Source: a virus (Duplodnaviria; Caudoviricetes). Taken from it: a stretch of DNA of 64,000 nucleotides. Positions within the stretch are counted from its first letter, which is position 1, and every line of letters begins with the position of its first letter. A model generated the notes under the pieces. That model saw only the letters and a list, made by a program, of their open reading frames with translations, searched no databases and was not told the DNA's origin. The translations under genes and the position numbers were made by a program. Shown here piece by piece: positions 1 to 64,000 of the stretch. The DNA is taken from positions 5,271-69,270 of IMG/VR virus record IMGVR_UViG_3300037418_003152. One strand, given 5' to 3'.

Positions 1-473
1 TCGCCGTAGACCGCCGCGGTCGGGAACGCGTTCTTCGGGTAGGTCTCGACGCGGACGACCGTGAAGACCAGCCGGTCGCCGTTGACCCGGCTGATGTTGA
101 CCTCGTCGCCGGCGCGCAGCTCGTGCAGGCGGGCGAACACGCCGGGGGTGCCGTGGGCGTTGACGTGGCCGAGCAGCACCGCCGGGCCGGGCTGGCCCGG
201 CGCGGGGGAGTAGCGGAACCACGACGCCTGTTCGGGGTGGTCCAGCGGTGGCACCTCGACGGTGTGGTCGGGGTTGAGCCCGGTCTGGATCAGCGTGGAG
301 TGCACCCCGATCGCGGGGATGTCCACGACGGTCGGATAGATCTGGCCCAGGGCGAGCGTGGGCGCCGACGCGGGCGCGGGCCCCGCGGGCGCCGGGGCGG
401 CGGCGTGGCCGCACCCGGCGAGCACCGTGAGCACCGCGAGCACCGCGACCCCGGCCAGCCGGGGCAGCTTCAC
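1..473 (-). CDS. Class F sortase, lipoprotein (3' end truncated by window edge)
   Basis: Not in ORF track. Manual translation from GTG 473: MKLPRLAGVAVLAVLTVLAGCG (lipobox LAGC)...VDIPAIGVHSTLIQTGLNPDHTVEVPPLDHPEQASWFRYSPAPGQPGPAVLLGHVNAHGTPGVFARLHELRAGDEV...VETYPKNAFPTAAVYG; typical sortase F pattern incl. catalytic His (GHV). GTGA overlap with upstream gene. Confidence 0.88.
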   Translation of the reverse strand, partial: MKLPRLAGVAVLAVLTVLAGCGHAAAPAPAGPAPASAPTLALGQIYPTVVDIPAIGVHSTLIQTGLNPDHTVEVPPLDHPEQASWFRYSPAPGQPGPAVLLGHVNAHGTPGVFARLHELRAGDEVNISRVNGDRLVFTVVRVETYPKNAFPTAAVYG

Positions 474-1015
474 GCCGCGCCGGTGTCGGCGGCGCCGACC
501 GGGATCTCGGCGACCTGGCCGGTGCTGGGCGGCGCGGGCGGCAGAGGCGGGAGGGTGCTCAGCGGCGGCAGGGCGGTGGGCGCGGTCGTGGGCGCCGCCG
601 TCGTGGGCGGGGTGAGCGGGGTGCAGCCGGCGAGGGTGCGCGCGGCGTCGAGCTTGCCGGTCAGCTCGTCGACGACCGGGGCGTCGAGGCCGAGCTGGGC
701 GATGCCCTCGACGGTCATCGCCGCACACACGCGCAGCTTGACCGTCGCGATGTCGACCGGGCCGGCGTCACAGCCGATGGCCTTGCGGGCGCTCGCGAGC
801 GCCGCGGCGTTGGGCAGGTCGGCGGGCAGCAGCGAGCGCAGCGGGTCCACTGTGCGCGCCGCGGCGATGGTCTCGGCGGTCAGCAGCGAGCACGCGTCGC
901 CGGCCGGGGCCGGGGTGATGTCGGCCGCCGGGGCCGGGGTCGCGGCGGCGGCGACCGCGACCGGCAGGGTCAGCGCGGTGGCCATGGTCGTTGCGAGCAG
1001 GGCGCGGATGAGCAT
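470..1015 (-). CDS. Secreted Pro/Thr-rich protein, candidate sortase F substrate
   Basis: N-terminal signal peptide, P/T-rich linker, C-terminus QVAEIPVGAADTGAA; stop overlaps the sortase start. Confidence 0.7.
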   Translation of the reverse strand: MLIRALLATTMATALTLPVAVAAAATPAPAADITPAPAGDACSLLTAETIAAARTVDPLRSLLPADLPNAAALASARKAIGCDAGPVDIATVKLRVCAAMTVEGIAQLGLDAPVVDELTGKLDAARTLAGCTPLTPPTTAAPTTAPTALPPLSTLPPLPPAPPSTGQVAEIPVGAADTGAA

Positions 1016-1065
1016 TCGGGATGCCTCCTGGGTGGGGTGTGGGGAAACGGGCGGCGGGTGGGTGC

Positions 1066-1893
1066 TCAGTTGCCGAGCAAGGTCCCGTCACCCGGGGCCG
1101 CGGTGGTTGTGACCGCGGGTGGGGTCGAGGTGGGTGGCGCGGGTGTCGTGGGCGACTGGGTGGGTGAGGCGGATGGCTGGTCGTCGACCACGCACCCGTC
1201 ACCCACCTGCCCGTCCGCGTAGGTCACCCGCCCGACGTGGTCACCCGGCGGGCAGGCGGGCGGCGGGTGGGCGGCCATGTAGTCGGCGACCGCGGCGGCG
1301 ATCTGGGCCTGCGTGGGGCCGGGGCCGGGCTCGCCGTTCTTGCCGGGCGCGGGCGGGTGGTCAGCCAGGTAGGTGCTCACCGCCGCGGCGATCTCCGCGG
1401 CCGTCGGGGCGCGCCCGGGCGCGGGCGGGTGGCTGGTCAGGTAGTCGGCGACCGCGGTGGTGATCTCGGCGGTGGTGGGCGCCCGCCCGGCGGGCGGCGG
1501 GTGCGCGGCCAGGTAGGCCGCGACCGCGGCGGAGATCTGCGCCGGGTCGGGCCCGGGGCCCTGCGGGCCGACGATGACGGCGGGGCTGGCCTTGACCGCG
1601 GCGGCCTGCTGGCAGGCCCCGATCGCGCGCAGCTGGTCGGCGGTCTGACCGCCGGCCGCGCACGCCGCGGTGACCTGGTCGGCCAGCCCGGAGGCCTGCT
1701 GCGCGGTCGCGTCGCGCTGCTGCACGGCGTGGTCCTTCTCCGCGGTGGCCTTCGCGGTGCTGTGGTTCGAGGTCGCGACAGCGACGGTCAGGGCGATGGC
1801 GGCGACGAGCACGCACACCCCGACGAACGCGCGCAGCCCGAACCGGGACAGCGAGACCAGCCGGGTACGAGCGCGACTCACTATGGCGGGCAT
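1066..1893 (-). CDS. Membrane-anchored protein with four Pro-rich repeats (A-x-I-x-x-AV-x-x-Y-L/M-x-x-HPP)
   Basis: Start reassigned to ATG 1893 (MPAIVSRARTRL); one N-terminal TM helix; four repeats visible. Confidence 0.65.
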   Translation of the reverse strand: MPAIVSRARTRLVSLSRFGLRAFVGVCVLVAAIALTVAVATSNHSTAKATAEKDHAVQQRDATAQQASGLADQVTAACAAGGQTADQLRAIGACQQAAAVKASPAVIVGPQGPGPDPAQISAAVAAYLAAHPPPAGRAPTTAEITTAVADYLTSHPPAPGRAPTAAEIAAAVSTYLADHPPAPGKNGEPGPGPTQAQIAAAVADYMAAHPPPACPPGDHVGRVTYADGQVGDGCVVDDQPSASPTQSPTTPAPPTSTPPAVTTTAAPGDGTLLGN

Positions 1894-1897
1894 CCGG

Positions 1898-2386
1898 TCA
1901 CTCACCTCCGCAGTCGCGCACCACGAGTGGGTTCGCCTGCTGGGCGGCGTCCAGCGTGTCGAGGGCGGCGAGGTAGGTGCGCATGGCGTCGGGGCGCTCC
2001 GGCGAGTTCGGCGGCGTGGAAGACAGCGACCGCAGGAAGGTGCGTTGCGCGTCGTTGAGCGCGCGGGAGGCCTCGGAGCGTTGGGTGAGCGCGGCCTCGA
2101 ACTGCTTGCTCGCCTGCGCCTCGCAGGCGGCGAGGTTGCGTAGGTCGCGGCTGGAGGAGTAGCCCTGCCAGCCGGTGTAGACGCCCAGCGCGAGCAGCAG
2201 CAGCCCGAGGATCGTCCCGGCGCTCGCGTTGAGCCCGCGGCGGAACCGGGTCGCCCGGGTCGGGGGCGGGCCGTCGGCGTGCGGGTCGCGCTTGAGCGCC
2301 ACACCCCGGACGAGGAACCCGGCCACGAACCCGATCACGACGCCCGTGGCCGACCACTCGAGCGCGGCCTGCGTGTAGGCGCTCAT
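1898..2386 (-). CDS. Membrane protein (2 TM + helical tail), lysis-cassette-like
   Basis: Start ATG 2386 (MSAYTQAALEW) overlaps upstream stop; two hydrophobic segments. Confidence 0.6.
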   Translation of the reverse strand: MSAYTQAALEWSATGVVIGFVAGFLVRGVALKRDPHADGPPPTRATRFRRGLNASAGTILGLLLLALGVYTGWQGYSSSRDLRNLAACEAQASKQFEAALTQRSEASRALNDAQRTFLRSLSSTPPNSPERPDAMRTYLAALDTLDAAQQANPLVVRDCGGE

Positions 2387-2709
2387 CGATTCCCCCCTCC
2401 CCGGTCGGTCGGGCGGTGGTGGCGGCCGGTGGGGCCCGTCGGTGTTCTCCACGGGCCCTGGCCGCCCCAGGGGTGGTCGTCCGGCGGCTCGGGTGGCGGG
2501 CGCTCGGGGGAGTCGTCGGGGTCGTCGTCGTCCTTGTGGCCCTTACGCGAGAGCGCGAGCGCGCCGCCGACGACGCCCATGAAGATCCCGTTGATGGTGA
2601 CGTCGGGCTTCCACTCCAGGCCCGGCAGGAACTGCAGCCCGAAGTTGCAGGCCCACACGAGGCTGACCAGCACGATGATCGCCTGTGCGAGGCGCTTGGG
2701 CAGCAGCAC
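2383..2709 (-). CDS. Holin-like membrane protein
   Basis: Two TM helices, charged/Pro-rich C-terminus, directly after tail fibre gene. Confidence 0.45.
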   Translation of the reverse strand: MLLPKRLAQAIIVLVSLVWACNFGLQFLPGLEWKPDVTINGIFMGVVGGALALSRKGHKDDDDPDDSPERPPPEPPDDHPWGGQGPWRTPTGPTGRHHRPTDRGGGNR

Positions 2710-2754
2710 CGCGGCCCTCCCCCCTGAGTCGGTGTGTGAGGCAGGGGTGGTGGG

Positions 2755-3972
2755 CTAGTAGTTGATGTTGCCGGTGAGGCCGGGGTCGATGCCCCAGTCC
2801 TCGGCCCAGATCTGGGCGGGCTCGTCGGAGGAGCCGACCATGCCGAACGTCGACGACCCGGCGCCGATCATGCTGATCAGGCAGCGCACGGTGACGGAGC
2901 TGGCGACGGTCAGCCACCCCGACAGCGGGATGCCGATCGGGGTGCCAGAGGGCGGCAGGTAGCCGGGCTGGTGCGACAGCGAGATCGATGTGCCGAGCAC
3001 GTTCCCGCCGTTGTCGCGGTCGGGTGCGGTGCCGTCGGTGGTGTAGGTGAGGTAGTAGTTCGCGATGGACTGGCTTGCCGCGTCGCCCCAGGCGCCGAAC
3101 AGGGAGCCGACCTGGTAGATGCGGCCCGCGACGGCGGGGAAGCTGAACTCGAAGAACTTGCTGTGCACCGACGCGGCGATCGATCCCTTGTTGCCGCTGC
3201 TGCGTAGCCCACGCCCGACGTAGCGTCGCTGCCCGGGGGAGACCCAGGTGCCCGGGGTGCCGGCGACGGTGCAGATCCACACGTTGCCGGTCTGGTCGAT
3301 GACGAAGTCGCCCTTGGCGAACGTGCCGGTGGTCGGGGCGCCCGACGTCGTGCCCCCGACGTAGCGGGTGGCGGCGGTCGCACCGGTCAAGCCGAGCGGC
3401 AGCCCGAGGGTCCACGCGCCCGCGTCGATCCACGTTCCAGGCGTACCGGCCCCGGTGCAGATCCAGACGTGGCCGTTCTGCGCGATCACGTAGTCGCCGA
3501 CCGCGAACGTGCCGGTCGTCGGGGCGCCCGAGGTGGTGGCGCCGACGTAGCGGGTGGCCGACGCCGCACCGGTCAGCGCGAGCGGCAGCCCGAGCACCGA
3601 GGCCCACTGCAGCCCGTTCGTCGCGCCGGACTGCGCCTGCAGCACCTGCCCGTTGGAGCCGACCCCGAGCCGGGTCGCCGCGCCGGCCCCGGAGGCGACG
3701 AGCAGGTCGCCCTTCGCGGTGAACGTGGAGGCGATGTTGAGGTTGAGCTGCACCCACGCCGCGCCGGTGTCGTAGTAGACGGCCTGGGTGTCGGTGGCCA
3801 GGTAGAGCCGGCCGTGGATCGCGGCGGCCGGGCGCGCGGCCAGCGTGCCTTCGGCGAACACGACCGCGACCGCGTCGAGCGCGTTGGCCAGCCGCAGCAT
3901 GTCGGCGGGCACGTTGTTCGGGTCGGTCGCGGTTGGGACCTGGAGACCGAGGCGGGTCGTCGTGGTGGTCAC
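2755..3972 (-). CDS. Tail fibre / receptor-binding protein
   Basis: N-terminal TTRLGLQVP..DPNNVPADMLRLANALD anchor typical of actinophage fibres; G/T-rich; duplicated ~60-aa module; follows baseplate genes. Confidence 0.75.
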   Translation of the reverse strand: MTTTTTRLGLQVPTATDPNNVPADMLRLANALDAVAVVFAEGTLAARPAAAIHGRLYLATDTQAVYYDTGAAWVQLNLNIASTFTAKGDLLVASGAGAATRLGVGSNGQVLQAQSGATNGLQWASVLGLPLALTGAASATRYVGATTSGAPTTGTFAVGDYVIAQNGHVWICTGAGTPGTWIDAGAWTLGLPLGLTGATAATRYVGGTTSGAPTTGTFAKGDFVIDQTGNVWICTVAGTPGTWVSPGQRRYVGRGLRSSGNKGSIAASVHSKFFEFSFPAVAGRIYQVGSLFGAWGDAASQSIANYYLTYTTDGTAPDRDNGGNVLGTSISLSHQPGYLPPSGTPIGIPLSGWLTVASSVTVRCLISMIGAGSSTFGMVGSSDEPAQIWAEDWGIDPGLTGNINY

Positions 3973-4018
3973 TCGACCACCTCCAATCGCAAGCGAGGGG
4001 CCGAGTGGGGAGCGCGGC

Positions 4019-4738
4019 TCAGGTGCCGGGCGGAGCCGAGGTCATCGCCGAGTAGGTGCCGTAGTGGCTGGTCGTGGCCGAATACGTCGAGCCCCACGTC
4101 TCAGCCGAGAGCTGCGCGTAGGTCTGCCCGACCCCGACCACCAGGTTGAGCACCAGCCCGGCGGGCTTGGCGGCCTCCAGCGCGACCGCGAGCTCGTCGG
4201 CGCCGCTGGCGAAGTCGGCGTAGGTGGGGAACGCACCGTCGAGCAGCGCATAGGTGGCGTACTCGTGGGACAGGTCGCCGTAGGACTGGCCGACGACCTG
4301 GCTGCCGTACACCACGACGGTCAGCAGGTACGGGTCGTTGGCGTCGCGCTCGACCAGCTGGATGGTCTGGGCGCCGGTGAGGTAGCGCTGCGCGGCGGCG
4401 ATGATCGCGGCGGGGGTGCCGCGGGCGAACCCGGACTCGGCGAGGATCTGGGCGCGCTGGGCGTCCTCGGTCGCCGCCGGGTCGATCTGGGTGCCGACGA
4501 ACTGCGCGAGCCAGGTGATGCCCTCGGTGGGCACCCGGTCCGGGTCGAGCAGCTGCGACCAGCCGGGGCCATCGTCGGTGTCGCGGCACAGGTCGTCGAC
4601 GGCCTGCAGCAGCCGCCCGGCGATGGCGTCGCAGAACCGCAGTAGCGGATAGCCCAGCTGCTCGTCCCCGGCGGTGATCGGGCCGAGCTCGTCGTAGAGC
4701 AGCTGTCCGGCGGCGGTGACGGCGGGCGGGGCGGTCAT
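4019..4738 (-). CDS. Baseplate wedge / tail protein (P2 gpI-like)
   Basis: Start ATG 4738; PDRVPTEGITWLAQFVG and RGTPAAI motifs; directly downstream of baseplate J. Confidence 0.7.
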   Translation of the reverse strand: MTAPPAVTAAGQLLYDELGPITAGDEQLGYPLLRFCDAIAGRLLQAVDDLCRDTDDGPGWSQLLDPDRVPTEGITWLAQFVGTQIDPAATEDAQRAQILAESGFARGTPAAIIAAAQRYLTGAQTIQLVERDANDPYLLTVVVYGSQVVGQSYGDLSHEYATYALLDGAFPTYADFASGADELAVALEAAKPAGLVLNLVVGVGQTYAQLSAETWGSTYSATTSHYGTYSAMTSAPPGT

Positions 4739-5928
4739 GTCGCCGGCGACACGACGACGTTGATCGTGCCGGGGGTCGGGAGCGGGACCGCGCCGGGCAG
4801 CTGCGCGTCCTGCGGTTGCAGCGCGCCGGCGCCGACGGACAGCTGCAGCCCGGACACGAACCTGACGCCGGGCACGGCGGCGAGCACCGCGCCGACGGTC
4901 AGGTAGCGCACCGTCGAGGTGTTGGTCCACGCCGGGGCCGGGCCGCCCCAGTTCGCCGGGGACAGCAGGTCGGTCAGCGCGGCCGCGCAGGCCGCGGTCA
5001 CCGCGGTGAGCGACTGCCCGGGCTGGGCGGTGACCTGCGCGGACACGTTGACCGCGGTGTAGGTCGGGGCGACGACGTTGACCACGAAGTTCACCTCACG
5101 TTGGGCCTCCAGCGCGTCGGCGACCGCGTCCTGCTGGGTGGTGGTGAGCGCGTTGCCCTCGGCGTCGACGACAGCGACGGTGACCATGCGGGCGTTGTTG
5201 AGCGACCCGTCGGCCGGGTTGTAGCCGTCGATCGCGGTGGCGCGGGCGACGGCGGGCTGGTTGCGCGCCAGCGCGGCGAAGTCGGCGGGCAGGATCGGGC
5301 GCGGCGTGAGCAACGTCAGCTCGGTGGCCAGCCGGTCGAGGTAGGCGGCCTGGTCCTCCGGGTCGGCCCCACCGGCGGTGGTGGTGGTGGACACGATGGT
5401 GGCCACGAACGACAGGTTGTCGACCGGGATCAGCTGGGCCGGCGCGAGCCCGTTGGCGGCCGCGGTCGCGACGACGGCCTGCAGGGTGACCCCACCGATC
5501 GCGGTCTGGTACTGCCCGGCGGGCACGGTCACGTCGGCGGTGGTGCGCAGCAGGACCAGCCCGTCGGGGCTGGTGCGGTAGCCGACGGTCGTACCGGCCG
5601 GGATGGTGTGCCCGAGGGTGTCGGTGAGCGTCCACGTGGACTGGCACTGCGCCTGCGATCCGGCCAGCGCCGGCAGGTTCAGCAGCGCGGTCCCGAAGTA
5701 CTGGAAGATGCCCAGCGGCACCTGCGCTGCCACCGCCGCGGTCTCGGCGCACATCCGGGCGAACGCCCGGATCATCCACACCTCGAGGTGGCCCTCGCGG
5801 GGCACCCAGCCGGGCAGCTGCTGGGTGAGGTAGCTCAGGGCCTGGGTGGCGAGGGTGTCGGCGTCGGTGGTGACCGGGAACGACAGGTAGCCGGCCGAGC
5901 TGGACACGGGCTGGGCTGGGGTGGTCAC
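4735..5928 (-). CDS. Baseplate J/gp47 family protein
   Basis: IPAGTTV, GGADPEDQAAYLDR, VRYLTVGAVLAAVPGVRFV motifs; synteny. Confidence 0.88.
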   Translation of the reverse strand: MTTPAQPVSSSAGYLSFPVTTDADTLATQALSYLTQQLPGWVPREGHLEVWMIRAFARMCAETAAVAAQVPLGIFQYFGTALLNLPALAGSQAQCQSTWTLTDTLGHTIPAGTTVGYRTSPDGLVLLRTTADVTVPAGQYQTAIGGVTLQAVVATAAANGLAPAQLIPVDNLSFVATIVSTTTTAGGADPEDQAAYLDRLATELTLLTPRPILPADFAALARNQPAVARATAIDGYNPADGSLNNARMVTVAVVDAEGNALTTTQQDAVADALEAQREVNFVVNVVAPTYTAVNVSAQVTAQPGQSLTAVTAACAAALTDLLSPANWGGPAPAWTNTSTVRYLTVGAVLAAVPGVRFVSGLQLSVGAGALQPQDAQLPGAVPLPTPGTINVVVSPAT

Positions 5929-6257
5929 CGCGTGCCTCCAGCGGTCGGGGGGAGCTGGGCGACGACGGTGGCCGTGCCGTCGGTGTTGACCTGCACGGCG
6001 AGCTGGGCGCCGACCGCGCGGGGTTCCCAGTTGCGCAGCGCCAGGGAGATCGCGAGCTTGGCGCCGCGCTCGTCGGAGAAGGTCAGGTCGGGCATGCCGT
6101 AGTCGAACTGCTCGATGCGGCTACCGACCGGCGTGCTGAGCAGCACGCGCACGCACTGGGCGATCTCGCGCAGCGAGCCCTGGTCGACGGTGGCAGCCGC
6201 GCCGGTGGCGTCGAGCTGGAACGGCACGAGCAGGTGCGGGGGAGGAGCCACGAACAC
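5925..6257 (-). CDS. Baseplate wedge GPW/gp25-like protein
   Basis: LLSTPVGSRIEQFDYG...LRNWEPR motif; upstream of baseplate J. Confidence 0.82.
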   Translation of the reverse strand: MFVAPPPHLLVPFQLDATGAAATVDQGSLREIAQCVRVLLSTPVGSRIEQFDYGMPDLTFSDERGAKLAISLALRNWEPRAVGAQLAVQVNTDGTATVVAQLPPTAGGTR

Positions 6258-6333
6258 CCCCTCTGAGCTGCGGTTATAGCCGCGGCAGTAATATTATTCG
6301 GCGTTTCGCTACAAGATCGACAGCTGTCGAGAG

Positions 6334-6615
6334 TCAGGCGGGCCACCCGGCGAACGTGACGATCCACGGGTCGGCCAGGTCGTCCCCGGCGAACGCGACC
6401 AGGCACGGGGTGCCCGCCGGCGGGTAGCCGTCGGCCGCGCTGGGGCGCGACCAGCGGGCCGGGCCGAACGCCCAGTCGGCGTGGAAGCTCGGGATCGCGA
6501 ACCGGACCCCGGTGGCGTCGGCCGAGACCACGACCGCGGACTGCGGCCCGGAGAACGGCGCGCGGGGCAGCCGCTCCCCGTTGACCAGGAACCCGATGTG
6601 GTCGAGCACGCCCAC
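6334..6615 (-). CDS. Baseplate spike/puncture-type protein (short gpV/gp45-like OB fold)
   Basis: PPAGTPCLVAFAGDDLADPWI motif; located between hub and gp25-like gene. Confidence 0.6.
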   Translation of the reverse strand: MGVLDHIGFLVNGERLPRAPFSGPQSAVVVSADATGVRFAIPSFHADWAFGPARWSRPSAADGYPPAGTPCLVAFAGDDLADPWIVTFAGWPA

Positions 6616-6631
6616 GCCTGCACCTCCCTAT

Positions 6632-7519
6632 TCAGATGCCGGCGTCGTCGGGGGTCGGCTCGGGCAGCGAGGGCCCGTTGGCGACGACCTTGACCGTGAC
6701 CGGGGTGTGGAACAGATCGCGGCTGATCTCCGAGACCAGGTAGGTGCTGCCGTTGGCGGCGGCCATGTTCGACAGGTACAGCCCCGCCCCGATCGGGCCC
6801 GACCAGGTCGTGGAGTAGCCGAAGATCGTCGCGGTGGACACCGGCTTGCCGGCGTCGTAGTCGAAGTCGACGTAGTCGCACAGGTCGGTGAACTCCGCGA
6901 CCGGGAACAGCGGCCGGTGGTTCATCAGCCAGTCGTCGGGGGCGAACCAGATCGAGTGCCCGTCGGAGAAGGCCCGGTACCCGACGTCCTGGGCCAGCCG
7001 CGTGATGCACGCCCAGGTGTCCTCGTTGGGGTCCTGCGCGGTGCCGCGGGTCAGCGGCACCAGCGACTTCGGGGTGGCGCCGTCGGCCGGGCCGATCACG
7101 TCGATCTCGGTGCCGACGTCGTAGAGCATGTGGCGCACGAACGCCACCCGGTCCATCGCGCCGGGCCCGACCGACCACGGGCCCTTGATGCCGCGCAGCT
7201 TGTTGATCAGCGCGTCCTCGAACCCGGCGGTGATCTGGTCCTTGGACTTCTGCACCTGCACCAGCGTGAAGCGCAGATCCGGGTAGCAGCCCACCGAGAT
7301 CGTGACCGCCTGGTTGAGCAGCGGCGAGGTCATCAGCTGCCGGGTCGGGTCGGCGAAGGTCAGCGCGATGGTGGAGGCCTGAGTCATCGAGCGGGTCATG
7401 GTGCAGGCAACCAGCAGGTCACCGGCGAACGCGCCGACCGGCTTGTCGAAGCCCTCCACGGTCATCAGGTCCGGGCGGCAGGCGTTGAGCGCCGGGGTCT
7501 GGAACAGGGGCGCGGTCAT
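6632..7519 (-). CDS. Baseplate hub protein (gpD/gp27-like)
   Basis: Start ATG 7519 (ATGA overlap); EDTWACITRLAQDVGYRAFSDGHSIWF motif; synteny. Confidence 0.65.
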   Translation of the reverse strand: MTAPLFQTPALNACRPDLMTVEGFDKPVGAFAGDLLVACTMTRSMTQASTIALTFADPTRQLMTSPLLNQAVTISVGCYPDLRFTLVQVQKSKDQITAGFEDALINKLRGIKGPWSVGPGAMDRVAFVRHMLYDVGTEIDVIGPADGATPKSLVPLTRGTAQDPNEDTWACITRLAQDVGYRAFSDGHSIWFAPDDWLMNHRPLFPVAEFTDLCDYVDFDYDAGKPVSTATIFGYSTTWSGPIGAGLYLSNMAAANGSTYLVSEISRDLFHTPVTVKVVANGPSLPEPTPDDAGI

Positions 7520-8385
7520 GGCAGCTGCAGGACGTCGTTGCGGCGGATGGAGCGCGGGTCCCGGATGCCGTTGAGCGTGGCGATCAGCCCGGCCTTGCGG
7601 TAGTCGCCGAGCTCGCGGGCGGCGATGCGCGCCAGCGAGTCGCCGTCGCGCACCACGTAGGTCCGCGACCCGGCCAGCAGCGGCAGCACCTGCGCGAGCT
7701 GGGGCAGCGCGGCGTTGACCACCCGGGCGGCGTCGGTGGCGGTGGTGGGCACCACGGCCAGGAACGCCGAGAGCTGGGTGGCCAGCTCGGCCGCGACCCC
7801 GGCCGGGAGCTGCCCGGCCAGGCTGGGCAGCTGCTGCAGCGCGGCGGTGAGCTGACCCGGCACGGTCAGCCCGGACTGGTTGAGCACCGCGAGCACGGCG
7901 CCAACCTGCGCGGTCAGCGTCGGCGACGGGGTGTCCGGCGCGACGACCGGGTCGTACTCGAGCAGCAGCAGACTCAGGTCCTGCTGGGTGCGGTCGCCGT
8001 CGGAGCGGCGGATGACCGCAGCGTCGCCCCAGGTCAGGGTCTGCAGCGCCCACATCCCCACGCCTTGAAGCTCCACCGGCCCGGAGACCGCCAGGATCGG
8101 CGGCTGGCCGGTGGACTCGGTGGGCGAGGTCCAGGAGTTCACCATCGCCGCGGCGTCCTCGATGGAGGTGTTGGTGTCGGCGCCGTCGAGCAGCAGCGGC
8201 AGGTCGAGCTGCTTGAGCTGGTCGGAGGTCCACTCCAGGAACGGCTTGCGCCGCGGCCGGTCGACCGCGACCCAGGTGTAGGAGCCGGTGATGTACTGCC
8301 CGGACTTGGCGACCCCGGCCAGGCCGAAGCTCACGCTCGGCCCGGCCGGGATGACCGGGGTGATGACCACATCGGGCGTTGGCAC
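7516..8385 (-). CDS. Tail tube initiator with C-terminal LysM domain
   Basis: C-terminal TYVVRDGDSLARIAARELG...IATLNGIRDPRSIRRNDVLQLP is a LysM motif; follows tape measure. Confidence 0.8.
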   Translation of the reverse strand: MPTPDVVITPVIPAGPSVSFGLAGVAKSGQYITGSYTWVAVDRPRRKPFLEWTSDQLKQLDLPLLLDGADTNTSIEDAAAMVNSWTSPTESTGQPPILAVSGPVELQGVGMWALQTLTWGDAAVIRRSDGDRTQQDLSLLLLEYDPVVAPDTPSPTLTAQVGAVLAVLNQSGLTVPGQLTAALQQLPSLAGQLPAGVAAELATQLSAFLAVVPTTATDAARVVNAALPQLAQVLPLLAGSRTYVVRDGDSLARIAARELGDYRKAGLIATLNGIRDPRSIRRNDVLQLP

Positions 8386-8397
8386 CGAACCCCCTTC

Positions 8398-11300
8398 TTA
8401 GCGCCGCGCCACGGCGTCGGCCATGCCCCGCATCGCCGCCTCGTAGGTGCGGCGCGGGTCGCCGGATTCGTAAACGGTGAACGCGCCGGCCTCCACGACC
8501 ACCGTGGTGCCGCCCAGTCCGGGGCCGTCGGGGCGGGGTGAGCCGCCGCCGAGCAGGTCGGCGGTCAGGTCGGCGGCCACGACAGTGCCCGGCCCGGAGG
8601 GTACGAACAGCTCCGGGCCGCGCTCCCCGACGATGTAGGGGCTGTCGGGGGTGACCGGCCCGCCGCTGGCGCGGGCCTCGGCCAGCAGCGGCAGCAGACC
8701 GCCCGCCGCGTAGCCCATATAGGCGCCCCCGGCGGTGTGCCGCCCACCGGCCAGCAGCATCCCGGGCCCGTAGTTGGCCAGGGCGTAGCGCACGCCGGCG
8801 GTGATGTTGGCGACCGGGTCGGTGATCGGCCGGTCGGCCAGCGAGGGCAGCACGTAGGCGTGGAAGGTGCCCGGGATGGTCTGCATCAGGCCTTGCGAGG
8901 GGTGCCCGGCCTTCGCGTTGGAGTCCCAGAGGTTGATCGCGTTCGGGTTGCCCCCGGACTCGTGCATGATCAGGGACTCGATGCCGGGCGCGAACTCGGG
9001 GCCCATCCCCATCAGCGCGAGCGCCGTCATCACCCAGGCGTGCACCGCGGCGGTGCCGCCGGCGCCGGTGAGCGCCGGCCCCCAGTTCCCGCCCTGGGCC
9101 TGCTTGGCCTGCTGGGACTCGTTGTACTTGCCCTCGACCCAGCTCAGGGCCTTGTCCCGCCAGGAGTTCAGCGTGGCGGGGACGAACCCGGCGAAGGAGT
9201 TCTCGGGCACGTCGAGCTTGGGCCAGATCCCCTCGATGACCTTGCGCGCGCCGTCGCGGGCGATGCTGCCGACCCAGTCGAACGCGGCGTCGAACCCATG
9301 CACCACCGCGCCGCCGACGGTCGAGGCGACGTTGGTGATGCCGCCCCAGATGTCGCCGAGGACCCCGCCGATGCCCAGCATCTGCACGCCGCCGCCGGCG
9401 GGGAGCTCGCCACCGGTGGCGAACCCCGGCCCGACGCCCATCGTGGCCATCAGGTCGGCGAGCAGCCCGAGCGCGCGGCCCCGGTAGGCCGGATCGGTGG
9501 GGATGACGAACTCGGGGTGGTTGGGGTTGCCCTCGCCGACGATCGCGCGCGGGCCGTTGGTGATGAACCCGGCGCCGACCTCGGAGAACAGGTCACCGAG
9601 GCTGCCGCCGGCGGCCATGAGCCGGACGGGGATGACCCCGCCCTCCTCCATCTCGGGGATCTTGTCGATGTGCAGGTTGATGCTGAACCCGACCGCACCA
9701 GCGACCTTGTTGACGATGCCCAGGAAGCCGTTCACGACGTCGATGACGACGTTGGCGCCCTTGACGAAGATGTTCTTAAGGTTGTTCCACAAATTCGTGA
9801 AGATATCGACAATGCCGTGCCAGGCCGACGTGAAAATGTCTTCCAGGCCGTGCCAGATATCCTCGCCGATGGACCTGAGAAAGCCCCAGATGTCATTCCA
9901 GATGTTGACGAGGAAGTTCTTGATATCGGTCCAGGCGCGGCCCCAGTTCCCGGTGATGATGTCGAGGAACACCGTGATGATGCCGATGACGATGTCGCGG
10001 GCGAGATCGAAGACGAAGACGATCGCGTCCCACGCCACGCGCAGGATGGTCAGGATCACCGCCCACGCGATCTCGACCCCGGTCCGGATGACGATCCAGG
10101 CGTTCTGCAGGATGCCCCAGATGAAGGCGACACCCAGGCCGACAACGTCTTTGATGATGTTCCAGGCGCCCTCGATGACCCCGGAGATGACTGCCCAGGC
10201 GATCCGGGCGGCACCCGAGATCATCGTCCAGCCGAACAGCACCAGGTCGGTGACGATCTTGATCCCGAACTCGACAACGGCCTTGATCCCAATCCAGACG
10301 ATCTTGATGAGGCCGGAGATGATCGCCCACACCACGGCGGTGACCTGGCGGATCTCATCCCAGTGTGAACGGATCGCATCCACCAGCGGCTGAAAGAACC
10401 GAATGATTCCGCCGACAACGAACTTGACGATTCCGAGAATCCAGTTCCAAGCCGTCGCCGCCGCATTCTTGATCCAGTTCCAGGCGCCGACAATGGCGTC
10501 GGTGACCGGCTGAAAGAACTTGGCGATGGCGCTCGCGGCGCCGCTGACCACCTTCACGATCCAGTCCCAGGCCGCCCGCGCGACCGAGACGATCCCGTTC
10601 CACAGGCCGATGAAGAAGGTCTTGACCTGTTCCCAGTGGGTGATGATGAACAGCGCACCCATCGCGATCAGGGTGATGACCAGCAGGATCGGGTTCTCCA
10701 AGGTCACGGCCAGCAGCGCCCGCCCGACGGCCATGATCGCCTTGATCAGCTTGCCGCTCATGGCCACGGTCAGGGCCTCGATGGCCACCACCAGCAGGGT
10801 GCCGAGCACCCACGCCACCGCCTCGGCGGCGGCCTTGTGGTCCTGGAAGAACTTGATCGTGTTGCGGATGCCGGTGACCAGCGAGGTGAGCCCCGGCAGC
10901 AGCGCGGTGCCGATCTTGATGCCGACGTTCTCGAGGTCCGCGCCCAGCGCCTTCACCTGGAAGGAGAAGGTCTTCTGGGCGTCCTCCCAGTTCTGCTCGA
11001 ACGCCTGGGTGGTCGACTTGTCGGAGATCTGAATGAACTTCTCGTGCAGACCGTCGAGGTTCTGCATCAGCGACAGGATCGCCTTGTCGCTGCGGCCGCC
11101 ACCGAAGATCTTCCCGAGCACGGAGTCGGCCTCGGTGCCGGCCACCCCGTTCTGCTCGAGCGCGGTCTTGAGGTGGTGGAGCGCGATGTAGAGGCCGTCG
11201 GGCTGCTGCAGGTCCTTGGCCAGCTGGTTCTGCGTGACGTGCGCCTTCTGCAGCGCCTCCTTCATGGCGTCGGAGCTGGCCGTCACGTCCGAGGAGGCGA

Positions 11301-12387
11301 CCCCGAGGCTTTCGAGCAGCTTCGCCGCCTGCGCCGACGGGGTGGTCATCATCGACAGGCCCATGGTCAGGCGGGTGGCGGCGGTAGTGGCGTCGTTGCC
11401 GCGGTCGGTGAGGTAGGCGATGCCGGCACCCATCGAGGTGACCGACAGGCCCATCTGGGCCGCGGTCGGCGCCCAGTTCTTGATCGAGTCGTTGAAGTCC
11501 TGGAAGCGCATGTCGCCCTCGCCGACGATGGCGTTGAGCTCGGCCATGGTCTTGCCGGCCATGCCGGCGGGCTGGTTGAACGCCTTCATCACCGACGACA
11601 GCGAGTAGGTGGTGTCGTCGAGGGTGGCGCCGGAAATCTGCGCTTCCTTGGCCGACTCCCGGACCACGTTGAGCGAGGTCGCGAGGTCGAGCCCGGCCGA
11701 GATCGGGTGGTACAGGGCCTCGGCCATCTTGGCCCCGGAGAACCCGACGTCGTTCCCGATCTTGATGATCGCCTGGGCGTTGTCGAGGATGGCCTGCTTG
11801 GGCGCCCCGGCCGCGGTATAGAGCCGGGTCATCTGGGTCTGGAAGTCGGTGGCCATCTTCACCGAGCCGACCCCGACCACTGCTGTGGCCGCGGCGACGC
11901 CGAGCACCCCGACCTTGAGCAGCTTGAGGCCGGCGTCGCGCGCGGCGGTCTTGCGGGCCTCCGCGGCGACCACCGCGTCGGCGTCGGTCTTGGCGGCCGC
12001 AGCGTCGCGGGCGGCGGCGGCCGCGGCGGCGTCGGCGTCGACCTTGGCCGCGGCCGCGGCGTCGCGGCGGGCCTTGGCCTTGGCGGCGGCCGCGGCGGTC
12101 GTCTTGTTGTCCAGCGCAGACTGCTCGGCCTCGGTGCGGATCACCGACCGCTCGGCGGCCTCCAGCTCGCGCTGGGCCGCCGCGGCCCGGCGGGCAGCGT
12201 CGGCGAAGGTCTTCTGCGCGGCGGTGGCCTTGTCGGTGGCGGCCTGCAGCTCCTTGGAGCCGGCCGCCGCGACCTTGGACGCCCCACCGAGGTCGACGAT
12301 GGACTTCTTGGCCTCGGCGAGCCCGGCGATGTACTCGCGTTGGCCGAGCAGCACGAGCCGGGCACCGACGGTCTCCAGCAGCGACAT
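8398..12387 (-). CDS. Tape measure protein with C-terminal lytic transglycosylase (SLT) domain
   Basis: 1329 aa, Ala-rich; TP901-type core; W/F-periodic amphipathic repeats; IMHESGGNPNAINLWDSNAKAGHPSQGLMQ SLT motif. Confidence 0.93.
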   Translation of the reverse strand: MSLLETVGARLVLLGQREYIAGLAEAKKSIVDLGGASKVAAAGSKELQAATDKATAAQKTFADAARRAAAAQRELEAAERSVIRTEAEQSALDNKTTAAAAAKAKARRDAAAAAKVDADAAAAAAARDAAAAKTDADAVVAAEARKTAARDAGLKLLKVGVLGVAAATAVVGVGSVKMATDFQTQMTRLYTAAGAPKQAILDNAQAIIKIGNDVGFSGAKMAEALYHPISAGLDLATSLNVVRESAKEAQISGATLDDTTYSLSSVMKAFNQPAGMAGKTMAELNAIVGEGDMRFQDFNDSIKNWAPTAAQMGLSVTSMGAGIAYLTDRGNDATTAATRLTMGLSMMTTPSAQAAKLLESLGVASSDVTASSDAMKEALQKAHVTQNQLAKDLQQPDGLYIALHHLKTALEQNGVAGTEADSVLGKIFGGGRSDKAILSLMQNLDGLHEKFIQISDKSTTQAFEQNWEDAQKTFSFQVKALGADLENVGIKIGTALLPGLTSLVTGIRNTIKFFQDHKAAAEAVAWVLGTLLVVAIEALTVAMSGKLIKAIMAVGRALLAVTLENPILLVITLIAMGALFIITHWEQVKTFFIGLWNGIVSVARAAWDWIVKVVSGAASAIAKFFQPVTDAIVGAWNWIKNAAATAWNWILGIVKFVVGGIIRFFQPLVDAIRSHWDEIRQVTAVVWAIISGLIKIVWIGIKAVVEFGIKIVTDLVLFGWTMISGAARIAWAVISGVIEGAWNIIKDVVGLGVAFIWGILQNAWIVIRTGVEIAWAVILTILRVAWDAIVFVFDLARDIVIGIITVFLDIITGNWGRAWTDIKNFLVNIWNDIWGFLRSIGEDIWHGLEDIFTSAWHGIVDIFTNLWNNLKNIFVKGANVVIDVVNGFLGIVNKVAGAVGFSINLHIDKIPEMEEGGVIPVRLMAAGGSLGDLFSEVGAGFITNGPRAIVGEGNPNHPEFVIPTDPAYRGRALGLLADLMATMGVGPGFATGGELPAGGGVQMLGIGGVLGDIWGGITNVASTVGGAVVHGFDAAFDWVGSIARDGARKVIEGIWPKLDVPENSFAGFVPATLNSWRDKALSWVEGKYNESQQAKQAQGGNWGPALTGAGGTAAVHAWVMTALALMGMGPEFAPGIESLIMHESGGNPNAINLWDSNAKAGHPSQGLMQTIPGTFHAYVLPSLADRPITDPVANITAGVRYALANYGPGMLLAGGRHTAGGAYMGYAAGGLLPLLAEARASGGPVTPDSPYIVGERGPELFVPSGPGTVVAADLTADLLGGGSPRPDGPGLGGTTVVVEAGAFTVYESGDPRRTYEAAMRGMADAVARR

Positions 12388-12426
12388 GGGCCCCCCGATC
12401 TGGCCGCAGGGAAGGGGGGCGTGCCG

Positions 12427-12675
12427 CTACCGGAACAGCTTGCTGATCTCGCTGGCGACGTGGGCACCGATGGCCTGGGCGAGCGCCTTGAGTTCGGCGG
12501 TGCGCCGCTCCTGGTGCAGCTGCCCGGCCCGCTGTAGCACCGCGGCGGTGATGGCCCAGTCGTCACCGCCGCGGCTCAGCAGCTCCAGCGGGTCCCCGGC
12601 GCCGAGTAGCAGCGCCTCGGCGCCGGTCCGGATCAGCGGGTCGATCTCGGGGTCACCCGAGGTCAGGAAGCGAAA
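12427..12675 (-). CDS. Tail assembly chaperone, -1 frameshift extension (GT-like)
   Basis: Open -1 frame FRFLTSGDPEIDPLIRTG...SEISKLFR* begins at the slippery heptamer and ends just before the tape measure gene. Confidence 0.75.
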   Translation of the reverse strand, partial: FRFLTSGDPEIDPLIRTGAEALLLGAGDPLELLSRGGDDWAITAAVLQRAGQLHQERRTAELKALAQAIGAHVASEISKLFR

Positions 12676-13304
12676 AAATTGGCGCCCGCCTCGTCGGCGT
12701 TGATCCCGGAGAACTTCAGCACGTCACCGGCGGCCAACCCGAGATCGGCGTCGGTGAAGTACAGCTCACGGACCACCTTGATCGCGCCGCAGTTCTCGGG
12801 CAGCCCGAGCGCGTAGGCGAGGTCCGGGTCGAACCGGGTCCAGCTGCCGTGCGGGTCGCCGTCGCGCAGGCTCATCCGGGGCCGGGGATCCTTCGCGGCG
12901 ATTTCCGGGTCGGGGTCGAGCGGTTCGCCCTCGATGGCGAACACCCCCACGCACGACTTGACCAGCAGGTCGGCGTTGAGGGTGACGATCCAGTCCGGGG
13001 GCCGCTTGGGTGCGGCCTCCATCTTCTTGGCCTTCTCGGCGAACTCGCCGGTCTGCGCGGGCTTGTAGCGCACGTAGATCAGTGGGCCGCCGTCGGAGCC
13101 CCAGCGGGGCACCTGCAGGTCGATGAACAGCTTGTCGGTGACCTGCTTGCGCCGGTCGCGCAGGGCCACCAGCGGGGAGCCGGCGGCCGCGGGGACCGGC
13201 GGGGCGATCGGGGCGGGCGTGGGCTCGCCCCAGGGGTTGGCGTCGGGCGCGGAGTGCGCACCGGTGGTGACGGCCACTGTGCCGTCGTCGTAGGGCTGAG
13301 ACAC
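12663..13304 (-). CDS. Tail assembly chaperone (G-like)
   Basis: Between tube and tape measure genes; ends ANFFAS over the slippery site. Confidence 0.8.
   Translation of the reverse strand: MSQPYDDGTVAVTTGAHSAPDANPWGEPTPAPIAPPVPAAAGSPLVALRDRRKQVTDKLFIDLQVPRWGSDGGPLIYVRYKPAQTGEFAEKAKKMEAAPKRPPDWIVTLNADLLVKSCVGVFAIEGEPLDPDPEIAAKDPRPRMSLRDGDPHGSWTRFDPDLAYALGLPENCGAIKVVRELYFTDADLGLAAGDVLKFSGINADEAGANFFAS
12672..12678 (-). other. Programmed -1 ribosomal frameshift site T TTT TTC
   Basis: Minus strand reads AAT TTT TTC GCT TCC TGA at the chaperone end; X XXY YYZ heptamer in the canonical position. Confidence 0.78.
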
Positions 13305-13355
13305 GGGTAGGGCCTCCAGGGGTGGTGATAGCGGATGTGGGGGAGGTGGTGCGCG

Positions 13356-13763
13356 TTACGAGCGGGTCTCGACGGCGACGTCCAGCTCGAACATGCGCAC
13401 CGAGTTGGACCCGGAGTCGACCTGGCCGGGCTTGACGTTGGTCAGCCGGCCCGACCAGGTGACCGGGGTGCCCCAGGCGTTGCCGTCCTCGTCGAGGGGC
13501 TGCTCGACGACCTGGGCGCGCACCGAGCCGGCGATGTTCTGCAGCCAGCGGACCAGCTCGTGGTCGCGCTCGGGCTCGTAGACCCGCGACGTCGTCAGGT
13601 CGGAGTAGGTGGGCAGGGAGCGGTAGGACTTCTCCGGGCCCATCCCACCGGGGCGGTGCTTGACCGACGCGACGGTGGTGTCGCCACCGGTGCGCTTGTC
13701 GAACACGCCAAGGTCGCGGCCGTCGACGTTGACCGTGACGAGAAATTGCTGCTCAGTGCTCAA
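13356..13763 (-). CDS. Tail tube protein
   Basis: 135 aa after sheath; FDKRTGG, YSDLTTSRVY, WSGRLTNVKPG features of contractile-tail tubes. Confidence 0.78.
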   Translation of the reverse strand: MSTEQQFLVTVNVDGRDLGVFDKRTGGDTTVASVKHRPGGMGPEKSYRSLPTYSDLTTSRVYEPERDHELVRWLQNIAGSVRAQVVEQPLDEDGNAWGTPVTWSGRLTNVKPGQVDSGSNSVRMFELDVAVETRS

Positions 13764-13869
13764 GATCGCCTCCTACGGATGGCCCGCCCTCGGCGAGCAC
13801 GCGAAAGCCACCGGCCAGGCGGCGCGGTGCGAAGGGAGTGCCAGGGGCGGTACGGCGACAGGCGCAGGG

Positions 13870-15357
13870 TCAGACCGGCTGCGTGATCGGAACGTTGACG
13901 ATCTCGATCTGGGTGAACTCGGCCATCGGGGTCCGCCGAATCGACAGCACCGCGATGACCTGCCCAGCAGCCAGCGTGGCCGGGGTGTTGACCGCCGGGG
14001 AGGTGTCCACGGCGAACGCTTCGCTGGCGACGTTGCCGTAGAGCGCGCCCTTCTGCCAGTACGCCTGCAGCATCCCGGCCAGGTGCCCGTTGAGCCGGCC
14101 GAGCATCTGGCCCTTGCCGTCGAGCTGGGCGAACTGCGCGATCCCGGCGGCGATCTTCGTGCCGTCCTCCTGGATGGCCATCCGCAGCCGCGCCCAGTTG
14201 AGCTGCACCCAGTTCGGGTCGTTGCTCAGGGTGCGGAACCCGTAGACCTGCACCACCCCGGCGATGTTGCGGATGACGTCGACGCCCACCGAGTTCAGCG
14301 CGCCGCGGTCGGCGGCGTTGAAGGTCTGGGAGACCCCGATCGCAAAGGACGACACGCCCTCGGGGGTGCCGGCGGCGGCCACGTTCGGGTTGCCGGTGGC
14401 GGCGTCGGTGCGCGCGATGGCGGCCGCGGCCAGCGCGCTGGGCGCCACGGTGCGCGGCGCGGCGGGCACCGGCCCACCGGTGGGCAGCCCGGGGATCACC
14501 ACCCACGGCGCGAAGATCGCCCCGCGGGACGGGTCACCGCCGGCGGCGACCACCGCGGAGGCCTCGGTGATCAGGGTGGCGGCGGTGCCGGTGTCGGCGC
14601 CGTCGAGCAACGCGATGCGGTTGTTGGCCGCGGCGTGGGCGAGCAGCGCGATGTGCGCGGCGTCGGTGGTGCGCCCGGGCGCGGAGACCTGCCCGGGGCC
14701 CAGGTCGGGGGAGAACCGGTCGAGCGCGGCGGTCCAGGTCGCCTCGACGATCGAGGCGTTGTCGTCGGTGCCGCCGGCCAGCGGCGCGGCCGCGGCGACG
14801 GCCGGGTTGTTCTGCGGCGCGACGGTCGCGGAGTGCGCGTCGAGGATGGTCACGTACTTGGAGGTCGCCGACCAGGCCGCCGCGTCGGCGGGGGTGGTCA
14901 GGTTCGGGGTGGTCTCCACGACGACACCGCCGAGGCTGATGACCAGCTGGTAGGTGCCCGCCACCGAGCCGGCCACCACGGCGACCGTCAGGCCGCCGGT
15001 GGCGCCGTTGGCCCACGCGCCGGGGGAGTTGGCGTTGACGGTGAGCGTGGTCAGCGGGGTCGACGCCCCGTCCTTGATCGCCAGGGTGGCCACGGTGGCG
15101 GCCGGGCCGGCGACGCGCGCGACCCAGGCCTGCACGCCGCCGTCGCGGAAGAACAGGTCCAGGGCGTCCCACAGCGCGGAGTTGCCGTTGCGGACACCCA
15201 GCTTCTCGTTGACCTCGCCCATGGAGGTGACCGAGATCGGGGCGTCGGTGCGGCCGCGCTGGGTGATGCCGGTGACGAACCACGGCGCGGTCGGGGCCAC
15301 GGTGGTGACGGGCGGCGGGGACGCCAGGCTGGTGACGGTGATACCGGGTGCGGTCAT
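13870..15357 (-). CDS. Tail sheath protein (contractile tail)
   Basis: APGITVT N-terminus, ANSPGAWAN, GGTDD, LNSVGVDVIR...VYGFRTL, WQKGALYG...AF motifs. Confidence 0.92.
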   Translation of the reverse strand: MTAPGITVTSLASPPPVTTVAPTAPWFVTGITQRGRTDAPISVTSMGEVNEKLGVRNGNSALWDALDLFFRDGGVQAWVARVAGPAATVATLAIKDGASTPLTTLTVNANSPGAWANGATGGLTVAVVAGSVAGTYQLVISLGGVVVETTPNLTTPADAAAWSATSKYVTILDAHSATVAPQNNPAVAAAAPLAGGTDDNASIVEATWTAALDRFSPDLGPGQVSAPGRTTDAAHIALLAHAAANNRIALLDGADTGTAATLITEASAVVAAGGDPSRGAIFAPWVVIPGLPTGGPVPAAPRTVAPSALAAAAIARTDAATGNPNVAAAGTPEGVSSFAIGVSQTFNAADRGALNSVGVDVIRNIAGVVQVYGFRTLSNDPNWVQLNWARLRMAIQEDGTKIAAGIAQFAQLDGKGQMLGRLNGHLAGMLQAYWQKGALYGNVASEAFAVDTSPAVNTPATLAAGQVIAVLSIRRTPMAEFTQIEIVNVPITQPV

Positions 15358-15369
15358 GGTGTGCGGACC

Positions 15370-15762
15370 TCAGCTCTGCTGCTCGATGGCGGGGTTGGGG
15401 GAGCCCAGCGGCTGGGCCGCGGGCATGGAGGCCTCGGGCGCCACCGGCGGGGGCAGCGGGGCGACGTCGGCGTCCGGCGCGGGCTGCGGGGACACCGGGG
15501 CGGGCTCGGGCTCGGGCTCGGGCTGGTCGGCGGCCTCGTCCGGCTCGACGTCGGGCTCGGGCTCCGCGGCGGCGTCGGCGCTGTCGTCGGCGTCGGCGCT
15601 GTCGGTGGCCGGGTCGTCCTCGGCGGCGAGCTCGGCGAGCAGCCCGGCGGCGATCAGCTCGCGGTGGCGGGGGGAGTCCTCGGCGTCGGCGCGCTCGCCG
15701 CTGGCGAGTACCCGCCCGGAGTCCAGGTCGACGTCGTGGTTGCTGGCGTTGATGATCCGCAT
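15370..15762 (-). CDS. Hypothetical virion-associated protein with acidic/Pro-rich tail
   Basis: Start ATG 15762 (MRIINASNHDVDL); typical small gene before sheath. Confidence 0.55.
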   Translation of the reverse strand: MRIINASNHDVDLDSGRVLASGERADAEDSPRHRELIAAGLLAELAAEDDPATDSADADDSADAAAEPEPDVEPDEAADQPEPEPEPAPVSPQPAPDADVAPLPPPVAPEASMPAAQPLGSPNPAIEQQS

Positions 15763-15773
15763 CGGCGGGGCCC

Positions 15774-16433
15774 CTATCGGAGAGGTTGCACGGTCAGCTC
15801 GGTGGAGACCCACGGCGTGGGTGCCGCGGGAGGTGCGGTCGGGTCGGCCGGTGGCTCGGCCGGTCCGGCGAAGGCGTTGACCACGCCGTCGACCTCGACC
15901 GCGAACTGCACCGCGGCCTGACCCCAGGTGCGGAACGACGTAGACGCGATCTCGGTGTACTGCTCGCCGCGCCAGGTGGTGGTCTGGGCGAACCCGCCGA
16001 GGGACGGGTGCTGCAGCATCAGCTGGCGCACGGCGATGACGTAGAACCCCAGCCGGTCCTGGGTGTCCTGGTAGTTGCCGCCCCACATCCAGATCGCGAC
16101 CTGCACATCCCAGGTCGCGATGTAGGTGCCATCGCCCTTGCGGCGCGGCTCACCGATGGTGCGGGGCACCGCGACGACGTAGCGCGGCTTCGCACCGGCG
16201 GTCTCCGGGGAGATCAGCGGCTCGTTGACGAAGTCGACGAACCCGGGCAGCGGCTCGGACTGCTCAACGGGCTGGCCCAGCGAGTCGACCAGCGGGGTGC
16301 GGGGCAGCGCCGCGGCCTGCCGGCCGGCCTCGGCCACGTAGAACGGCGCCCACCGGCGCATGGTGGCCAGCACCGCCTGCCGGACGTGCGGGGGCCCCAC
16401 GTACGGCCCCAGCGGGCTTTGCGGGGCGCTCAC
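15774..16433 (-). CDS. Tail terminator / neck protein
   Basis: Start GTG 16433 overlaps upstream stop; synteny between neck and sheath genes. Confidence 0.6.
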   Translation of the reverse strand: MSAPQSPLGPYVGPPHVRQAVLATMRRWAPFYVAEAGRQAAALPRTPLVDSLGQPVEQSEPLPGFVDFVNEPLISPETAGAKPRYVVAVPRTIGEPRRKGDGTYIATWDVQVAIWMWGGNYQDTQDRLGFYVIAVRQLMLQHPSLGGFAQTTTWRGEQYTEIASTSFRTWGQAAVQFAVEVDGVVNAFAGPAEPPADPTAPPAAPTPWVSTELTVQPLR

Positions 16434-16924
16434 CGGGCGCGCTTCCCGCCGCGGATCAGCGCGGTCTGGATGATCTCGGACCAGCGCAGCGCGGTGGCCT
16501 CGGTGATGTCGACGACGACCCGTTGGGGCAGCGTCGCCTTGCCGCGGCCGAACACCTTGATCTGCCGCGGGCCTTCCTGGTGGAACTGCGCGTAGGGCGC
16601 GCTGGTGCCCATCAGCAGCACGTCGGGGCCCACCTCGTGCACCGTGTAGTGGTTGGTCCCGGCCAGCGAGAACAGCAGGTCGCCCTCGGCGACCATCGGG
16701 GTTGCCGGGTCCTGGTAGCCGCGGCGGGTCTTGAGCCCGATCGTGACCGCCGACAGCGGCGCCCAGCCGGGGCCGTGCTCGGCGAAGCGCTGCGCGGAGA
16801 TCCGCTGGAAGTCCTCGACGATCGCCGGGAACGCGGTGGCCGCCAGCGCGGCCGCGCGCACGGCCAGCCCCTCGAGCACGACGCCGGCCTCGGTGGTGCC
16901 GACCATGCCGATGTCGATCTGCAT
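16430..16924 (-). CDS. Virion morphogenesis protein (Mu gpG / tail completion-like)
   Basis: WAPLSAVTIGLK, LLFSL, GTSAPYAQFHQEG, LPQR motifs. Confidence 0.75.
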   Translation of the reverse strand: MQIDIGMVGTTEAGVVLEGLAVRAAALAATAFPAIVEDFQRISAQRFAEHGPGWAPLSAVTIGLKTRRGYQDPATPMVAEGDLLFSLAGTNHYTVHEVGPDVLLMGTSAPYAQFHQEGPRQIKVFGRGKATLPQRVVVDITEATALRWSEIIQTALIRGGKRAR

Positions 16925-16939
16925 GCCGCTGACCCCCTC

Positions 16940-17635
16940 TCAGGCGCGCGCGTAGGGCGCGATGAGCACGTCGATCTCGGCGTCGAGGTCTTCGGTGGTC
17001 AGCGACTGGCGCCGCTCGGGAGCGATGGTCAGGATCATGAGCTTGACCGCCTGCATGATCGTGGCCTGCACCAGATCGTCGGGGAATCCCTCGGTGTAGC
17101 CGCCCGAGTAGGTCGTCGCGATCGTCGACCCGACCGGGCAGTAGGCGCCGAAGGGCAGCCGCAGGTGCCCGGTGTCGGTCTGTGGGCCCTCCAGCAGGCC
17201 GGCGGCCCCGGTCGTGCCGGGGCCGCCGAAGACCTGCGGTCCTCCGCCGAACGGCGCGGTGATCGCCACCGACACGTCGGAGTAGGTCCACAGCTCCGGG
17301 TACATCGGCGGGCGCTCGTCGAGCCAGATGTCGCGCACCAGGTTGCCCGCCGACCCGCCGTAGGCCTGGGCCCGCGACAGCGCCAGCGTCGAGGTCATCG
17401 ACATCGGCACGTCGACACCGCCGACCGCGTCTAGCGCCACGCCCTCGGCGCGCTCGGACTGCACCAGCCCGTAGAACGGGGTGAACCGGCGCGCGCACCG
17501 GGACTCGATGTTGCGGCTGGCCCGGGCCAGGGTGGCGTTGACGTAGGTCTCCGAGGCCCCGTCGAGCGCATACCGGAACGGGCTGTCGCGCATGTCGGCG
17601 TCGGTGGCCATCGGGACGTAGGGCTGTGTGGCCAC
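16940..17635 (-). CDS. Head-to-tail adaptor
   Basis: LARASRNIESRCARRF and TYSGGY...PDDLVQATIMQAV motifs. Confidence 0.72.
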   Translation of the reverse strand: MATQPYVPMATDADMRDSPFRYALDGASETYVNATLARASRNIESRCARRFTPFYGLVQSERAEGVALDAVGGVDVPMSMTSTLALSRAQAYGGSAGNLVRDIWLDERPPMYPELWTYSDVSVAITAPFGGGPQVFGGPGTTGAAGLLEGPQTDTGHLRLPFGAYCPVGSTIATTYSGGYTEGFPDDLVQATIMQAVKLMILTIAPERRQSLTTEDLDAEIDVLIAPYARA

Positions 17636-17654
17636 GGTGACCTCCCTGCGCGGG

Positions 17655-17831
17655 TCAGCGCCCGCCGAGCACGGAAAGCAGCGCGTCGATGGCCAGCAGC
17701 AGCAGCCCCAGCGCCAGGAAGCTGATCCGGGCGATCGGGCGGCGGCCGTCGATGGTGGCGGCGGGCAGGAGCGTGGCGACCGCGAAACACACGATCGCCG
17801 CGATCAGCAAGATCACGGTCACGGCGTCCAT
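17655..17831 (-). CDS. Small membrane protein (58 aa, 2 TM)
   Basis: Start ATG 17831 (MDAVTVILLIAAIVCF); hydrophobic. Confidence 0.55.
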   Translation of the reverse strand: MDAVTVILLIAAIVCFAVATLLPAATIDGRRPIARISFLALGLLLLAIDALLSVLGGR

Positions 17832-17838
17832 GGCGGCC

Positions 17839-18234
17839 TCAGCTCTTGGATGTCGTCTTGCTGGTGGACTTGGCTGGGGTCGACTTGGTCGTGGCGACCT
17901 TGTCGTCGACGTCGGCGCGGTCGGCGTCGGCGGCGGTCTTGGCCGGCACCGGGGACTCGGCCGCGACCGGCTCCGGGGCGGGCTCGGTGACGGCGGTGCG
18001 CTCGGCGGACACGGTGGCCTCCTCGACTGCGGCGGGGTCGTCGTCGGGGCGCTCGTGGCGGCCGTGGGCGGGGGTGATGACGGCGGACTCGCCGTCGGGT
18101 GGCACTTCGTGCATGTGCGGCAGCGCGAGCAGCTGGCGCGCCATCTCCAGGTCGTCGACCTCCACGGGCTCCCCGGCGGCAAACGTCAGGCCCGGGGCGT
18201 TGCAGTCGATGTCGGATGCGATCAGCACCGGCAC
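17839..18234 (-). CDS. Hypothetical head-associated protein
   Basis: RBS GAAGGAGGAG; directly after the capsid gene. Confidence 0.6.
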   Translation of the reverse strand: MPVLIASDIDCNAPGLTFAAGEPVEVDDLEMARQLLALPHMHEVPPDGESAVITPAHGRHERPDDDPAAVEEATVSAERTAVTEPAPEPVAAESPVPAKTAADADRADVDDKVATTKSTPAKSTSKTTSKS

Positions 18235-18310
18235 GGCGCTCCTCCTTCGGTCGTGGGGTGGTCCAGCCCGCCCGGCCCGGCGTCGGGGCGCGGGCCGGGC
18301 GGGCTGACGA

Positions 18311-19684
18311 TCAGAGCGTCGAGACGACGTTGCGCAGGCGACCGACGAACTTCGGGGCCCGCAGCGCCAGGCAGGTGTCCGTGGCCAGGGCGAACGGGAG
18401 CTGGTCGGGGCTCGCGGTGGTGGGGTAGATCTGCAGCGGCGTCACGTCGCGGACGTAGGGGCGCAGCAGGATGTCGGGGTCGCGAGGGATCAGGTAGATG
18501 TCCTCGCCGCCGCCGATGCGCGGCTTCTGCGAGCCGCCGCCGACGTAGGCCGCGACCGGGTTGACCGGCGCGGTGGCCCCGTTCATCGGGATGAGCGTGG
18601 CCCCGGTGTCGATGATCGAGGTGGCGTAGACCGGGGTGATGCCGTCGCCGGTCACGCCGACCACGGCGTCGACGATGCCCAGCAGCGTCTCCGCGCCCGC
18701 CGCGGTGCCGCGGTAGACCCGGTAGGACTGCGGGGCGGCGCCTTCCATGCCCTGCGGGGTGGCGAAGCTCAGCGTGACCGTCGAGGTGCTGCCCGTGGTG
18801 ACCTGGGAGACCTCGGTCGAGGGGAGCAGCGTGCCCGCGCGGGCCATCACCGGCTCGATCACGTAGTAGTAGGTGCCGGCCGCGAGCGAGCCGCCGGTGG
18901 TGGCGGTCGCGGCGGTGACCACGCCCATCTGGGTCGCCAGCCGCGAGGACAGGAAGCTGGACTTGATCAGCGGGATGTCGCGGTAGGCGGTGACGTTCAG
19001 GCCCGCGGCGACCTCGGTCTCGCCGAGGAACCGCTGCAGCGGGGTCTCGTACTGCGCGATCTTCGCCGCCGCGGTGGAGCTCATCACGAACATCCACTGG
19101 TCGTTGAAGATGGGCATCGCGGAGTTGGACTCCACCATGTCGATCAGCAGGTCAAGGTGGCGCAGCGCCAGCGAGGCGCCGGCGACGTCGAGCGCGTTCT
19201 GCGGGTTCTGCGCGGTGGACGCGAACTGGCTGACCATGACGTCGAGGCCGTCGAACTGCGGCCACGGGCCGTTCTGGGTCGCGGCCGCGGAGCCCCACAG
19301 CATCGCCTGCTCGATGTCCCAGAGCAGACCCTGCATGCAGGACGCGATCTCCTGCGCGCGCAGGTCGCCGATCTGGTCGCGGGTGACCTCCTGGGCGAAC
19401 CCGGTCACGCCGCCGACGCTCTGGAGCAGCTTGATGACGAACTGGAACTGCTCGTAGACGCTGTTGCCCATCGGCCGGGCGCCGCCGTCGGTCACGAACC
19501 CGCCCGGGGCCCGGTAGGTGCGGCGGTTGAAGTAGTACGTGGTCGAGCTGATCTTCTTGGTCGGGGTGACGCGGATCAGCGGGGAGTAGCGCCGCTGGTA
19601 CTCCAGCAGCAGCGGGTCGATGACCTTCTGGATCAGGGCGGGAACGCCTGCGGCGGTCAACGCCTCGTCGAGCTCGGTAGCCAT
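18311..19684 (-). CDS. Major capsid protein (HK97 fold) with an inserted beta-sandwich domain
   Basis: RBS AAGGAG; after protease/scaffold; DIEQAMLWG, QFDGL motifs; internal GSLAAGTYYYVI...YRVYRGT segment. Confidence 0.85.
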   Translation of the reverse strand: MATELDEALTAAGVPALIQKVIDPLLLEYQRRYSPLIRVTPTKKISSTTYYFNRRTYRAPGGFVTDGGARPMGNSVYEQFQFVIKLLQSVGGVTGFAQEVTRDQIGDLRAQEIASCMQGLLWDIEQAMLWGSAAATQNGPWPQFDGLDVMVSQFASTAQNPQNALDVAGASLALRHLDLLIDMVESNSAMPIFNDQWMFVMSSTAAAKIAQYETPLQRFLGETEVAAGLNVTAYRDIPLIKSSFLSSRLATQMGVVTAATATTGGSLAAGTYYYVIEPVMARAGTLLPSTEVSQVTTGSTSTVTLSFATPQGMEGAAPQSYRVYRGTAAGAETLLGIVDAVVGVTGDGITPVYATSIIDTGATLIPMNGATAPVNPVAAYVGGGSQKPRIGGGEDIYLIPRDPDILLRPYVRDVTPLQIYPTTASPDQLPFALATDTCLALRAPKFVGRLRNVVSTL

Positions 19685-19704
19685 TCCGGGGGCTCCTTGG
19701 GCAG

Positions 19705-19728
19705 AAAAAAACCCCCGGCGCGGGGGCT
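19705..19728 (-). terminator. Intrinsic terminator-like hairpin + T7 just upstream of the capsid RBS
   Basis: Minus strand AGCCCCCGCGCCGGGGGTTTTTTT. Confidence 0.65.
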
Positions 19729-19821
19729 GGCGGATAGGACGGAACTGCCAGGGCGGTGCGGAGCCAGGGGTGGTGTGTGCTGCCGGCCGGATGCGGCCGG
19801 GGTAGTGGGGTCAGGCGCGGG

Positions 19822-21405
19822 TCACTGGTCGGTGAAGACCGGGCCCCATGCCGCCGCGGCGCGGCGGGCGAACTCCTCGGGGGAGAGCTTGTGCAGCGGC
19901 GTCGCCTCGGGGTCGTCGACCTTGGCGGCGGCCTCGACCAGGCCGCGGCGCGGCGGCGGGCCGTAGGCCTCGAGCATCTGCTTGCGCAGCGTGTCGGTGG
20001 CCGCCTCGACGGCCGCGTTGACCCGCTGCGCGACGTCGGCCTCGGTGAGCCCAGCGGCCGGCGCGGGCGCGGCGGCCTCGGTGGCCGGGGTGGTCGCGGC
20101 GGGCGCGTTCTCGGCCGGCTCGGTGGCCGCCGGGGCGGGCGGGGCGATCTTGGCGGCCAGCGCGGTGGCGATCGCGTCGACGTCGGCCGCGTTCAGCGTC
20201 GGCGCGACGGCGGCGGGAGTGGGCTCGGCGGCGTCCTCGGTGGCGGCGCCACCGGCAGCGGCACCCTCGGGCGCCTCGGAGGCCGGCGCGGTCTCGGTGG
20301 TCTCGGCGGGCGCGCCCCCGGCGGGGTCGTCCTTCGGGGTCTTCTCGGACACGGTGTTCTCCTTGTCAGCGGCATCGGCCGCCTCGGTGTCGTCGACGGC
20401 AGCCAGGGAGGTGCCGCAGGCGGGGCAGAACATGGCGCCGTCCGGGAGGCCGGCGTTGCAGGAGGGGCACTGGCCGACGGTGTCGCCGTCGGGCAGGTCC
20501 AGGTCGTCGTCGTTGTCGGGGTCCAGGACGCGCAGCGCGGCGTCGTAGGCCTTGCCGAGCTGGGTGGCCGCGGCGGCGACGTCGTCGTTGGACAGGCCCC
20601 AGGCGTCGATGTCGATGTCGACGGGGCCCTGCCAGCCCGAGACCGCGACGTGGGCCTCGCGGACCTTGGCGAGCATCGCGTCGTAGCGCTCGCGGGCCTG
20701 CTCGGTGGTCTCGGTGGTCTCGGTCTCCTGGGTCTGTGCGTCATCGCCCGTCGCGTCGCCCGTCTCGGTGGCGGCCTCGGTGGCGGCCTGCGCGGCCGGG
20801 CTGCCGGGGCGCGGCGGGACGGCCGCGGGCGTCGGCGTGCTCGTGGTGTGCACGAGCCGGGAGTCGGACATGACGGAGACCTCCACGGACTCGGTGATCG
20901 GGGTACGGGCGTCGGACTCGGTGGTGGTGCGCGAGGTGCCGGTGATCCGGGCCGCGGCGACGCCGGGGGACTTGGTGAAGTCGATGCCGTCGATCTCCAG
21001 GTCGTCGCCGGTCTCGCACATCACGCCGTCGACCTCGACGCGGCGCACCGGGCCGAGCCACCAGCCGCGGATGGACACCGCGTCGAGCACCCGGCGCCCG
21101 TCGGGGCCGGGTTCGATCGCGGAGGCGATGTCGCGTCCGGCGGCGGTGTCGATGAGGTAGCCGTGCAGCCGGGCCCGGTGGGTCTGGGGGTCCAGCTCGG
21201 CGGTGACGACCCGGGCGCACAGCTCCTTGGAGTCGTCGCCGGCGGCGTGGTGGGACAGCATCGTGACCGGCAGCGCCTCGGGGTCGGCGAGGCGCGCGAC
21301 GAGCCGGTTGTAGGCCTTCTCGATGATCTCCGCGGTGTAGAGCCGGTTGTTCGCGCTGACGCCCGGCGCGAGGAACCAGGACTCGATGGTGCCGATCACG
21401 GCCAT
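19822..21405 (-). CDS. Prohead protease-scaffold fusion with a zinc ribbon
   Basis: NNRLYTAE, SHH, VSIRG, GIDFTKSPGVAAA protease-like N-terminus; CPSC...FCPACG ribbon; A/P/E-rich scaffold. Confidence 0.75.
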   Translation of the reverse strand: MAVIGTIESWFLAPGVSANNRLYTAEIIEKAYNRLVARLADPEALPVTMLSHHAAGDDSKELCARVVTAELDPQTHRARLHGYLIDTAAGRDIASAIEPGPDGRRVLDAVSIRGWWLGPVRRVEVDGVMCETGDDLEIDGIDFTKSPGVAAARITGTSRTTTESDARTPITESVEVSVMSDSRLVHTTSTPTPAAVPPRPGSPAAQAATEAATETGDATGDDAQTQETETTETTEQARERYDAMLAKVREAHVAVSGWQGPVDIDIDAWGLSNDDVAAAATQLGKAYDAALRVLDPDNDDDLDLPDGDTVGQCPSCNAGLPDGAMFCPACGTSLAAVDDTEAADAADKENTVSEKTPKDDPAGGAPAETTETAPASEAPEGAAAGGAATEDAAEPTPAAVAPTLNAADVDAIATALAAKIAPPAPAATEPAENAPAATTPATEAAAPAPAAGLTEADVAQRVNAAVEAATDTLRKQMLEAYGPPPRRGLVEAAAKVDDPEATPLHKLSPEEFARRAAAAWGPVFTDQ

Positions 21406-21464
21406 GGTCGGCCCCCCGATCTGGTGGCTCAGCCCCGCACCGGATACGCCCGGCCGGGGTGCGG

Positions 21465-21470
21465 TATAAA
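21465..21470 (+). promoter_or_regulatory. Putative -10 element (TATAAA) for the plus-strand insert
   Basis: TATAAA about 20 nt upstream of ORF 21493 in a high-GC background. Confidence 0.4.
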
Positions 21471-21492
21471 CCGTGTGTGATGCCCACGATGG

Positions 21493-22035
21493 GTGGGACC
21501 TTTAATGGCGGTGGTCGTCGTGAAGCGATGGGCGAAATACACGCTTGTGGGGGTAGCTGGGCTGTTCGTCCTGGGCGGGATCGCGTACGCGGTCGACCCG
21601 CCCGCGCCCGCGCCCGCGGTGGCCACGGGCTCACCCGCGCCCACCCAGCCACCCACCCAGCCGCCGCCCACCCAGGCACCCGCGGGTGCGCCCGCGGCCC
21701 CGGTGGCCCCGGCACCCGAGCCCGCGCCCGCGGCACCCGCGGCTGAGCACGACCGTGAGCAGTGCCGGGTGACCGGGATGAACGGCGGGGTCTTCTACAT
21801 CACGATCGCCAGCGCGGCCGCGCACGACTTCTCCGCGTGCGAGGGTGCGGAGCAGATGACCCCGAACATCGACTCGCTGCTGGACAACCCCGGCATGGAC
21901 AGGCGCTGCCTGACCGAGACCTCGCAGGACGTCGAGCTCTACAACGCCTTGATCGGGGTCTACTCCGACACCAAGAAGGCCAACCTGGCCGCGGCCAAGG
22001 ACTGGTGCGACTCGGCCGGATTCGGCAACGAGTGA
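21493..22035 (+). CDS. Membrane-anchored exported protein, antisense to the head operon (moron-like)
   Basis: N-terminal TM, Pro-rich linker, 4-Cys globular C-domain. Confidence 0.7.
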   Translation: MGPLMAVVVVKRWAKYTLVGVAGLFVLGGIAYAVDPPAPAPAVATGSPAPTQPPTQPPPTQAPAGAPAAPVAPAPEPAPAAPAAEHDREQCRVTGMNGGVFYITIASAAAHDFSACEGAEQMTPNIDSLLDNPGMDRRCLTETSQDVELYNALIGVYSDTKKANLAAAKDWCDSAGFGNE

Positions 22036-22065
22036 GCGTCGGGGCCCGGCGCTACCGTCGCGGCC

Positions 22066-22245
22066 ATGGCCACCCACCCCTGTGACCACCCGGACTACCT
22101 GCTCGAGGAGACCCGGATCCGCGGCGTGGACGCCTGCTGGTGCGGGGCGCTGGTGCTGACCGGGCCGCCCGCCACCCGGGTGGTCCTCGCCCCGTCGAGC
22201 GCGACGACCCCGGCCCCGGAGCGCGGGCGCGTCAGCTCGGGGTGA
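22066..22245 (+). CDS. Small hypothetical protein (59 aa)
   Basis: Manual ORF MATHPCDHPDYLLEETRIRGVDACWCGALV...; not in the track. Confidence 0.4.
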   Translation: MATHPCDHPDYLLEETRIRGVDACWCGALVLTGPPATRVVLAPSSATTPAPERGRVSSG

Positions 22246-23497
22246 CCCAGCAGCGGCAGCCCCCGTGCGGGACGTCGGGCAGCTCGAACAGCTTCCACGG
22301 GCTCCGGGCCTGATAGTCCTCGCAGGTGCTGCACGCGCCTTCGGCCATGCAGTTCCACCACATCTCGGTCAGCCCGACGGTGTCGTAGAGCGACGCGGAG
22401 GCCTCCAGGTAGGTCTGGGAGACCTGCTGGTCGAGGTAGTACAGCGCCCCGGCGCCCCCGGCGATCAGCGCGACGACGGCCTCGTCGGTGACCGGGTGCT
22501 CGTCGGTGTGGCGGGCCAGCAGCGTCGCGAGGTCGCCGCCCATGCCGCCCTGCTGGGCCTCGATCCACTCGCGCGGGTCGAACGGGTCCGGCAGCGGGGA
22601 GTCGTCCGGGTCCACCGGGATGTCGCCCTGGGTCAGGGCGTGCGCGGCGGCCGCGGCACCGGCCAGCGCCGCGGCGGTGTGCGCGTCGCGCACCGCGGTC
22701 TGCCAGTCCAGGTCGACGCCAAGGATGCGGGCCTGACGGGCGATCTCGGCGGCCAGCACGGCGCGCACCTCGGCGGGGTCGACCTGCGGGTCGTAGGCCA
22801 GCCGCGCGGAGGTGACGTCGAACCCGTCGCCGAGCGCGGCGAGCACCGCCATCAGCGCGGCGCCGGCCGCGACGTGGGTGCGGTCGCGCTGGCGTGACAC
22901 CGCGACCAGCGCGGCCGCGGCGATCGCGGCCAGCTCCTCCTCGGTGGGCTCGCCGTCCGGGTCGGCTTCGGTGACCGCGGGCGCGGTCTCGGTGGCCGCG
23001 GCGCCCAGGGGCAGCTCGTGCCAGACCGAGCCGAGCGCGACGACGAGCCGGTCGAGGGTGACCGGGCCGGTGTGGTCGAGCGCGGCCGCGTCGAGCCCGT
23101 AGCCGGCGGTGGCGTGCGGAATCCACGGGGCGTGCTGCGCGGGCAGCTCGGCGCCGAGCACGGTGGCCGCGACGTCGACGACCTGGCGTTGCAGCGGCGC
23201 CAGGTCCGGGCAGTCTCCGACCAGGTGCACCGCGCACTGGTCCTCGGCGTCGCCGGGGGCGAACGTGGCGTGCCCGACCACCCGGGCCGACAGCGGGCCG
23301 GGCATGGCCGAGGCCAGCGCCCCGACCGCGGTGACCAGCTGGTCGGCGCGTTCGGCCGGCCAGCCGGTGACGTCGTCGCCGAGGTAGGCCAGGGTGAGGT
23401 GGATCTGGTCGAAGCGGTCCCCGCCGGGCACGGTCAGCGCCTGCGGGTCGGCGGGGAGCAGCGCGATCATGCCGCCGGTGTGCGGTCCGTCAGCCAC
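22232..23497 (-). CDS. 2H phosphoesterase fused to a MuF-like head morphogenesis domain
   Basis: Two HxT motifs (IHLTLAYLG; WIPHATAGY); C-terminal CSTC...PHGGCRC MuF/gp7-type motif; between portal and protease. Confidence 0.8.
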   Translation of the reverse strand: MADGPHTGGMIALLPADPQALTVPGGDRFDQIHLTLAYLGDDVTGWPAERADQLVTAVGALASAMPGPLSARVVGHATFAPGDAEDQCAVHLVGDCPDLAPLQRQVVDVAATVLGAELPAQHAPWIPHATAGYGLDAAALDHTGPVTLDRLVVALGSVWHELPLGAAATETAPAVTEADPDGEPTEEELAAIAAAALVAVSRQRDRTHVAAGAALMAVLAALGDGFDVTSARLAYDPQVDPAEVRAVLAAEIARQARILGVDLDWQTAVRDAHTAAALAGAAAAAHALTQGDIPVDPDDSPLPDPFDPREWIEAQQGGMGGDLATLLARHTDEHPVTDEAVVALIAGGAGALYYLDQQVSQTYLEASASLYDTVGLTEMWWNCMAEGACSTCEDYQARSPWKLFELPDVPHGGCRCWVTPS

Positions 23498-23921
23498 CGC
23501 TGCGCGAGCTCGACCGGCGCGGGGTCGCCTTCGGCGCCGGCTTGGCCTCGGCGCCGTCGGCGGGCACCGCGGACAGATTCGCGCTGCCCGCCTTGGCCGT
23601 GCGGCTGCGCGGCTTGGCCGCCGCGGGCTTGGCCAGCGCCTGGAGCGTTGTGGTCAGCGCGTCCCCGATGTACTCCCGGGTGGCCACGTGGTTCTTGTCG
23701 TCGACGTCGGCGGCCACCTGCGCTTCGACGCGCCCGGCGGCGATCTCGGAGTCGGTCACCCCGAGCCGCTCGAGGATCTGGTCGCGGGCCGCCTCGACCT
23801 GGGTGGTGATGTCGTCGCGGATCAGCCGGCGCAGCGTGACCGCGGCGAGCACCGTGGCCACGCCGACCAGCAGGATCGCGACGACCACGATGAGCAGGGA
23901 GATCAGGGGAGTCGGGTACAT
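23490..23921 (-). CDS. Single-TM membrane protein with a basic tail
   Basis: RBS GAAGGAG, ATG 23921 (MYPTPLISLLIVVV). Confidence 0.6.
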   Translation of the reverse strand: MYPTPLISLLIVVVAILLVGVATVLAAVTLRRLIRDDITTQVEAARDQILERLGVTDSEIAAGRVEAQVAADVDDKNHVATREYIGDALTTTLQALAKPAAAKPRSRTAKAGSANLSAVPADGAEAKPAPKATPRRSSSRSGG

Positions 23922-23953
23922 CGGGGCTCCTTCGCAGGTGTGGGGGGAGGGGG

Positions 23954-24781
23954 TCACCCGGAGCGGTGCGGGGTGACGAGGTACTGCCCGGCGCCGGTGC
24001 GGTGGCGGTGTCGGCCGCGCTGCAGGATCTGGTGGTAGATGTAGCGCTGGCGGTGCCGCAGCAGCATCCAGTGGTAGCGGTGGTGGAACGTGTGCTCGTG
24101 GCGTGCGGAGTGCACGCGGGTGTAGCGCCCCACGGTCTTGGCCCGGGACGGGCCGAAGTGGCGCAGCTTGAATGCGGGGCGGGCCGAGCGGGCCGCGGAG
24201 ACGGTCGCGGTGTGGCGCACGCTGGCGCGCCGCAGCCGGGCCTTGATCGCGGCCGGGGTCTGTGACCGGGTGCCGCCGCGGCCGGCGACCACCGGGCGGC
24301 GTGACCCGACGGGCCGACCATGCGCGGCCGAGCGGGCGCGGGCCAGGTTGCGGATCGCCGCGGCCTTCTGCGCGGCGGTACGGGGGCGGCCCCGGGCCAC
24401 CACCCTTGCCCGGGCCAGGTTTGCGCGCGACGCGGCCACCTGGGCCGCCGTACGGGGCCGCCCACGCTCCGCGGCGCGGGCCTTGGCCAGGTTCGCGCGG
24501 GAGGCCGCGAGCTGAGCCGCGGACCGGGGGCGGGTGCGCGCGACCACGCGGGCCCGGGCCAGGTTCGCCCGCGACGCGGCGAGCTGCGCGGGAGTGCGGG
24601 GACGGGTCCGGGCCACGGCGCGGGCCTTGGCCAGCGCCGCGCGGGAGGCGGCGAGCTGCGCCGCGCTCCGCGGGCGGCTGCGGGCCGCGGCGCGGGCCTT
24701 GGCCAGGTTCGCCCGGGCCGCGGCGAGTTGGGCCGCGGTACGGGGGCGGCTGGGTGACTTCTTGCGAGTCGCCACAGCCAC
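23954..24781 (-). CDS. Extremely basic Arg/Ala-rich repeat protein (histone H1/protamine-like)
   Basis: Six 24-aa repeats, only two acidic residues in 275 aa, His-rich C-terminus; fills the gap between neighbouring genes. Confidence 0.7.
   Translation of the reverse strand: MAVATRKKSPSRPRTAAQLAAARANLAKARAAARSRPRSAAQLAASRAALAKARAVARTRPRTPAQLAASRANLARARVVARTRPRSAAQLAASRANLAKARAAERGRPRTAAQVAASRANLARARVVARGRPRTAAQKAAAIRNLARARSAAHGRPVGSRRPVVAGRGGTRSQTPAAIKARLRRASVRHTATVSAARSARPAFKLRHFGPSRAKTVGRYTRVHSARHEHTFHHRYHWMLLRHRQRYIYHQILQRGRHRHRTGAGQYLVTPHRSG
24320..24751 (-). repeat. Six 72-bp coding tandem repeats (RPR[T/S]AAQLAASRANLA[K/R]AR)
   Basis: Directly visible in translation and DNA. Confidence 0.9.
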
Positions 24782-24790
24782 CCCCGCACC

Positions 24791-24895
24791 TCAGCGGTAG
24801 ATGACCTTCCGGACCAGCACCGCCGCCTTGTCCGCCGTCATCGGGCCCGAGGGGCCCGGCGCGGGCGGTGGCGGCGGCGCCGGCTGGTCGGCCAT
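24791..24895 (-). CDS. Micro-ORF (34 aa) MADQPAPPPPPAPGPSGPMTADKAAVLVRKVIYR
   Basis: TGATG overlap with upstream stop; fills the gap exactly. Confidence 0.5.
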   Translation of the reverse strand: MADQPAPPPPPAPGPSGPMTADKAAVLVRKVIYR

Positions 24896-25542
24896 CAGCT
24901 GGTGGTGGTGTCAGCCGAGCCGGTGCCCGAGCCGTCGGCCGGGGCCGCGACCGAGGTGTCGGTGGCCTGGGCGTCGGTGGCCGGGGCCGCGCCGGTGTCA
25001 GCGGCCGAGGCGTCGGCGGATGCCTCGGAGGTGCTGGCGGAGGCGTCGTCGGCGGACACGGTGGTCACCTCGCCCCCGGTCGGGGCCGAGGGCAGCGGGT
25101 CCTGCGCACCGGTGCCGGTGTCGCTGGACGGGGCCGCCACGTCGCCCGCGGCGGCGGGCGCCGACGGGTCCGCGACGTTGGTGTCCGCGGCCGGGGGCAC
25201 CACCGCCGGGGCGGTCGGGGTGTACGCGGAGACCGTGTCGCGCAGGTTCTGCACGAGCACGGTGAGCCGGTTGTGGCCGTCGACGAGCTCCTGGTGCTCG
25301 CCGGGCTCGGCGTTCGCGGCCGCGGTCAGGGTGTCGATCTGCTGCTTCTGCGCAGACAGCTCGGACTCGACCTCGTTGAGCAGGCCCTCAAGTGCGCCGA
25401 TGTCATCGCTGATGAAACTCATGACCCTCTCCATCTCCTGTCGGAGTCGGCCGATCCGGTGCCGGAAGTCGGCGCTGATGTCCTGCACGAGCCCGGAGAC
25501 CCGTGCACGTTCCTCGTAGAACTCCTCGCGCGTGACGTGCAT
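24895..25542 (-). CDS. Coiled-coil protein with a low-complexity acidic tail
   Basis: TGATG coupling to the portal stop. Confidence 0.6.
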   Translation of the reverse strand: MHVTREEFYEERARVSGLVQDISADFRHRIGRLRQEMERVMSFISDDIGALEGLLNEVESELSAQKQQIDTLTAAANAEPGEHQELVDGHNRLTVLVQNLRDTVSAYTPTAPAVVPPAADTNVADPSAPAAAGDVAAPSSDTGTGAQDPLPSAPTGGEVTTVSADDASASTSEASADASAADTGAAPATDAQATDTSVAAPADGSGTGSADTTTS

Positions 25543-27134
25543 CAGTCCTCCTGAGCTGCGCCGGCGGCGACGAGACGCCGGTAGTGCTCGGTGACCCGGG
25601 CCCGGTACCGGCGGGCGGTCTCAGTGCTCGGGGCGGGCGCCTTGGCGGTGCGGGTGCCCGCCGCCGACGGGGGAGGAGACGCCGGCGACGGGCCTTTCTT
25701 CGGCGGGGCGGCCGAATCTTGATCGGCCCCGGCGCCGTCGTCGGCGGCGTCGGGGTCGTCTGGGTCGGGCTGGCCTGGATCGGGCGGGCCCGGATCGGGA
25801 GGCACCAGAGAATCGATCTTGGCTTGGGACAGGTCGGCGATCTGCTCCCACAGCACGAGGTTCTGCCGGTCGATCAGCACGTGGACATCCCCGGCGGGGC
25901 CGATGGTCGGCTTGCCGATCTCGGCGAGGTAGTCGTTGAGCGTCCAGGACCCGTTGTGCAGCCGCATGTCGCGGATGTCCTCGACCACCTTGTCGTCGCG
26001 CCAGTCGACCTCGGCGAAGACGATCTCCCAGCCCTCGATCTTGAAGGCCTCGCGGGTGAGGGCGAAGTTCAGCTTCTCCAGCAGGATCTGCTCGATCGGC
26101 CCGCAGGTGTTGACCTTGAAGGTCTTGTCCTGCGAGGTGCCGGTGCCGCCGCCGATGTTGCCCGAGTCGATGACGCCGACCTTCGCGGGCGGCACCCCGG
26201 CCTCGGACAGGATCGTGTCGCGGCAGGAGTCCTGGATCGCGAGGTAGTCGCCGATCTTGCCCAGGCCCAGCTCGTTGAGCGTGGCGCCGCCGCGGGTGGT
26301 GATCGGGTTGCCGATGTTGGCGGTGCCCAGGTTGCGCACCGAGTACTGGCCGCGCCAGGCGCGCACCTCGTCGGGCTGAACCTCCAGCGGGAAGTCCATG
26401 TGGATGTGCGGCGGGTCGCCCTTGCGCATCGTCTCCTTGATGCACGCCGCGGTGAACAGCCAGATCGTGACCGGCAGCAGCGCCTTCTGCGCGATGCCCA
26501 TCCCGTAGAGCGACCCCTTCGGGGCGTCCATCGAGATGTGGATGATCTGGTGCGGCTCGAAATGCACCTCGCGGGAGTCGATCGCCTGGTCGTAGCCCAG
26601 GACGACGCCGTGCTCGTCGGCGTCCACGGTCATCGTCGCCGGGTCGAGCGGGTAGAGCGCCACGGGCAGCCCGAGCAGCCACACCACCTCGATGAACGCG
26701 TCCCCGTAGATGCCCATGTCGGTCACCGAGCCGCGCAGCAGCTGGATGATGTCCATGTGCGGGTTGCAGAACCGCAGCAGGTTCTGCAGCGCCCGGACCT
26801 GCTTGGGCGGGTTGTCCGGGGAGACGTCGCCCTGGGCCTCGGAGGTGGGCAGCACCTGCAGCCCGCCCGCGGTGACGGTGCGCGCGATCGCGTCGATCGG
26901 CGCCGACAGCCACGGACACCCGGTGTAGGCGACGTACAGGCTGGTCATGAACGCGGCCCGGCCGTCGGGGTAGTCCCCGCCGGGGTTGAGCTTGTTCGCC
27001 CCGCCGAAGGGCACGTCGGAGTCGAAACCCATCCGGGCGGCGGCGGTGGCCATCTGGGACGGCGCCGGGGCCGGCGCCAGCTCGGTGATCGCGGACTCGT
27101 AGAGCGGGGCGATGGTTCCCGCGGAGGTGAGCAT
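25542..27134 (-). CDS. Portal protein
   Basis: YGDAFIEV, LYPLDPATM, FEPHQIIHI, GVPPAKVG, WTLNDYLAEIGKP motifs (HK97-like portal). Confidence 0.92.
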   Translation of the reverse strand: MLTSAGTIAPLYESAITELAPAPAPSQMATAAARMGFDSDVPFGGANKLNPGGDYPDGRAAFMTSLYVAYTGCPWLSAPIDAIARTVTAGGLQVLPTSEAQGDVSPDNPPKQVRALQNLLRFCNPHMDIIQLLRGSVTDMGIYGDAFIEVVWLLGLPVALYPLDPATMTVDADEHGVVLGYDQAIDSREVHFEPHQIIHISMDAPKGSLYGMGIAQKALLPVTIWLFTAACIKETMRKGDPPHIHMDFPLEVQPDEVRAWRGQYSVRNLGTANIGNPITTRGGATLNELGLGKIGDYLAIQDSCRDTILSEAGVPPAKVGVIDSGNIGGGTGTSQDKTFKVNTCGPIEQILLEKLNFALTREAFKIEGWEIVFAEVDWRDDKVVEDIRDMRLHNGSWTLNDYLAEIGKPTIGPAGDVHVLIDRQNLVLWEQIADLSQAKIDSLVPPDPGPPDPGQPDPDDPDAADDGAGADQDSAAPPKKGPSPASPPPSAAGTRTAKAPAPSTETARRYRARVTEHYRRLVAAGAAQED

Positions 27135-27706
27135 CAGAGCGCCTGGGTCTGTTCGGCGCTGACCCGCTGCATGTACAGCACCCGGCCGCGCTCGAGGTAG
27201 AGCTCGCCGGGGGCCGCGGTCACCGACACGCCGTCCGCGCCGCGGCGGTGCACGTCGCCGAAGGTCAGGGTCTTGTCGTCGGCGTCGAGCAGCAGCCCGT
27301 CGAACACGCCACCGCTGTCGCGCAGGAACACCAGCAACCGGTCCTTGACCAGGTCGCCGACGACCCGGTCGCTGCGGCGGACGGCGTCGAGCTCGTTGAG
27401 GTAGCGGGCGTTGGACGCGATCGCCTCGGTGGCGATGTTGGTGGCGGCCACCACGCTCTCGCGGGCCTCGTGCAGCTCCGAGCGCAGCGTCTCGATCACG
27501 CGGGTCTGGTCGGTGGCCAGGTCCGCGGCCGCGGCCATCGAGGCCGCGGTCTCGTCGAGCGCGGCGCGGCAGCGCTCGATCTCGGCGCGGGCCACGGCCA
27601 GCTCGGTGTCGCGGTCGTGGAGCTGGCGCTGTGCGCGCGCGGTGTCGCGGCGGGCCCGGTCGCGCTCGGCGCGGGCGCGGGTCAGGGCAGGGATCTGCAA
27701 CGGCAC
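27134..27706 (-). CDS. Coiled-coil + small beta-domain protein between terminase and portal
   Basis: Coupled to portal start. Confidence 0.6.
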   Translation of the reverse strand: MPLQIPALTRARAERDRARRDTARAQRQLHDRDTELAVARAEIERCRAALDETAASMAAAADLATDQTRVIETLRSELHEARESVVAATNIATEAIASNARYLNELDAVRRSDRVVGDLVKDRLLVFLRDSGGVFDGLLLDADDKTLTFGDVHRRGADGVSVTAAPGELYLERGRVLYMQRVSAEQTQAL

Positions 27707-27752
27707 GGGGAACCTCCTGGGCGTGCTGGGGCCCCGTGCTGGGGCGTCACAG

Positions 27753-29399
27753 TCAGGTCTGGGACCAGATCGAGAACCGGGACAGGTCCGCGGGTAGCGC
27801 CCGGTCCTCGGCGTTCCCGACCGGGGCGGACAGGTCGCGCGGGTTGAAGGCGAACTGCCCGCGCAGCACCAGGCCCTCGGCGCTCTCGCCCTCGTCGAAG
27901 ATCAGCGACGGCGTGCCGCCGATGTCCATCAGCAAATAGCGGAGGGCGTCGTAGTGGTGGTCCTTGGCCTTGGTGTCGACGTCCTCGGGCTTGCGCGGGT
28001 CCCGGGGCAGGTTCTCCATCGTCGACATCAGCTCGGGGCAGCTGTGGTCGAGCACGTGCAGCATCGGGCAGGTCGACCAGCCCAGCGCCCGGTGGTGCGC
28101 GCACGCCGGGCCCTCGGCCAGGTACTGGTGGATGCGCTGCTTGCCGCCGAACCGGTCGTTGTCGGCCTTGCGCAGCGGCGCGCCCTCCAGCGCGAACTGC
28201 GAGGCCGGGGGCAGCGCCGATCCTGACCGGCCCCACATCGCCGGGTCCGCCGCACGGGAGGCTGGGGGAGTGGTGCCCTCGCAGTTGATGATCCGGCGGG
28301 CCTGCTCGCGTTCCGGGGTCTGGATCATCGTCAGCTCGCGGTAGAGCCAGACCCGGCCGTCGGCGTCGCGCGCGCCCAGCAGGTAGGCCGAGGGCGCGGT
28401 CCAGCCGTAGTCGAGCCCGGCGTAGCGCGGCCACGACGGCGGCACGTCGAACGGCGGGACGAGAATCCTGTCGCGCTTCCAGTCGCCGAACGCGCCGTCG
28501 GGCATGACCGACCAGTCGCCGTCGAGGATGCGCCGGCGCAGCTCGGGGTCGGTGATGCCTTCGAGGGTCTTGGCGTAGTCGCCGACGAACGGGTTGTCGC
28601 GCACCTTGGCCGGGATGAAGATGCGGCGCCGGCCGGCGTCGTCGATCAGCTCGACGCGGCCGTAGTCGGTGGCGTCGACCCAGCCCTCTTTGACCACGCC
28701 GTGCCCGACGAATCCGGGGTTGGACGCCGAGCGCACCCCGAGGCACGGCACGCCGGGCACACCGGAGCGGACACGGGTGTAGAGGAACTCGACGACGTCG
28801 GGGTCGATCGTGGTGCGCTCGTCGAGGATCAGCAGGTTGATTTCCGCCGAGGACAGCGCGGAGGCTTCCTGCATGTTCTTGGCGTGGGCGAAGGTCAGCA
28901 CCGACCCGCCGGGGAACCGCAGCTCGTAGGTCGAGCCGTTCCACACCGCGCCCAGCGAGGCCCCGAACCCGTAGCGGGCCAGCATGCGCAGCACCGACTG
29001 GTTCAGCTCGGGGAACGACCGCCGGAACCAGAACACCTGGATCCCGGGGTACCGCACGCAGGTGCGCAGCGCGAGGATCAGCAAAGCGGCCGACTTCCCG
29101 CCGCCACCCGCGCCGCCGTAGAGCACGTCGAGTTCTTCGTCGGGCAGGTCGATGAACCGCTCCTGCGGGCACTGCCCGCACCGCGGCGGGATCGGCTCGC
29201 CGGCCGCGCGCGCCTCGTACTGCACCTTGCAGTTCGGGGTGAACCCGAGGATGGCCAGGACGTCGGCCTTGGCCATGCGCTCGGCGATCTGGCGGTCCCG
29301 CTGGCGGCGCAGCTCGGCGAGGCGCTGCAGCATCTCCAGCGGCGCCTCGACGACGCGCACGACCTCTTCGTTGCGGGGACGAGCGGGACGACGAGCCAT
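27753..29399 (-). CDS. terL: Terminase large subunit
   Basis: Walker A YGGAGGGGKS, Walker B ILDE, SASNPG, nuclease GLDYG and DHHYDALRY. Confidence 0.95.
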   Translation of the reverse strand: MARRPARPRNEEVVRVVEAPLEMLQRLAELRRQRDRQIAERMAKADVLAILGFTPNCKVQYEARAAGEPIPPRCGQCPQERFIDLPDEELDVLYGGAGGGGKSAALLILALRTCVRYPGIQVFWFRRSFPELNQSVLRMLARYGFGASLGAVWNGSTYELRFPGGSVLTFAHAKNMQEASALSSAEINLLILDERTTIDPDVVEFLYTRVRSGVPGVPCLGVRSASNPGFVGHGVVKEGWVDATDYGRVELIDDAGRRRIFIPAKVRDNPFVGDYAKTLEGITDPELRRRILDGDWSVMPDGAFGDWKRDRILVPPFDVPPSWPRYAGLDYGWTAPSAYLLGARDADGRVWLYRELTMIQTPEREQARRIINCEGTTPPASRAADPAMWGRSGSALPPASQFALEGAPLRKADNDRFGGKQRIHQYLAEGPACAHHRALGWSTCPMLHVLDHSCPELMSTMENLPRDPRKPEDVDTKAKDHHYDALRYLLMDIGGTPSLIFDEGESAEGLVLRGQFAFNPRDLSAPVGNAEDRALPADLSRFSIWSQT

Positions 29400-29467
29400 G
29401 CCACACCTCCTCGTCGGTGAAGTGGTGTGGCGGCTGTTCGACCAGCGGAAACGCGCAGATCAGCGAG

Positions 29468-29476
29468 TTATCCACA
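29468..29476 (+). promoter_or_regulatory. Perfect DnaA-box (TTATCCACA)
   Basis: Exact match to the TTATNCACA consensus in an AT-enriched intergenic region. Confidence 0.55.
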
Positions 29477-29664
29477 TTCGCGTACAGGTGGTTACTTTGA
29501 ACTTGAGTTGATCAGAAACCACCTACGCAAAGCGCGTTCGCTTTTCCGAGGCAAAGGTATTCACGGAGCGCAGCGGAGTGAATGCCTTTGCGGCGGCGCG
29601 CTAGCGCCGAGCTTTTCTCTCTTTATGTAATCTCTAGTATGTAGTTTCTAAGAACCCTGGTTAG

Positions 29665-29795
29665 CCGGATACGGCTCAACCGGATCCGGGTTACCCGGAC
29701 ACGGCCAGGCCGAGCACGGCCCCCCCGAGTACGGCCACACCGAACACGGCCCAGCCGAACACGGGTAAGCCGTCTTCGGTTACCCCGGGATCGGT
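29665..29795. repeat. About nine degenerate direct repeats with 15-bp period (core CCG-NNN-ACGG), iteron-like
   Basis: Units start at 29665, 29680, 29695, 29710, 29725, 29740, 29755, 29770, 29785; next to AT-rich 29612-29655. Confidence 0.75.
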
Positions 29796-29902
29796 GCTGT
29801 TCGGGCTGGTCAGACGCTCGCGGTGTGGCGACGGAGACGGATTACCCGTGGGCGGTGTACGGTAACCACACGGAACCACACGACTGTAACTAGCCGGGAT
29901 GG

Positions 29903-30655
29903 ATGAGGGCGCGGGAACGCCCCCACCCCGGCGCACCACGCCCTAGCGGAAGGCACGTGATGCAGCAGGACCAGTGTAACCAGACACCGGCGACACAACC
30001 GGAAACGCTCGCGACCGAGCGCGTCGCCCCCACCCCGGCGCAGGTTCTCGTCGACCCGCAGCGCCTCGACGGGCTGTCGATGGAAGCCTCGGCGATCTAC
30101 CTCGCGCTCGTCCTCGACAACGCGCTCGGCCGGAAGTCGACGGGCCGCTCGCTGCGCGATCGATTCGGCTGCGGCCCCCACAGCGTCATGCACGCCCTGG
30201 TCGAGCTGCGCAAGCGCGGCCTGGTCCTCACCGGCCCCGAACACTTCGCGGCCATGCGGCAGTGGGACGTCGACCTCTACGGCGAGGACGGCGCGCTGTT
30301 TGGTGAGCAGGTCCGCGCTCGCGCCACGGCCAAGCGGCGGGAGCGACCCGAACCGGTCGTCCACCCCGAGCCGACCGAACCCACGTGGGTCGGCAAGGAG
30401 TGGCCCATCGCCAGCCCCGACTACCCGCGCAAGGGCCAGAACGTCGTCTACCTGCTCATCGACTCGGCCGGGGCCGTCGCCTACGTCGGCAGCACCGACC
30501 GGTTCCTCGGCCGCATGTCCGACCATGCCGACGACAAGGTGTGGACGACGTGGTCGGCCTACCTGTGCGCCAACCGCGACGCCGCCTATGCGTTCGAGCG
30601 CAAGAAGATCGCCGAGCTGCAGCCCTACCTCAACCACCAGGGGAGCAGCCGGTGA
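29903..30655 (+). CDS. HTH + GIY-YIG nuclease domain protein
   Basis: VVYLLIDSAGAVAYVGST...RMSDH...AYAFERKKIAELQPYLN GIY-YIG pattern; N-terminal wHTH-like segment; true start may be near 29959. Confidence 0.72.
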   Translation: MRARERPHPGAPRPSGRHVMQQDQCNQTPATQPETLATERVAPTPAQVLVDPQRLDGLSMEASAIYLALVLDNALGRKSTGRSLRDRFGCGPHSVMHALVELRKRGLVLTGPEHFAAMRQWDVDLYGEDGALFGEQVRARATAKRRERPEPVVHPEPTEPTWVGKEWPIASPDYPRKGQNVVYLLIDSAGAVAYVGSTDRFLGRMSDHADDKVWTTWSAYLCANRDAAYAFERKKIAELQPYLNHQGSSR

Positions 30656-31023
30656 GCGCCGCACCCGTGGAGACCGGTGCCGCGACCCGCAAGCTCGTCA
30701 AGGAGCAGTACGAGAACATCCCGCGCCGCGTCCTGCAGGACAGCCGGATCTCGCTGCGCGCGCTCGGCGTGCTGGTGCTGCTGCTGTCGATGCCCGAGGG
30801 CTGGCGCACCAGCGCCACGAAGATCGCCGGCTCGCGCAAGGAGGGCCGCGATGCCATCGAGACCGCGCTCAAAGAGCTGGTCGCGGTTGGCTACCTCGCC
30901 CGACACCGCGTGCAGTACAAGAACGGCACCTGGGGCTGGGTGTGGCTCTACGGCGTCGATCCCGAGTACGTCGCCCAGGAGGCCGAGGCCGAACTGGAGC
31001 GTCTGCGGTTCTCGGCCGCGTAG
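30652..31023 (+). CDS. Winged-HTH protein resembling the N-terminus of phage replication initiators
   Basis: GTG 30652 (GTGA overlap); IPRRVLQDSRISLRALGVLVLLLSMPEGW...GRDAIETALKELVAVGYL. Confidence 0.7.
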   Translation: MSAAPVETGAATRKLVKEQYENIPRRVLQDSRISLRALGVLVLLLSMPEGWRTSATKIAGSRKEGRDAIETALKELVAVGYLARHRVQYKNGTWGWVWLYGVDPEYVAQEAEAELERLRFSAA

Positions 31024-31029
31024 CCGCGG

Positions 31030-31254
31030 TCAGTTGTCGCTGATCTCGACGGGCACGGCGAGCTCGCCGTCGACCACGCCGGGCGGGTTGGGCGGCACCC
31101 GACAGGCCACGAGCCGGCCGGGGTGGGTGATGCGGAACCCCTTGACCGGGTCGAACTCGGCGAGGATGCCGGGCTGTCCGCAGACCGCGCAGGTGACCTC
31201 GCGTTCGTCGTCGGGGGTGGTCGGGCGCAGCACGGGGTCGGTCTGATCGGCCAT
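31030..31254 (-). CDS. Hypothetical protein (CxxC)
   Basis: Start ATG 31254 (MADQTDP). Confidence 0.55.
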   Translation of the reverse strand: MADQTDPVLRPTTPDDEREVTCAVCGQPGILAEFDPVKGFRITHPGRLVACRVPPNPPGVVDGELAVPVEISDN

Positions 31255-31280
31255 GGGGAACCTCGTTGAACCTCGGGGGA

Positions 31281-31478
31281 CTACAGCAGGTCGGCCAGCA
31301 GGAGCTTCGAGCCGTCGCAGCGGCTGCGCGGGCTCCCGGCCTTCACGTGGAGGGCCAGCCGGCCGGCGACGAGTTCCACGCCGGGGGCCTGGCAGCGCGG
31401 GCACGTCGTCGAGTCGGCGACCGGCGGGCCGGTGCGCGTGGGCGCCGCGGCGGCGGGCGGACGGGCGGGCATGGCCAC
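31281..31478 (-). CDS. Small Zn-finger-like protein
   Basis: CPRC...H...C pattern. Confidence 0.5.
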   Translation of the reverse strand: MAMPARPPAAAAPTRTGPPVADSTTCPRCQAPGVELVAGRLALHVKAGSPRSRCDGSKLLLADLL

Positions 31479-31482
31479 CTCC

Positions 31483-31752
31483 TCAGCTCAGCCGGGGCGC
31501 GTCGAGGTCGACCCCGGTCACGTCGACGTGCACGACCTCGCCCGCCGAGGTGGCGTTGAGCTGGCCGCGGTCGTGCTCGCGGCCCTGGCCGTCGGTCATC
31601 TTCCAGAAGCCGACGCGGTGACCGGACGGCACCTCGACGTCGGCGCCGGCCGTCGTGGTGATGCGCACCCAGCGGGTGACCCGGTAGCCCTGCTCGTCGA
31701 ACAGCGCGACGCGCAGCCCGAGCCGGTCGAGCACGTCCTGGGTGATGTTCAC
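31483..31752 (-). CDS. Hypothetical protein
   Basis: GTG 31752 in GTGA overlap. Confidence 0.55.
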   Translation of the reverse strand: MNITQDVLDRLGLRVALFDEQGYRVTRWVRITTTAGADVEVPSGHRVGFWKMTDGQGREHDRGQLNATSAGEVVHVDVTGVDLDAPRLS

Positions 31753-31919
31753 TTGCGGGGCTTGCCGCGGTTGCGGGAGTTGCCGCCCGCGGTCAGGCGC
31801 CCGTCGGCCTTGCCGGTCGTCTTGGACACGCCGGGCTTGACCGCGCCCTTGCCGTACTTCTTGGCCTCCTCGGCGCCGCCGCCGCTGGCGGGGCTGGGGC
31901 CTTCGGTGATCTCCGACAT
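31749..31919 (-). CDS. Small basic G/K-rich protein
   Basis: RBS GGGAGGA, ATG 31919 (MSEITEG). Confidence 0.55.
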   Translation of the reverse strand: MSEITEGPSPASGGGAEEAKKYGKGAVKPGVSKTTGKADGRLTAGGNSRNRGKPRK

Positions 31920-31933
31920 CGTTCCTCCCAGGG

Positions 31934-32167
31934 TCAGGCGAGCATCCGGTTGAGCAGCCCGGGCGGGCTGTAGACCAGGCCGGCGGTGCCATCGGCGAAG
32001 CCGACCTGGCACAGCTGGTAGGGCGCGGTCTCGGGCAGCGGCGCCGCCGCGGCCGTCGCGTGGCGGGGGATGGGCACCGCGAGCAGCGGCGGCGGCGGGT
32101 AGCCGACGGTGATGGTCTGTCCGTCGCACGGCCCACCGAACAGCCCGATCTTGAGTGCGGTGGCCAT
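31934..32167 (-). CDS. Hypothetical protein (LFGGPCDG motif)
   Basis: RBS GGAGG; GGPxDG motif recurrent in actinophage small proteins. Confidence 0.6.
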   Translation of the reverse strand: MATALKIGLFGGPCDGQTITVGYPPPPLLAVPIPRHATAAAAPLPETAPYQLCQVGFADGTAGLVYSPPGLLNRMLA

Positions 32168-32217
32168 TGCGACCTCCGATCACCCGGGGCGCCTACCCGC
32201 TGTCGAGTCCGTGCACC

Positions 32218-32520
32218 TCACGAGACATCCGAGCAGATGATGCGCTCCGCGGGTGCCGCCCCGATCCGGTCGGTCAGCATGACCTCACCCCACCGGTCGA
32301 ACAGCCGCCACGACCACGGGTCGATGTCCTCGGACACCGTCAGCGGCACACCCATGAACGTCGTCCCGGGCGGGCAGCCCGGCGGCAGCGGCTCACCGCC
32401 GCCGCGTTCCTGCGCATCGGCTTTCGCCAGCTTGAACGCCAGCGTCCCCATCTCGACCCGGGCCAGCTGTGGTGGCTCGACCAGCCGACGCATCTCCCGC
32501 ATCCAGTCGATGTCGCTCAT
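32218..32520 (-). CDS. Hypothetical protein
   Basis: ATG 32520, ATGA overlap. Confidence 0.5.
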   Translation of the reverse strand: MSDIDWMREMRRLVEPPQLARVEMGTLAFKLAKADAQERGGGEPLPPGCPPGTTFMGVPLTVSEDIDPWSWRLFDRWGEVMLTDRIGAAPAERIICSDVS

Positions 32521-32816
32521 CCGGTCACGCTCCCACGCGGCACCGACCCGGCGCGGCGGGCTCGACACCCGTCGGCGTTGTGCTCGCGTATCACCCAGTC
32601 GTAGGGCCGATCCCCTGACCTGACGACCTCCACCCACCCGACCTCGGTGTCGACGAGGTCGCCCGGGCGCTTGGTGTGCTCGCGCAGCGCCAGTGGCGCG
32701 CCGCAGTTCTCGCACGGCTCGCGGCGGGTGTAGTGGACACCAGCCATCAGGAGATCGATGCGGCGCGGGTCGGTCTCGGCGGCAAGCACCAGCTCGAACA
32801 CCTCGGCAGGCGTCAC
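32517..32816 (-). CDS. Hypothetical Zn-binding protein
   Basis: CENC...H...C; coupled to recombinase stop. Confidence 0.55.
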   Translation of the reverse strand: MTPAEVFELVLAAETDPRRIDLLMAGVHYTRREPCENCGAPLALREHTKRPGDLVDTEVGWVEVVRSGDRPYDWVIREHNADGCRARRAGSVPRGSVTG

Positions 32817-33811
32817 CGGTCCACCATCCCACCGGGGTCTGACGCGGTGTCCATGATCTCGGCGAGGACGTGCCCGGCCGCGTTGGCCAGGTCCCGCGCG
32901 GACTGGTCGTAGCGCATCGTCGTCTCGAGCCGCCGGTGTCCCAGCATCTCGCGCACCTCGCGGACGTCGGCCTTGCGCCCGTCCGGGCCGGTGCCGGTCA
33001 GCGCCATCGTCGCCGCGGTGTGCCGCAGCACGTGCGGGGTCACCTTCTTGCCCTCGATCCCGGCCGCGGCGACCAGCTTGGACAGCCGGTAGGCGACGTC
33101 GAACCGATTGATCGGCTGGCCGTGCCGGTCGACGAACAGCTGCCCGTTCCGGTCCCCGAGGTGGCGGTCCAGCGCCTCCCCGGCGGCCGGGGGGAGCAGC
33201 ACCTTGTCGCGGCGCCCACCCTTGCGGGTCACCAGCAGCGCCCGATGCTCGCCGTCGCGCACCAGATCAGAGCGGCGCGCGGTGCACAGCTCGGTGGCGC
33301 GCACCGCCGTGTAGAACAGCAGCTTCACCATGGCTTCGTCGAACGTGCCGGAGGCTTCCGCGGCCGCGAACAGCCGATCCAGCTCATCGCGCGACAGGGC
33401 CGAGGTCATCGACTTCGGGTCCAGCTGCGGGCGCTTGACCCGCGCGGCCGGATTCCCCGGCACCAGGTGCTCGTGCTCGAGGTTGCCGTAGTCGTAGAAG
33501 CTCGACAGCGTCGCCATCTTCCGGACCACGGTGGCGTCGGAGTAGTGCCGGCCCGCCGAGCCGTCCTGCAGCCACCGGCGGAACCCGTCGATCATCAGCC
33601 GGTTCGCGGTCAGCGCGTCGATGTCGAACTCGTCGCACCAGGCGAAGAACTGGCTGATGTCGCGGCGGTAGGCGTCGCGGGTGTTGTCACGGCGCTGCGC
33701 GAGTAGCCACGACGCCGCGATCCGGTCCCGCAGCGCGGGCTCGTTGACCGCCACGTCGGCGCGGGCGTCAGCGTGGGCGAGCACGAGCTCGCCGTCGTAG
33801 TACTCGGTCAC
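32813..33811 (-). CDS. Tyrosine recombinase, XerC/D-like
   Basis: TAVRATEL (R), TRKGG (K), PHVLRH (HxxR), LGHRRLETTMRY (H, Y); N-terminal NTRDAYRRDI SAM-like domain; no arm-binding domain. Confidence 0.93.
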   Translation of the reverse strand: MTEYYDGELVLAHADARADVAVNEPALRDRIAASWLLAQRRDNTRDAYRRDISQFFAWCDEFDIDALTANRLMIDGFRRWLQDGSAGRHYSDATVVRKMATLSSFYDYGNLEHEHLVPGNPAARVKRPQLDPKSMTSALSRDELDRLFAAAEASGTFDEAMVKLLFYTAVRATELCTARRSDLVRDGEHRALLVTRKGGRRDKVLLPPAAGEALDRHLGDRNGQLFVDRHGQPINRFDVAYRLSKLVAAAGIEGKKVTPHVLRHTAATMALTGTGPDGRKADVREVREMLGHRRLETTMRYDQSARDLANAAGHVLAEIMDTASDPGGMVDR

Positions 33812-34257
33812 CGGCCACCGGCCATCAGCTCGACCGCACGGGCGATCAACTCGTGCGCGCGGCGGCGGCGGCTTTCGTCGCGCTCGCCGCCGTCGGCGGG
33901 GTACTCGATGCCGTAGCCGTCGCGCCAGCGCGGGATGAGCCCGAGGTTGGCCAGCGGCTGATACAGGTCGTACCGCCAGTCCGACGAACCGGTGATCCCG
34001 TAGTTCGTCGAGGCCTCACCGTCGATGAGCCCGAACGCGAGCGCACCGAGGTAATGGCGCACGCTCTCGCGCCGACCCGGCACCGGAGAGTCGAGGAACG
34101 CGACGATCTGCTCGTCGGTCGGATCGACGGCCGCCGGCGGGGCGAACTCGACGTCGCGCCACTGGTCGCCGTCGAACCACTGCACGACGTCGCCGTGGAT
34201 CCGAAGATGCCCGGGGCGCTCTGTGCCCGGCGGCGGATTCAGTAGCGGCTCGCTCAC
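33808..34257 (-). CDS. Hypothetical protein
   Basis: GTG 34257, GTGA overlaps at both ends. Confidence 0.6.
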   Translation of the reverse strand: MSEPLLNPPPGTERPGHLRIHGDVVQWFDGDQWRDVEFAPPAAVDPTDEQIVAFLDSPVPGRRESVRHYLGALAFGLIDGEASTNYGITGSSDWRYDLYQPLANLGLIPRWRDGYGIEYPADGGERDESRRRRAHELIARAVELMAGGR

Positions 34258-34598
34258 CGGCGCCACATCCGGCGGAGCCCGTCGAGCAGCTGCCGGCCGA
34301 TGCTGGGCGGCGGCTCGGGGGCGGGCGGGAGCGGCGCGACGTCGCGGTAGGGCGAGGCGTCGCCGTGCTCGGCGCGGCACCGGTCCATCTCTTCGCGGGC
34401 GACGGTGTAGGCGGCGACCGCTGCAAGGTGGCGCCCGTGCCGGGAGGCGGCGAGCTGGCGGCCGAGCAGTCGCTCGACGGCGGCCGTGTGCTCGCAGCTG
34501 AGAGCGTCGCTCTCGTCCACTACCACCTGTCGCAGTCCAAGTCCATGTGCCGTTCCGCGAGCGATGTTCGCTACCGGCGGTAAGTTAGCGTGCTGCAT
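34254..34598 (-). CDS. Hypothetical protein (start uncertain)
   Basis: Stop coupled to the next gene; annotated ATG lies inside the dif-like site, so the real start is probably internal. Confidence 0.45.
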   Translation of the reverse strand: MQHANLPPVANIARGTAHGLGLRQVVVDESDALSCEHTAAVERLLGRQLAASRHGRHLAAVAAYTVAREEMDRCRAEHGDASPYRDVAPLPPAPEPPPSIGRQLLDGLRRMWRR

Positions 34599-34617
34599 AA
34601 CGTTGATTATGTGAAAA
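34590..34617 (+). other. dif-like Xer recombination site
   Basis: GTGCTGCATAA-CGTTGA-TTATGTGAAAA versus E. coli dif GGTGCGCATAA-TGTATA-TTATGTTAAAT (7/11 and 9/11 arm identity, same 11-6-11 geometry). Confidence 0.7.
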
Positions 34618-34634
34618 CGGCCGACATTTTCGGT

Positions 34635-34982
34635 CTACTTGGACGGCGTGGCGCCCCTCGGATCGCCCAGCGGAAGTCGCGGCGAGTCGAGGAACCCCAG
34701 CCCGGTCACTGGCTCGGACACGGCGACCTGTTCGGCGCGCACCCAGCCGCGCGCGATCGCCTCCTTGGCCGCGGCCGGCGACAGCACCAGAACCGGGTCC
34801 GGGCGGGGCGGCGCCTCCTCGGCGATCCGCACCGCCGCAGCCATCCCGGCGGCCAGCGGGTCTTCGCCCGTGATGTAGACGGCGTGGTCGATGGCGAGCG
34901 TCGCGGCGACCATCGCCCTGTTGACGAGATCTTGCAGTTGCCCGGGTGGCCGCTGGTCGGCGCCGAGGGGATGGCGGTTCAT
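34635..34982 (-). CDS. Hypothetical protein
   Basis: ORF with RBS-like GGAGGG; codon use consistent with neighbours. Confidence 0.5.
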   Translation of the reverse strand: MNRHPLGADQRPPGQLQDLVNRAMVAATLAIDHAVYITGEDPLAAGMAAAVRIAEEAPPRPDPVLVLSPAAAKEAIARGWVRAEQVAVSEPVTGLGFLDSPRLPLGDPRGATPSK

Positions 34983-35178
34983 GTTGGGTAACCCTCCAGC
35001 GGATGTCCGGATCGTCCGCTATGATCGACACGTCCTTTGGTAGGGACACCCCGGGCCCCGGTGGCGCAGCTGGTCAGGCCTTGCGCCCCGGGCGCCCCCC
35101 TCCCGGGCGCGGCGCCCCGGTGGGCGACTGATCGTCCGCTACCGTCACGGGGCTCCCCGGCAGATAGGACACTCCGCG

Positions 35179-36219
35179 GTGACACATGCCGAGTACCTTG
35201 CGCTGCGCCGGTTTCCCGCCCTCGACGGGCTGCGCGCGGTCGCGGCCGCGCTGGTGGTGTTCTTCCACTTCGGCGGTCCGCACTGGACCTGGGTGTCGGG
35301 CTGGATCGGGGTGCACATCTTCTTCGTGCTCTCCGGGTTCCTCATCACCACGCTGGCGCTGCGCGAGGAGGCCCGCGACGAGCGGGTGTCGCTGCGCAAC
35401 TTCTACCTGCGCCGGGGCGCGCGGATCCTGCCGGTCTACTACGTGGTGGCGGCCGTCGTCGTCGCGCTGGCCTGGGCGCGCGGCGAGCTGGCCGGGCGGC
35501 TGGCCGCGGATCTCCCCTACTACCTGACCTTCACCGGGGAGCTGCTGGGCCCGGGCGAACCCTGGGGGCAGGTCTGGACGCTGGGCATCGAGCAGAAGTT
35601 CTACCTGCTGTGGCCGCTGCTGGCGTTCGCGGTGGCGCTGTCGGTGCGGCGGCGGGCCGCGGTCGCCGTGGCCGTGCTCGCGGTGGTGCTGACGCTGTGC
35701 CCGATCAACGGCATGTTCGTGTCCTACGTGCCGATCGCGGCCGGGTGCCTGCTCGCGGTGGTGCTGCACTGCCCGCGCGGGTTCGCCGCGCTCGCCGGGC
35801 TGACCCGCCCGGTCGGGGCGGTGGTGGCGGCGGCGGTGTTCGCGCTGGCGCATCTGGCGGTCCCGACGCTGACCGCGGCCCTCGGGGAGCCGGGCGCGAT
35901 CCTGGTCTACACCCCGGCGGTGGTGGCGCTGCTGGTGTCGCTGGTCGGCGGGCGGGGCCCGGTGGCGTGGCTGCTGTCGCGGCGCCCGCTGGTGTTCACC
36001 GGGGACCGGTCCTACTCGGTGTATCTGATCCAGAGCGTGGCGGCCACCGTGGTCGGCGCGACGATCCCGGCGCTGGGTACGCATCGCACCGCGACCGCGG
36101 TGGCGGTGCTGGCGGTGGCGGTGGCGATGGCCGATCTGCTGTACCGGTGGGTGGAGCTGCCCGGCATCGTGTGGGGCCGGCGCGCCACCCGGGCGCGGCG
36201 GATCGCGGCGGCGTCGTGA
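35179..36219 (+). CDS. Acyltransferase family 3 (OafA/YrhL-type O-acyltransferase)
   Basis: ALDGLRAVAA, GVHIFFVLSGFLIT, FYLRRGARILP, WTLGIEQKFY, GDRSYSVYLIQ, LYRWVELP motifs; about 10 TM. Confidence 0.92.
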   Translation: MTHAEYLALRRFPALDGLRAVAAALVVFFHFGGPHWTWVSGWIGVHIFFVLSGFLITTLALREEARDERVSLRNFYLRRGARILPVYYVVAAVVVALAWARGELAGRLAADLPYYLTFTGELLGPGEPWGQVWTLGIEQKFYLLWPLLAFAVALSVRRRAAVAVAVLAVVLTLCPINGMFVSYVPIAAGCLLAVVLHCPRGFAALAGLTRPVGAVVAAAVFALAHLAVPTLTAALGEPGAILVYTPAVVALLVSLVGGRGPVAWLLSRRPLVFTGDRSYSVYLIQSVAATVVGATIPALGTHRTATAVAVLAVAVAMADLLYRWVELPGIVWGRRATRARRIAAAS

Positions 36220-36229
36220 CCGGCGGGGC

Positions 36230-36607
36230 TCACCCGCCGTTGCTTTCCTCGGCGCGGGAGCCCTGCCAGGCCGAGACGTGGCCGACGGCGATCGCGTAGA
36301 CCGACATGAGCGCCACCCACAGCACCGAGTCGTGCCACCACAGCACGGTCGGAACGGTCAGGGCCGCCCACGCGCCGGTCGCGCCGATGTGCAGGCGGCT
36401 CCACAGCTTGCTGCCCTCGGCGCGCGCGGCCTGGTAGGCGGAGAAATGCCCGACGAGGTTGGCGTAGCAGCTCATCAGCCCGACCCACAGCACCGAGTCG
36501 TGCCACCACAGCACGGTCGGAACGGTCAGGGCCGCCCATACGGCCACCGCCGCGGCGTGGAGATGCCGCCAGGCCCTGGCGGGCAGGGCCGGCAGCCGGA
36601 TCCTCAC
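36230..36607 (-). CDS. Membrane protein built from an internal tandem duplication
   Basis: Two ~56-aa units, each containing WAALTVPTVLWWHDSVLWV. Confidence 0.7.
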   Translation of the reverse strand: MRIRLPALPARAWRHLHAAAVAVWAALTVPTVLWWHDSVLWVGLMSCYANLVGHFSAYQAARAEGSKLWSRLHIGATGAWAALTVPTVLWWHDSVLWVALMSVYAIAVGHVSAWQGSRAEESNGG

Positions 36608-36774
36608 CGCTGCTCGAACAGGGTGACCTCGCCGGTGACGAGGTCGAGCCAGCCAATGTAGACGCCGTCGCCGTTGAGCAGCGTGAGGCTGCCGACGCCG
36701 CGGGTGGCCAGCTGCGCGTCCGGGGCGCGTTCGACGAGGGTCTGCGCGGCGGCCAGCAGCTCCCGCGCGTTCAT
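36604..36774 (-). CDS. Hypothetical protein
   Basis: ATG 36774, coupled at both ends. Confidence 0.55.
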   Translation of the reverse strand: MNARELLAAAQTLVERAPDAQLATRGVGSLTLLNGDGVYIGWLDLVTGEVTLFEQR

Positions 36775-37181
36775 GCCAGCGGCGTGAACGGCGGATCGGC
36801 GAGCACCGCGGCCCACAGATGCACCGTCTCCAGCGAGCCGTCGTCGTTGCGGCCGACCTCCTCGAACCGCACGGCCAGGGTCAGCCCGCCCTGCTCGGCC
36901 GCGTCGGCGAGCCGGGAGTTGATGCCGGGGGCTTCCTCGCGCCAGCGCACGTCGTCGTAGACCCGCACCCAGGTGTTGTGGTCGGCCGCGGCGAGCTGCG
37001 CGACAGCTTCGTCGGCGGTCGGGCGCGCCGGCGGCGCGGGCTCGGCGGGGGTTGGCTCGACGGCGACGGGCTCAGCGGGCGCGGGCTCAGGCTCGGCCGG
37101 TGGCGGGCCGGCGGCAGGTGCCGGGTCCGAGGTCGGCTGCGGCACGGGCTCGGTGGCGACGGCGGGGTCAGGGGTGGTCAC
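36771..37181 (-). CDS. Hypothetical protein, Pro-rich N-terminus
   Basis: GTG 37181 after RBS GAGGAG. Confidence 0.55.
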   Translation of the reverse strand: MTTPDPAVATEPVPQPTSDPAPAAGPPPAEPEPAPAEPVAVEPTPAEPAPPARPTADEAVAQLAAADHNTWVRVYDDVRWREEAPGINSRLADAAEQGGLTLAVRFEEVGRNDDGSLETVHLWAAVLADPPFTPLA

Positions 37182-37195
37182 CGGTGCTCCTCGGG

Positions 37196-37483
37196 TCAGT
37201 TCGTCACTTCGACATCGACGGTGTGGAAGCCGGTGCGCCCGGTCAGCGCGGCGTCCGCGCGGGTGGCCAGCGTCGCCGCGGCGAGCACCTTGGTCGTGCC
37301 GCAGTGCGGGCAGTAGGACGTCCAGGTCGGGGCGCCGGACGTCCCGGAGGGATGGCAGTAGCCCTCGGCCTCCTGGGAGGCCACGTCGGCGCCCCAGTTG
37401 CTTCCGGCGTTGCGGGTGAGCACCGCCAACACGCGGGGCTGGTGCTTGCCCGTGTTGGTGCACACCGCGTTCAGGTTGGCCAT
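37196..37483 (-). CDS. Hypothetical Zn-ribbon protein
   Basis: C...C/CPHC; RBS present. Confidence 0.55.
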   Translation of the reverse strand: MANLNAVCTNTGKHQPRVLAVLTRNAGSNWGADVASQEAEGYCHPSGTSGAPTWTSYCPHCGTTKVLAAATLATRADAALTGRTGFHTVDVEVTN

Positions 37484-37487
37484 GGCG

Positions 37488-37733
37488 TCAGCTCTCCTTC
37501 GTCGGGGCGGTCGCCGCCGGGGCGGGCTCGGTGTCGGCGATGACCGCGCCGAGCGCGATCGCCTCGGCCCACAGCTCGCAGACGATCGGGTCGTCGCCGG
37601 CGCGCCACGTGTGCCAGCGGGGCCCGTCGCACGCCGCGCAGTGCACGAGCAGCTGCTTGTCGGCGAACGGGTCAGCCACCGCGACGGGCCGGTGCTGGGC
37701 GAGCAGCCGGTTGAACAGCGGGGTCACGTCCAT
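37488..37733 (-). CDS. Hypothetical protein (CAAC)
   Basis: RBS GGGAGG, ATG 37733. Confidence 0.55.
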   Translation of the reverse strand: MDVTPLFNRLLAQHRPVAVADPFADKQLLVHCAACDGPRWHTWRAGDDPIVCELWAEAIALGAVIADTEPAPAATAPTKES

Positions 37734-37763
37734 CGGGCGCCCTCCCAGTCGAGGAAAAGTGGA

Positions 37764-37806
37764 GGACCCGACCCACACCACCCCTGGCGCATTCTGGGTC
37801 GGGTCC
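37764..37806 (-). terminator. 12-bp-stem hairpin directly 3' of the tRNA
   Basis: GGACCCGACCCA...TGGGTCGGGTCC, followed on the minus strand by TCCACTTTTCC. Confidence 0.55.
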
Positions 37807-37882
37807 GGTAGCGGAGGCAGGATTTGAACCTGCGACCTCAGCGGTATGAGCGCTGCGGGGTACCGAGCTCCCCTACTCCGCT
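37807..37882 (-). tRNA. tRNA with CAT anticodon (Met; fMet-like body)
   Basis: Cloverleaf: acceptor AGCGGAG/CTCCGCT, D arm GGGG/CCCC, anticodon stem CAGCG/CGCTG with loop CTCATAC, T arm GCAGG-TTCAAAT-CCTGC; ends A-C-C (terminal A not encoded). Confidence 0.9.
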
Positions 37883-37925
37883 GTGACGGCGCGCCCTGGT
37901 GGACGGGCGCGCCGGGACCTCCTAC

Positions 37926-38234
37926 TCAGCCGGCCCGCTGCGCGGTGGCGTCCGGCTCGGGCGAGGTGCCTGTCCCAGCCCGACTGGTGTCCGGCGTTCC
38001 CGTTCCGGGCACTGTCGGGGCGCTTGGCGGGCTCGGGGGGTTAGCGGGGTCCACGGGCGGCCCGTCCGGTGGCGCCACGGGGCCGCTGGCGGGTGGTACG
38101 GGGGTGGCGCTGGCCGCCCCGGCCACCAGCGGATCCAGCCGGCAGTGCTGCCACGGCGGGTGCGCGTGGTGCGCGCCGACCACCAGCCCGGTCGGGTCGA
38201 CAGCGATGGTGCAACCCAGGTCGTGCCCGGTCAT
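37926..38234 (-). CDS. Hypothetical Pro-rich protein
   Basis: ATG 38234 in ATGA overlap. Confidence 0.4.
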   Translation of the reverse strand: MTGHDLGCTIAVDPTGLVVGAHHAHPPWQHCRLDPLVAGAASATPVPPASGPVAPPDGPPVDPANPPSPPSAPTVPGTGTPDTSRAGTGTSPEPDATAQRAG

Positions 38235-38440
38235 TCCAGCCACACCACGCGGGTGGACCCGCCGTGCCCGTTGACCGCGACCAGGTGCTCAATGGACGGC
38301 CACACCACCGTGGAGGCGTGCTCGCCGAGCCACTGCACCACGCACACGTCGTTGGCGAACTCCACGCCCTCGGCGACGATCCCGGTGCCCGACACCCCGG
38401 AGTGGTCGACGTCGCGGTGCAGCTGAAACAGCCGCGCCAT
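38231..38440 (-). CDS. Conserved small actinophage protein
   Basis: MARLFQLHRDVDHSGVSGTGIVAEGVEF..., a pattern recurrent in actinophages; TGATG overlap. Confidence 0.7.
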   Translation of the reverse strand: MARLFQLHRDVDHSGVSGTGIVAEGVEFANDVCVVQWLGEHASTVVWPSIEHLVAVNGHGGSTRVVWLE

Positions 38441-39018
38441 CAGCCCAGGTCCCGCGGGTCGCCCAGCGCGCCGTCGAGCAGCGCCGGGTCTTGCGGCAGC
38501 GGTTCCCCGTCGGGGCCGAGCACGCCGTCGGCGGGGTCGTTGGCGGCCATCTCGCGCAGCAGCTGGTCGATGGCCTGCTGCACCGCGTCGGTGGTGATGA
38601 CCTCCATCTGCTGGCGCACCGGGGCGAACAGCCCGAACAGCTTCGCGCGGTGCTCCATCAGCTCCTTGACCCGCAGCACCGCCCAGGAGTCCCCGCCGAG
38701 GGCCTTGGGCCACAACGCCCGCTGTAGCGCGTCGATGCGCATGGCCTCGACCTTGCGCATCTCCTCGGTGTCGTAGAACCCGGAGTGCCGCTCGATCGCG
38801 GAGATCACGCCCTTGCGGGCGCCCGAGCGGCCGGCGTAGAGCGTCTGGCCGGGGTGGTTCGGGTCGGGGGTGTTCGCGATGGCCTCGTAGGACGCCCCGG
38901 CGATGAACAGCCGGTAGGCCAGCTCCTGGCGGCGCAGCGCCTCGCGGTTCTCGTCCCGGCGCAGGTCCCGGGCGCCCTGCCCGCCGCCGGGCATGTTGCG
39001 GCGCATGTCCTCGGCCAT
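38440..39018 (-). CDS. Probable terminase small subunit (HTH)
   Basis: GASYEAIA HTH; RIDALQRALWPKALGGDSWAVLRVKELMEHRAKLFGL pattern of actinophage small terminases. Confidence 0.6.
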   Translation of the reverse strand: MAEDMRRNMPGGGQGARDLRRDENREALRRQELAYRLFIAGASYEAIANTPDPNHPGQTLYAGRSGARKGVISAIERHSGFYDTEEMRKVEAMRIDALQRALWPKALGGDSWAVLRVKELMEHRAKLFGLFAPVRQQMEVITTDAVQQAIDQLLREMAANDPADGVLGPDGEPLPQDPALLDGALGDPRDLG

Positions 39019-39588
39019 CTACTTCACCGTCCTTCGGTGCTCGGCCAAGATGGCCTCGACGTCGGGATCGCCGGGCGCCCACGCCCCGGTCAGCGCGTAG
39101 GTGGTGGTCAGCGCGTCGTGCTGCTCCACCCCACGAAGGCTGATGCAGCCGTGCGCTGCGGAGATCACGCACGCCGCGCCGATGGGCTCGAGCACCCGCT
39201 GTAGCGCGGTGGCGACCTGCCAGCCCAGCCGCTCCTGCACCTGCAGCCGGGCCGCGTAGTCGCCGAGCACTCGGGCCAGCTTGGACAGGCCCACCACCGG
39301 GGCGCCGACCCCGGGCCGGTAGGCCACGGTCGCGGTGCCGGTGATCGGCAGCAGGTGATGGGCGCAGGTCGAGCGCACCGCGATCCCCGAGACCATGACC
39401 AGCCCGGGGTCGTGCGGGGCCGGGAACACCTTGGCCAGGTGCCGGGCCGGGTCGACCTGGTAGCCGGCCAGTGCGGCGGCCCATGCCTTGGCCACTCGGT
39501 TCGGGGTGTCGGCGGTGTGCGCGCCCTCGTCGACGCCCAGCGCGGTGAGCAGGTCGGCGACGGCGACGGCGGCCTTTTCCACGTCCAC
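39019..39588 (-). CDS. folE: GTP cyclohydrolase I
   Basis: TPNRVA, STCAHHLLP, LSKLAR, RLQVQER, HGCISLRG. Confidence 0.95.
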   Translation of the reverse strand: MDVEKAAVAVADLLTALGVDEGAHTADTPNRVAKAWAAALAGYQVDPARHLAKVFPAPHDPGLVMVSGIAVRSTCAHHLLPITGTATVAYRPGVGAPVVGLSKLARVLGDYAARLQVQERLGWQVATALQRVLEPIGAACVISAAHGCISLRGVEQHDALTTTYALTGAWAPGDPDVEAILAEHRRTVK

Positions 39589-39591
39589 GGG

Positions 39592-40314
39592 TCAGTGCCC
39601 CCTCTCGTCGCCCCAGGCCAGCACGTGCAGCCGGTGGCTCGCGTTGATGCCCAGTTCGGCGGCCGCGGCGGCCAGCCCCGGCCAGCGCGCGGCCAGCACG
39701 GCCGCAGTGGTGCCCTCGGGCATCACCCAGATCCGTTCGCGCGGGAACCGCATCGCCGCGCCCAGCTCCAGCGCCAGATCGAGATCGGCGCGTTCGGTGA
39801 CGACGACCTTGAGGTGCGCGCCGCCGTGCCAGGGCGCGATGGTGGCCCACCGCGGGTCCATCGCCGGGTCCTGGTGGCCGCGGTGGCCACCGGCGTTGGG
39901 CAGCTTCGGGGACACGCAGATGATCCGGGCGTGCTCGCGGGTGTGGCCGTCCGGCGCGATGGTGCCGTTGGTCTCGATGTGGATCTCGCGGCGGCCGGCC
40001 AGGCGGGCCAGCAGCTCGTGCCAGGCCGGGCGGTGCTGCTGCAACAGCGGTTCCCCGCCGGTGAGCACCACGATCCGGCCGGTGCGGGCCAGCACGGCCT
40101 CGGCTAGCTCGGTCGCGGTGCGCTGGCGGGTCTCCGCGCGCAGGTCGTAGCGGGCGCTGTCCCAGGTGTAGGCCGAGTCGCACCACGCGCACGACAGGTT
40201 GCAGCCGGCGAACCGGATGAACGTGGCGGCCTGCCCGGCGGCGGGCCCCTCCCCCTGCAGGGTCGGGCCGAACAGCTCCACCACCGGCAGCGTGTCCCCG
40301 CTCGGGGCGCTCAC
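39592..40314 (-). CDS. queE: 7-carboxy-7-deazaguanine synthase (radical SAM)
   Basis: GTG 40314; TLQGEG, RFAGCNLSCAWCDS (CxxxCxxC), LTGGEPLLQ, IETNGT, SPKL. Confidence 0.95.
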   Translation of the reverse strand: MSAPSGDTLPVVELFGPTLQGEGPAAGQAATFIRFAGCNLSCAWCDSAYTWDSARYDLRAETRQRTATELAEAVLARTGRIVVLTGGEPLLQQHRPAWHELLARLAGRREIHIETNGTIAPDGHTREHARIICVSPKLPNAGGHRGHQDPAMDPRWATIAPWHGGAHLKVVVTERADLDLALELGAAMRFPRERIWVMPEGTTAAVLAARWPGLAAAAAELGINASHRLHVLAWGDERGH

Positions 40315-40733
40315 CGGGCCCACCGCCACGACGCGGCGTTGACGTGGGTCTCGGCGACCCGCACCGCGACCGCGTCGACCTCGGGGTAGTCGAACAGCCG
40401 TACGCCCCACTCCCCCACCCAGCGGGCGATGTTCTCGGTGGTCGGGTCGGCGGGGCAGACCTTGAGCCCGGGCAGCTCCAGCGCGGTGAGCTCGTCGTGC
40501 TCGTTGAGCAGCAGCCGGTGGTCGTAGGTGCTGTCGAGGTGGCCGCGGAAGGACTGCTTGATCGCGCCGAAGTCCAGCCCGGCCAGGATGCCGTGGTGGT
40601 TGACCCGCCCGGTCAGCTCCAGCTCCACCCACATCGAGTGGCCGTGGATGTTCTCGCAGCGCCCGGGTAGCTGCGAGAGCCGGTGCGCGGTCTCGATGTT
40701 GTGGCGCACCGTCACGGTCTTGACCGGCTCCAT
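40311..40733 (-). CDS. queD: 6-carboxy-5,6,7,8-tetrahydropterin synthase
   Basis: ATG 40733; AHRL..GRCENIHGHS, DFGAIK, YDHRLL, PTTENIA, ETHVN. Confidence 0.93.
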   Translation of the reverse strand: MEPVKTVTVRHNIETAHRLSQLPGRCENIHGHSMWVELELTGRVNHHGILAGLDFGAIKQSFRGHLDSTYDHRLLLNEHDELTALELPGLKVCPADPTTENIARWVGEWGVRLFDYPEVDAVAVRVAETHVNAASWRWAR

Positions 40734-41404
40734 CACGCGGATACTTCGTAGGAGGTGTGGTCGTTGACCCCGGCCAGGGCCATCGCCTCCCGGCGTTCCA
40801 CGCAGGTTCCGCACACCCCGCAGTGGCGGGTGCCGCCCTTGTAGCAGGACCAGGTCTTGTGGATCGGCACGTCGAGCTCGCGGGCCAGGGTCGCGATCGC
40901 GGTCTTGTCGATGTCGACGAACGGGGCGTCGAGGCGCACCGCGTTGTCGGTGCCCAGCTGCACGGCGTTGGACAGCGCCTCGATGAACTCGGGCCGGCAG
41001 TCCGGGTAGATCGGGTGGTCCCCGGCGTGCACCGCGGTGAGCACGACGTCGCAGTGCCGGGCGATCGCGACGCCGGCCGCGGCGCACAGCAGGGTGGCGT
41101 TGCGGTTGGGGACGATGGTCGCGCGCATCGAGGGGGCGGCGTAGTGGCCCTCGGGCACCGGCACCGCGCTATCGGTGAGCGCCGACCCGGTCAGCAGCGC
41201 GCCCCACCCGGTCATGTCCAGCACCTGGTGGTCCACGCCGTAGAACGCGGCGATCTCCGTGGCCGCGGTCAGCTCGCGGGCGTGGCGCTGCCCGTAGTTG
41301 ACCGACAGCGCCACCGCGGCGGTGCCCTCGCGGTGCGCCTTGGCGAGCAGGGTGGTCGAGTCGAGCCCTCCGGAGAGCAGCACGAGGTCACGTCGAGTGG
41401 GCAT
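40733..41404 (-). CDS. queC: 7-cyano-7-deazaguanine synthase
   Basis: SGGLDST PP-loop, YGQRH, VPNRN, YPDCRPEF, TWSCY..HCGVCGTC. Confidence 0.96.
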   Translation of the reverse strand: MPTRRDLVLLSGGLDSTTLLAKAHREGTAAVALSVNYGQRHARELTAATEIAAFYGVDHQVLDMTGWGALLTGSALTDSAVPVPEGHYAAPSMRATIVPNRNATLLCAAAGVAIARHCDVVLTAVHAGDHPIYPDCRPEFIEALSNAVQLGTDNAVRLDAPFVDIDKTAIATLARELDVPIHKTWSCYKGGTRHCGVCGTCVERREAMALAGVNDHTSYEVSA

Positions 41405-42431
41405 GGGGAGACGTCCTTCGGAAACAGGTGTGTCGGGAACCGTGCTTGCGCCACAGCGGCGGAATGGCGCCGTCGGTGGCGGCGTGCAGCTCGCGGTCGA
41501 GCCCGGCGGCGGGCTCCAGACCGAACTCGGGAGTGATCGAGTTGTACAGGTGCGGGCCGGGGTGCAGGCGCCGGTCCAGCGCGGCGGTCCACGCGACGTC
41601 GGTGACCTGCTTGCCGCCGCCCTGGCCGATCACCGAGTTGTACAGGTGCGGGCCCGGGGCGGCGCCCTCGCGCGGCGGGGTGACCGGGCCGGTGCGCTTG
41701 AGCTGTTCGTCGGCGCAGGCGTAGGCCAGGGACATGGCCTGCATCAGCGCGCCGCGGCCCTCCGCGCGCCCGGGCATGCGCCCGGTGCGCCCGAGCAGCG
41801 CCAGGTCGATGCCGTGGTCGAGCAGGTGCGCGCGGTCGCGCAGCAGCCGGGCCCGGTCGCCGACCTGCGTGGAGACGATGTCGCGGCCGTTGAAGTAGAC
41901 GATCGAGCCGAACCGGAACGCCCCAGAGATGTTGGAGGCGTCCGCGGAGTACGGGCGGGTGGCGCGCAGCGTGGCCATCGACCCGATGCCCAGCGCGTGC
42001 ACTCCCCCGCCGGCGTCTGCGGCCCGGCGCTGCAGCATCCCGACCCGCTGGCGCTGCGCGGCGGCCGGCAGCCCGACCAGCCCGCCCACGCACACGTAGC
42101 CGACCTCGCGCACCATCGCGTCGAAATCGGCCAGCTTGTCCCCGCGGGTGAACACCGGCATCACCGGCAGCCCGCGCTCGTGCAGGCGGCGGGTGTTGAC
42201 CGCGCTGGCCTTGCCGTCGCCGATCACGTCGAGGGTGATCGCGTGGTCCCAGCAGCCGCGGTAGCGCTCCAGGTAGGCCGCGTAGTCGCCGAGCTTGACC
42301 GGCTTGCCCTTGGACCAGGCGGTGAACGCCCCGGAGTCGATCATCAGGTTGCCGCACACCAGGTTGGCGCGCACCGCGGTCAGATCGGTGTCGGCGTGGA
42401 AGGCGAACGACAGCAGGATGTTGACCGCCAT
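41388..42431 (-). CDS. dpdA: TGT-fold 7-deazaguanine DNA transglycosylase (DpdA-like)
   Basis: ATG 42431; MIDSGAFT, LDVIG, GGLV, VHALG, SADAS TGT-family motifs; adjacent to queC. Confidence 0.8.
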   Translation of the reverse strand: MAVNILLSFAFHADTDLTAVRANLVCGNLMIDSGAFTAWSKGKPVKLGDYAAYLERYRGCWDHAITLDVIGDGKASAVNTRRLHERGLPVMPVFTRGDKLADFDAMVREVGYVCVGGLVGLPAAAQRQRVGMLQRRAADAGGGVHALGIGSMATLRATRPYSADASNISGAFRFGSIVYFNGRDIVSTQVGDRARLLRDRAHLLDHGIDLALLGRTGRMPGRAEGRGALMQAMSLAYACADEQLKRTGPVTPPREGAAPGPHLYNSVIGQGGGKQVTDVAWTAALDRRLHPGPHLYNSITPEFGLEPAAGLDRELHAATDGAIPPLWRKHGSRHTCFRRTSPHAHST

Positions 42432-42655
42432 CAGCCGCTCCGCCGGGGCCAGCCCCGCCGGCCCGGGGTGATCGAGTTGATCAGGATGCGGGCCTGCTGG
42501 GCGACCCAGCGTTGCCCGCCGACGAGCGTGCAGCTCGGGCACGGCTGGCGGCCGCGGGTGAACAGCGCGGTGTGCGTCGCGGGGGGCTTGTCGCAGCGGT
42601 AGATCGCCCCGGTGATGGTGACCACGAGGTAGCGGTGGTCGCGGCGCGGGATCAT
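42431..42655 (-). CDS. Small hypothetical protein (CPSC)
   Basis: Coupled at both ends. Confidence 0.5.
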   Translation of the reverse strand: MIPRRDHRYLVVTITGAIYRCDKPPATHTALFTRGRQPCPSCTLVGGQRWVAQQARILINSITPGRRGWPRRSG

Positions 42656-43020
42656 CCCGACCCCTCCCCCACCTGCCCGTCCGGCTTGGGTGCCGGCGGG
42701 GTCCAGCCGGCGTCGACGAGCCGCACCGCGATGCCGCGGTTGGCGGTGCCGGTGAGCCGCACCGCGGCCTCGATCAGCTCGTGGCGGCGCGACGGCGGCG
42801 GCGCCTCCACCCCGAGCAGGGCCGCGGCGAGCAGCACCCGGCTGCGGCCGGGCAGCTCGATGTCGAACTCCAGTGCGCGCACGATGTCGCCGACGTGGGT
42901 CGCGACCCGGGAGTTGATGTCGGTGACGGCGTGGTGGGCCGCGACCAGCCTGTCGCCGGCCATCTGGATGAGGGACTGCTCCTCGGGGGTGTACTCCTCG
43001 CGGGCGGCCATCGCGGGCAT
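42652..43020 (-). CDS. Hypothetical protein
   Basis: ATG 43020, TGATG overlap. Confidence 0.55.
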   Translation of the reverse strand: MPAMAAREEYTPEEQSLIQMAGDRLVAAHHAVTDINSRVATHVGDIVRALEFDIELPGRSRVLLAAALLGVEAPPPSRRHELIEAAVRLTGTANRGIAVRLVDAGWTPPAPKPDGQVGEGSG

Positions 43021-43682
43021 CAGATACCGGCCAGGTCGAGCACCGTCCGCACGCGCGCGGCGTCGTCGTTGCCCTCGATGAGGTTCCACCGCTGGTGGAT
43101 CTCCGGGGGCACCTGGGCGCGGATCACCGGCCACGCGGCCCGGTCGGTCGCGTTGAGCACGTCGTCGTCGGAGCCGTCGCCCAGCTCGGGGCCGCGCAGC
43201 AACGCCTCCATCGCGGCCAGCTCGGACTGGTCGTAGCCGGTCAGCTCCAGCAGCTGCCCCTCGGCGAGCTCGGCCAGCATCTCGGTCAGCTCGTAGGTGT
43301 CCCAGCCGCCGCGCTCGGTGAGCCGGTTCGACGCGATCAGGTAGGCCGCGGCCTCATCGTCCGAGCGCGAGGCCCAGCCGCGGATCACCGGCATCAGCCA
43401 GGTCCCGTCCGCGGCGACCCGCACCCCGGCCGGCGGGGCCTGGCCGTCGGCGCGCATCTGGCGCAGCTGCTCGAGCCGGCCGTGCCCGGCGATCAGCTTG
43501 CCGGTGCGGTCATCCATCAGCGGCAGCTCGGCCAGCCCGAACCGGCCGATCGAGCGGTTGATCCCGGCCTCGTCGTGCGCCTTGGGGTTGCGGTCGGCCT
43601 CGTTCACGTCGTCGAGCGCGATGTGGTCGACGTAGTGCCCGGTCTCGGCGGGCTTCTCCTTGCTGGTGCCGGCGGCGGCCAT
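43020..43682 (-). CDS. ParB/Srx N-terminal domain protein (DNA-modification-cluster type)
   Basis: RNPKAHD...SIGRFG...LIAGHGRL...AYLIASNRL ParB-like pattern; ATG 43682 with GGAG. Confidence 0.78.
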   Translation of the reverse strand: MAAAGTSKEKPAETGHYVDHIALDDVNEADRNPKAHDEAGINRSIGRFGLAELPLMDDRTGKLIAGHGRLEQLRQMRADGQAPPAGVRVAADGTWLMPVIRGWASRSDDEAAAYLIASNRLTERGGWDTYELTEMLAELAEGQLLELTGYDQSELAAMEALLRGPELGDGSDDDVLNATDRAAWPVIRAQVPPEIHQRWNLIEGNDDAARVRTVLDLAGI

Positions 43683-43731
43683 GTTCATCTCCAGGGGTGG
43701 CGGTGTGTGGGAGGCGCACCGACCCCGGACA

Positions 43732-43786
43732 TGGCACAGCCCGACCGGGGGTAAGGGGGGGACCCAACGGTCGGGCTGCCGTGCCA
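43732..43786. other. Long intergenic hairpin upstream of the ParB/dpdA/que operon
   Basis: CAGCCCGACCG...CGGTCGGGCTG (11 bp) extended by TGGCAC/GTGCCA. Confidence 0.55.
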
Positions 43787-43827
43787 CTACGAGCGATGCG
43801 CAGCATAAGAACGGCGACCGGCGAGAG

Positions 43828-44916
43828 TCAAGTAGGCCGGACGTCGCGTCCAAGCAGACCGGACGTGGCGGCGCGGCGGCGCGCGGCCGCGGACACCGCG
43901 ACGACGGCCACCTGCAGCTCCGGGGGCAGCGCCTCGATCGGCGGACGCACCCGCGAGTCCACCGCCGCCGAGGAGCGGCGGGCCTGCAGCTCGGCGATCG
44001 TGGACACGATGTCCCCGACCCGGTAGCGCCAGCGCCGGTGCGGGTCACCCGCGGAGGGCCTGTGACGGGCCAGCCCGTGGTTGCGGTGCAGCGACCGGAT
44101 GATCTCCGGGGTGATGGTCACCCCGACCAGCCCGGGCAGCGCCCGCGACGCGAGCTCGGCGGTGACCAGCAGCCCCTGGGACTGCTCGAGCAGCCAGGCG
44201 CGGCGCTCGGTGACGTTGTAGACCGCCTCGCAGGCCCGGCAGGTCACGAACGCCGAGTCCGGGTGGGCGTAGAGGTCGACCTGGGGCTCCAGCGGGGTCG
44301 AGCACCCGCACGCACCCAGGTAGATCCGGGCCGGCGCCCGGTCGATCGCGTGCTCGCAGCGGGCCACCGCGTCGACGACCTCGTCGACCAGCTCGCCGCC
44401 GGCCTCGTCCGCGCGCACCGTCTCCAGGTGCCGGTCCAGCCAGCGGGCGAGCTCCGCGGTGTCCCCGGACGGGAGCCGGGCCGCGTCGCGGCGGTTGCTC
44501 GGGTTGGTGGCCGTTTCCGGGGGTGGGTAGGTGTAGGCCCCGGGCACCGGGGCCCGTAGCGGCCCGTAGGGCGCGCCCTGGGGCCGCTTACGCGGCAACA
44601 CGTCCTCCCAGGCCAGCCCCCGGGATTCCAGCAGGTGCGCGGTCCAGGTGGTGAGCACCGCGTGCAGGTCGCGGCCGGCCTCGGTGGCCTCGGGGCGGTA
44701 GAGCAGCGGCGGTTCGTCGCTGCGCCCGCCGGGCTGGGGGTCGGCGACGTCCTGGCGGGTCATGTTGACCAGCAGCTCGGCCATGATCTCGGGGATCGAG
44801 CGCAGCGCCGTGCGCAGCTCGGCCGTGCAGTTGGTGCACACGAACGCGTCGGCCACCGGGTACGGGCCGCGGCACGACGGCGTGCGGCACAGCGGCGTGG
44901 TCGCGGCGCGGGTCAT
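43828..44916 (-). CDS. Zn-ribbon/HTH protein (possible late transcription regulator)
   Basis: ATG 44916; C..C, CTNC, CGC, CRAC and C-terminal WRYRVGDI; usual position before late genes in actinophages. Confidence 0.55.
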   Translation of the reverse strand: MTRAATTPLCRTPSCRGPYPVADAFVCTNCTAELRTALRSIPEIMAELLVNMTRQDVADPQPGGRSDEPPLLYRPEATEAGRDLHAVLTTWTAHLLESRGLAWEDVLPRKRPQGAPYGPLRAPVPGAYTYPPPETATNPSNRRDAARLPSGDTAELARWLDRHLETVRADEAGGELVDEVVDAVARCEHAIDRAPARIYLGACGCSTPLEPQVDLYAHPDSAFVTCRACEAVYNVTERRAWLLEQSQGLLVTAELASRALPGLVGVTITPEIIRSLHRNHGLARHRPSAGDPHRRWRYRVGDIVSTIAELQARRSSAAVDSRVRPPIEALPPELQVAVVAVSAAARRRAATSGLLGRDVRPT

Positions 44917-45287
44917 CGCGGTGCCCGCATAGCGCACTGGCCGCGCCACCCCATGGTCGGTGGGGCGGCGCGGCCAGTGGGCGGCCCTACCGTTGCGGCT
45001 CCCCCATTCGCAGCGGCGGGCGGGCCCCCCGACGTGCGCGCCGTGGTGGCAGACACGGGCGCGGCCGGGGGTGTGATCGGCGGTGGCAGACGCCGGGCGT
45101 TCAAGATCGCGGTCACCTCACGTTCTGGGCCGGGGGAGCTTGAGGCGGAGCGCTGTGCAGGTGTAGTGCGGGAGGGAACTACGGGACCACCCCTCGTTAC
45201 AGCCGTCTTGGACGCCTGTTCCGGTGGGGTTGGACGAACCGTAGACGAACCTGACGATCTTCACGAGACCAGGTGTCACTAATACGA

Positions 45288-45328
45288 GTGAGCCGCATCG
45301 AGACCTGTTCGGTCTCGATGCGGCTCAC
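45288..45328. terminator. Perfect 18-bp inverted repeat downstream of whiB
   Basis: GTGAGCCGCATCGAGACC-TGTTC-GGTCTCGATGCGGCTCAC. Confidence 0.7.
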
Positions 45329-45360
45329 CGCACACCCCCCCGGGTGGTCTTAGGTACGCC

Positions 45361-45612
45361 TCACGCGGTGACCCGCGTGCGCGCGTTGCGCTGGGCCAGG
45401 GCCCGGCGCTCGTCCTCGTCCAGGCCGCCCCACACGCCGACGCCCTGGCCGGTGGCCAGCGCCCAGGCGAGGCAGTCGCCCACGACGGGGCAGCGGTCGC
45501 AGACGGCCTTGGCCTGCGCGATCTGGTCTCGCGAGGACTCGCCGCTTCCCAGGGGGAAGAACAGCTCGGGGTCCTCACCGACGCATGCGGCCTGGTGGCG
45601 CCAATCCTTCAT
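45361..45612 (-). CDS. whiB: WhiB-family transcription factor
   Basis: Four Cys (C-x-DPELFFP...CDRCPV..C) and GVWGG turn. Confidence 0.95.
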   Translation of the reverse strand: MKDWRHQAACVGEDPELFFPLGSGESSRDQIAQAKAVCDRCPVVGDCLAWALATGQGVGVWGGLDEDERRALAQRNARTRVTA

Positions 45613-45652
45613 GTTGTCCCTCCCTCCGGTAGTGGCTCCTTGCTGTGGTTTA

Positions 45653-45680
45653 AAGGTACCACAGCAGGTGGCCCCGTCAA
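45653..45680 (-). promoter_or_regulatory. SigA-like promoter of whiB: TTGACG-N16-TACCTT
   Basis: Hexamers read directly; the -35 sits in a 14-bp-stem inverted repeat GCCCCGTCAAGCGG-TTTT-CCGCTTGACGGGGC. Confidence 0.65.
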
Positions 45681-45799
45681 GCGGTTTTCCGCTTGACGGG
45701 GCACCAGGGATGGGCCGACCAGCCCGAACTACCCCGCCCGCACCGGGCAGCGGGCCAGCACCCGGGCCATCGCGTCGTGCTCGGCCGCGGCCAGTTCGG

Positions 45800-46333
45800 T
45801 CATGACGGGTTCTCCTCGGCCGGGGCGAGGCGCTGCTCGATCGACCGCAGCGCGTCGTCGAGGCGGCGCATCGAGTCCGGTTGGAGCGGGCTCACGACGG
45901 ACAGCTGCGCGGCGCCGATCGCCGGGGCGACCTTCTCGACGAGGGAGCGGCCGGCACCGGTCAGCGCGACCAGGACGAGACGGCCATCGACGTCGTGTCC
46001 GCACCGGGAAAGCAGCCCGCGGCGCTCCAGGGTGGTCAGCACCCCGGAGAGGGTGCTGCGGTTCACGCCGACCTCGGCGGCTATGTAGCGGGTCTGCAGC
46101 TCGCCGTAGAGCCACAGCACGCACAGCACCATGAACCCCGACCAGGTCAGGTCGCTGTCCTTGAGCACGCCCTGTTCGAGGTGGCGGCGCAAGCGCATCG
46201 CGACCCGCTGGATCGACGCAACCGTGGTCATGGCCGCGACGACGTCCGCGTCGGCGCTGCGCTCGAGCAGGATGTCGGCGAGGGTGCGGCTAGCGGGCGG
46301 CTCGCCGGCGAGGCCGGCCGGGGCGGCGGTCAT
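45800..46333 (-). CDS. MarR-family transcriptional regulator
   Basis: LTWSGFMVL..L...IAAEVGVNRSTLSGVLTTLERRGLLSR...DGRLVLVALTGAG. Confidence 0.9.
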   Translation of the reverse strand: MTAAPAGLAGEPPASRTLADILLERSADADVVAAMTTVASIQRVAMRLRRHLEQGVLKDSDLTWSGFMVLCVLWLYGELQTRYIAAEVGVNRSTLSGVLTTLERRGLLSRCGHDVDGRLVLVALTGAGRSLVEKVAPAIGAAQLSVVSPLQPDSMRRLDDALRSIEQRLAPAEENPS

Positions 46334-46566
46334 CGGTCCTCGCCCTCGAACACGGTGCCGTCGTTGAGGTGCATCCGCACCTCGACGGTGGTCATGGAGT
46401 CCTCGGTGTCGACGGTGACGACGAGCTCGCCCTCGGACCAGTAGCCGAACACGAGCACGTACCCGGTCCGGTCGGGGGTGGGCAGGCGCAGCGCGGGCCG
46501 TTCGTCGTCGCTGCTCGCCGGGAGCAGTTCGGCGTCCTGATTGGCGCGGGTCTCAGCTTCGATCAT
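46330..46566 (-). CDS. Hypothetical protein
   Basis: RBS AAGGA; coupled to the MarR gene. Confidence 0.55.
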   Translation of the reverse strand: MIEAETRANQDAELLPASSDDERPALRLPTPDRTGYVLVFGYWSEGELVVTVDTEDSMTTVEVRMHLNDGTVFEGEDR

Positions 46567-46629
46567 GGCGGTTCCTTTTGTTGGGAGGGACGGAGCGCGG
46601 GGTGGCAGCCCGCGGGCAAGGGTTGGCGG

Positions 46630-46782
46630 TCAGCTCATCCGGCAGAGCACCGCGGTGGAGGCGGGCATGGTGGCCCAGGCCAGCACGCCGGCCCCGGCGA
46701 GCAGGACGGCGCAGAAGATCAGCCACAGCGCGACGGGATGGGCGTCGGCCCACGCGGCCAGCCGCCGCCACCGGCGGATCAC
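46630..46782 (-). CDS. Small membrane protein (50 aa)
   Basis: Manual ORF MIRRWRRLAAWADAHPVALWLIFCAVLLAGAGVLAW...; GTGA overlap. Confidence 0.55.
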   Translation of the reverse strand: MIRRWRRLAAWADAHPVALWLIFCAVLLAGAGVLAWATMPASTAVLCRMS

Positions 46783-47282
46783 AGGTAGCTCCCCTCGGGG
46801 TCGCTACCCGGCCAGCCACCCGGGCGGCCCGGATGGCACTGCTCGGCCAGCAGCTGCAGCCAGCCCGGCCAGACGTCGGTGACGTCGTCCCCGTCGCCGG
46901 GGTCGTGGGCGAAGTAGGCGTCCTCCCGGCTGCCGTCGCTGGTCGACCCGTACACCTGCGCGTCGGCCATCCAGGCCCTGCCGTGGAGCTGGTAGCTCAG
47001 GATCGCGGCGTCGGGAACGAAGTCGGCCTGCTGGCCGGCGAGCCGGGCCGCGCCGGTGACCTCCAGCGTGACCCGCACGAGCCGTTCCTCGTCGCGGGAG
47101 ACCAGCGTGGCGCGCTCCCCGTCGGGGCACTCCCCCAGCGCCGGCACCGGGCGGGACGACGGGACCAGCGCCAGCGCGGCCGTAGCGGGCGCTGTGGGGG
47201 CCGTAGCGGCCCGCGCGCGGCCCCGGCGTGGCAACCACCCGGGGTGCCCACCCAGCAACCGCTCCGCGAGGGTGCCCATCAC
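46779..47282 (-). CDS. Hypothetical protein
   Basis: GTG 47282 / ATG 47279; coupled. Confidence 0.5.
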   Translation of the reverse strand: MMGTLAERLLGGHPGWLPRRGRARAATAPTAPATAALALVPSSRPVPALGECPDGERATLVSRDEERLVRVTLEVTGAARLAGQQADFVPDAAILSYQLHGRAWMADAQVYGSTSDGSREDAYFAHDPGDGDDVTDVWPGWLQLLAEQCHPGRPGGWPGSDPEGSYL

Positions 47283-47545
47283 GCCCCACCCCGCTGACCG
47301 TGCGGGATCGGGCTGCGGAAGTCGGCCAGGATCGGCACCGCGGTGACCAGCCCGTCCACCGCGCGGGCGCACATCTCGACCTGCTCCTGGCGGGAGCGCT
47401 CGTCGGCGTCGCTGGCGCCAGGCTCGGGCGGATAGCTGGCGAAGATCGCGCCGCCCGGGGTGAGCACCAGCAGCACGCACTGGCTGGAATGCCACGGCAT
47501 CGTCGGCCGCGGCGGCGGTAACAGCTCGGGGCCAGGTTCGGGCAT
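47279..47545 (-). CDS. Hypothetical protein
   Basis: RBS GAAGGAG, ATG 47545. Confidence 0.55.
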   Translation of the reverse strand: MPEPGPELLPPPRPTMPWHSSQCVLLVLTPGGAIFASYPPEPGASDADERSRQEQVEMCARAVDGLVTAVPILADFRSPIPHGQRGGA

Positions 47546-47589
47546 GGGTGTCTCCTTCGGATGTGGGAGGAACGGCAGGTTGTGGCAGG

Positions 47590-48009
47590 TCAGGCGGCGC
47601 GGCGGCGGCGCCGGGCCGGCGTGGCAGGCCGATCCCGGTGCCGGTCCAGCCGCTCCACATTCGGCGCGGTGAGCTCGGCGGCGCCACGGCGGGCCGCCAT
47701 CCACGCCTCCAGCTCGGCGTCGGCGTCCTCGTCGACGGCCGGGGCCCGGGTCGCCGGCGGCGGCTCGAACACGGGCGGCGCGACCGGCGCGGCCACCGAC
47801 CGCGACCAGCGCACCGGGCCGCTGCGGCGGTAGCGGGCGGCCAGCAGCACCGCGGCGAGCGCCAGCGCGGTCGCGGTGTAGATGCCGGTGACGATCGGCG
47901 GGTTGGCCCGCCACGCCCACGCGAGCACGGCGCCGGCGGCCCGCTCGGGCCACCAGGTGGTCACCCAGGACAGCCCGAACAGCCCGAGCAGCCCGAGCAG
48001 CCCGGTCAC
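47590..48009 (-). CDS. Membrane protein
   Basis: Two hydrophobic segments; GTGA overlap. Confidence 0.5.
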   Translation of the reverse strand: MTGLLGLLGLFGLSWVTTWWPERAAGAVLAWAWRANPPIVTGIYTATALALAAVLLAARYRRSGPVRWSRSVAAPVAPPVFEPPPATRAPAVDEDADAELEAWMAARRGAAELTAPNVERLDRHRDRPATPARRRRRAA

Positions 48010-48287
48010 GACGCCACCTCGGCGGCCACCGCGGCGACGAACACGTCCTCGAGCCCGGCGCGCAGGATCTCACCGATCCGCGCGCGCGCCAGCCGCTCGT
48101 TCCAGCCGGCGGGCACGATCACGTCGAGGGTGACCGAGCAGCGCTGCCCCACCGCGGGCTCGTAGTCGAGTTCGGACTGGCGGCACCGGTAGCGGATCCG
48201 GTCGCGGTAGTAGTAGTGCGCGGACACCATGCCCACCTCGGAGACCGACACCGAGTTACCGCAGGTCGGACACGCCATGCGGTTCAT
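48006..48287 (-). CDS. Zn-ribbon hypothetical protein
   Basis: CPTCG...H...C. Confidence 0.55.
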   Translation of the reverse strand: MNRMACPTCGNSVSVSEVGMVSAHYYYRDRIRYRCRQSELDYEPAVGQRCSVTLDVIVPAGWNERLARARIGEILRAGLEDVFVAAVAAEVAS

Positions 48288-48973
48288 CCCACGGGCTCCT
48301 TGGCCTCGGCGACGGTCCAGGTGCGCGACCCGTTGTGGTTGTCCTGCACGAAGACCTCGCGGGCGGCGGTGCGCATCTGCGCGTCGGTCACCGTGATCGA
48401 ACCCCCGGCGGCCGCGACCAGCGCACCCGCCACCCGCGCCGCCTCGTAGCTATCGCTGCTGCGAAACGACTTCCCCCACCTCTCCCGCAGCAGCTTCTGG
48501 TCGGCCTCGTGGTAGTGGCGCAAGCCCTCGATCTTCCTGAGGGCCGTGTCGGCCCAGCCCTCGACGGTCTGGTCCACCCCCAGCGCAGCGGCCACAGCGC
48601 GGGCGAACTCGGAGCCGCTGCGATCGGCCACCCACTCGTTGACCGCGCGCACGATCAGCTCGATCGCGTCTCTGTCATGCCGGTCGACGTCCAGGACGCG
48701 CGTGCCGTCCGCCGCGGTGATCTGGCAGTCGTCCAGCTCGTACCTCCACGGCGTCGGCCAGGCCGCGACGTCGGGATAGACGTCGAACACCTCGCCCTTG
48801 CCCAGCAGGCCCATCCAGTCCAGCGGGTCATCCGCCGTGCCGGCCGGCCGCCACCCGAGGAGGCGTTCATCGGCGTCGTACACCGCGGTCCACTCCACCG
48901 GGGCGCCGGTCGCGGCGTCGCGGGTCCACAGCACATCAGCCGTGGGCTGGTCGGGGATCGTGTAGGTGGGCAT
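48284..48973 (-). CDS. Hypothetical protein
   Basis: RBS AAAGGA, ATG 48973. Confidence 0.55.
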   Translation of the reverse strand: MPTYTIPDQPTADVLWTRDAATGAPVEWTAVYDADERLLGWRPAGTADDPLDWMGLLGKGEVFDVYPDVAAWPTPWRYELDDCQITAADGTRVLDVDRHDRDAIELIVRAVNEWVADRSGSEFARAVAAALGVDQTVEGWADTALRKIEGLRHYHEADQKLLRERWGKSFRSSDSYEAARVAGALVAAAGGSITVTDAQMRTAAREVFVQDNHNGSRTWTVAEAKEPVG

Positions 48974-48984
48974 GCGGGTTCCTT

Positions 48985-49473
48985 TCACAGGTACTGGGGC
49001 AGAGCCCAGAGGGTCTGCATCGGGCGGACGTACTCGGGCGGCGCGTAGTGGTCCTCGTAGTCGTGGCAGTCGCAGTCCGGATCGACGCACTCGGCGAAGA
49101 AGTCGACCTGGCAGGACTCGCACACCAGCCACTCGTCGTCGCCGAGGTCCGGGTCCACCGGCACCACAGCCGTCGAGCCACACGCCGGGCAGCGCTGGCC
49201 GCCAGCGGCGTCCTCAGCGCCCAGCAGGAGCTGCGGGGCAGGCAGCTGGTAGTGGCTGTTGCCCAGCGCGGCGAAGGCCTCTACCGCCTCCGCCTCCGTG
49301 CGGAACACGGCGGCCCGGCTGGGGTCGCCTGACCAGTTCGCGGCGGCCGGGTAGCGCGGGTCCTGACCCGTCCACCACAGCGTGTGCCAGCCGCCACCGT
49401 GCTTCGGGCTGAGCGCTTGGTGTGTCAGGGCGATGCCATCGGGGCGGTGCTGCAGCTCGACGACCTCAGCCAT
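48985..49473 (-). CDS. Hypothetical protein with a C-terminal Zn ribbon
   Basis: ATG 49473; CPAC...CESC...C.C. Confidence 0.55.
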   Translation of the reverse strand: MAEVVELQHRPDGIALTHQALSPKHGGGWHTLWWTGQDPRYPAAANWSGDPSRAAVFRTEAEAVEAFAALGNSHYQLPAPQLLLGAEDAAGGQRCPACGSTAVVPVDPDLGDDEWLVCESCQVDFFAECVDPDCDCHDYEDHYAPPEYVRPMQTLWALPQYL

Positions 49474-49762
49474 GGTCGCCGTCCTCGGTCGGGGCCGGCT
49501 CGGCCGCACGGATCCCCGCAGCGGTGATCCGGTACCAGCGCCGCGGGTTCAGGCGCACGGCGGCGTCTTCCCACCCGTCCTCGACCTCGCCGGCCTGTAG
49601 AAGCCGGGTGAGCGCCGGGTACAGCCGGGCAGGACGCATGCCGATCTCGATGCCGAGGTCGTAGCCAAAGGCCTGGCCGCCGTGCTGAAGCTGGCGCAGG
49701 ATGGCCTGCTCGTCAGCGCGGCGCCGAGCGTGCCGACGGCGGCGCAGGGCGTTGATCACCAT
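49466..49762 (-). CDS. PadR-like winged-helix regulator
   Basis: GYDL.....RLYPALTRL...GEVEDGW...RRWYRIT. Confidence 0.75.
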   Translation of the reverse strand: MVINALRRRRHARRRADEQAILRQLQHGGQAFGYDLGIEIGMRPARLYPALTRLLQAGEVEDGWEDAAVRLNPRRWYRITAAGIRAAEPAPTEDGDHG

Positions 49763-49816
49763 TCCTCCTCGGTCGGGGCGGGCTGGGACGGGCCAGACCC
49801 GGCGATGCGGGGCAGC

Positions 49817-50065
49817 TCAGCCATGCCGCCACCGCCGGGCCAGCGGGCCGGGCCCGCGCACGTCCTCGCCGAGCAGCGCGCGGCGCACCTCGTCGGTGGT
49901 GACCAGCCCGCGGCCCGCGCCCAGCTCGGCCGCGTCGGTGGGGGCGGCCTGCGCGTCGCGGTCGGCCAGCAGCTCCAGCAGCCGGGGGATGTCGGGGAAG
50001 GCGCCCTGCGCGTCGAGCCGGGCGGCCACGGTGGCCACGTCCAGCGGCTCACGGTGCCTAGTCAC
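49817..50065 (-). CDS. Hypothetical protein
   Basis: GTG 50065 after RBS GAGGAGG. Confidence 0.5.
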   Translation of the reverse strand: MTRHREPLDVATVAARLDAQGAFPDIPRLLELLADRDAQAAPTDAAELGAGRGLVTTDEVRRALLGEDVRGPGPLARRWRHG

Positions 50066-50582
50066 GGTCGGCCTCCTCGGGGTCGGCCGACAGCGCCGCA
50101 CGGAGCCGGGGCACGACGTCCTCCGTGAGCAGCCGCGCCTCGTTGAACGCCTCCACGGTCTCCTCAGCCGTCAGTACCGACCAGTTCCGATCGGCACGCA
50201 CCGCGTCCGTGGCCTGGCGCTCCAGGTCGTCGGCCAGCTCTCGGACGGCGGCCACCTGGGCGCGCGCCTGCTCCAGCTCGGCGCGATCGGCCTGCCACGC
50301 GGCCACGATCGGGTTGTGCTCGGCTGCGACCTCCATCCAGCCGGTTAGGTCGTCAGGGCGCTCGGGGACTCCGTCCGTGCCCATGACGCACCAACCTGCG
50401 CAGCAGCACCGGCACGTTTCGCAGGCGCCGCCGTTGCACGCCTCGTTGCAGCATCGCTCCGGGGCCCAGCGGGTCAGGACGGTCTCGATCTCGTCGGCGG
50501 GGAAGTGGTTGCAGTCGCAGCCCTCCTCGACGAACCGGCGCACGCGCTCGACGGCGGCCTCGTCCGGGGTCATCTCGGTCAC
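50058..50582 (-). CDS. Hypothetical Cys-rich protein
   Basis: CDC, CCNEACNGGACETCRCCCAGWC cluster. Confidence 0.55.
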   Translation of the reverse strand: MTEMTPDEAAVERVRRFVEEGCDCNHFPADEIETVLTRWAPERCCNEACNGGACETCRCCCAGWCVMGTDGVPERPDDLTGWMEVAAEHNPIVAAWQADRAELEQARAQVAAVRELADDLERQATDAVRADRNWSVLTAEETVEAFNEARLLTEDVVPRLRAALSADPEEADRD

Positions 50583-50800
50583 GACGTCTCTCCCGTCAGG
50601 ATGTAGCGGGCGGCGGCGTGCACGGCGTCTCCGCGCACGGTGAGATCGACGCGGTCACGTACCTCGCGGGCCCGCTGCTCGATCGCATAAAGCCGCGCCA
50701 GCTCGACCGACAGCGTGAGCACGGCGTCCTGGTTCTCCTTGGTGGTCACCGCACGCCGAAGCCGGGTCAGGGCTTCCTCCGGGCTCGTCGGCTCAGCCAC
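50579..50800 (-). CDS. Hypothetical protein
   Basis: GTG 50800. Confidence 0.45.
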   Translation of the reverse strand: MAEPTSPEEALTRLRRAVTTKENQDAVLTLSVELARLYAIEQRAREVRDRVDLTVRGDAVHAAARYILTGETS

Positions 50801-51203
50801 GGGTGTCCGCCCCGTCGGCACGACGAGCCGCGGCGTCGACGGCCTGGCGCAGCTCGACGGCGGCGCGCCTCGCCTCCACGACGGCCCGTGCCTCCGCTGG
50901 CAGCTGGGCACGCCACTGCTCCGGGGACAAGCCCGACAGCAGCGCCACCGCGCGATGGTCGGGGCAGAACCACTCATCACCGGGCAGGGTCTGCTGCTGC
51001 CCGCGGCGCACCCACTGGGTCGCGATGTCGGCCCGGAAGCACCACGAGCACGGCTTGTGGGCGATCTCGTACGCACGCTGGCGCATCGCCTGGGCCTCGG
51101 CCGCATCCAACTCGGCCAGGAACTGCGCGACGAACGCCCGGCGGGCGTCCAGCTCGGCGAGCTCCGCCTCGGCGGCCGCGCGGGTGTACAGCTCGGTGCT
51201 CAC
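50793..51203 (-). CDS. Hypothetical protein (CSWC...CPDH)
   Basis: GTG 51203 in GTGA overlap. Confidence 0.5.
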   Translation of the reverse strand: MSTELYTRAAAEAELAELDARRAFVAQFLAELDAAEAQAMRQRAYEIAHKPCSWCFRADIATQWVRRGQQQTLPGDEWFCPDHRAVALLSGLSPEQWRAQLPAEARAVVEARRAAVELRQAVDAAARRADGADTRG

Positions 51204-51433
51204 CGGCATCCCTCCGTGTGGACGTAGGCGCCCGGCACATCGGCGACGCGGGCGATCCGCTGGCCGGGCTCGATGTGCCCAGCGCAGCCCGCGCACTGGC
51301 CCTCGTACTGCGCCTCGAACGGCTGGCCCACCGTCTCGATCTCGTCCGGCAGGCCACCGACCTCGCCGCCGCGGTGGTCCGGGCAGGCGCACTGGTCGAC
51401 GAGCAGATCGGTCCTCTCGCAGCGCTCAGCCAC
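51200..51433 (-). CDS. Small Cys/His-rich protein
   Basis: CERTDLLVDQCACPDH; CAGC...I..GQRI...YVH..C. Confidence 0.6.
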   Translation of the reverse strand: MAERCERTDLLVDQCACPDHRGGEVGGLPDEIETVGQPFEAQYEGQCAGCAGHIEPGQRIARVADVPGAYVHTEGCR

Positions 51434-52364
51434 GGCCGGCCTCCGTCCCGTCGGTGGGGGTCGGCCGGCGGCCGCAGTCGCCGCACCGCCCGGTGCGCAT
51501 GTGGAACAGCAGCCCGCCGCAGTGCGGGCACGGCTTGTCCGGGCGGTGGTGCATGCAGTCGGACGCCGGCGGCACCCACACCTCGGCCGGACCCGAGCCG
51601 TCCTCGTCGACGGCGGCCGCGGTCAGCGCGGCGACCTCGGCGTCAGTGCCGAACAGCGCGGTCCGGATGCCGCGCTCGCGGCGCTTCCAGCCGGGCTCGG
51701 CGGCCGCCTGGGCGCCATCAGCGGCCGCGACCAGCTCCCGCGCCGCCTCGAAGATCAGGTCGTCGCTGTACTCCAGCTCGGCCGACCAGTGCGCGTGCGG
51801 CTCCTGGCGCTCCCCCGTGAGCCGCCGCAGCACCGCACCGATGATCTTCTCCCGCGCCGCGATCTCGGCGCCCTTGTCGCGCCCTGCCTCGACGGATCCC
51901 GACAGCACGGCCCGGATGCGGTCCGCGTACTCGACGGTCACGGCCTGGCACTCGATGTTCTGCCCGCGGCCTGCACGCTCCAGTTCGTTGCACAGCTCCC
52001 TGACGGCGTCGATGACGAGCTGCTGGGCGGCAAGCTGGGCCTGTAGCCGAAGGTGCGCGCCTCCGACCTGCCGCAGTTCGGCCGCCAGCAGCTCGCGGGG
52101 CCGCTCGATCTCGGCCTGCCGGTACGCGCGCAACTCGGCGGCCTCGTCCGGGCGGGCGGTCTCGTCGCGCCAGGCGATCAGGTCGCCGACCAGCTCGCAT
52201 TCCTCGGCCGGGGTGAAGTCGTCGGCGGTCATCGTGCCGACGTCCCAGCCCTGCCAGTCCCGCCCGCACCAGTAGTAGCCGCGGAGCAGGGTCTCCAGGT
52301 CCGCGCTACGCGCCGGCGCGGGCTTGTCGGGGATGTCGGGGGCCGTGGGGGGTGGATTGGTCAT
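51426..52364 (-). CDS. Hypothetical coiled-coil protein with a C-terminal Zn finger
   Basis: Internal ATG 52364 with AAGGA RBS; the frame stays open to GTG 52637. Confidence 0.5.
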   Translation of the reverse strand: MTNPPPTAPDIPDKPAPARSADLETLLRGYYWCGRDWQGWDVGTMTADDFTPAEECELVGDLIAWRDETARPDEAAELRAYRQAEIERPRELLAAELRQVGGAHLRLQAQLAAQQLVIDAVRELCNELERAGRGQNIECQAVTVEYADRIRAVLSGSVEAGRDKGAEIAAREKIIGAVLRRLTGERQEPHAHWSAELEYSDDLIFEAARELVAAADGAQAAAEPGWKRRERGIRTALFGTDAEVAALTAAAVDEDGSGPAEVWVPPASDCMHHRPDKPCPHCGGLLFHMRTGRCGDCGRRPTPTDGTEAGRG

Positions 52365-52374
52365 GGACGGGTCC

Positions 52375-52491
52375 TTAGACGTTGAAGTGGCGCCCGCAGC
52401 GGCCGCACTCGGCCTGCTCGGGCTCTCCGGGGGCGGTGAACACGACCCAGTGCGGTCCGTCGCACTGGCAGTCGGGGCAGATCTCCAACAC
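52375..52491 (-). CDS. 38-aa Zn-ribbon micro-protein
   Basis: RBS AGGAGG, GTG 52491: MLEICPDCQCDGPHW...CGRCGRHFNV. Confidence 0.5.
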   Translation of the reverse strand: MLEICPDCQCDGPHWVVFTAPGEPEQAECGRCGRHFNV

Positions 52492-52633
52492 GGGTCCTCC
52501 TGCGGCCACGGGTGGCAGACCACCCGCTCGGGGGCGTCGGTGTGCCCGGCCGGGCGCGCGCACGGGTAGGGCCCGGTCGTGGCGTTGGCGGCCGCGTCGT
52601 GCCACCAGACCGCGCGCCCACACAGCGCGGCGC

Positions 52634-52888
52634 TCACGGGCGCGGAACGCCGACGATGACGGCGTTGGCGTCGGGGGTGTGCTCGGTGACGTAGCCGGCG
52701 GCGGTCAGCGCCATGACGGCCCGGCGCAGGTCGTCGGCCCGGTCACCGGGGCCCAGGTCCACGACCACGTGCCCGGCGAGGCGGGAGACCAGCCACGGCC
52801 GCGGGATGCGGGCCACCTCCAGCACCTGCCGGACGTGGGGCACCCCGCCCATCCGCCGGGCGGCGATCGGGGTCGGCTTGACGCTCAC
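52634..52888 (-). CDS. Hypothetical protein
   Basis: GTG 52888, GTGA overlap. Confidence 0.5.
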   Translation of the reverse strand: MSVKPTPIAARRMGGVPHVRQVLEVARIPRPWLVSRLAGHVVVDLGPGDRADDLRRAVMALTAAGYVTEHTPDANAVIVGVPRP

Positions 52889-53046
52889 CACGGCGAGAGC
52901 CACTGCTCGTAGCGGTCCGCGGCGCGCGCGGACTCGCGGTCGTTGTCCGCCGGGCCGGCGTAGGCCTCCTCGCGGGTCTCCTGCGGGCCTTCCAGCTCGG
53001 CGGCGAGCACCTTCTCGGCGCGCTGGAGCGTGGCGTAGCCGGTCAT
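52885..53046 (-). CDS. Hypothetical protein
   Basis: ATG 53046, ATGA overlap. Confidence 0.5.
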   Translation of the reverse strand: MTGYATLQRAEKVLAAELEGPQETREEAYAGPADNDRESARAADRYEQWLSPW

Positions 53047-53414
53047 GGCGCCACGACCGTCTCGGCGGGGGGCTCGGCGGAGGTCGCGCCCTCGCAACGC
53101 ACCGTCCAGAGGTGGCGGGCGCGGAAATCGGCATCATCGGAACGCATCGCGGCTTGGTGCCAAGTAAGCCGGACAGCCTCCGGGGAGTCGCCCCAGCTCT
53201 TACTCTGCAGCCCCTTGACGACGTGGCCCAGCGGGCAAAGGATCAGCATCCCGCCGACTCCTGCCCATTCCCGAGCCACGACCGGGCCTTCGTGGTAGGC
53301 ATCAGTGATCGTCACCGCGGGCGCCGTCGGGGTCACTTCTGCAGCGGTGGTCGCCTCGGCCTGCTCGGGCGGGCAGCTGTAGATGATGATGTGGGCCGAG
53401 GTCGTGTTACCCAT
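53043..53414 (-). CDS. Hypothetical protein
   Basis: ATG 53414. Confidence 0.45.
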   Translation of the reverse strand: MGNTTSAHIIIYSCPPEQAEATTAAEVTPTAPAVTITDAYHEGPVVAREWAGVGGMLILCPLGHVVKGLQSKSWGDSPEAVRLTWHQAAMRSDDADFRARHLWTVRCEGATSAEPPAETVVAP

Positions 53415-53874
53415 GGCGCACGCCCAGGTGGCCGTTGAGGTAGGCCATGGCGTCGTCGGGGTCGATGAGCTGGATCTCGGCGCGCTCGTAGCGCATCGGG
53501 GGGAAGTCCGGGTTCGGTGCGAGCAGCTGCTCGAACAGGTGCAGCTGGTCCTCGGTGAGCCCGCCGGACTGCCCGCCCACGACCGCGCCGGTGAGCACGA
53601 TCGTGCCGCCGACGTCGGGGGCCTGGTAGCCACAGGTGCGCACGAGCGCGAGCACCCGGTCGTTGTGGACGATCGGCGTGGTCAGCAGGGCGTCGTCGGC
53701 GGTCCAGAAGCGGAACTCGCCGAAGGTGGTGGCGATCGTCGAGCTGCAGTCGATGTTGCCGGGCTCGGTGCCGATCTCGCGGTAGAGCATCGCGTTGAGC
53801 TGACCGAGCTCGTAGGTCGCGCGACGCAGCGGTGCGTCGGTGGCCGGGGGTACGACCAGCGCGGTTTCGGACAT
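53407..53874 (-). CDS. Hypothetical protein (DUF3846-like)
   Basis: ATG 53874 after GGAG; DVGGTIVLTG...GLTEDQL motif. Confidence 0.5.
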   Translation of the reverse strand: MSETALVVPPATDAPLRRATYELGQLNAMLYREIGTEPGNIDCSSTIATTFGEFRFWTADDALLTTPIVHNDRVLALVRTCGYQAPDVGGTIVLTGAVVGGQSGGLTEDQLHLFEQLLAPNPDFPPMRYERAEIQLIDPDDAMAYLNGHLGVRHG

Positions 53875-53936
53875 GGGTGCGCTCCGTATGTGGGAGGAAC
53901 TACGGCCGTACAACCGTGGCAAGTTGTACGGTGGTA

Positions 53937-53965
53937 ACCCTACCACTAAACGTGGCGCCCTTAAA
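53937..53965 (-). promoter_or_regulatory. Putative promoter TTTAAG-N17-TAGGGT with extended -10 (TGG)
   Basis: AT-rich intergenic region; an 8-bp inverted repeat CGTACAAC-N8-GTTGTACG (53907-53930) lies just downstream. Confidence 0.5.
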
Positions 53966-54048
53966 AGGGTTTGTATGTAGCAGTAGGTGGCCCCGCGGGG
54001 AGCACGGGGCCACCTACAAGTCCAGGCCGGGGTTAGCTGGTCGTGCCC

Positions 54049-55893
54049 CTACGCGGCCACCTGGCCGTGCAGCACGGCGCGCAGTCGCGCCCCGATCCAC
54101 TCCCCGACCTGCGGGGACACCGCGTTGCCGAACCCGTCGACCTGGTCGCGGGCGCTGCCCCACACGACGAACGCGCCGTCGTAACCGGGGAAGTCGACGT
54201 CGAACCCGCAGCCGCGGCCGACCTCGTGAGCGGCCATCATCCGGAAGAAGCAGTCCTCCAGCGGCAGCTCAGCCAGCGAGGCCCGCCACTGCGCCATCAG
54301 CAGCGCCGTCGTGTCCCGCGAGGTGAGCGTGCCCAGCGGATCCGACATCGGGTGCGGCGCGGTCTCGTTGCCCTGCACGCCGTTCTGCTTGTACCAGCCC
54401 GAGAACAGCACCGAGCCGTGGTTGCCGGCGCCGACAAGCGTCCGCAGAGGGCTATCCACCGGGTGGACACGGCCCGCGATGCCATCGTTCTGCTGGATCA
54501 CTCCGGCCGCGGTGAGCAGCCCCGGGCGCTGATCGGCGGTGACCGTCGGCATCGCCTCGGCGTGCATCGCCGGCAGCGTGTTCTGCCGGAACGGCACCAC
54601 CCCCGAGGACACCAGCGCCAACGTCTCCGACCCGACCTGGGTGGGTAGCGGGTCACCAGCGCCGCGCGGGGCCCCCTGGTAGTTGTCCACCGCCAGCGCG
54701 ACCGGCGGCGTCACCAGCCCGACGGTGTTGGTCGCGGGCTGAGTCCACAGAGGCTGATCCAGGCCCCGCGAGCGGCAGTCCGACCCCGGGCGCTCGAACC
54801 GGTTGCCCGCAGCGACGATCACCGCCCCGGTCGAGAGCAGCCCGGTCTCCTGCTGGCTGGTCTGGGTGGCCATCGGCTGCCACGGGTGGCGCTCCGACCC
54901 GTGCACAGCCTTCGCCGGCATGAGGATCGCCGGGAACTCGGCGAACCGGGCCCGGCAGCGCTCCGCGCGGGCCATCGTCGAGGCGGCGAGCGGACGCTTG
55001 CGGTCCCCGATGCGGGTCCCAAGGTCGGTCAGGTCGAGCGCGGCCAGCGACGGCGTCATCGGCGGCACCACCGCGGCGCGACACCGCGGGCAGCGGTACT
55101 CGTACTGCTTGCCGTAGCGCACCGCACCCGTCGGCGGCACCCCCGTCTTCCACGACCACACCCCCTCGACGACCTGGTCGCAGCGCCCACACCAGGCGTG
55201 CGGCCGGTGGTCGAGGTCCGGGGTCGGTAGCCGCCGGTCCCAGAACGCCCAGTAGCCCCGGTCCCGCGACTGCGGCACCCCGAAGAACATCGAGTTGAGG
55301 TAGAGCAGCTTGTGGCGGTAGCCCAGCTTCTCGAACTCGCGCAGCCACCACCGGTACGTCGACCCGTCGCCCACCTTCGGCCGGCCCGGGATCGCCGGCC
55401 CCCACGAGACGAGCTCGGTGGTGCACTCGACCAGGATCAGCTGCGGGTGGTGCTGGGCGGCGTAGTGCAGCACGCAGTTCGCCGTCGCCCGGTCCCGCTC
55501 CGAGCGGGTCACCCGGGCATCGAAGTCCGGGTCGTCGAGGTCGAACAGCGACAACCCCTGCGCGTAGGCCTTCTGGGTGTTCGCTGGGGAGTGGTTCACG
55601 CAGCTGACCCCGGCGACCAGCAGGTCGGCGGCCGGCAGGTCGCGCGCGGAGTGGTAGTCCGAGGACTCGGGGTCGACCAGATCGGCGATCCAGTGCTCGG
55701 CTTCCGGATGGTTGGCCTCGTGCACCTCGACCTTGTAGCGGTTGTGGTTCGCCGCCATGATCGTGGTGAAGCCGGCCTGCTTGATGCCCGTGGTGAGCCC
55801 CCCGAACCCGGAGAACAGATCGACCGCGACCAGGTCGTCGTGCGCGAAGCGGCGCCGGCGGGTGGCTGGCCGGTGCTCGGCAGTGGCGGCCAC
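54049..55893 (-). CDS. C5-cytosine DNA methyltransferase (atypical motifs)
   Basis: Motif I DLFSGFGG; motif IV-like AGVSC; motif VI-like VECT; QSRDRGY (motif VIII); motif X FGNAVSP. Confidence 0.85.
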   Translation of the reverse strand: MAATAEHRPATRRRRFAHDDLVAVDLFSGFGGLTTGIKQAGFTTIMAANHNRYKVEVHEANHPEAEHWIADLVDPESSDYHSARDLPAADLLVAGVSCVNHSPANTQKAYAQGLSLFDLDDPDFDARVTRSERDRATANCVLHYAAQHHPQLILVECTTELVSWGPAIPGRPKVGDGSTYRWWLREFEKLGYRHKLLYLNSMFFGVPQSRDRGYWAFWDRRLPTPDLDHRPHAWCGRCDQVVEGVWSWKTGVPPTGAVRYGKQYEYRCPRCRAAVVPPMTPSLAALDLTDLGTRIGDRKRPLAASTMARAERCRARFAEFPAILMPAKAVHGSERHPWQPMATQTSQQETGLLSTGAVIVAAGNRFERPGSDCRSRGLDQPLWTQPATNTVGLVTPPVALAVDNYQGAPRGAGDPLPTQVGSETLALVSSGVVPFRQNTLPAMHAEAMPTVTADQRPGLLTAAGVIQQNDGIAGRVHPVDSPLRTLVGAGNHGSVLFSGWYKQNGVQGNETAPHPMSDPLGTLTSRDTTALLMAQWRASLAELPLEDCFFRMMAAHEVGRGCGFDVDFPGYDGAFVVWGSARDQVDGFGNAVSPQVGEWIGARLRAVLHGQVAA

Positions 55894-55897
55894 CCCC

Positions 55898-56668
55898 TCA
55901 GTCCTCGATCCGCGCGGCGAAGAACGACGCGATCGCCTCGGCGTAGGCCCCCGCCTGGTGGCGCAGCGCCTCCGCGCGGGCCAGATCGGAGACCTCGTCG
56001 GCCTGCTCGGCGAGCCCGGTCAACCGCCGGTAGGACTCCAGGTCGGACAGCAGCGGCCCGGTCAGCGTCAGCGTGCCGGCGTCCTCCAGCTCATCGACCA
56101 GCGTGGTCGCCGCCGTGGCGATCTCGCGGTCCAGCTGCTCCCGGCGGTCGTGGTCGGCAGCGCAGCCGCCATCGGTGGCGGTGGCGATCCGTTCCGCCAC
56201 GTGCTCGACGTCGCGGATCAGCCGGTGCAGCTCGGGCAGCGCGTCGGAGGTGGTGACGATGACCTCGCGCGCCGAGGCGTCGGGCAGGTAGGTCGCGGCG
56301 AGGGTCTGCACCCACGCCGGCGCCTCGGTCAGCGGCCGGAACAGGCCCGGGACGACCTGGCCGTAGGTGACCTCGATGCGGGCCAGCGGGTCGAGCACCA
56401 CGGTGACCCGGGTCGGCGCCCAGCTCTCCCGCGGGCCCGGGCGCCGGTACTCGAGCACGACCTCAACGGCCAGTAGCGACGTCGCGCCGACGGGGACGGT
56501 GTACTCGGGGCCGGACAGCCTCAGCGAGAGGACGAGCGCCCCGGCGGTCGGGGTCACCGCGGGGGTGGCGCTCCCGGGGTCGACCCGGTGCAGAGGGCGC
56601 GGACTGGAAGGGGTGCAGTAGGAGGTGGTCAGCGGCGCGTGCGGCCGCTCGGACCCGGTGGGAGGCAT
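55898..56668 (-). CDS. Hypothetical protein
   Basis: RBS-like AGGA; 256 aa. Confidence 0.5.
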   Translation of the reverse strand: MPPTGSERPHAPLTTSYCTPSSPRPLHRVDPGSATPAVTPTAGALVLSLRLSGPEYTVPVGATSLLAVEVVLEYRRPGPRESWAPTRVTVVLDPLARIEVTYGQVVPGLFRPLTEAPAWVQTLAATYLPDASAREVIVTTSDALPELHRLIRDVEHVAERIATATDGGCAADHDRREQLDREIATAATTLVDELEDAGTLTLTGPLLSDLESYRRLTGLAEQADEVSDLARAEALRHQAGAYAEAIASFFAARIED

Positions 56669-56741
56669 GGGCGTCCTGTCGTGGGGAGGAACTAGTCACA
56701 AGGTCATCACCCATCGGTGGTGGCACACCGCGGGTGGTCGA

Positions 56742-57044
56742 TCAGTCGGGCAGGGTCACCTCCGGGGGGTCGACCAGCACGAACCCGCCCAGGCGCTCGA
56801 CGATCTGAATCACCGCGACCTCGTCGCGGTAGGCGTCGTAGAAGCCGCGGCAGACCGTCTCCCCCATCTCGGGGTGGTCGCCGTAGGACAGGGTGTGGTG
56901 GCAGATCAGCGCGGCCCCGACCGACCGGTTGTGCTCGACGATCTCGGCGAGCCGGCCCGGCTCCAGTCGCATCCGGTTGCCCGGCCGGAACAGGCACGTC
57001 GCGCACTTCTCGGCCATCAGCTGCGGGCCGGCGGGGCGACTCAC
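56742..57044 (-). CDS. Cys/His-rich hypothetical protein
   Basis: CATCLF, ICHHT, VCRGF. Confidence 0.6.
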   Translation of the reverse strand: MSRPAGPQLMAEKCATCLFRPGNRMRLEPGRLAEIVEHNRSVGAALICHHTLSYGDHPEMGETVCRGFYDAYRDEVAVIQIVERLGGFVLVDPPEVTLPD

Positions 57045-57580
57045 TGCTGCGACACCTCCCCCGTGGGCGTCGCGGGCGGCGGGGTGGTCGGCGCCGTGCT
57101 CCGGTGGTGCGCACGTCGGCGCCCGCGCCGGCCAGCCCGGTGGGTGGTGGTCGGCGCCGCGGCGGGTGCGCCCTCGGTGGCGGCCTGGGGTGTGGCCACC
57201 GGCGCGGGAGCCGGGGCCGCTGGTGGCGCTGTGGGCGCCACCGTGGCCACCCGGGCCACCCGGGCCACCGGGCGGGGCACCGGGCGGGGCACCGGGTGGG
57301 CGGGAACGCGGGTGACGGCCTGGGCGACCACCTGGGCACCCACCGGGCGAGCAGCGGGTGGGTCCGCGGCCAGCGCCCGCGCCGGAGCGGGCGCACCCAG
57401 CGCGGATGCGGGCGCGGGGTAGGCGCCCTCCCCCGCGGTCATGTCCGCCGCGGGCTGCTCATCGGGGGCGCGGTGCGCGCCCGGCAGCGCGAGCGCCAGC
57501 ACGGTCGCGACCACCCCGGCGACAGCACCCCCACCGAGATAGAGACGAGCCCGCGACGGCCGGCGGTGCGCGCCGGCCAT
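57041..57580 (-). CDS. Membrane-anchored Pro/Ala-rich protein
   Basis: One TM near the N-terminus; coupled at both ends. Confidence 0.5.
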   Translation of the reverse strand: MAGAHRRPSRARLYLGGGAVAGVVATVLALALPGAHRAPDEQPAADMTAGEGAYPAPASALGAPAPARALAADPPAARPVGAQVVAQAVTRVPAHPVPRPVPRPVARVARVATVAPTAPPAAPAPAPVATPQAATEGAPAAAPTTTHRAGRRGRRRAHHRSTAPTTPPPATPTGEVSQQ

Positions 57581-57906
57581 CAGCCCTCTCCGGTCTGCGG
57601 CTCGAACACCAGCGGGATCTTGCGGTTACCGACACACCACGGGTAGCGCGGCGCCAGGATCACGCCCACCCGCTCGTCGGGGTTGCCCTGCGCGTCGCCG
57701 TACCCGGGCCGGGTGCGGCGCCCGGCGCGCAGCGGGTTGTAGAACGCGATCTGGTCCTGGTCGTCGACGAGCCAGTAGTAGTCGCGGTAGACCGTCGGCG
57801 TGCCCGGGATCGGGGTCGTCGCCTTCTCGATCGGCACGAACACGAAGTTCTCGGCCCGCGCCCATCTCGGAATCTCCGAAGGCGCGGTCTGTGGGTCGGT
57901 GCTCAT
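57580..57906 (-). CDS. Hypothetical protein
   Basis: RBS AAGGAAGG, ATG 57906. Confidence 0.55.
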   Translation of the reverse strand: MSTDPQTAPSEIPRWARAENFVFVPIEKATTPIPGTPTVYRDYYWLVDDQDQIAFYNPLRAGRRTRPGYGDAQGNPDERVGVILAPRYPWCVGNRKIPLVFEPQTGEG

Positions 57907-57992
57907 GGGCCCTTCCTTGGTCGGGACACCTCGGCGGGCGGGGATGCCGCCAAGGTCGCGGATGAGATCGGGGCGAACGCTGTCGTCGATGC

Positions 57993-58448
57993 TCACCGCA
58001 CCGGCTCCGGGGCCAGCACGGTCAGCTCGCGCACGTCGAGCAGCTCGGTGCAGCCGGTGTCCCAGCGCACCTGCACTGCGATCACCGGCCGGTCGCTCCA
58101 CTCGAGCGCGGCGATCGCGCGCTGCTCCAGCTCGGTGGGCTTGGCGACCACCCCGGTCGAGCGGTGGCCGGCGGTGACTCGCGTCCCGGGCTGCGGGCGC
58201 CCGGGCAGCGGGGTGATCCGCTCGGCGGTCGCGCAGACCCGCCAGTGCACATCGCGCACGCGCAGCGTTAGCTCCGTGGCGCCCGGGCCGGTGGCCAGCG
58301 ACCTCGGGCCCATCGCGCGGTGGCAGTAGGCCAGGCGCAGCACCAGGTCGGCGATGTCGGCCGGGGTCGGGTCGGCGGGCAGTGCCGCCACCAGCTGGCC
58401 GGCGATCGTGGTGTCCTCGGGGGCGATCGAGCCGTCCACGGCGCTCAC
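57993..58448 (-). CDS. Hypothetical protein
   Basis: GTG 58448, GTGA overlap. Confidence 0.5.
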   Translation of the reverse strand: MSAVDGSIAPEDTTIAGQLVAALPADPTPADIADLVLRLAYCHRAMGPRSLATGPGATELTLRVRDVHWRVCATAERITPLPGRPQPGTRVTAGHRSTGVVAKPTELEQRAIAALEWSDRPVIAVQVRWDTGCTELLDVRELTVLAPEPVR

Positions 58449-58747
58449 CACCCGATCCCGCCGGTGGGCGCACCCGGGGCGTTGTCGCCGTAGAGCGCGT
58501 GCGCGGTGGCCAGCGCGGCGGCGAGCACCGGGGCGGGCACCTGGTCGACGTCGCGCACCGTCGCCAGCGTGGACAGGTACATGCCGTCGAGGTCGACCGC
58601 GATGACCGCCCACCGGGCCTCACGGGGGCCGGGCCGGCGATCGTCGGACACGGCCTGGTGGACCTGCACGATCGCCCGCGGCCCGACGCGCACCTCCACC
58701 AGCGGGTCGTCCTCGGTCAGCAGCTCGGGCGGGTAGGCCGCATTCAC
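58445..58747 (-). CDS. Hypothetical protein
   Basis: GTG 58747, GTGA overlap. Confidence 0.5.
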   Translation of the reverse strand: MNAAYPPELLTEDDPLVEVRVGPRAIVQVHQAVSDDRRPGPREARWAVIAVDLDGMYLSTLATVRDVDQVPAPVLAAALATAHALYGDNAPGAPTGGIGW

Positions 58748-59016
58748 CGCGGTCCCTCCCGCATGTCGGGAGCGGCGTGGTCGGCGTAGCGGGTCATGGC
58801 CCACAGCGCCAGCCACCGCACACCGCGCCACGTCCACACCAGGGACAACCACAGCCCCAGCAGGAGCCACCAGTACAGGAGCCCGATGTACTTGATCATG
58901 AGCCAGCACAGCAGGACCATCGCGCGACACATCTGGACCATCGCGCGGCCCAGCCCCCGCGTGCTTCCGACACTGCCGGACACCCGCACCGGGCCGAGCC
59001 CGACCGACAAACGCAT
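58744..59016 (-). CDS. Membrane protein
   Basis: Long W/L-rich hydrophobic stretch; N-terminal MRLSVGLGPVRVS. Confidence 0.6.
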   Translation of the reverse strand: MRLSVGLGPVRVSGSVGSTRGLGRAMVQMCRAMVLLCWLMIKYIGLLYWWLLLGLWLSLVWTWRGVRWLALWAMTRYADHAAPDMREGPR

Positions 59017-59059
59017 GGTCAGGCCCCCCGCTCGAGGAACGTGGGGTTGAGGACGCTCA

Positions 59060-59740
59060 TCAGAACAGCGCTCCGTCCTGCTCGGCCTTCTCCTTGGCCT
59101 CGCGCTCGCAGTGGAGGTCCCGGGCCGTGATCGGACCCGGCGGGAACGGCGGGGTGGTGGCGCGTGCGCGCTCGCGGCACAGCAGCTCGTGGACCTTGCC
59201 GGCCTTCTCGACGAGCTGGTCGCGCAGCTCGTCGGTGAGGTCGTCGGGGCTATGGGTCCAGCGCCCGGTGGTCATGTCCAGGTCGACGCGGAACGACACG
59301 ATGATCGAGCCCTGGCCCTGCTCGCGGCAGGTCAGTGTCAGCAGGAACTCGGCGTGGTCGGGGTTCGTGTGCGAGCGCCCGACCATGACGTACTCGTTGC
59401 GCCAGGCGTAGAGCGCGACGTCCGGGGAGAGCCGGACGTAGTCGGACTCGAACGGCCACCACTGCCCGCGCACGTAGACGTCGTCGTGGCCGCTGTCGAC
59501 GATGTAGCCCCAGCCCTCGACCAGCTCGGGCTGGTGGCCGCGACCCCAGGTGTCGAACCGGGCCCGCGGGTGCGGCGGCTCCCAGTCGACGTGGTTGCGC
59601 TCGGACGGCTTCGAGCAGCCGTAGCCGGTCCTGCGCACCGAGGTGTGCGGGGTGCCCACGTAGGTGCTCGTCTCGCCCCAGCAGCGCTCGGCGCCATCGG
59701 GGTTGACCGCGAGGCAGCCGCCGTAGTCGATCCAGCCCAT
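59060..59740 (-). CDS. Hypothetical protein
   Basis: 226 aa, complex composition, RBS GAGG. Confidence 0.6.
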   Translation of the reverse strand: MGWIDYGGCLAVNPDGAERCWGETSTYVGTPHTSVRRTGYGCSKPSERNHVDWEPPHPRARFDTWGRGHQPELVEGWGYIVDSGHDDVYVRGQWWPFESDYVRLSPDVALYAWRNEYVMVGRSHTNPDHAEFLLTLTCREQGQGSIIVSFRVDLDMTTGRWTHSPDDLTDELRDQLVEKAGKVHELLCRERARATTPPFPPGPITARDLHCEREAKEKAEQDGALF

Positions 59741-59743
59741 CGC

Positions 59744-59938
59744 TCAGCCCTCCTGCAGTTCGGGCGCGAGCTCCAGCGCCTCGGGCGGCGTGGCCAGCGT
59801 CGTCACGCGGCCGTCGGCGTAGCGGACGAACACGAAGTGGTCGTTGACCGAGGCGATCACGCCGTGCTCGTCGGGCTTCTCGGGTCGGTGGTAGATGACG
59901 GGGTCGCCGATGTGGTCGCGCGCGGTGGCGAGGTCCAT
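59744..59938 (-). CDS. Small SH3-like hypothetical protein
   Basis: ATG 59938; IGDPVIY...EHGVIASVNDHFVFVRY. Confidence 0.55.
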   Translation of the reverse strand: MDLATARDHIGDPVIYHRPEKPDEHGVIASVNDHFVFVRYADGRVTTLATPPEALELAPELQEG

Positions 59939-60025
59939 GTGGTGTCCAGGGGTGTGGGAGGGGCGCCCGGTGACAGTCGGGCAGGTTCGGCACTTACTGA
60001 TCTTGAAAGACACGCGCGGGTGTAA

Positions 60026-60460
60026 TCAGCTGGGCGGTGCCGCCGCGACGAACAGATCGCAGGCGGGGGTCGGCTGTTCGTCCTCGTCCAGGTGGTCGGT
60101 GCAGTGCCCGCACGGCGCCATGCCCAGGTGACAGCGGCACCCCGGGCACTCGTCCCACTCCGGCTCCTCGGCCTCGGTCAGTGCCTCGTCCGGGTGCGCG
60201 TCGAGCACGCCGGGCGCGATGGTGCGCCACCAGGTGCCCGAGCTGCACTTGCCAGGGTCGCCATTGGGCGCCACCACCGTCGACACGTACCGGCCGAACG
60301 CGCCGAGGCGCACGCCGGTCAGGCAGCGGTCGCACACCGCGTAGGCGAACGTCGGCCGCGCCGGGGGCTCCGGGCGAGCCGGCGGTGGCGGCAGCAGGTC
60401 GGCGAGCGCCCGCGCGATGGCGAACGCGTCGGCGAAGAACTTGTCGGGATCGACCATCAC
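60026..60460 (-). CDS. Cys-rich hypothetical protein
   Basis: CDRC, CPGCRCHLGMAPCGHC. Confidence 0.55.
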   Translation of the reverse strand: MMVDPDKFFADAFAIARALADLLPPPPARPEPPARPTFAYAVCDRCLTGVRLGAFGRYVSTVVAPNGDPGKCSSGTWWRTIAPGVLDAHPDEALTEAEEPEWDECPGCRCHLGMAPCGHCTDHLDEDEQPTPACDLFVAAAPPS

Positions 60461-61017
60461 GCACCGCCACCGAGGGTCTTGTCGATGTCGTCGGCGGCGC
60501 GCTGGGCGATCCCGACGGCGTCCCAGTGGGTGCCGGCCTCGATCTCGTCGACGATCTCGCGGAAGTCGGCGCGGGCGCTGCGGAGCTTGCTGCGCAGCTG
60601 GTCCGACGACATCTGCCCGGGGGGCGTCCAGCCGGCGGCGACCAGGGCGGCGGCGATCTCGGAGCCGATGCCATCGACCGTGTCGACGTTTCGGCGCACG
60701 TAGGTGTTGCCGGCGATGTCGCCACGTCGGGCCCGTATCGCTGCCTCGATCGCGTCGTAGAAGGCGTCGGTCGGGTTGGCGCGGTCGTCGGCGGTGGGGC
60801 TCTCGTCGAGCAGAGCGAGCAGCACCGGCCCATCAACTCGGCGTGCCACCGCGGGCAGGCACTGGTCGCAGGCGTTGAGGTCGCGCACGGCCCAGCGGGC
60901 AGAGTAGGAGCACAGCACCTGGTAGCGGCCGTCGGGTCGCTGCGGTCCGGGCCGTCCGATCTGAGGGATCGGCGTGGCGCTGGATCCGGTGATGCGATCG
61001 CAGTAGGTGGTCACCAT
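60457..61017 (-). CDS. Hypothetical protein
   Basis: GGAG RBS; coupled to the next gene. Confidence 0.55.
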   Translation of the reverse strand: MVTTYCDRITGSSATPIPQIGRPGPQRPDGRYQVLCSYSARWAVRDLNACDQCLPAVARRVDGPVLLALLDESPTADDRANPTDAFYDAIEAAIRARRGDIAGNTYVRRNVDTVDGIGSEIAAALVAAGWTPPGQMSSDQLRSKLRSARADFREIVDEIEAGTHWDAVGIAQRAADDIDKTLGGGA

Positions 61018-61175
61018 CGGAGGGCTCCAGGGGTTCGGGAGTTGTTGATCTTGAAAGTACGTGTAGGGGAATAGAGATGGGGGGCCCCGAGACCGCCGCG
61101 CGGGTGATTACGGCGATCTTGGTCGGCGGCTCCGCAGCGGAGCCGGCGGCTGTGCGTCTGCGCACAGTGGGCCGG

Positions 61176-61256
61176 CTACGCAGGGGAGCCGGCGGGCGGG
61201 CTGCCGCGGGCGGCTGCGGGGGTGGGGCGCGCGGCGCGGGTGGTGGTGGGTGCCAT
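61176..61256 (-). CDS. Putative leaderless micro-ORF (26 aa)
   Basis: TACCAT-6 nt-ATG; MAPTTTRAARPTPAAARGSPPAGSPA. Confidence 0.3.
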   Translation of the reverse strand: MAPTTTRAARPTPAAARGSPPAGSPA

Positions 61257-61299
61257 AGCCCCATGGTACACCCACCACCGGTGGGTGGTCTACCCCTGT

Positions 61300-61524
61300 T
61301 TACCGCACCGTGTGCATGGCGCGGAGGGCGACCAGCGCCTTGCCTGCTGCGGCTACGCCGTCGAGGTCGCCGCCCTGGTGTGCGGTGTACATCTGGTCGA
61401 CCAGCACGTCGTGGGCCAGCTCGTAGTTGACCTGTGCGGCGCACACGCCCAGCACGTCGTGGCTGTCGAGCGTGGCGCACAGCTCGGGGGTGTCGCAGGT
61501 GGTGGGGGTGGTGTCGGTTGCCAT
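61300..61524 (-). CDS. Hypothetical protein, probably leaderless
   Basis: TAGGGT-AAAGCC-ATG. Confidence 0.6.
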   Translation of the reverse strand: MATDTTPTTCDTPELCATLDSHDVLGVCAAQVNYELAHDVLVDQMYTAHQGGDLDGVAAAGKALVALRAMHTVR

Positions 61525-61580
61525 GGCTTTACCCTACCGCAGTGGTGCGTGGTTATCTCGGGTTTATGTGTACGCCGGTG

Positions 61581-61636
61581 GTGTCACATCTTCGGGGGTG
61601 TCACATCTTCCGAACTCGTGTCGGAAGATGTGACAC
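61581..61636. repeat. Three copies of GTGTCACATCTTC (two direct, one inverted; 16-bp inverted repeat)
   Basis: 61581-61593, 61598-61610, inverted 61624-61636. Confidence 0.9.
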
Positions 61637-61651
61637 ACCGGAAGGGCCGGC

Positions 61652-61885
61652 TTACTGCCAGGGGTTGCCCGCGGCGGCCAGGCGCTCGGCGAGGCTGGGC
61701 TGCTCGTCGGGCAGGCAGTGGGGGTAGCAGGGCTCGTTGGGCTCGGCCCCGCACCCGGCGCAGTGGTTGCGGATGGGGCACAGGTCGCTGTGGCCGCTGG
61801 CGTCGTCGCCCTCGCCGGGGCCGTAGCCGCAGTAGTCGCAGGCCTCGTTGTCGGTGGGCGGGAGCTGGAAAGTGGTGGTCGACAT
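61652..61885 (-). CDS. Cys/His-rich Zn-finger-like protein
   Basis: RBS GAAAGG, ATG 61885; CDYC, H..LC, CAGC, C..HC. Confidence 0.6.
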   Translation of the reverse strand: MSTTTFQLPPTDNEACDYCGYGPGEGDDASGHSDLCPIRNHCAGCGAEPNEPCYPHCLPDEQPSLAERLAAAGNPWQ

Positions 61886-61984
61886 GGTGCGCCTTTCCGT
61901 GGGAGGGGGGGTGGCTTGCAGTACCTGTTTAGTGTCGCACCACCGGTGGCACGGTAGTCGACGCCGAACAGGTCGCACTGCGGG

Positions 61985-62383
61985 CTAGCTAGCGGGGTAG
62001 GCCTCGAACGCCCACGCCTCGGGCGGGGCGCTGCGCACGTCGCCGCAGTACTTGGCCGGGCCCATGGGGTCCTGCTCGAGCCAGCACGCCAGCGGGCCGG
62101 GGCCGCAGCCGTGGTCGCCCATGGTGTTGCAGTCCCAGCCGGGCTGGTCCTCGTAGCGCGCGGGGTGGGCGGGCGCGGCGGCGGGCGCAGCGGCGGTGGC
62201 GGCCGGGGCGGGCGCAGGGGTGGCGGGCGGGGTGGGGTCGATGGCCTGCACCAGCGCGCCGAACAGGCACATGCCCGCGAAGATCTTTGCGGCGGTGCGC
62301 AGGGGCCGGCGCTGGCGCGGCGGGGTGTGCGCCTTGCACAGCGGGCAGGCCGCGTGGCGGCGGGTGGCGGTGTGGTTGGCCAT
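61985..62383 (-). CDS. Membrane protein with a Cys-rich C-domain
   Basis: One TM; EDQPGWDCNTMGDHGCG motif. Confidence 0.65.
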   Translation of the reverse strand: MANHTATRRHAACPLCKAHTPPRQRRPLRTAAKIFAGMCLFGALVQAIDPTPPATPAPAPAATAAAPAAAPAHPARYEDQPGWDCNTMGDHGCGPGPLACWLEQDPMGPAKYCGDVRSAPPEAWAFEAYPAS

Positions 62384-62510
62384 GGTGGTCGCTCCCGAGG
62401 GTGGGGGGGTGGCTTGCTTTACCCCGTTAGCTTACCGCCGCAGGTGGGTGCAAGTCTCGGGTTTACCGGGCGCACTGTGGTGTGCGCTGGCGCACCACTG
62501 CGCAGCAAAG

Positions 62511-62540
62511 CGGCCCCCCGCCCAGGTAGGCAGGGGGCCG
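62511..62540 (-). terminator. GC-rich hairpin after ORF 62554-63315
   Basis: CGGCCCCC...GGGGGCCG followed by CTTTG on the minus strand. Confidence 0.5.
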
Positions 62541-62553
62541 GCTTCGGCTTGAC

Positions 62554-63315
62554 TCACTCGCCGGCAGGCTCGCCTTCGACGGCCGGGGCGTCGAGCTCGG
62601 CCACCGCCACGTCGGCGGCGTGCAGCACCGCGCTGGCCGTGGTGGCCTCCGCCCGCAGCGCGGCGACCTTGGCGGCCAGCTCGCGCAGCCGCGCGTCCGC
62701 CGCGTCGAAGGCCTCGTTGGCCTTCTTGGCCACGCTGGCCGCCCGGCGCTGCGCAGCGCGCGCGTCGCGCAGCTCGGTCGACGGGGTGGCCTCCCGGCGG
62801 GCCTGGGCGGCCTGGGCGCGCGCGGCGACCCGCTCGTTCTTTTCGTTCCACCACTGGACGCCCGCCTCGATCTTGACGACGTCGCGGTTGTTGATCGTTT
62901 CGAGCGGGAACGGGTGGTCGGCGGGCGCGTTCTTGATGTAGCTGTACATCGCCTGCGAGCGCAGCTGTCCGACGCCGCCGTTGTACAAGCCACGCTCGTT
63001 GATGATGTTGGTCAGGCCGACCGGGGTGACGTAGCCCTCGGGCAGCGCGGGCCGCTTCGACGCGGTGGCCGGGGTGGCGGGCGCCGGGGCGACCTCGCGG
63101 GCGGTGATCTTGTCGACCGCGGCCTTGGTGAACTTCTCCTCGCCGTTGCGCTCGTAGCGCACCCGGGCCTTGCCCGCGTCCTCGCCGTCCAGCAGCTCGG
63201 TGAACCAGCCGTCGATGGTGCGGCCGCCCGGGAGGGCGACGGTAACCGGCTGGTCGGGGCCGAACTCGGTGGCGTCGGTGGTGGTGGGGGCCTCGGTGGT
63301 GGCGGTGGCGGTCAT
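62554..63315 (-). CDS. Early protein with a putative HTH and coiled coil
   Basis: ATG 63315 after GGGAG; LPEGYVTPVGL...SQAMYSYIKN segment; C-terminal coiled coil. Confidence 0.65.
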   Translation of the reverse strand: MTATATTEAPTTTDATEFGPDQPVTVALPGGRTIDGWFTELLDGEDAGKARVRYERNGEEKFTKAAVDKITAREVAPAPATPATASKRPALPEGYVTPVGLTNIINERGLYNGGVGQLRSQAMYSYIKNAPADHPFPLETINNRDVVKIEAGVQWWNEKNERVAARAQAAQARREATPSTELRDARAAQRRAASVAKKANEAFDAADARLRELAAKVAALRAEATTASAVLHAADVAVAELDAPAVEGEPAGE

Positions 63316-63362
63316 TGTGTGCTCCCTGGGTAGTGGGGGGGGGTGGCTTGCTGACACCACTT

Positions 63363-63391
63363 AATTTACGCACCGCTGGTGGGTCCTTCAA
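63363..63391 (-). promoter_or_regulatory. SigA-like early promoter TTGAAG-N17-TAAATT
   Basis: Near-consensus hexamers with 17-nt spacer in the divergent intergenic region. Confidence 0.75.
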
Positions 63392-63495
63392 GGGTTTTGC
63401 TGTACGCACATCGGGTCATAGTCGAGCGGTGTGCGCCCGCGCACAGTGGGCGGTAAAGCGAGCACCACCACCCACCCCGGGCGTAAGCTAAAGCC

Positions 63496-63903
63496 ATGCC
63501 CACCACCCCCACCCCCCCTGCCTGCGACGACCACCGCCGCTGGGCCTGGCACCTGCTCCCCGCGGGCGAGCTCGAGCTGGGCGACCTGCTGCACCTGCAC
63601 CCCAGCACCACCGTGGTGCTCGAGCAGGGCGCCAACGACCGGCTCGACGTCGTCGAGGTGGTCGCGCTGGCGAGCTGCGTGCACGACCACACCGCCCAGG
63701 CGTGGGGCGCCAGCGGCGAGCTCGTCGCCGCCGGGCGCACCGACTGGGTCGAGGTCGAGCGGGTGTACGTCGAGCGCCCGCGCGCCACCACCCCGCAGTC
63801 CGAGCTCGACCACCTGCGCGCCATCGTGGCCCGCCTGCAGGGCGCCCACGCCGACGAGGAGATCAGCGACCGCCTATACCAGGCGATCATGACCGGCCAC
63901 TGA
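63496..63903 (+). CDS. Hypothetical protein, probably leaderless, divergent from the early operon
   Basis: TAAGCT-AAAGCC-ATG; 135 aa. Confidence 0.65.
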   Translation: MPTTPTPPACDDHRRWAWHLLPAGELELGDLLHLHPSTTVVLEQGANDRLDVVEVVALASCVHDHTAQAWGASGELVAAGRTDWVEVERVYVERPRATTPQSELDHLRAIVARLQGAHADEEISDRLYQAIMTGH

Positions 63904-63914
63904 GCCGACCCTCG

Positions 63915-63995
63915 CCTTCGGAAGCCGGCCCTTCGGAAGGCGACCCTTCGGAAGGGTCGCCTTCGGAAGGGTCGCCTTCGGAAGGCGAGCCTTCC
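63915..63995. repeat. 15-bp-period tandem repeat with a near-palindromic CCTTCGGAAG(G) core (5 copies + partial)
   Basis: Units at 63915, 63930, 63945, 63960, 63975 and partial 63990; runs to the window edge. Confidence 0.9.
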
Positions 63996-64000
63996 TCGGA

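Follow-up and report, generated by a model that had tools for sequence, protein, structure and literature searches.

The phage contig described here carries a class F sortase gene that is coupled to the gene directly upstream, which encodes a 181-aa protein with a signal peptide and a C-terminal tag found beside class F sortases in many other loci, and we think it rather probable that the two form a dedicated sortase-substrate cassette by which a passenger protein is fixed covalently to the wall of the host. The gene structure, the family membership of the enzyme, the conservation of the tag and of its pairing with the sortase, and the phage context are all documented in the sequences analysed. 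According to the proposed mechanism, the 181-aa protein would be exported by the Sec pathway and the co-translated sortase, which a lipid anchor and a Pro/Ala linker would hold on the outer side of the membrane, would recognise the C-terminal tag QVAEIPVGAADTG-AA. Cys169 and His103 would cleave after Thr178, freeing Gly-Ala-Ala, and the protein would be transferred, most likely onto a peptidoglycan precursor, leaving a four-Cys helical domain displayed on the host wall via a Pro/Thr stalk. What we infer here is the cleavage between Thr and Gly, the wall as acceptor, the timing of these events and their benefit to the phage.

The virus record consists of a single contig of 69,270 bp with a GC content of 73%, of which the window (the whole stretch of 64,000 nucleotides that was analysed) represents bases 5271-69270, with 5,270 bases more on the left. 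The contig encodes a portal protein, a major capsid protein, a tyrosine integrase, QueC, GTP cyclohydrolase I and a C5 methylase, as well as WhiB and Acyl_transf_3 proteins. Together, WhiB, the GC content and the nearest relatives of the sortase point to a high-GC actinobacterium as host. The passenger family was absent from the 401 Pseudonocardiaceae genomes searched, and the phage capsid gave no match among 401 genomes sampled from the order. The features of the cassette and of its surroundings are collected in the table.

Features of the sortase-substrate cassette and the neighbouring genes (positions in the window unless marked L001)
Feature	Position	Strand	Basis or remark
Class F sortase gene, first 157 of 198 codons	1..473	-	GTG start at 473-471; remaining 41 codons left of the window at L001:5147-5272
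Sortase lipoprotein signal VKLPRLAGVAVLAVLTVLAGC	5' end of the gene	-	lipobox LAGC (…LTVLAGC)
His103 codon	165-167	-	sortase gene
GTGA stop/start overlap, substrate/sortase (translational coupling)	470..473	-	GCG GCG TGA / GTG AAG CTG
181-aa secreted candidate substrate gene	470..1015	-	ORF and translation; ATG start
Candidate sorting tag GQVAEIPVGAADTG	473..520	-	followed by two residues only (AA): tail-less form of the class F signal
Pro/Thr/Ala-rich linker, residues 131-165	521..625	-	sequence; predicted disordered, pLDDT below 50
Sec-type signal peptide, ~27 residues	935..1015	-	by eye: basic residue, hydrophobic stretch, Ala-rich cleavage region
AGGAGG ribosome-binding site	1024..1029	-	8-nt spacer before the substrate ATG
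266-aa membrane-anchored repeat protein	1066..1866	-	directly upstream of the 181-aa gene
Two small membrane proteins: 184 aa (1898-2452), 108 aa (2383-2709)	1898..2709	-	between the tail fibre and the 266-aa repeat protein
Tail-fibre-like protein (405 aa), P2-I-like baseplate protein, baseplate J	2755..5928	-	Pfam Tail_P2_I and Baseplate_J; 48-63% identity to L008, same order

The sortase-substrate pair sits between tail-fibre-type genes and an endolysin gene, and this order is the same in related phage contigs. The sequence-only reading had taken the pair to be phage-borne, in agreement with the viral origin of the record, the phage genes around the pair and the conserved order, but had placed it at the distal end of its operon, which proved to be an effect of the window edge cutting the operon. 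In the full contig, the TGA of the sortase gene overlaps (GTGA, after AGGGAGG) the start of a gene for a 330-aa GH25 endolysin, which itself overlaps by one base the gene of a 153-aa membrane protein; beyond the latter lie small genes, the gene of a Gp80-type fibre protein and, truncated by the end of the contig, a 675-aa ORF. Simple scans detected no promoter or terminator, as expected at such a GC content. The sortase ORF was omitted from the default ORF list because it runs off the left end of the window; that same reading had noticed its absence, and the ORF is real, becoming complete (198 aa, L001:5147-5743) once the contig is extended leftward. On the other side of the pair, the 266-aa protein has three AAVA.YLAAHPPP repeats, a Cys-containing domain, a PT linker and a C-terminus reading GDGTLLGN, and its Pfam and PHROG matches are weak at best. 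Homologues occupy the matching position in L007 (69% identity), L008, L005 and L023, and the small membrane proteins likewise have homologues in the same order in L008 and L023 (46%). The genes for the tail-fibre-like, P2-I-like and baseplate J proteins are the virion genes that precede the cassette.

The assignment of the enzyme to class F, already proposed from the letters of the window, was confirmed by a profile search in which NCBIfam NF033748 ('class F sortase') was matched with 187.3 bits, the curated cut-off being 166, with residues 42-189 aligned to positions 6-153 of the 155 in the model; Pfam Sortase was matched with 81 bits and the Cys and His are present. Its nearest named homologues are chromosomal sortases of Pseudonocardiaceae (Amycolatopsis, Lentzea and others), at 50-60% identity. 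An AlphaFold2 model of the sortase (pLDDT 84 overall, above 90 over residues 45-190) was matched by Foldseek to classes C, A and E with probability 1.0, class D also being among the PDB neighbours (TM about 0.57), in a ranking of classes that is nearly flat. At E<=0.001 there were 122 PDB matches, and sortases were found throughout among those listed. A sortase beta-barrel fold can be assigned to the predicted structure with confidence. There is no class F structure in the PDB, and sequence and profile searches of the PDB reach the His region only.

The leftward extension that had been advocated as a check of the catalytic motif gave a split answer, since His103 and LITC169GG were found but the canonical Arg was not located. 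LGH103 and LRLITC169GG are invariant among 17 aligned sequences (alignment A1), in which the invariant Arg are R115 and R165. The codon for Cys169 lies outside the window, in L001. A His-Cys-Arg triad has been stated for all sortases (PMC8225981). The phage sortase reads Y-L-D-N where many relatives read Y-R-D-N, and across about 80 relatives the residue after the conserved Tyr is L in 26, E in 13, V in 12, R in 11 and K in 7, with others in the rest. As this position is variable, Leu being its commonest occupant, no conserved catalytic role can be given to it in this branch, and the idea that the enzyme is dead through a lost catalytic Arg was rejected. That the canonical Arg has no located counterpart counts against the best explanation, but as a real doubt over how enzymes of the entire branch work rather than as a defect of the phage copy.

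The 181-aa protein ends GQVAEIPVGAADTGAA (...IPVGAADTGAA), exactly as first read, which the ORF and its translation confirm, and the GTGA by which the sortase gene had been said to overlap its gene was read in the sequence as a 4-nt overlap. Overlaps of 4 nt or 1 nt likewise join the two genes in L004, L005, L006, L007, L009, L011, L012, L013, L018, L020 and L021. Judged by eye, the signal peptide is clearer at the matching place in relatives and is present in all 22 of the 22 sortase-adjacent proteins. It is followed by a passenger of ~95 aa with four Cys, predicted to be all-alpha over residues 40-130 (model pLDDT about 70), and by the linker. Pro/Thr/Ala-rich linkers span the wall in anchored surface proteins, whose architecture consists of a signal peptide, a domain, a PT stalk and a tag.

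The passenger has few relatives. No Pfam, NCBIfam or PHROG family was found for the 181-aa protein, a word-indexed protein search returned no relatives, and the passenger model had no Foldseek match in the PDB at E<=0.001 and only matches with TM below 0.5 in the ESM Atlas; a passenger for which no fold or family match suggests a role counts against the best explanation. PHROGs lacks a family for the sortase as well, and single-sequence scans of IMG/VR gave no match for either protein. An exhaustive HMMER search of the 181-aa protein against 1.8 billion representatives yielded six weak matches and only four full-length relatives (170-225 aa), which align end to end. P0125 (a PKD/T9SS protein) and P0128 (a CD39-family repeat protein) were discarded as spurious. 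The four relatives have the four Cys in common, all four end in QVxx[IV]PxGxxxTG, and in each case the next gene encodes a sortase, its start overlapping the stop of the relative's gene. Two of them resemble the phage protein in having only one or two residues past the TG; in P0126 and P0127, the TG is followed by a hydrophobic segment and then by RRRRW or YRRRA, so that the tripartite sorting signal is complete. That relatives have the tag together with a hydrophobic segment and an Arg tail argues that the tag itself is a sorting signal.

The sample surveyed comprised 16 IMG/VR contigs and 80 bacterial genome loci encoding class F sortases, and 74 unique sortase-adjacent tags gave the profile Q(67%)-V(55%)-x-x-V-P-x-G-[A/G]-[P/V/A]-[E/D/Q]-T-G-G-G, in which Gln(-12) and Val(-11), conserved in 67% and 55%, lie outside the pattern that was searched. 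The core of the phage tag, QVAEIPVGAADTG, fits this profile at every conserved position and is not LPXTG, the P and the TG being five residues apart; in peptide form the C-terminal stretch is QVAEIPVGAADTGAA. The sequence-only reading had likened the PxGxxxTG end to proteins encoded beside class F sortases, and this was correct, the core being present in most of the sortase-adjacent ORFs surveyed. Of 82 bacterial class F loci, 66 have it at the end of the ORF next upstream (those lacking it mostly show variant spacing or wrongly called ORFs); it is followed by a hydrophobic segment and a basic tail in 42 cases and is tail-less in 24. Among 20 viral or metagenomic loci, nearly all have it, tail-less except in L006 and L007. 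In the Amycolatopsis loci of the two closest bacterial sortases, the gene directly upstream encodes a secreted choice-of-anchor P protein, the ends being …VPAGAPQTGDGSLAGN and …IPAGAPQTGDGSLATVIEN. As a control, the strict pattern occurred near the C-terminus of one of 1,008 other high-GC3 ORFs in the same loci. The C-terminal tag is far beyond chance and, on these alignments, is a real, conserved sortase signal.

What follows the TG in the phage protein is Ala-Ala alone, without a hydrophobic segment and without a positively charged tail. Compared with the canonical tripartite signal, the secretion signal and the conserved motif are present but the hydrophobic segment and charged tail are missing, and since these normally hold the precursor at the membrane, their absence counts against the best explanation. 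Across the survey, tail-less tags go with lipoprotein sortases: in counts over related loci that ignore kinship, sortases with a lipobox were paired with 34 tail-less tags and nine full signals, and those without a lipobox (TM helix) with five and 35, respectively. The best reading of the tag is that it is the recognition signal of this class F branch, here in the tail-less form that goes with lipoprotein-type sortases.

A tail-less tag, which gives no membrane retention, would also fit a soluble substrate, and the pair could be a true enzyme-substrate pair whose product is not anchored to the wall, the sortase either trimming the two-residue tail, which would release the protein, or ligating it to another acceptor. 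In the manner of pilus sortases, such an acceptor may be a lysine or the N-terminus of an envelope protein, e.g. the 266-aa membrane protein, which is conserved with the pair in L005, L007, L008 and L023 and whose GDGTLLGN end resembles the TG-DGSLAGN ends of bacterial substrates. The closest solved folds do include pilus-polymerising class C sortases, although the nearly flat Foldseek ranking takes weight from this, and no pilin-like domains or pilin-motif lysines were identified in support of a polymer. Relatives with the same tag have a classical wall-sorting signal and the long Pro/Thr stalk suits a wall-spanning anchor, both of which count against a product that is not wall-anchored, an outcome that we regard as rather unlikely.

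The phage has close counterparts. It shares its gene order with L008 (IMG/VR, 32.6 kb) and with L007 (metagenome, 7.8 kb), the shared genes being 38-69% identical. Identities to L008 are 63% for baseplate J, 48% for the P2-I-like protein, 52% for the tail fibre, 64% and 38% for the 108-aa and 184-aa TM proteins, 59% for the 266-aa repeat protein, 58% for the sortase, 62% for the 153-aa membrane protein, 58% for p123 and 53% for Gp80. The passenger of L008 is different, with a coiled-coil domain, and its lysin is an Amidase_2; L007 has a homologous passenger with a full sorting signal, a TM-anchored sortase and a lysin that is an Rv2525c-type hydrolase. As read from these sequences, the sortase is kept in the syntenic phages while the passenger (L008) or the lysin (L007 and L008) is replaced. 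The sortases of the three phages group together (SH-aLRT 90) in a quick IQ-TREE analysis with SH-aLRT support only, and viral sortases as a whole cluster on the tree, with seven label changes against 18.5 expected and none of 500 shuffles as low.

These comparisons bear on the least probable explanation, namely that the pair is a piece of bacterial DNA, or a decaying passenger sequence that does nothing for the phage. The 50-60% identity of the nearest named homologues, chromosomal enzymes of Pseudonocardiaceae, would fit such an origin, as would the absence of any relative from 50,697 deposited phage genomes; in IMG/VR, 16 contigs do have such pairs, near terminase, portal, tail-fibre, lysin and holin genes. 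The record is viral, though, with the pair embedded among phage genes and translationally coupled to them, both ORFs are intact and retain the residues invariant in the family, the sortase has been kept in syntenic phages despite a divergence that leaves 38-69% identity, the viral sortases fall into clades of their own, and pairs stand beside phage genes in the 16 contigs just mentioned. A bacterial or functionless pair is largely refuted by this and we consider it very improbable.

Lysins or holins lie 0-1.5 kb downstream of the pair in the phage, L007, L008, L013, L015, L017 and L022, and the stop of the sortase gene overlaps the start of the lysin gene in the phage and in L007, the distance being 14 nt in L008. 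Given its coupling to the endolysin gene, the cassette would probably be made late, with the lysis proteins, a timing that we infer from the gene overlap alone; expression in lysogens is possible too, as the phage has an integrase. The overlaps, and the presence of lysins or holins no more than 1.5 kb away in seven or more phage loci, could even mean that the pair is an accessory to lysis: by using up lipid II, or by decorating or altering the wall just ahead of holin triggering, it would make the wall weaker, set the time of lysis or modulate the endolysin. Against such a role, enzyme-tag pairs are widespread on bacterial chromosomes without a nearby lysin, the pairs of L011 and L016 adjoin terminase and portal genes instead, and the interval between tail fibre and lysis genes is in any case a common site for accessory genes in phages. 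A lysis accessory seems distinctly unlikely to us. Nor is there support for the suggestion that the enzyme processes virion or lysis proteins: other proteins of the phage were rejected as substrates because the tag occurs in no other real gene, which makes such processing unlikely. For a cassette that displays its passenger on the wall, the benefit would lie in remodelling of the surface, e.g. to keep other phages out or to mask receptors on the cell or on its debris.

Among the sortases of filamentous actinobacteria, class F is the largest class. The chromosomal class F sortases of Actinomycetota (NF033748, IPR042001) resemble the phage enzyme in sequence (50-60% identity), lipoprotein signal and a substrate encoded directly upstream, and their loci share the C-terminal core P.G[AG]..TG, including its tail-less forms. 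The phage system differs in being phage-borne, in its location in a tail-fibre/lysis region with coupling to an endolysin gene, and in a passenger family that has been seen in phage-like contigs only. On the model for choice-of-anchor P proteins (NF040603), the Amycolatopsis neighbours score 68-87 bits; the phage 181-aa protein does not match it. The roles of class F sortases are stated as unknown in reviews and in a 2026 mBio paper (PMC8225981; PMC13251363). In Actinoplanes missouriensis, adjacent secreted proteins were noticed beside srtF1 and srtF4 (SrtF1/AMIS_11010 and SrtF4/AMIS_36440) but were set aside as substrates because no sortase motif, i.e. no pentapeptide motif, was found in them (PMC13251363). 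The quadruple class F knockout in Actinoplanes has no phenotype (PMC13251363), which counts against the best explanation. So does Cutibacterium (Propionibacterium) acnes SrtF (Di Girolamo et al., 2019), which, as cited in PMC8225981, is the only biochemically characterised class F enzyme and uses LPXTG. As described there, it is likewise a cysteine transpeptidase of Actinobacteria of the same sortase class, but a housekeeping enzyme that uses LPXTG like class A; by that description it is set apart from the phage system, whose tag is longer and tail-less.

For 24 huge phages of the gut, a preprint reports sortase B-substrate modules and describes sortases as previously undocumented in viruses (Yuan & Chen, bioRxiv, October 2026, 10.64898/2026.10.24.761521). 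The substrate gene is directly upstream of the phage sortase there too, and wall display was proposed. Those modules differ in their sortase class (B), their Bacillota hosts and their genomes above 200 kb, compared with class F in an actinophage of ~70 kb, and in their substrates, which have PXTG followed by a hydrophobic segment and a charged tail instead of a tail-less tag; no link to a lysis cassette was reported. With the present pair, phage-encoded sortases, an idea so far tied to class B in jumbo phages of the gut, would extend to soil actinophages of ordinary size. What the pair contributes is a defined tag, an association of tag form with anchor type, and its coupling to lysis genes.

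The phage pair and ~100 related loci provide a testable signal, Q-V-x-x-V-P-x-G-[AG]-x-[EDQ]-T-G, and an unexpected rule by which tail-less tags go with lipid-anchored enzymes; the pair itself is a minimal two-gene system for expression and assay, and a sortase with a long and distinctive tag could serve in protein ligation. A module beside lysis genes suggests that the wall of the host is remodelled covalently at a late stage of infection. More tentatively, and with considerable doubt, lipoprotein-type class F sortases and tail-less QVxxVPxG..TG tags might form a distinct pathway that captures fully secreted proteins and that actinophages have adopted as a cassette with exchangeable passengers, expressed with the lysis genes and marking the host wall covalently. 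If this were true, the cassette may hide wall receptors of the dying cell and of its debris, sparing progeny from being lost, or exclude rivals in lysogens.

Envelope modifiers that block receptors or superinfection are familiar from other phages, e.g. the Llp lipoprotein of T5 and the O-antigen acetyltransferases of temperate phages. The phage cassette would work in a similar way if the anchored protein masks a wall receptor, although there is no relationship in sequence or fold and covalent attachment by a sortase would be a different mechanism. The Acyl_transf_3 gene of the phage, which lies near its integrase gene, is of a surface-modifying type.

Upstream of the class F sortases encoded by the IMG/VR loci L008-L023, the phage substrates have varied passenger domains, and the C-terminal PxGxxxTG-type tag, the candidate recognition signal of these sortases, is the sole part common to them. 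Passengers in L009, L013, L020, L021 and L022 have Excalibur-like D.D.DG..CE motifs, those of L008, L010, L014, L016, L017 and L018 are long helical domains bracketed by cysteines, and those of L015 and L019 are Gly/Tyr-rich, both with the variant tag VPVG..AGDGSC.

The sortase-substrate pair of the phage has a further neighbour, a membrane-anchored repeat protein that co-occurs with it in L005, L007, L008 and L023 (loci with class F sortases). It terminates in ...AAPGDGTLLGN, and its homologue in L007, a syntenic metagenome contig, in ...GGGSLLGG. The former end is similar to TG-DGSLAGN, the sequence after the cleavage site in the secreted proteins directly upstream of chromosomal class F sortases in Amycolatopsis. 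The repeat protein might be a second sortase partner or acceptor, or this likeness may be coincidental.

The membrane acyltransferase would, by analogy, be a second envelope-modifying function of the same phage, since Acyl_transf_3-type genes in temperate phages modify surface polysaccharide. The gene lies ~1.4 kb from the integrase gene, on the opposite strand.

In L018, L020 and L021, the lysin position of other phages in the set is occupied by a conserved protein of 260-277 aa, with the common sequence …RKYEPA.RC.GGP.PGAKALMA.F…, for which Pfam returned no significant family. It may represent an unrecognised lysin type.

No terminal repeat was found in the whole contig (L001), and the record is probably incomplete, or cut inside the 675-aa ORF. 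WhiB-family factors are characteristic of actinobacteria and their phages, and the WhiB gene supports an actinobacterial host. Finally, the QueC, GTP cyclohydrolase I and C5 cytosine methylase genes suggest that the phage DNA carries 7-deazaguanine-type and methyl modifications.

Positions of the features discussed
Feature	Position	Strand	Remark
675-aa ORF	L001:1-2100	-	truncated at left contig end; left of window, downstream of Gp80-type gene
Repeat protein, 266 aa	window 1066-1866	-	just upstream of sortase-substrate pair
Acyl_transf_3 acyltransferase	window 35179-36219	+	92 bits
QueC and GTP cyclohydrolase I	window 39019-41404	-	
WhiB-family transcription factor	window 45361-45612	-	92 bits
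C5 cytosine methylase	window 54049-55893		
260-277-aa protein	L018:11586-12368		
260-277-aa protein	L020:11551-12381		
260-277-aa protein	L021:11634-12419

Follow-up and report, generated by a model that had tools for sequence, protein, structure and literature searches.

The gene at positions 22232 to 23497, on the minus strand of the window (by which we mean the whole 64,000-nucleotide stretch of DNA that was analyzed), encodes a protein in which an N-terminal 2H phosphoesterase domain precedes a divergent MuF-like minor head protein domain, and comparison with its relatives makes it likely that this protein is loaded into the capsid. The account that we prefer, to which we give a probability of roughly 0.4, is that a carrier docked at the portal brings with it a 2H cargo that would be ejected into the cell and would hydrolyze nucleotide messengers of host defense. 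Supporting this account are the presence of both domains, their intact motifs, the position of the gene in the head module, and the mobile and optional nature of the 2H domain. Relatives add, by analogy, a 2H domain found in purified virions and cleavage of cGAMP by a 2H domain fused to a head protease. The portal docking, the ejection into the cell, and the choice of substrate we infer. The parts of the gene are as follows.

22232 to 23497, minus strand: whole gene, 2H phosphoesterase plus MuF-like minor head protein (open reading frame and translation, GC3, homologues)
23003 to 23470, minus strand: 2H phosphoesterase domain, residues 10-165 (profile matches and AlphaFold model)
23393 to 23401, minus strand: first catalytic motif, H33-L-T, residues 33-35 (His invariant in 29 clade members)
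23108 to 23116, minus strand: second catalytic motif, H128-A-T, residues 128-130, inside PHATAGYG (His invariant in 29 clade members)
22949 to 23002, minus strand: linker between the domains, rich in Ala, Thr, Glu, and Pro (predicted to be disordered; length varies in homologues)
22235 to 22948, minus strand: MuF/gp7-like minor head protein domain, residues 184-421 (profile search, hhalign, BFVD)
22322 to 22333, minus strand: CxxC of the MuF C-terminal motif, CSTC, residues 389-392 (both Cys invariant in alignments A1 and A3)
22250 to 22267, minus strand: MuF-type H..CRC signature, HGGCRC, residues 411-416, or PHGGCRC, 410-416 (H, C, R, and C invariant in A1 and A3)

This is a genuine gene, and the coordinates given for it in the original prediction were exact. 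Its GC3 is 0.97, compared to 0.58-0.69 for the overlapping open reading frames, and five full-length homologues share about 50% identity with it. Read from the GTG at 23497, the product has 421 aa, and we use that residue numbering throughout. The ATG at 23470, which is the start in the database gene call and in all homologues, is the more likely start; the resulting 412-aa product is identical to a database protein (P0002, 412 aa). A 440-aa open reading frame that runs across the start of the gene (23467-24789) is noncoding, with a GC3 of 0.69, and the true genes there are 23954-24781 and 23490-23957. The source phage is uncultured and has a high GC content. In sequence searches the exact domain order, with the 2H domain N-terminal to a divergent MuF-like domain, is rare, found in about six 90%-identity clusters among 5.8 billion proteins.

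Profiles and a predicted structure agree that the N-terminal ~160 aa adopt a 2H phosphoesterase fold in which both catalytic HxT motifs are intact, as had been predicted from the letters alone. Both catalytic histidines are present in all 29 aligned domains of the clade, and both threonines are conserved across it; the conservation extends to flanking motifs, GPVxFDR among them. A third HAT, at residues 76-78, is neither conserved nor catalytic. The domain matches phrog_2659 (E 1.4e-31) and Pfam 2_5_RNA_ligase2 (PF13563; E 6e-6), the latter at about 0.3 bits below the gathering score; searched by itself, it scores 29.1 bits against the same model, above that threshold. In a Pfam scan of the domain at E values up to 10, 2_5_RNA_ligase2 and LigT_PEase were the only matches, and the Acb1 model (PF23474) was not among them. 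The AlphaFold model (pLDDT 86) has the 2H domain begin directly at strand 1 and places after it the disordered linker, where residues 158-171 (numbering of the 412-aa product) fall below a pLDDT of 50.

By the same model, LigT/CPDase-type enzymes and Usb1 (Z 13-15) are nearer structural kin of the domain than Acb1 is (Z 9.5). By VIA, 20 2H entries reach a Z of at least 8, led by 5h7f (Z 15.3, rmsd 3.8, 150 residues aligned), 1vgj (14.2), Usb1 (5v1m, 13.6), and 4qak (13.3); Acb1 (7t27) aligns over 122 residues, and the other solved viral messenger phosphodiesterases listed, Acb1 entries aside, range from 9.2 to 11.3. Foldseek against the PDB gave a best E of 1e-4, with Acb1 at 1.6e-3, and phmmer of the protein against PDB sequences, Acb1 chains included, found no match at E values up to 1. 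The structural comparison with Acb1 and LigT that had been proposed thus came out in part as expected: the 2H fold is shared with Acb1, but the nearer kin are LigT and CPDase, and the kinship to Acb1 is at the level of the superfamily only.

The MuF-like assignment of the other half of the protein is transitive, since Pfam Phage_Mu_F (PF04233) gives no direct match to the protein of the window gene. Neither Pfam nor NCBIfam gave a direct MuF match on this protein, and Phage_Mu_F was found in 2 of 10 close homologues, at E 0.04. A profile search with the C-terminal domain returned 300 matches, and among distant homologues of about 300 aa the whole Pfam model was matched in 5 of 10 (best E 9e-8; 33.3 bits, above the cutoff of 29.6). 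Alignment of the domain to such MuF-positive proteins by hhalign gave a probability of 99.9 and an E of 7e-33 over 222 columns, and BFVD matches are named "minor capsid protein," "capsid morphogenesis protein," and "MuF-like minor capsid protein." The domain retains all invariant residues of the MuF end (CxxC, P, H, and CRC), including the C-terminal motif that had been noticed earlier, and it also has stand-alone homologues (P0008-P0011). We conclude from these alignments that the C-terminal ~240 aa are homologous to the ~300-aa minor head proteins of the MuF/SPP1-gp7 type. Together with the 2H fold (Z 12-15), this upholds the identities originally proposed for both domains and goes well beyond a chance occurrence of motifs. 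Solved structures matched the C-terminal domain as generic helical bundles only (Z ~5), and since no solved MuF structure was found for comparison, this has no bearing on the novelty of the domain; because the domain folded by itself (from a 5-sequence alignment) reached a pLDDT of only 41, fold searches used the full-length model. No further MuF protein was found in the 69-kb record.

The neighborhood is that of a head module, with the following genes in the order of transcription of the 2H-MuF gene.

27753 to 29399, minus strand: large terminase (phrog_2, E 1e-27)
25542 to 27134, minus strand: portal protein, the expected docking partner of MuF (PF04860, E 5e-20; phrog_12, E 2e-24)
24895 to 25542, 23954 to 24781, and 23490 to 23957: three small genes between the portal gene and the 2H-MuF gene (gene map)
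21493 to 22035, plus strand: reverse gene between the 2H-MuF gene and the candidate protease/scaffold gene (gene map)
19822 to 21405, minus strand: 527-aa zinc-ribbon protein, candidate prohead protease or scaffold (Zn_Ribbon_1, E 1.5e-7)
18311 to 19684, minus strand: major capsid protein (phrog_752, E 4e-35; SU10_MCP, E 7e-6)

The 2H-MuF gene thus lies downstream of the portal gene and upstream of the candidate protease/scaffold and capsid genes. The earlier placement of the gene between portal and protease holds as regards head-module order, but not as direct adjacency, given the three small genes toward the portal and the plus-strand gene toward the candidate protease. The 527-aa protein had no match in PHROG, and its protease nature is a lead only, taken from ESM Atlas clusters of Peptidase_S78/S77 with scores of about 0.9. 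The arrangement is conserved in two related contigs. In one of these (L006), the order is TerL, portal, three small genes, 2H-MuF, reverse gene, a 541-aa protein, and major capsid protein. In the other, a sister contig (L008), this MuF-like gene stands with no 2H domain in its vicinity, and the 2H domain is thus an optional add-on. The gene that follows the stand-alone MuF-like gene in this sister was tested as a split-off 2H domain and is not one.

Elsewhere, the same 2H clade travels on other head proteins. Members at 40-53% identity lie at the start of or inside 750- to 980-aa head proteins of the phrog_18402/859 type, and another protein (P0012) carries a same-clade 2H domain ahead of a MuF-like end. 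Of the 120 closest portal homologues, six end in a 2H domain, which in five cases comes from a separate 2H lineage. The clade is present in 353 cultured actinophage records, and the design of a 2H domain on a head carrier is common in phages of actinobacteria. Carriers are intermixed within the 2H tree as reconstructed, and the tree suggests several carrier swaps, although a single origin of the MuF fusion is compatible with its strongly supported branches taken by themselves. Independent capture by carriers of the capsid interior would point to a function that needs residence in the capsid.

Some cultured relatives make this more concrete. Streptomyces phage phiSAJS1 gp17 (1256 aa), encoded just after the portal, resembles the window protein in having a same-clade 2H domain, but it contains a genuine Pfam Phage_Mu_F domain (E 3e-10), where the match of the window protein is not direct. 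The order is also reversed, with MuF at 119-240 and 2H at 339-505, followed by a protease-type head module, and the second motif is HxC rather than HxT. GenBank labels this protein "portal protein." The 883-aa Orf10 of Gordonia phage GMA2, of the phrog_2659 type, is a head-module protein encoded after the presumed portal, and its 2H domain (731-880) belongs to the same broad clade (32% identity to the window domain, E 1e-14). Orf10 matches no Pfam MuF model and scores 19.6 bits against PF23474, below the cutoff of 27. Its 2H domain is at the C terminus of a far larger protein, whereas that of the window protein is N-terminal. Virion mass spectrometry of GMA2 lists Orf10 (PMC4524720, S5 Table), as peptides only and with no copy numbers, and one of these peptides spans the PHITAV motif at residue 835, within the 2H domain.

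The closest cultured relative of the window 2H domain is Gordonia phage Stormageddon gp17 (48% identity over 153 aa, E 7e-37), a stand-alone, unfused 172-aa protein whose gene adjoins capsid genes. In a recent preprint, it appears as "2H PDE 15," purified and assayed on 18 messengers (Doherty et al. 2025, bioRxiv 10.1101/2025.08.21.671373). The same preprint reports that Arthrobacter phage Kharcho gp87 ("2H PDE-16"), assayed as an isolated domain, cleaves 3'3'-cGAMP in vitro via GpA>p, and that two structural groups cleaved 0 of the 18 messengers. Kharcho gp87 combines its 2H domain, which is 26% identical to that of the window, with a Peptidase_S78_2 prohead protease in a portal-MuF-protease block, so that the carrier is the protease and not MuF.

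T4 and FBB1 Acb1 are phage anti-CBASS nucleases that destroy cyclic oligonucleotide signals (Hobbs et al. 2022, PMC9117128; PDB 7T26-7T27). Acb1 and the window domain share the 2H fold and two catalytic histidines, but Acb1 is a compact stand-alone protein of about 150 aa with a C-terminal lid, whereas the window domain is fused. The best structural matches, at Z 12.7-15.3, are RNA 2',3'-cyclic phosphodiesterases of the LigT/ThpR type, which belong to the same Pfam family, 2_5_RNA_ligase2; those compared were E. coli LigT (5LDM), D. radiodurans CPDase (5H7F), P. horikoshii 1VGJ, and B. subtilis YjcG (2D4G). They are 15-22% identical to the window domain and, in contrast to it, are free-standing and cellular, with no link to virions. 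The GenBank label "RNA ligase" on phage 2H relatives is a historical misnomer. We know of no case in which Acb1 is packaged in virions.

For the carrier, the model is SPP1 gp7, which the portal targets to the procapsid interior; gp7-like proteins carry toxins that are proposed to be delivered (PMC6316719). SPP1 gp7/MuF and the window protein have in common a portal-proximal place among the minor head proteins, the C..C...H..CRC C terminus, and the capacity to carry an extra enzymatic domain. The MuF toxins that have been described carry their effector at the C terminus of the MuF domain; here, the cargo is N-terminal and of a phosphodiesterase type, not a toxin. Fusions of 2H domains to MuF or portal proteins have been described computationally, with the same two domain families and head-gene context as in the window gene, and were proposed to be packaged in the head and injected, to act as RNases or to degrade defense nucleotides (Iyer et al. 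2017, PMC5512222; 2022, PMC9503650). Both the fusion and the predicted antisignaling role are thus already published, and the design is not new. Compared to the large polyvalent proteins of the 2017 study, the window protein is a simple two-domain MuF fusion. Like other head-packaged effector fusions, it joins an enzymatic conflict domain to a virion-associated carrier, and it does so among late virion genes. A literature search for work linking Acb1 to MuF, or describing packaged anti-CBASS phosphoesterases, found nothing relevant.

Given the homology of the carrier to gp7-type proteins, the optional 2H domain, 2H domains on other carriers of the capsid interior, and the GMA2 virion peptide, capsid loading seems likely, and on this point the original prediction is well supported by comparison. 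We imagine that the MuF/gp7-like domain would behave like SPP1 gp7, attaching to the portal while the procapsid assembles and so bringing a few protein copies into the capsid interior, with the 2H domain as enzymatic cargo on a flexible linker. The protein would exit with the DNA at infection, placing a metal-independent phosphodiesterase (His33 and His128) in the cell before phage gene expression. Its likeliest job would be to hydrolyze nucleotide second messengers of host defense (cGAMP-type dinucleotides, cyclic oligoadenylates, or similar), via a 2',3'-cyclic phosphate intermediate. Several points count against this account: immune messengers are made some time into infection, when an early gene would serve equally well; a portal-fused 2H domain would remain in the capsid unless cleaved off; and the 2H domain is closer to cellular LigT/CPDase and Usb1 than to Acb1, without a Pfam Acb1 match and with the cGAMP-cleaving Kharcho domain so distant. 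That the ejected cargo hydrolyzes a host immune messenger, or one still undescribed, from the first moment of infection is possible but doubtful.

A capsid-loaded 2H domain might instead act on RNA, either as a 2',3'-cyclic phosphodiesterase on ends left by metal-independent host RNases (anticodon nucleases or MazF-type toxins) or as a Usb1-like RNase that trims host RNAs early. The RNase reading comes first in the 2017 study (Iyer, Burroughs, Anand, de Souza, Aravind 2017, PMC5512222). The top structural matches are of this kind (CPDase/LigT-type enzymes and Usb1), the first motif, HLTLAYLG, is LigT-like, and a premade enzyme would suit defenses that act instantly. The sole NCBIfam match, to the LigT/ThpR equivalog model TIGR02258, is weak (E 0.05) and, at 13.5 bits, far below the cutoff of 65.7. 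RtcB, RNA_ligase, and T4-type Rnl1 were searched for in the 69-kb record and none was found, nor was a kinase partner; we count the lack of an RNA-repair partner in favor of messenger hydrolysis, albeit as weak evidence, since the record is only about 75% complete. This 2H type was also never seen beside RNA ligases by Iyer et al. (PMC5512222), a few copies per virion could do little for bulk RNA repair, and the relative fused to a head protease cleaves cGAMP. Action on RNA thus strikes us as rather unlikely.

It is also conceivable that the 2H domain is not injected at all. Made late along with the head proteins, it could act in the cytoplasm of the producing cell while attached to an assembly protein. 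Alternatively, it could contribute to building the head or packaging the genome, after which it would be retained in the capsid or broken down. In keeping with this, 2H domains are also found on portal C termini and on protease- or scaffold-type proteins, which are normally retained in the capsid or destroyed there; they are always coexpressed with late genes, and no phage is known to eject a 2H cargo. The 2H peptides that persist in GMA2 virions imply, however, that the domain is not simply degraded. No assembly or DNA-packaging step is known to require a 2H phosphoesterase, sister phages assemble without one, and delivered effectors are classically carried by proteins of the MuF type (PMC6316719), all of which makes a role confined to the producing cell or the capsid improbable. 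That the 2H domain is dead or purely structural (for example, a plug that binds RNA, DNA, or nucleotides), or that the protein goes unpackaged because its divergent C-terminal domain has lost MuF function, as the lack of a direct Phage_Mu_F match or of a solved fold for that domain and the HxC of phiSAJS1 gp17 might hint, is very improbable given the clade-wide conservation of both histidines, both threonines, and the flanking motifs, the full set of MuF-end invariants with their alignment to MuF-positive proteins, and the conserved head-module position.

What the window gene contributes is one more rare arrangement of domains, within a design that had been foreseen in 2017 and 2022. If the account of an ejected, messenger-hydrolyzing cargo is right, 2H enzymes that enter with the genome would disarm CBASS, type III CRISPR, Pycsar-like, or RNA-targeting defenses before any gene expression. 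To our knowledge, known antisignaling proteins such as Acb1 are not premade for delivery, and messenger hydrolysis by an ejected cargo would be the first demonstrated case of a virion-delivered antisignaling enzyme. Because the clade is so common in cultured actinophages, Gordonia, Mycobacterium, and Streptomyces phages offer easy test cases. If such ejection and hydrolysis take place, the use by actinophages of MuF, protease, and portal proteins as carriers for 2H domains would be a general, preemptive strategy against nucleotide-based immunity.

The N-terminal domain of the 2H-MuF protein is a genuine 2H phosphoesterase. Residues 10-165 (numbering of the 421-aa form) match phrog_2659 (E 1.4e-31) and the 2H portion of phrog_18402 (E 8e-30), as well as Pfam 2_5_RNA_ligase2 (E 6e-6; scanned on its own, the domain reaches 29.1 bits and passes the cut-off). 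The two intact HxT motifs of the original prediction are indeed there, as HLT 33-35 and HAT 128-130; both catalytic histidines are invariant in 29 of 29 aligned clade members, as are the flanking signatures LGDDVTGW, PHxTAGYG and GPVxFDR. A third HAT, at residues 76-78, is unconserved. The domain is probably catalytically active.

Acb1 and LigT had been named as the structures to compare it with. In an AlphaFold model from ten homologues (pLDDT 86), the N-domain has the 2H fold, and a comparison with solved 2H enzymes (Foldseek; VIA Z scores) puts it nearest to Deinococcus radiodurans CPDase (5h7f, Z 15.3) and Pyrococcus horikoshii LigT (1vgj, 14.2), followed by human Usb1 (13.6), 4qak (13.3), Bacillus subtilis YjcG (12.7), the rotavirus VP3 PDE (11.3), phage Acb1 (7t27, 9.5), and the phage BCSR5 PDE and penguinpox cGAMP PDE (both 9.2). 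The modeled domain thus resembles the LigT/CPDase group more than Acb1. The Pfam Acb1 model gave no match to it in the Pfam scan, and its score against the ThpR equivalog model was far under the cut-off.

Pfam Phage_Mu_F has no direct match to the window protein, and therefore the proposed MuF-type C terminus was examined separately. The roughly 240 C-terminal residues also exist as stand-alone proteins of 240-280 aa (P0008-P0011). A profile of this domain retrieved 300 proteins from 1.8 billion representatives, many of about 300 aa and aligned over nearly the whole profile. In 5 of 10 such distant matches, the full-length Phage_Mu_F model is found at the C terminus (E 9e-8 at best, which passes the gathering score); profile-profile alignment of the C-domain with the distant matches gave a probability of 99.9 and E 7e-33 over 222 columns, with an invariant CxxC...P.H..CRC end. 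Foldseek of the C-terminal part against BFVD returned "minor capsid protein," "capsid morphogenesis protein" and "MuF-like minor capsid protein"; among solved structures, none matches the domain, and no solved MuF structure was found for comparison. We accept it as a divergent MuF/gp7-type protein, an assignment that is transitive through Pfam-positive distant homologues. No second MuF was detectable elsewhere in the 69,270-bp IMG/VR record, of which the window covers 64 kb; the sequence is 70-77% G+C, and the CheckV estimate of completeness is about 75%.

The claimed reading frame is real: it runs on the minus strand for 421 aa from a GTG, and its GC3 of 0.97, against 0.58-0.69 in overlapping ORFs, identifies it as the coding frame. 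A 440-aa ORF overlapping its start, 23467-24789 (minus strand), is noncoding (GC3 0.69). ATG 23470 is more likely the start than GTG 23497: it is the one used in the public gene call (P0002, 412 aa) and in every homologue. The local map, corrected by GC3 frame plot, is as follows.

27753-29399, minus strand: large terminase, first in minus-strand order
Between large terminase and portal, minus strand: 190-aa gene
25542-27134, minus strand: portal
24895-25542, minus strand: first of three small genes between portal and 2H-MuF
23954-24781, minus strand: second small gene, 275-aa protein (GC3 0.92)
23490-23957, minus strand: third small gene, 155-aa protein with N-terminal membrane helix; weak homologue in the sister contig L008 (E 4e-4)
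22232-23497, minus strand: 2H-MuF gene, after the three small genes and before a plus-strand gene
21493-22035, plus strand: membrane-anchored Cys-containing protein, 180 aa
19822-21405, minus strand: 527-aa zinc-ribbon protein
18311-19684, minus strand: major capsid protein, then adaptor and tail-completion genes

A location between portal and protease therefore holds as to order and fails as to adjacency, because the three small genes and the plus-strand gene intervene. The protease itself is a candidate: ESM Atlas leads for about the first 170 residues of the 527-aa protein are prohead proteases (S78/S77), and a PHROG search gave no match. Its zinc ribbon (CPSC...CPAC, Pfam E 1.5e-7) lies within long Ala/Pro/Glu/Thr-rich stretches, and the protein may be a fusion of protease and scaffold in which the zinc ribbon is unusual. 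The 21493-22035 product has an N-terminal membrane helix, a Pro-rich linker and a Cys-containing domain; its gene opposes the head operon, flanked by 2H-MuF and the candidate protease/scaffold gene. Relatives also hold a reverse-strand gene in this slot (L006 8307-8666; L008 2944-3441, whose product matches Pfam Mycobact_memb), which appears to be a conserved "moron" slot.

Synteny is kept in the fusion-carrying relatives L006 and L012. In L008 this slot is occupied by the same MuF-like gene minus the 2H domain, implying that this domain is an optional N-terminal add-on; the next gene downstream in L008, considered as a split-off 2H, is unrelated. The same 2H clade (40-53% identity) also has other settings. 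In head proteins of 750-980 aa (phrog_18402/859/29860 type) it lies at the N terminus or internally; it precedes a MuF-like end in protein P0012 and follows a genuine Pfam MuF domain in gp17 of Streptomyces phage phiSAJS1; and in Gordonia phage Stormageddon and Mycobacterium phage Tonenili it is a stand-alone protein whose gene neighbors capsid or portal genes. By tblastn, the domain is present in 353 cultured actinophage records. Labels for 2H-bearing head proteins there are inconsistent ("RNA ligase," "head/capsid maturation protease," "portal protein," "hypothetical protein"), sometimes differing for a single phage between its GenBank and RefSeq entries, and none properly describes the 2H domain; MelBins gp19 (L001) and Stormageddon gp17 (L003) are examples. 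phiSAJS1 gp17 (L002 5014-8784; 1256 aa), annotated "portal protein," consists of MuF (Pfam E 3e-10), 2H domain and protease-type head module. In place of HxT, the second motif of its 2H domain is H-I-C, and this copy may be altered or inactive.

A C-terminal 2H domain is also carried by 6 of the 120 closest portal homologues (P0200, P0206, P0232, P0260, P0279, P0293). Five of these six form a deep lineage apart from the MuF/protease-borne clade; capsid-interior carriers thus acquired 2H more than once. A portal-anchored enzyme would remain in the capsid unless cleaved off. MuF-borne and protease-type-borne domains are intermixed in the 2H tree; counting its strongly supported branches alone, more than one carrier swap is not proven.

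Experimental data are available for relatives. Orf10 is listed among the virion proteins of Gordonia phage GMA2 (Dyson et al. 2015, PMC4524720, S5 Table). It is the 883-aa product of the gene after the presumed portal, and its 2H domain at residues 731-880 (HMM E 9e-27; HLT 756, HIT 836) is 32% identical to ours. One listed virion peptide contains PHITAV at residue 835, within that domain; thus, purified GMA2 virions physically contain a 2H domain of this sort. Doherty et al. 2025 (bioRxiv 10.1101/2025.08.21.671373) catalogued 75 phage 2H phosphodiesterases, 16 of them assayed on 18 nucleotide messengers; substrate range tracked structural group, and two groups cleaved nothing. Their "2H PDE 15" is Stormageddon gp17, which among cultured phages has the domain closest to that of the window protein (48% identity, E 7e-37), and their "2H PDE 16," which cleaved 3'3'-cGAMP via GpA>p, is Arthrobacter phage Kharcho gp87. 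At the Kharcho locus (L013 11100-14057), gp87, annotated "RNA ligase," is a fusion of 2H with a Peptidase_S78_2 prohead protease, only 26% identical to ours in the 2H domain; gp85, two genes before it and following the portal, is a MuF protein by Pfam (E 5e-9). The preprint does not discuss packaging, and its text does not mention the head-module context of gp87.

The portal directs SPP1 gp7 to the inside of the procapsid, and gp7 relatives carry fused toxins for which delivery is proposed (PMC6316719). By analogy, the C-domain would bring a few copies of the 2H-MuF protein into the capsid, and the 2H domain, tethered by a disordered linker, would leave together with the DNA. Residence in the capsid is fairly likely. 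Carrying the chain through to nucleotide immune messengers as the favored substrate is more tentative, at a probability of about 0.4. Messengers are preferred because the head-fused Kharcho gp87 cleaves cGAMP, because no RNA ligase or RtcB was found in the record (about 75% complete), and because, according to Iyer et al. 2017 (PMC5512222), 2H domains of this sort never occur alongside RNA ligases. The main rival, in which the cargo acts on RNA ends or RNA, is favored by the LigT/CPDase/Usb1-like modeled structure and by the argument that premade proteins serve best against immediate threats; we hold it to be unlikely, if the strongest competitor. A nondelivered role for the 2H domain is less likely still, and an inert domain or a nonpackaged protein is improbable.

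The favored reading, an enzyme packaged and injected against immune signaling, is already published. Fusions of 2H to MuF or portal were described with RNase action or degradation of defense nucleotides proposed (Iyer et al. 2017), and were then taken to suggest head packaging and injection against (oligo)nucleotide immune signaling, nearly word for word the inference of the original prediction (Iyer et al. 2022, PMC9503650). Particular to the window protein is its domain order, 2H before a MuF-like domain too divergent for Pfam, a rare architecture that forms about six clusters at 90% identity in a search of 5.8 billion proteins.

Follow-up and report, generated by a model that had tools for sequence, protein, structure and literature searches.

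The internal proteins of T4 apart, the DNA that HK97-type tailed phages pack is generally regarded as naked. Those T4 proteins (IPI, IPII and IPIII) are basic, and they are packaged and injected together with the DNA. Two other described systems are also close to the locus we report here. NUMOD3 is the minor-groove-binding helix of GIY-YIG and HNH homing endonucleases such as I-TevI and I-BmoI, and gp7 of phage SPP1 has been reported to bind both the portal and DNA. Here we describe a hyperbasic protein of 275 aa, made up of helical-looking repeats and a basic tail and encoded in the head operon of a tailed phage, which may act on the phage genome. The window we analyzed, meaning the whole stretch of 64,000 nucleotides, comprises bases 5271-69270 of a 69,270-bp IMG/VR viral record with a CheckV completeness of about 75%.

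High-GC DNA gives rise to long ORFs in every frame, and the GC content of the window is about 73%, reaching about 76% in the part around the gene for the 275-aa protein. We found that GC in this gene is 0.77, 0.69 and 0.92 at codon positions 1, 2 and 3, similar to the values for the adjoining genes. A check for a better-supported ORF in another frame turned up none: a competing 440-aa ORF has a GC3 of only 0.69, and the antisense frames with high GC3 at 23954-24781 are split by stops into pieces of 88-125 aa. Since the TGA stop of the gene overlaps the start of the following 155-aa gene (GTGA), we consider the gene to be translationally coupled. The same frame is used by homologues of the protein in phages of 44-52% GC, a range in which spurious ORFs are rare. 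The 275-aa ORF is a genuine coding gene under purifying selection.

The protein contains 69 Ala, 58 Arg, 14 His and 9 Lys residues, with two Glu and no Asp, and has a net charge (K+R-D-E) of +65 and a pI of about 12. Six tandem 24-aa units with the consensus R-P-R-T/S-A-A-Q-L-A-A-S-R-A-N-L-A-K/R-A-R-A/V-A/V-A-R-x are followed by a tail rich in Arg, His and aromatic residues (Table 1). Tandem Repeats Finder reports a period of 72 with 5.3 copies (score 378) and a period of 144 with 2.5 copies (score 436). The units are 54-88% identical to one another as protein and 57-82% as DNA, and the DNA differences between them number 70, 69 and 172 at codon positions 1, 2 and 3. Estimates of dN/dS between units (NG86) range from 0.11 to 0.77, with a median of 0.27 and every pair below 1. 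The best conserved positions of the repeat are polar and basic rather than hydrophobic, and Leu recurs at heptad spacing in the Ala-rich helix. An AlphaFold2 model (AF2; 8-sequence alignment, pTM 0.30) predicts one helix of 18-20 residues per repeat, at aa 16-35, 40-59, 64-83, 88-107, 112-131 and 136-153 (pLDDT 85-94), with four-residue R-P-R-T/S turns between the helices. A model of the short orthologue P0071 (11 sequences) likewise has confident helices in the repeats only, with the tail at pLDDT <50. These counts, comparisons and predicted helices agree with the original prediction, which had described a protein with just two acidic residues, six helical-looking 24-aa repeats whose amino-acid pattern is kept while their DNA varies, and an Arg/His-rich tail. 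The excess of third-position differences and the dN/dS values between repeats are what bear out the claim about the retained pattern.

The gene belongs to a minus-strand virion operon in the order terL, a 190-aa gene, portal, the 215-aa, 34-aa, 275-aa and 155-aa genes, and a MuF fusion, which continues past two plus-strand inserts to the protease-scaffold, major head protein, head-tail adaptor and neck protein. It was thus correctly placed between the portal and the MuF fusion, an interval that also holds the 215-aa, 34-aa and 155-aa ORFs. The neighbors of the 275-aa protein are net negative, except for the 34-aa and 155-aa ORFs (+2 each); among the large head proteins the net charge runs from -4 to -49 (portal -26, MuF fusion -41, protease-scaffold -49, capsid protein -7). 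Two genes upstream of the +65 protein, the 215-aa protein ends in a long acidic tail of Ala, Asp, Ser and Thr. It has no homologue in the related loci, and in L013 a non-homologous coiled-coil/acidic ORF takes its place. The gene for the predicted 155-aa membrane protein is translationally coupled to both of its neighbors, and for its product we found no tblastn homologue in the related loci L001-L016 and no family match. The 180-aa product of one plus-strand insert has a signal/TM-like N terminus and a weak match to a Zot-like PHROG (1.7e-4).

Table 1. Positions of features in the window and, where a locus (L) or protein (P) is named, in relatives
Feature	Position or members	Strand	Basis or remark
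terL	27753-29399	minus	phrog_2
Portal protein	25542-27134	minus	PF04860 at 5e-20, phrog_12
215-aa coiled-coil/acidic protein	24895-25542	minus	N-terminal coiled coil, net -24, pI 4.1
34-aa ORF (small upstream ORF of the window)	24791-24895	minus	GC3 0.94; start overlaps 215-aa ORF stop (ATGA)
GAGG ribosome-binding site	24789-24792	minus	7 nt before GTG start; overlaps 34-aa ORF stop
Hyperbasic repeat protein gene, 275 aa	23954-24781	minus	ORF list; GTG start at 24781, TGA stop 23954-23956
Six tandem 24-aa repeats, aa 12-155	24317-24748	minus	In-register unit table, TRF, AF2 helices
Arg/His/aromatic-rich C-terminal tail, aa 156-275	23957-24316	minus	Low-confidence AF2, pLDDT 41-56
155-aa predicted membrane protein	23490-23957	minus	GTG start overlaps 275-aa gene stop; 8-nt overlap with MuF gene start
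2H-phosphoesterase / MuF-like minor head protein fusion	22232-23497	minus	PF13563, phrog_2659, phrog_18402
Two plus-strand genes	21493-22035 and 22066-22245	plus	Between MuF fusion and protease-scaffold
Protease-scaffold with zinc ribbon	19822-21405	minus	Operon annotation
Major head protein	18311-19684	minus	phrog_752
Small upstream ORF in relatives	L017:8859-9008, L019:8836-8997, L012:7833-7994, L015:1001-1150, L016:7837-7974, L026:3805-3951, L033:3786-3944
Pre-terL regions of relatives	L012:2327-2932, L016:3690-4289, L019:3078-3710, L017:4373-4762		Compared with window
Long terL genes of relatives	L019:4449-7142, L020:4449-7142, L012:3734-6310		858-897 aa, with insertion
LE3 protein between portal and MuF, 195 aa	L021:5758-6342; MF974396.1 11592-12176
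All-repeat proteins	L006:7902-8594, L007:7794-8591, L014:4985-5581		Phages unrelated to window phage
Cys/His-domain family	L037:3983-4582, L038:3421-4047, L039:3971-4618, L040:3610-4248; P0006, P0007, P0009-P0012, P0039, P0062
KHGLY members	P0003, P0008, P0018, P0020, P0022, P0027, P0028, P0030, P0037, P0040, P0066, P0068

We compared the 275-aa protein with curated libraries and large sequence and structure collections. Scans of the protein against Pfam (E<=1), PHROGs and NCBIfam, extended to relatives, found no family for it, and when PDB sequences were searched with the protein or with profiles A2 and A3, chance matches alone came back (E>=0.09). Foldseek found no match to the AF2 model in PDB or BFVD at E<=0.001; two phage proteins labeled 'nuclease-associated modular domain' (E 2.5-3.1) were taken as noise. 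ESM Atlas gave no usable match for the protein, and 50,697 records of cultured phages yielded no tblastn match to the 275-aa protein, P0016 or the portal. The GTDB representative genomes contained a single weak relative, in an Acidobacteriota MAG, and an HMMER search of 1.84 billion representative proteins returned only 30 at E<=0.001, with word-indexed searches giving similar sets. Literature searches that covered NUMOD3, basic proteins inside phage particles and LE3/LE4 turned up no mention of the 24-aa motif. The earlier claim that the protein has no recognizable family is therefore upheld by Pfam, PHROGs, NCBIfam and PDB alike, and the sequence searches found relatives in viral and metagenomic contigs and in no curated family. 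On sequence grounds, the 275-aa protein belongs to a new, uncurated family, and its 24-aa repeat is an uncurated motif.

Several known classes were considered for the protein and rejected. The NUMOD3 model (PF07460) matches neither the protein (E<=1) nor the whole viral record (E<=10), and it does not match 15 double-repeat units at E<=10, while the same model matches P0005 at 3.3e-9. When 69 repeat units were compared by hhalign with 7 canonical NUMOD3 units, a shallow profile, the probability was 1.4% (P 0.037). The 275-aa protein contains no nuclease domain; among its relatives, one (P0067) contains Endonuclease_7 and three contain true NUMOD3. The AT-hook model (PF02178) has no match in the viral record at E<=10, and RGRP is present in only two linkers. 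For the linker histone (PF00538) and the HU fold (PF00216), there was no Pfam, NCBIfam, PDB sequence or Foldseek match. Membership among small terminases was rejected as well, with no Pfam or PHROG match and a gene that lies downstream of the portal. Protamine-like proteins are about half Arg or more, short and non-repetitive, while this protein has 58 Arg in 275 residues (21%), 69 Ala and repeats predicted to be structured. The label 'histone H1/protamine-like' in the original prediction thus captures a likeness of composition and goes no further: the protein has no linker-histone domain and an Arg content of 21%, and its repeats are a specific conserved motif rather than K/A/P low complexity.

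At least 20 related viral contigs (11 distinct proteins, 44-76% GC) encode, directly after the portal, a protein with one to six copies of the motif and a basic tail. This synteny is seen in L012, L013, L015-L020, L022, L023, L025-L029, L031-L036 and the P0034 contig. The terL, portal, protease-scaffold and capsid genes of these phages are homologous to those of the window; portal identity within the clade goes down to about 46%, and the GC content of the loci is 44-69%, versus 76% at the window gene. We defined the family by at least one N-terminal T/S-x-x-Q-x-A-A-x-R-x-N-L-x-K-A-R helix, a basic tail with a pI of about 12 and a gene between the portal and the MuF or protease-scaffold gene. 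The 275-aa protein has these features and aligns with the family profile A3 (hhalign probability 97.5%, E 9e-12) over the repeats only, as does P0016. Its closest relative is the L013 orthologue, with 245 aa and about six repeats. There are three repeats in P0034, two in L012, L015, P0071 and P0072, and a single one in the orthologues of the L016 and L024-L035 groups. Homologues of the MuF fusion come after the basic protein in L012, L013, L015, L017 and L019. Between closer orthologues dN/dS is 0.08-0.17, with dS near saturation.

The tails of these proteins are less uniform. We found that the window tail is homologous to the L013 tail (Smith-Waterman score 106 versus 50 +/- 8 for shuffles; 0/500 reach the score, z 6.9). 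The short orthologues have a well-conserved tail of about 75 aa in common (alignment A3), and homology of the window tail to it was rejected, as the hhalign scores fell inside the shuffle range. A search for longer proteins with the tail of the short family found none. Given that the tail is homologous to that of L013 only, orthology across the clade rests on the repeat, the architecture and the synteny.

In most relatives the basic gene is preceded by an ORF of 34-53 aa, which often overlaps its start and which ends in the motif LTAxxAxxLVxKEVG. The 34-aa ORF of the window has this common C-terminal motif in alignment A5 (nine phages) and is, as judged from that alignment, a homologue of the conserved upstream ORF. 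The small ORF and the basic gene are an unannotated conserved gene pair adjoining the portal.

By capsid, the nearest cultured phage is Leptospira phage LE3, at 25% identity and as the only, distant match. The slot between portal and MuF in LE3 holds a different protein of 195 aa, which corresponds by position and size to the 194-aa gp20 that the LE3/LE4 paper places after the portal, assigns to pfam11300 (DUF3102) and classes as 'structure'. None of the repeat motif is present in it, and it was rejected as a relative. At the other end of the module, mid- and low-GC relatives encode a conserved Cys-rich protein of about 200 aa and a membrane-anchored protein of about 95 aa before terL, neither of which is in the window. 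In some relatives the terL product is 858-897 aa long and has an insertion. This insertion gives weak or faint LAGLIDADG matches in L019 and L020 and, on this sequence evidence, is probably an intein.

The motif is also present in proteins of other architectures. Three relatives (P0005, P0016 and the L010 protein) carry, in a single polypeptide, NUMOD3 motifs that border the repeats and are significant by Pfam (3.3e-9), and in P0067 four repeats are followed by an Endonuclease VII domain (1.1e-16). The interleaving with NUMOD3 favors DNA binding, and so does the layout of P0067, which is what one would see in a nuclease equipped with a modular arm for binding DNA. The same reading is favored by the extreme charge of the 275-aa protein (+65, pI about 12) within an operon of acidic proteins, and by the confidence with which helices are predicted in the repeats and not in the tail, as would be expected of a protein that becomes ordered on a polyanion. 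We consider it probable, from these features of the sequence, that the 275-aa protein binds nucleic acid. A DNA-binding role had also been put forward in the original prediction, and the NUMOD3 interleaving and the Endonuclease VII fusion now lend that part of it indirect support. However, several observations weigh against DNA as the ligand: neither the NUMOD3 and AT_hook HMMs nor hhalign connect the motif to a DNA-binding family, the nuclease fusion is one sequence on a 1-kb contig, and conservation of the tail does not extend from one subclade to another. In addition, the motif is fused to Cys/His and 'KHGLY' domains, so that a different polyanionic ligand, for example RNA, a wall polymer or an acidic protein, could be bound.

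The Cys/His proteins, of about 200 aa and found in high-GC viral contigs, consist of two repeats, a basic linker and a conserved C-terminal domain of about 130 aa with an invariant-looking Cys (LPxCxxxAxAxHL) and His (GYHAV). Pfam and NCBIfam give no match for this family, and its sequence suggests that the domain is possibly a cysteine peptidase. In the KHGLY proteins, some of which are 300-540 aa long, a variant of the repeat (RANLAKAREALRARGWPHSEKQ...) precedes a domain containing KLKHGLY. Their sources are MAGs labeled Acidobacteriia/Terriglobia and unlabeled metagenome contigs.

Since the gene keeps its place beside the portal in at least 20 contigs and evolves at a dN/dS of 0.08-0.17 among closer orthologues, a role for DNA binding within the head module is favored. 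The location of all-repeat relatives upstream of terL (L006, L014) implies that the motif keeps company with packaging genes, and a copy number that varies from one to six in the orthologues, and up to nine in the all-repeat proteins, fits an additive, non-specific binding module. That the 275-aa protein is a late-expressed, sequence-non-specific DNA binder of the head and packaging module, acting on the genome, is a reading we regard as plausible and just short of probable.

If so, each 24-aa unit would open with a basic, Pro-containing linker (R/K-P-R/K-T/S, which reads RGRPR in two units) and continue as a helix of 20 residues, whose spacing of residues would give it three stripes: a polar one of T-Q-S-N, a basic one of R/K and a small one of Leu/Ala. 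Six tandem units could then form a long polyvalent array along duplex DNA, like the strings of NUMOD3 helices in homing endonucleases. The tail, modeled at low confidence, may add charge neutralization or dock on an acidic partner (portal, MuF fusion or protease-scaffold). Because the gene adjoins the portal across the whole phage clade, action on the genome during packaging would be the most probable, and the protein may travel with the genome as an internal, charge-neutralizing or end-binding protein. It is from features of this kind that we infer DNA as the ligand, the mode of binding and a presence in the capsid. In its fullest form, the proposal would be that phages of this clade package a protamine-like or nucleoid-like helical-repeat DNA binder with their genome, loaded beside the portal. 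Inside the capsid, such a protein would neutralize and organize the DNA; it would then pass into the cell still attached to that DNA and shield it from host nucleases, a role also suggested in the original prediction beside those of an internal core or DNA-condensing protein. The number of repeats would be tuned between lineages, from one to six. We hold this full sequence of events to be doubtful, and the tight coupling of the gene to those of minor head proteins, which could mean a low copy number, speaks against bulk condensation.

Alternatively, the protein could be a packaging accessory that is not itself packaged: a terminase partner, of the small terminase or lambda FI type, that binds DNA near the portal and terminase and stays outside the capsid. 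This alternative survives best, and we consider it unlikely. All-repeat proteins of 7-9 units are encoded in L006, L007 and L014 at a distance of 0.4-1 kb before terL (phrog_9 type), as an accessory of this type might be; Pfam gave no annotation for the small ORFs adjoining these genes or for candidate small terminases. The terL gene of the window is the first of its operon, with no small-terminase candidate upstream (27753-29900), and the Cys-rich protein encoded before terL in mid-GC relatives has no window homologue, both of which are in keeping with such a partner. However, mid- and low-GC relatives have both that upstream protein and the portal-adjacent basic protein. Furthermore, the 275-aa protein has neither the HTH/oligomerization core of small terminases nor a PHROG or Pfam terminase match, and its gene is placed after the portal instead of before terL.

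Three other explanations appear to us improbable, and to a similar degree. In one, the gene would derive from a homing endonuclease that was free-standing, either as a relic of it or as its DNA-binding arm in domesticated form; it would have been inserted between head genes and have little or no role in the virion. The fusion of repeats to Endonuclease VII in P0067 and the co-occurrence of the motif with NUMOD3 are in keeping with this, as is the variable location of motif genes, which follow the portal in one phage group, follow the head-tail adaptor in L005 and L010 and precede terL in L006 and L014. In L005 and L010 the member in question is the NUMOD3-bearing one, located in a structural module; L005 has the capsid, protease-scaffold and adaptor genes in common with the window phage, and L010 the adaptor gene. 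A relic would nonetheless be hard to reconcile with a stable position across a deep clade (portal identity to about 46%, GC 44-76%), with purifying selection on the gene and with its conserved small partner ORF upstream, and none of the portal-adjacent members showed a nuclease domain or what is left of one.

In the second of these, the protein would be an assembly factor that binds acidic proteins (the portal C terminus, the protease-scaffold or the MuF fusion), with the repeats serving as a spacer or coiled coil. The heptad-spaced Leu residues in the Ala-rich helix, a copy number that varies like that of a length-setting element and the strongly acidic character of the neighboring head proteins (-24 to -49), with only the capsid protein (-7) nearer neutral, would all suit such a factor. 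The co-occurrences with nuclease and NUMOD3 domains point instead to DNA, and it is the polar and basic repeat positions, not the hydrophobic ones, that are best conserved.

The third explanation, no better placed than the other two, is a host-directed effector, made late or injected, that compacts or coats the nucleoid or binds RNA or ribosomes for shut-off or protection. Neighbors of the MuF type are often cargo carriers, as in the MuF polymorphic toxins; one is present here, and the composition of the protein is like that of nucleoid-associated and Arg-rich RNA-binding proteins. Yet the gene holds a conserved place in the core head operon, not among early or accessory genes, and it shows no similarity to known nucleoid proteins. 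Finally, the idea that the 275-aa ORF is no gene at all and merely a chance open frame in repetitive DNA of 76% GC, of the kind that high GC yields in all frames, is refuted by its GC3 signature, the third-position bias among its repeat units, its ribosome-binding site and overlapping start and stop codons, and its homologues in 44-52% GC phages, with dN/dS of about 0.1-0.2 among closer orthologues.

Should the protein indeed bind the genome and accompany it, HK97-type tailed phages would offer a rare example of a protein dedicated to coating the genome, and the 24-residue motif would be a new modular DNA-binding unit that recurs with NUMOD3, nuclease, Cys/His and 'KHGLY' partners. Even without a function, our results describe two head-module genes that are conserved as a pair in a clade with no cultured match, both of them blank in the annotation libraries tried.

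Comparison with known systems shows where this family stands. Like the T4 internal proteins, the 275-aa protein is small, basic and encoded with head genes, its presence in the virion being a proposal; it has no sequence similarity to them (PHROGs blank), the T4 proteins are not repeat proteins, and we identified in it neither a capsid-targeting sequence nor a protease site. With adenovirus protein VII, protamines and baculovirus P6.9 it shares a high positive charge and a likely disorder off nucleic acid. However, its Arg content is 21% compared to >40-50% in those proteins, its helical repeats are predicted to be ordered, no homology was found, and its source is a tailed phage with motor-packed DNA. 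Linker histone H1 tails, AlgP, Hc1 and actinobacterial HupB/HupS have a similar Ala-rich basic composition and tandem repetition, but theirs is K/A/P low complexity, whereas here a 24-aa motif is under selection, with an invariant Q, N-L and K/R-A-R. The linkers recall the GRP core of AT-hooks (RGRPR in two, HGRP in one, KGKPK or KGRPR in relatives), although most are S/T-R-P-R without Gly and the phage is 73% GC. The units resemble NUMOD3 in being short, basic and strung in tandem, with a basic-Gly/Pro-basic-Ser/Thr turn and then one helix. They differ from it in their 24-aa length, their predicted 20-residue helix and their own conserved positions (T/S-x-x-Q ... R-x-N-L-x-K-A-R), and the 275-aa protein, unlike NUMOD3 proteins, is without a nuclease domain. 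Lastly, the gene recalls those of SPP1 gp7 and the MuF proteins, which are likewise encoded directly after the portal. Given that the window and many relatives have a separate MuF-like gene beside it, we conclude that the 275-aa protein is distinct from gp7 and MuF.
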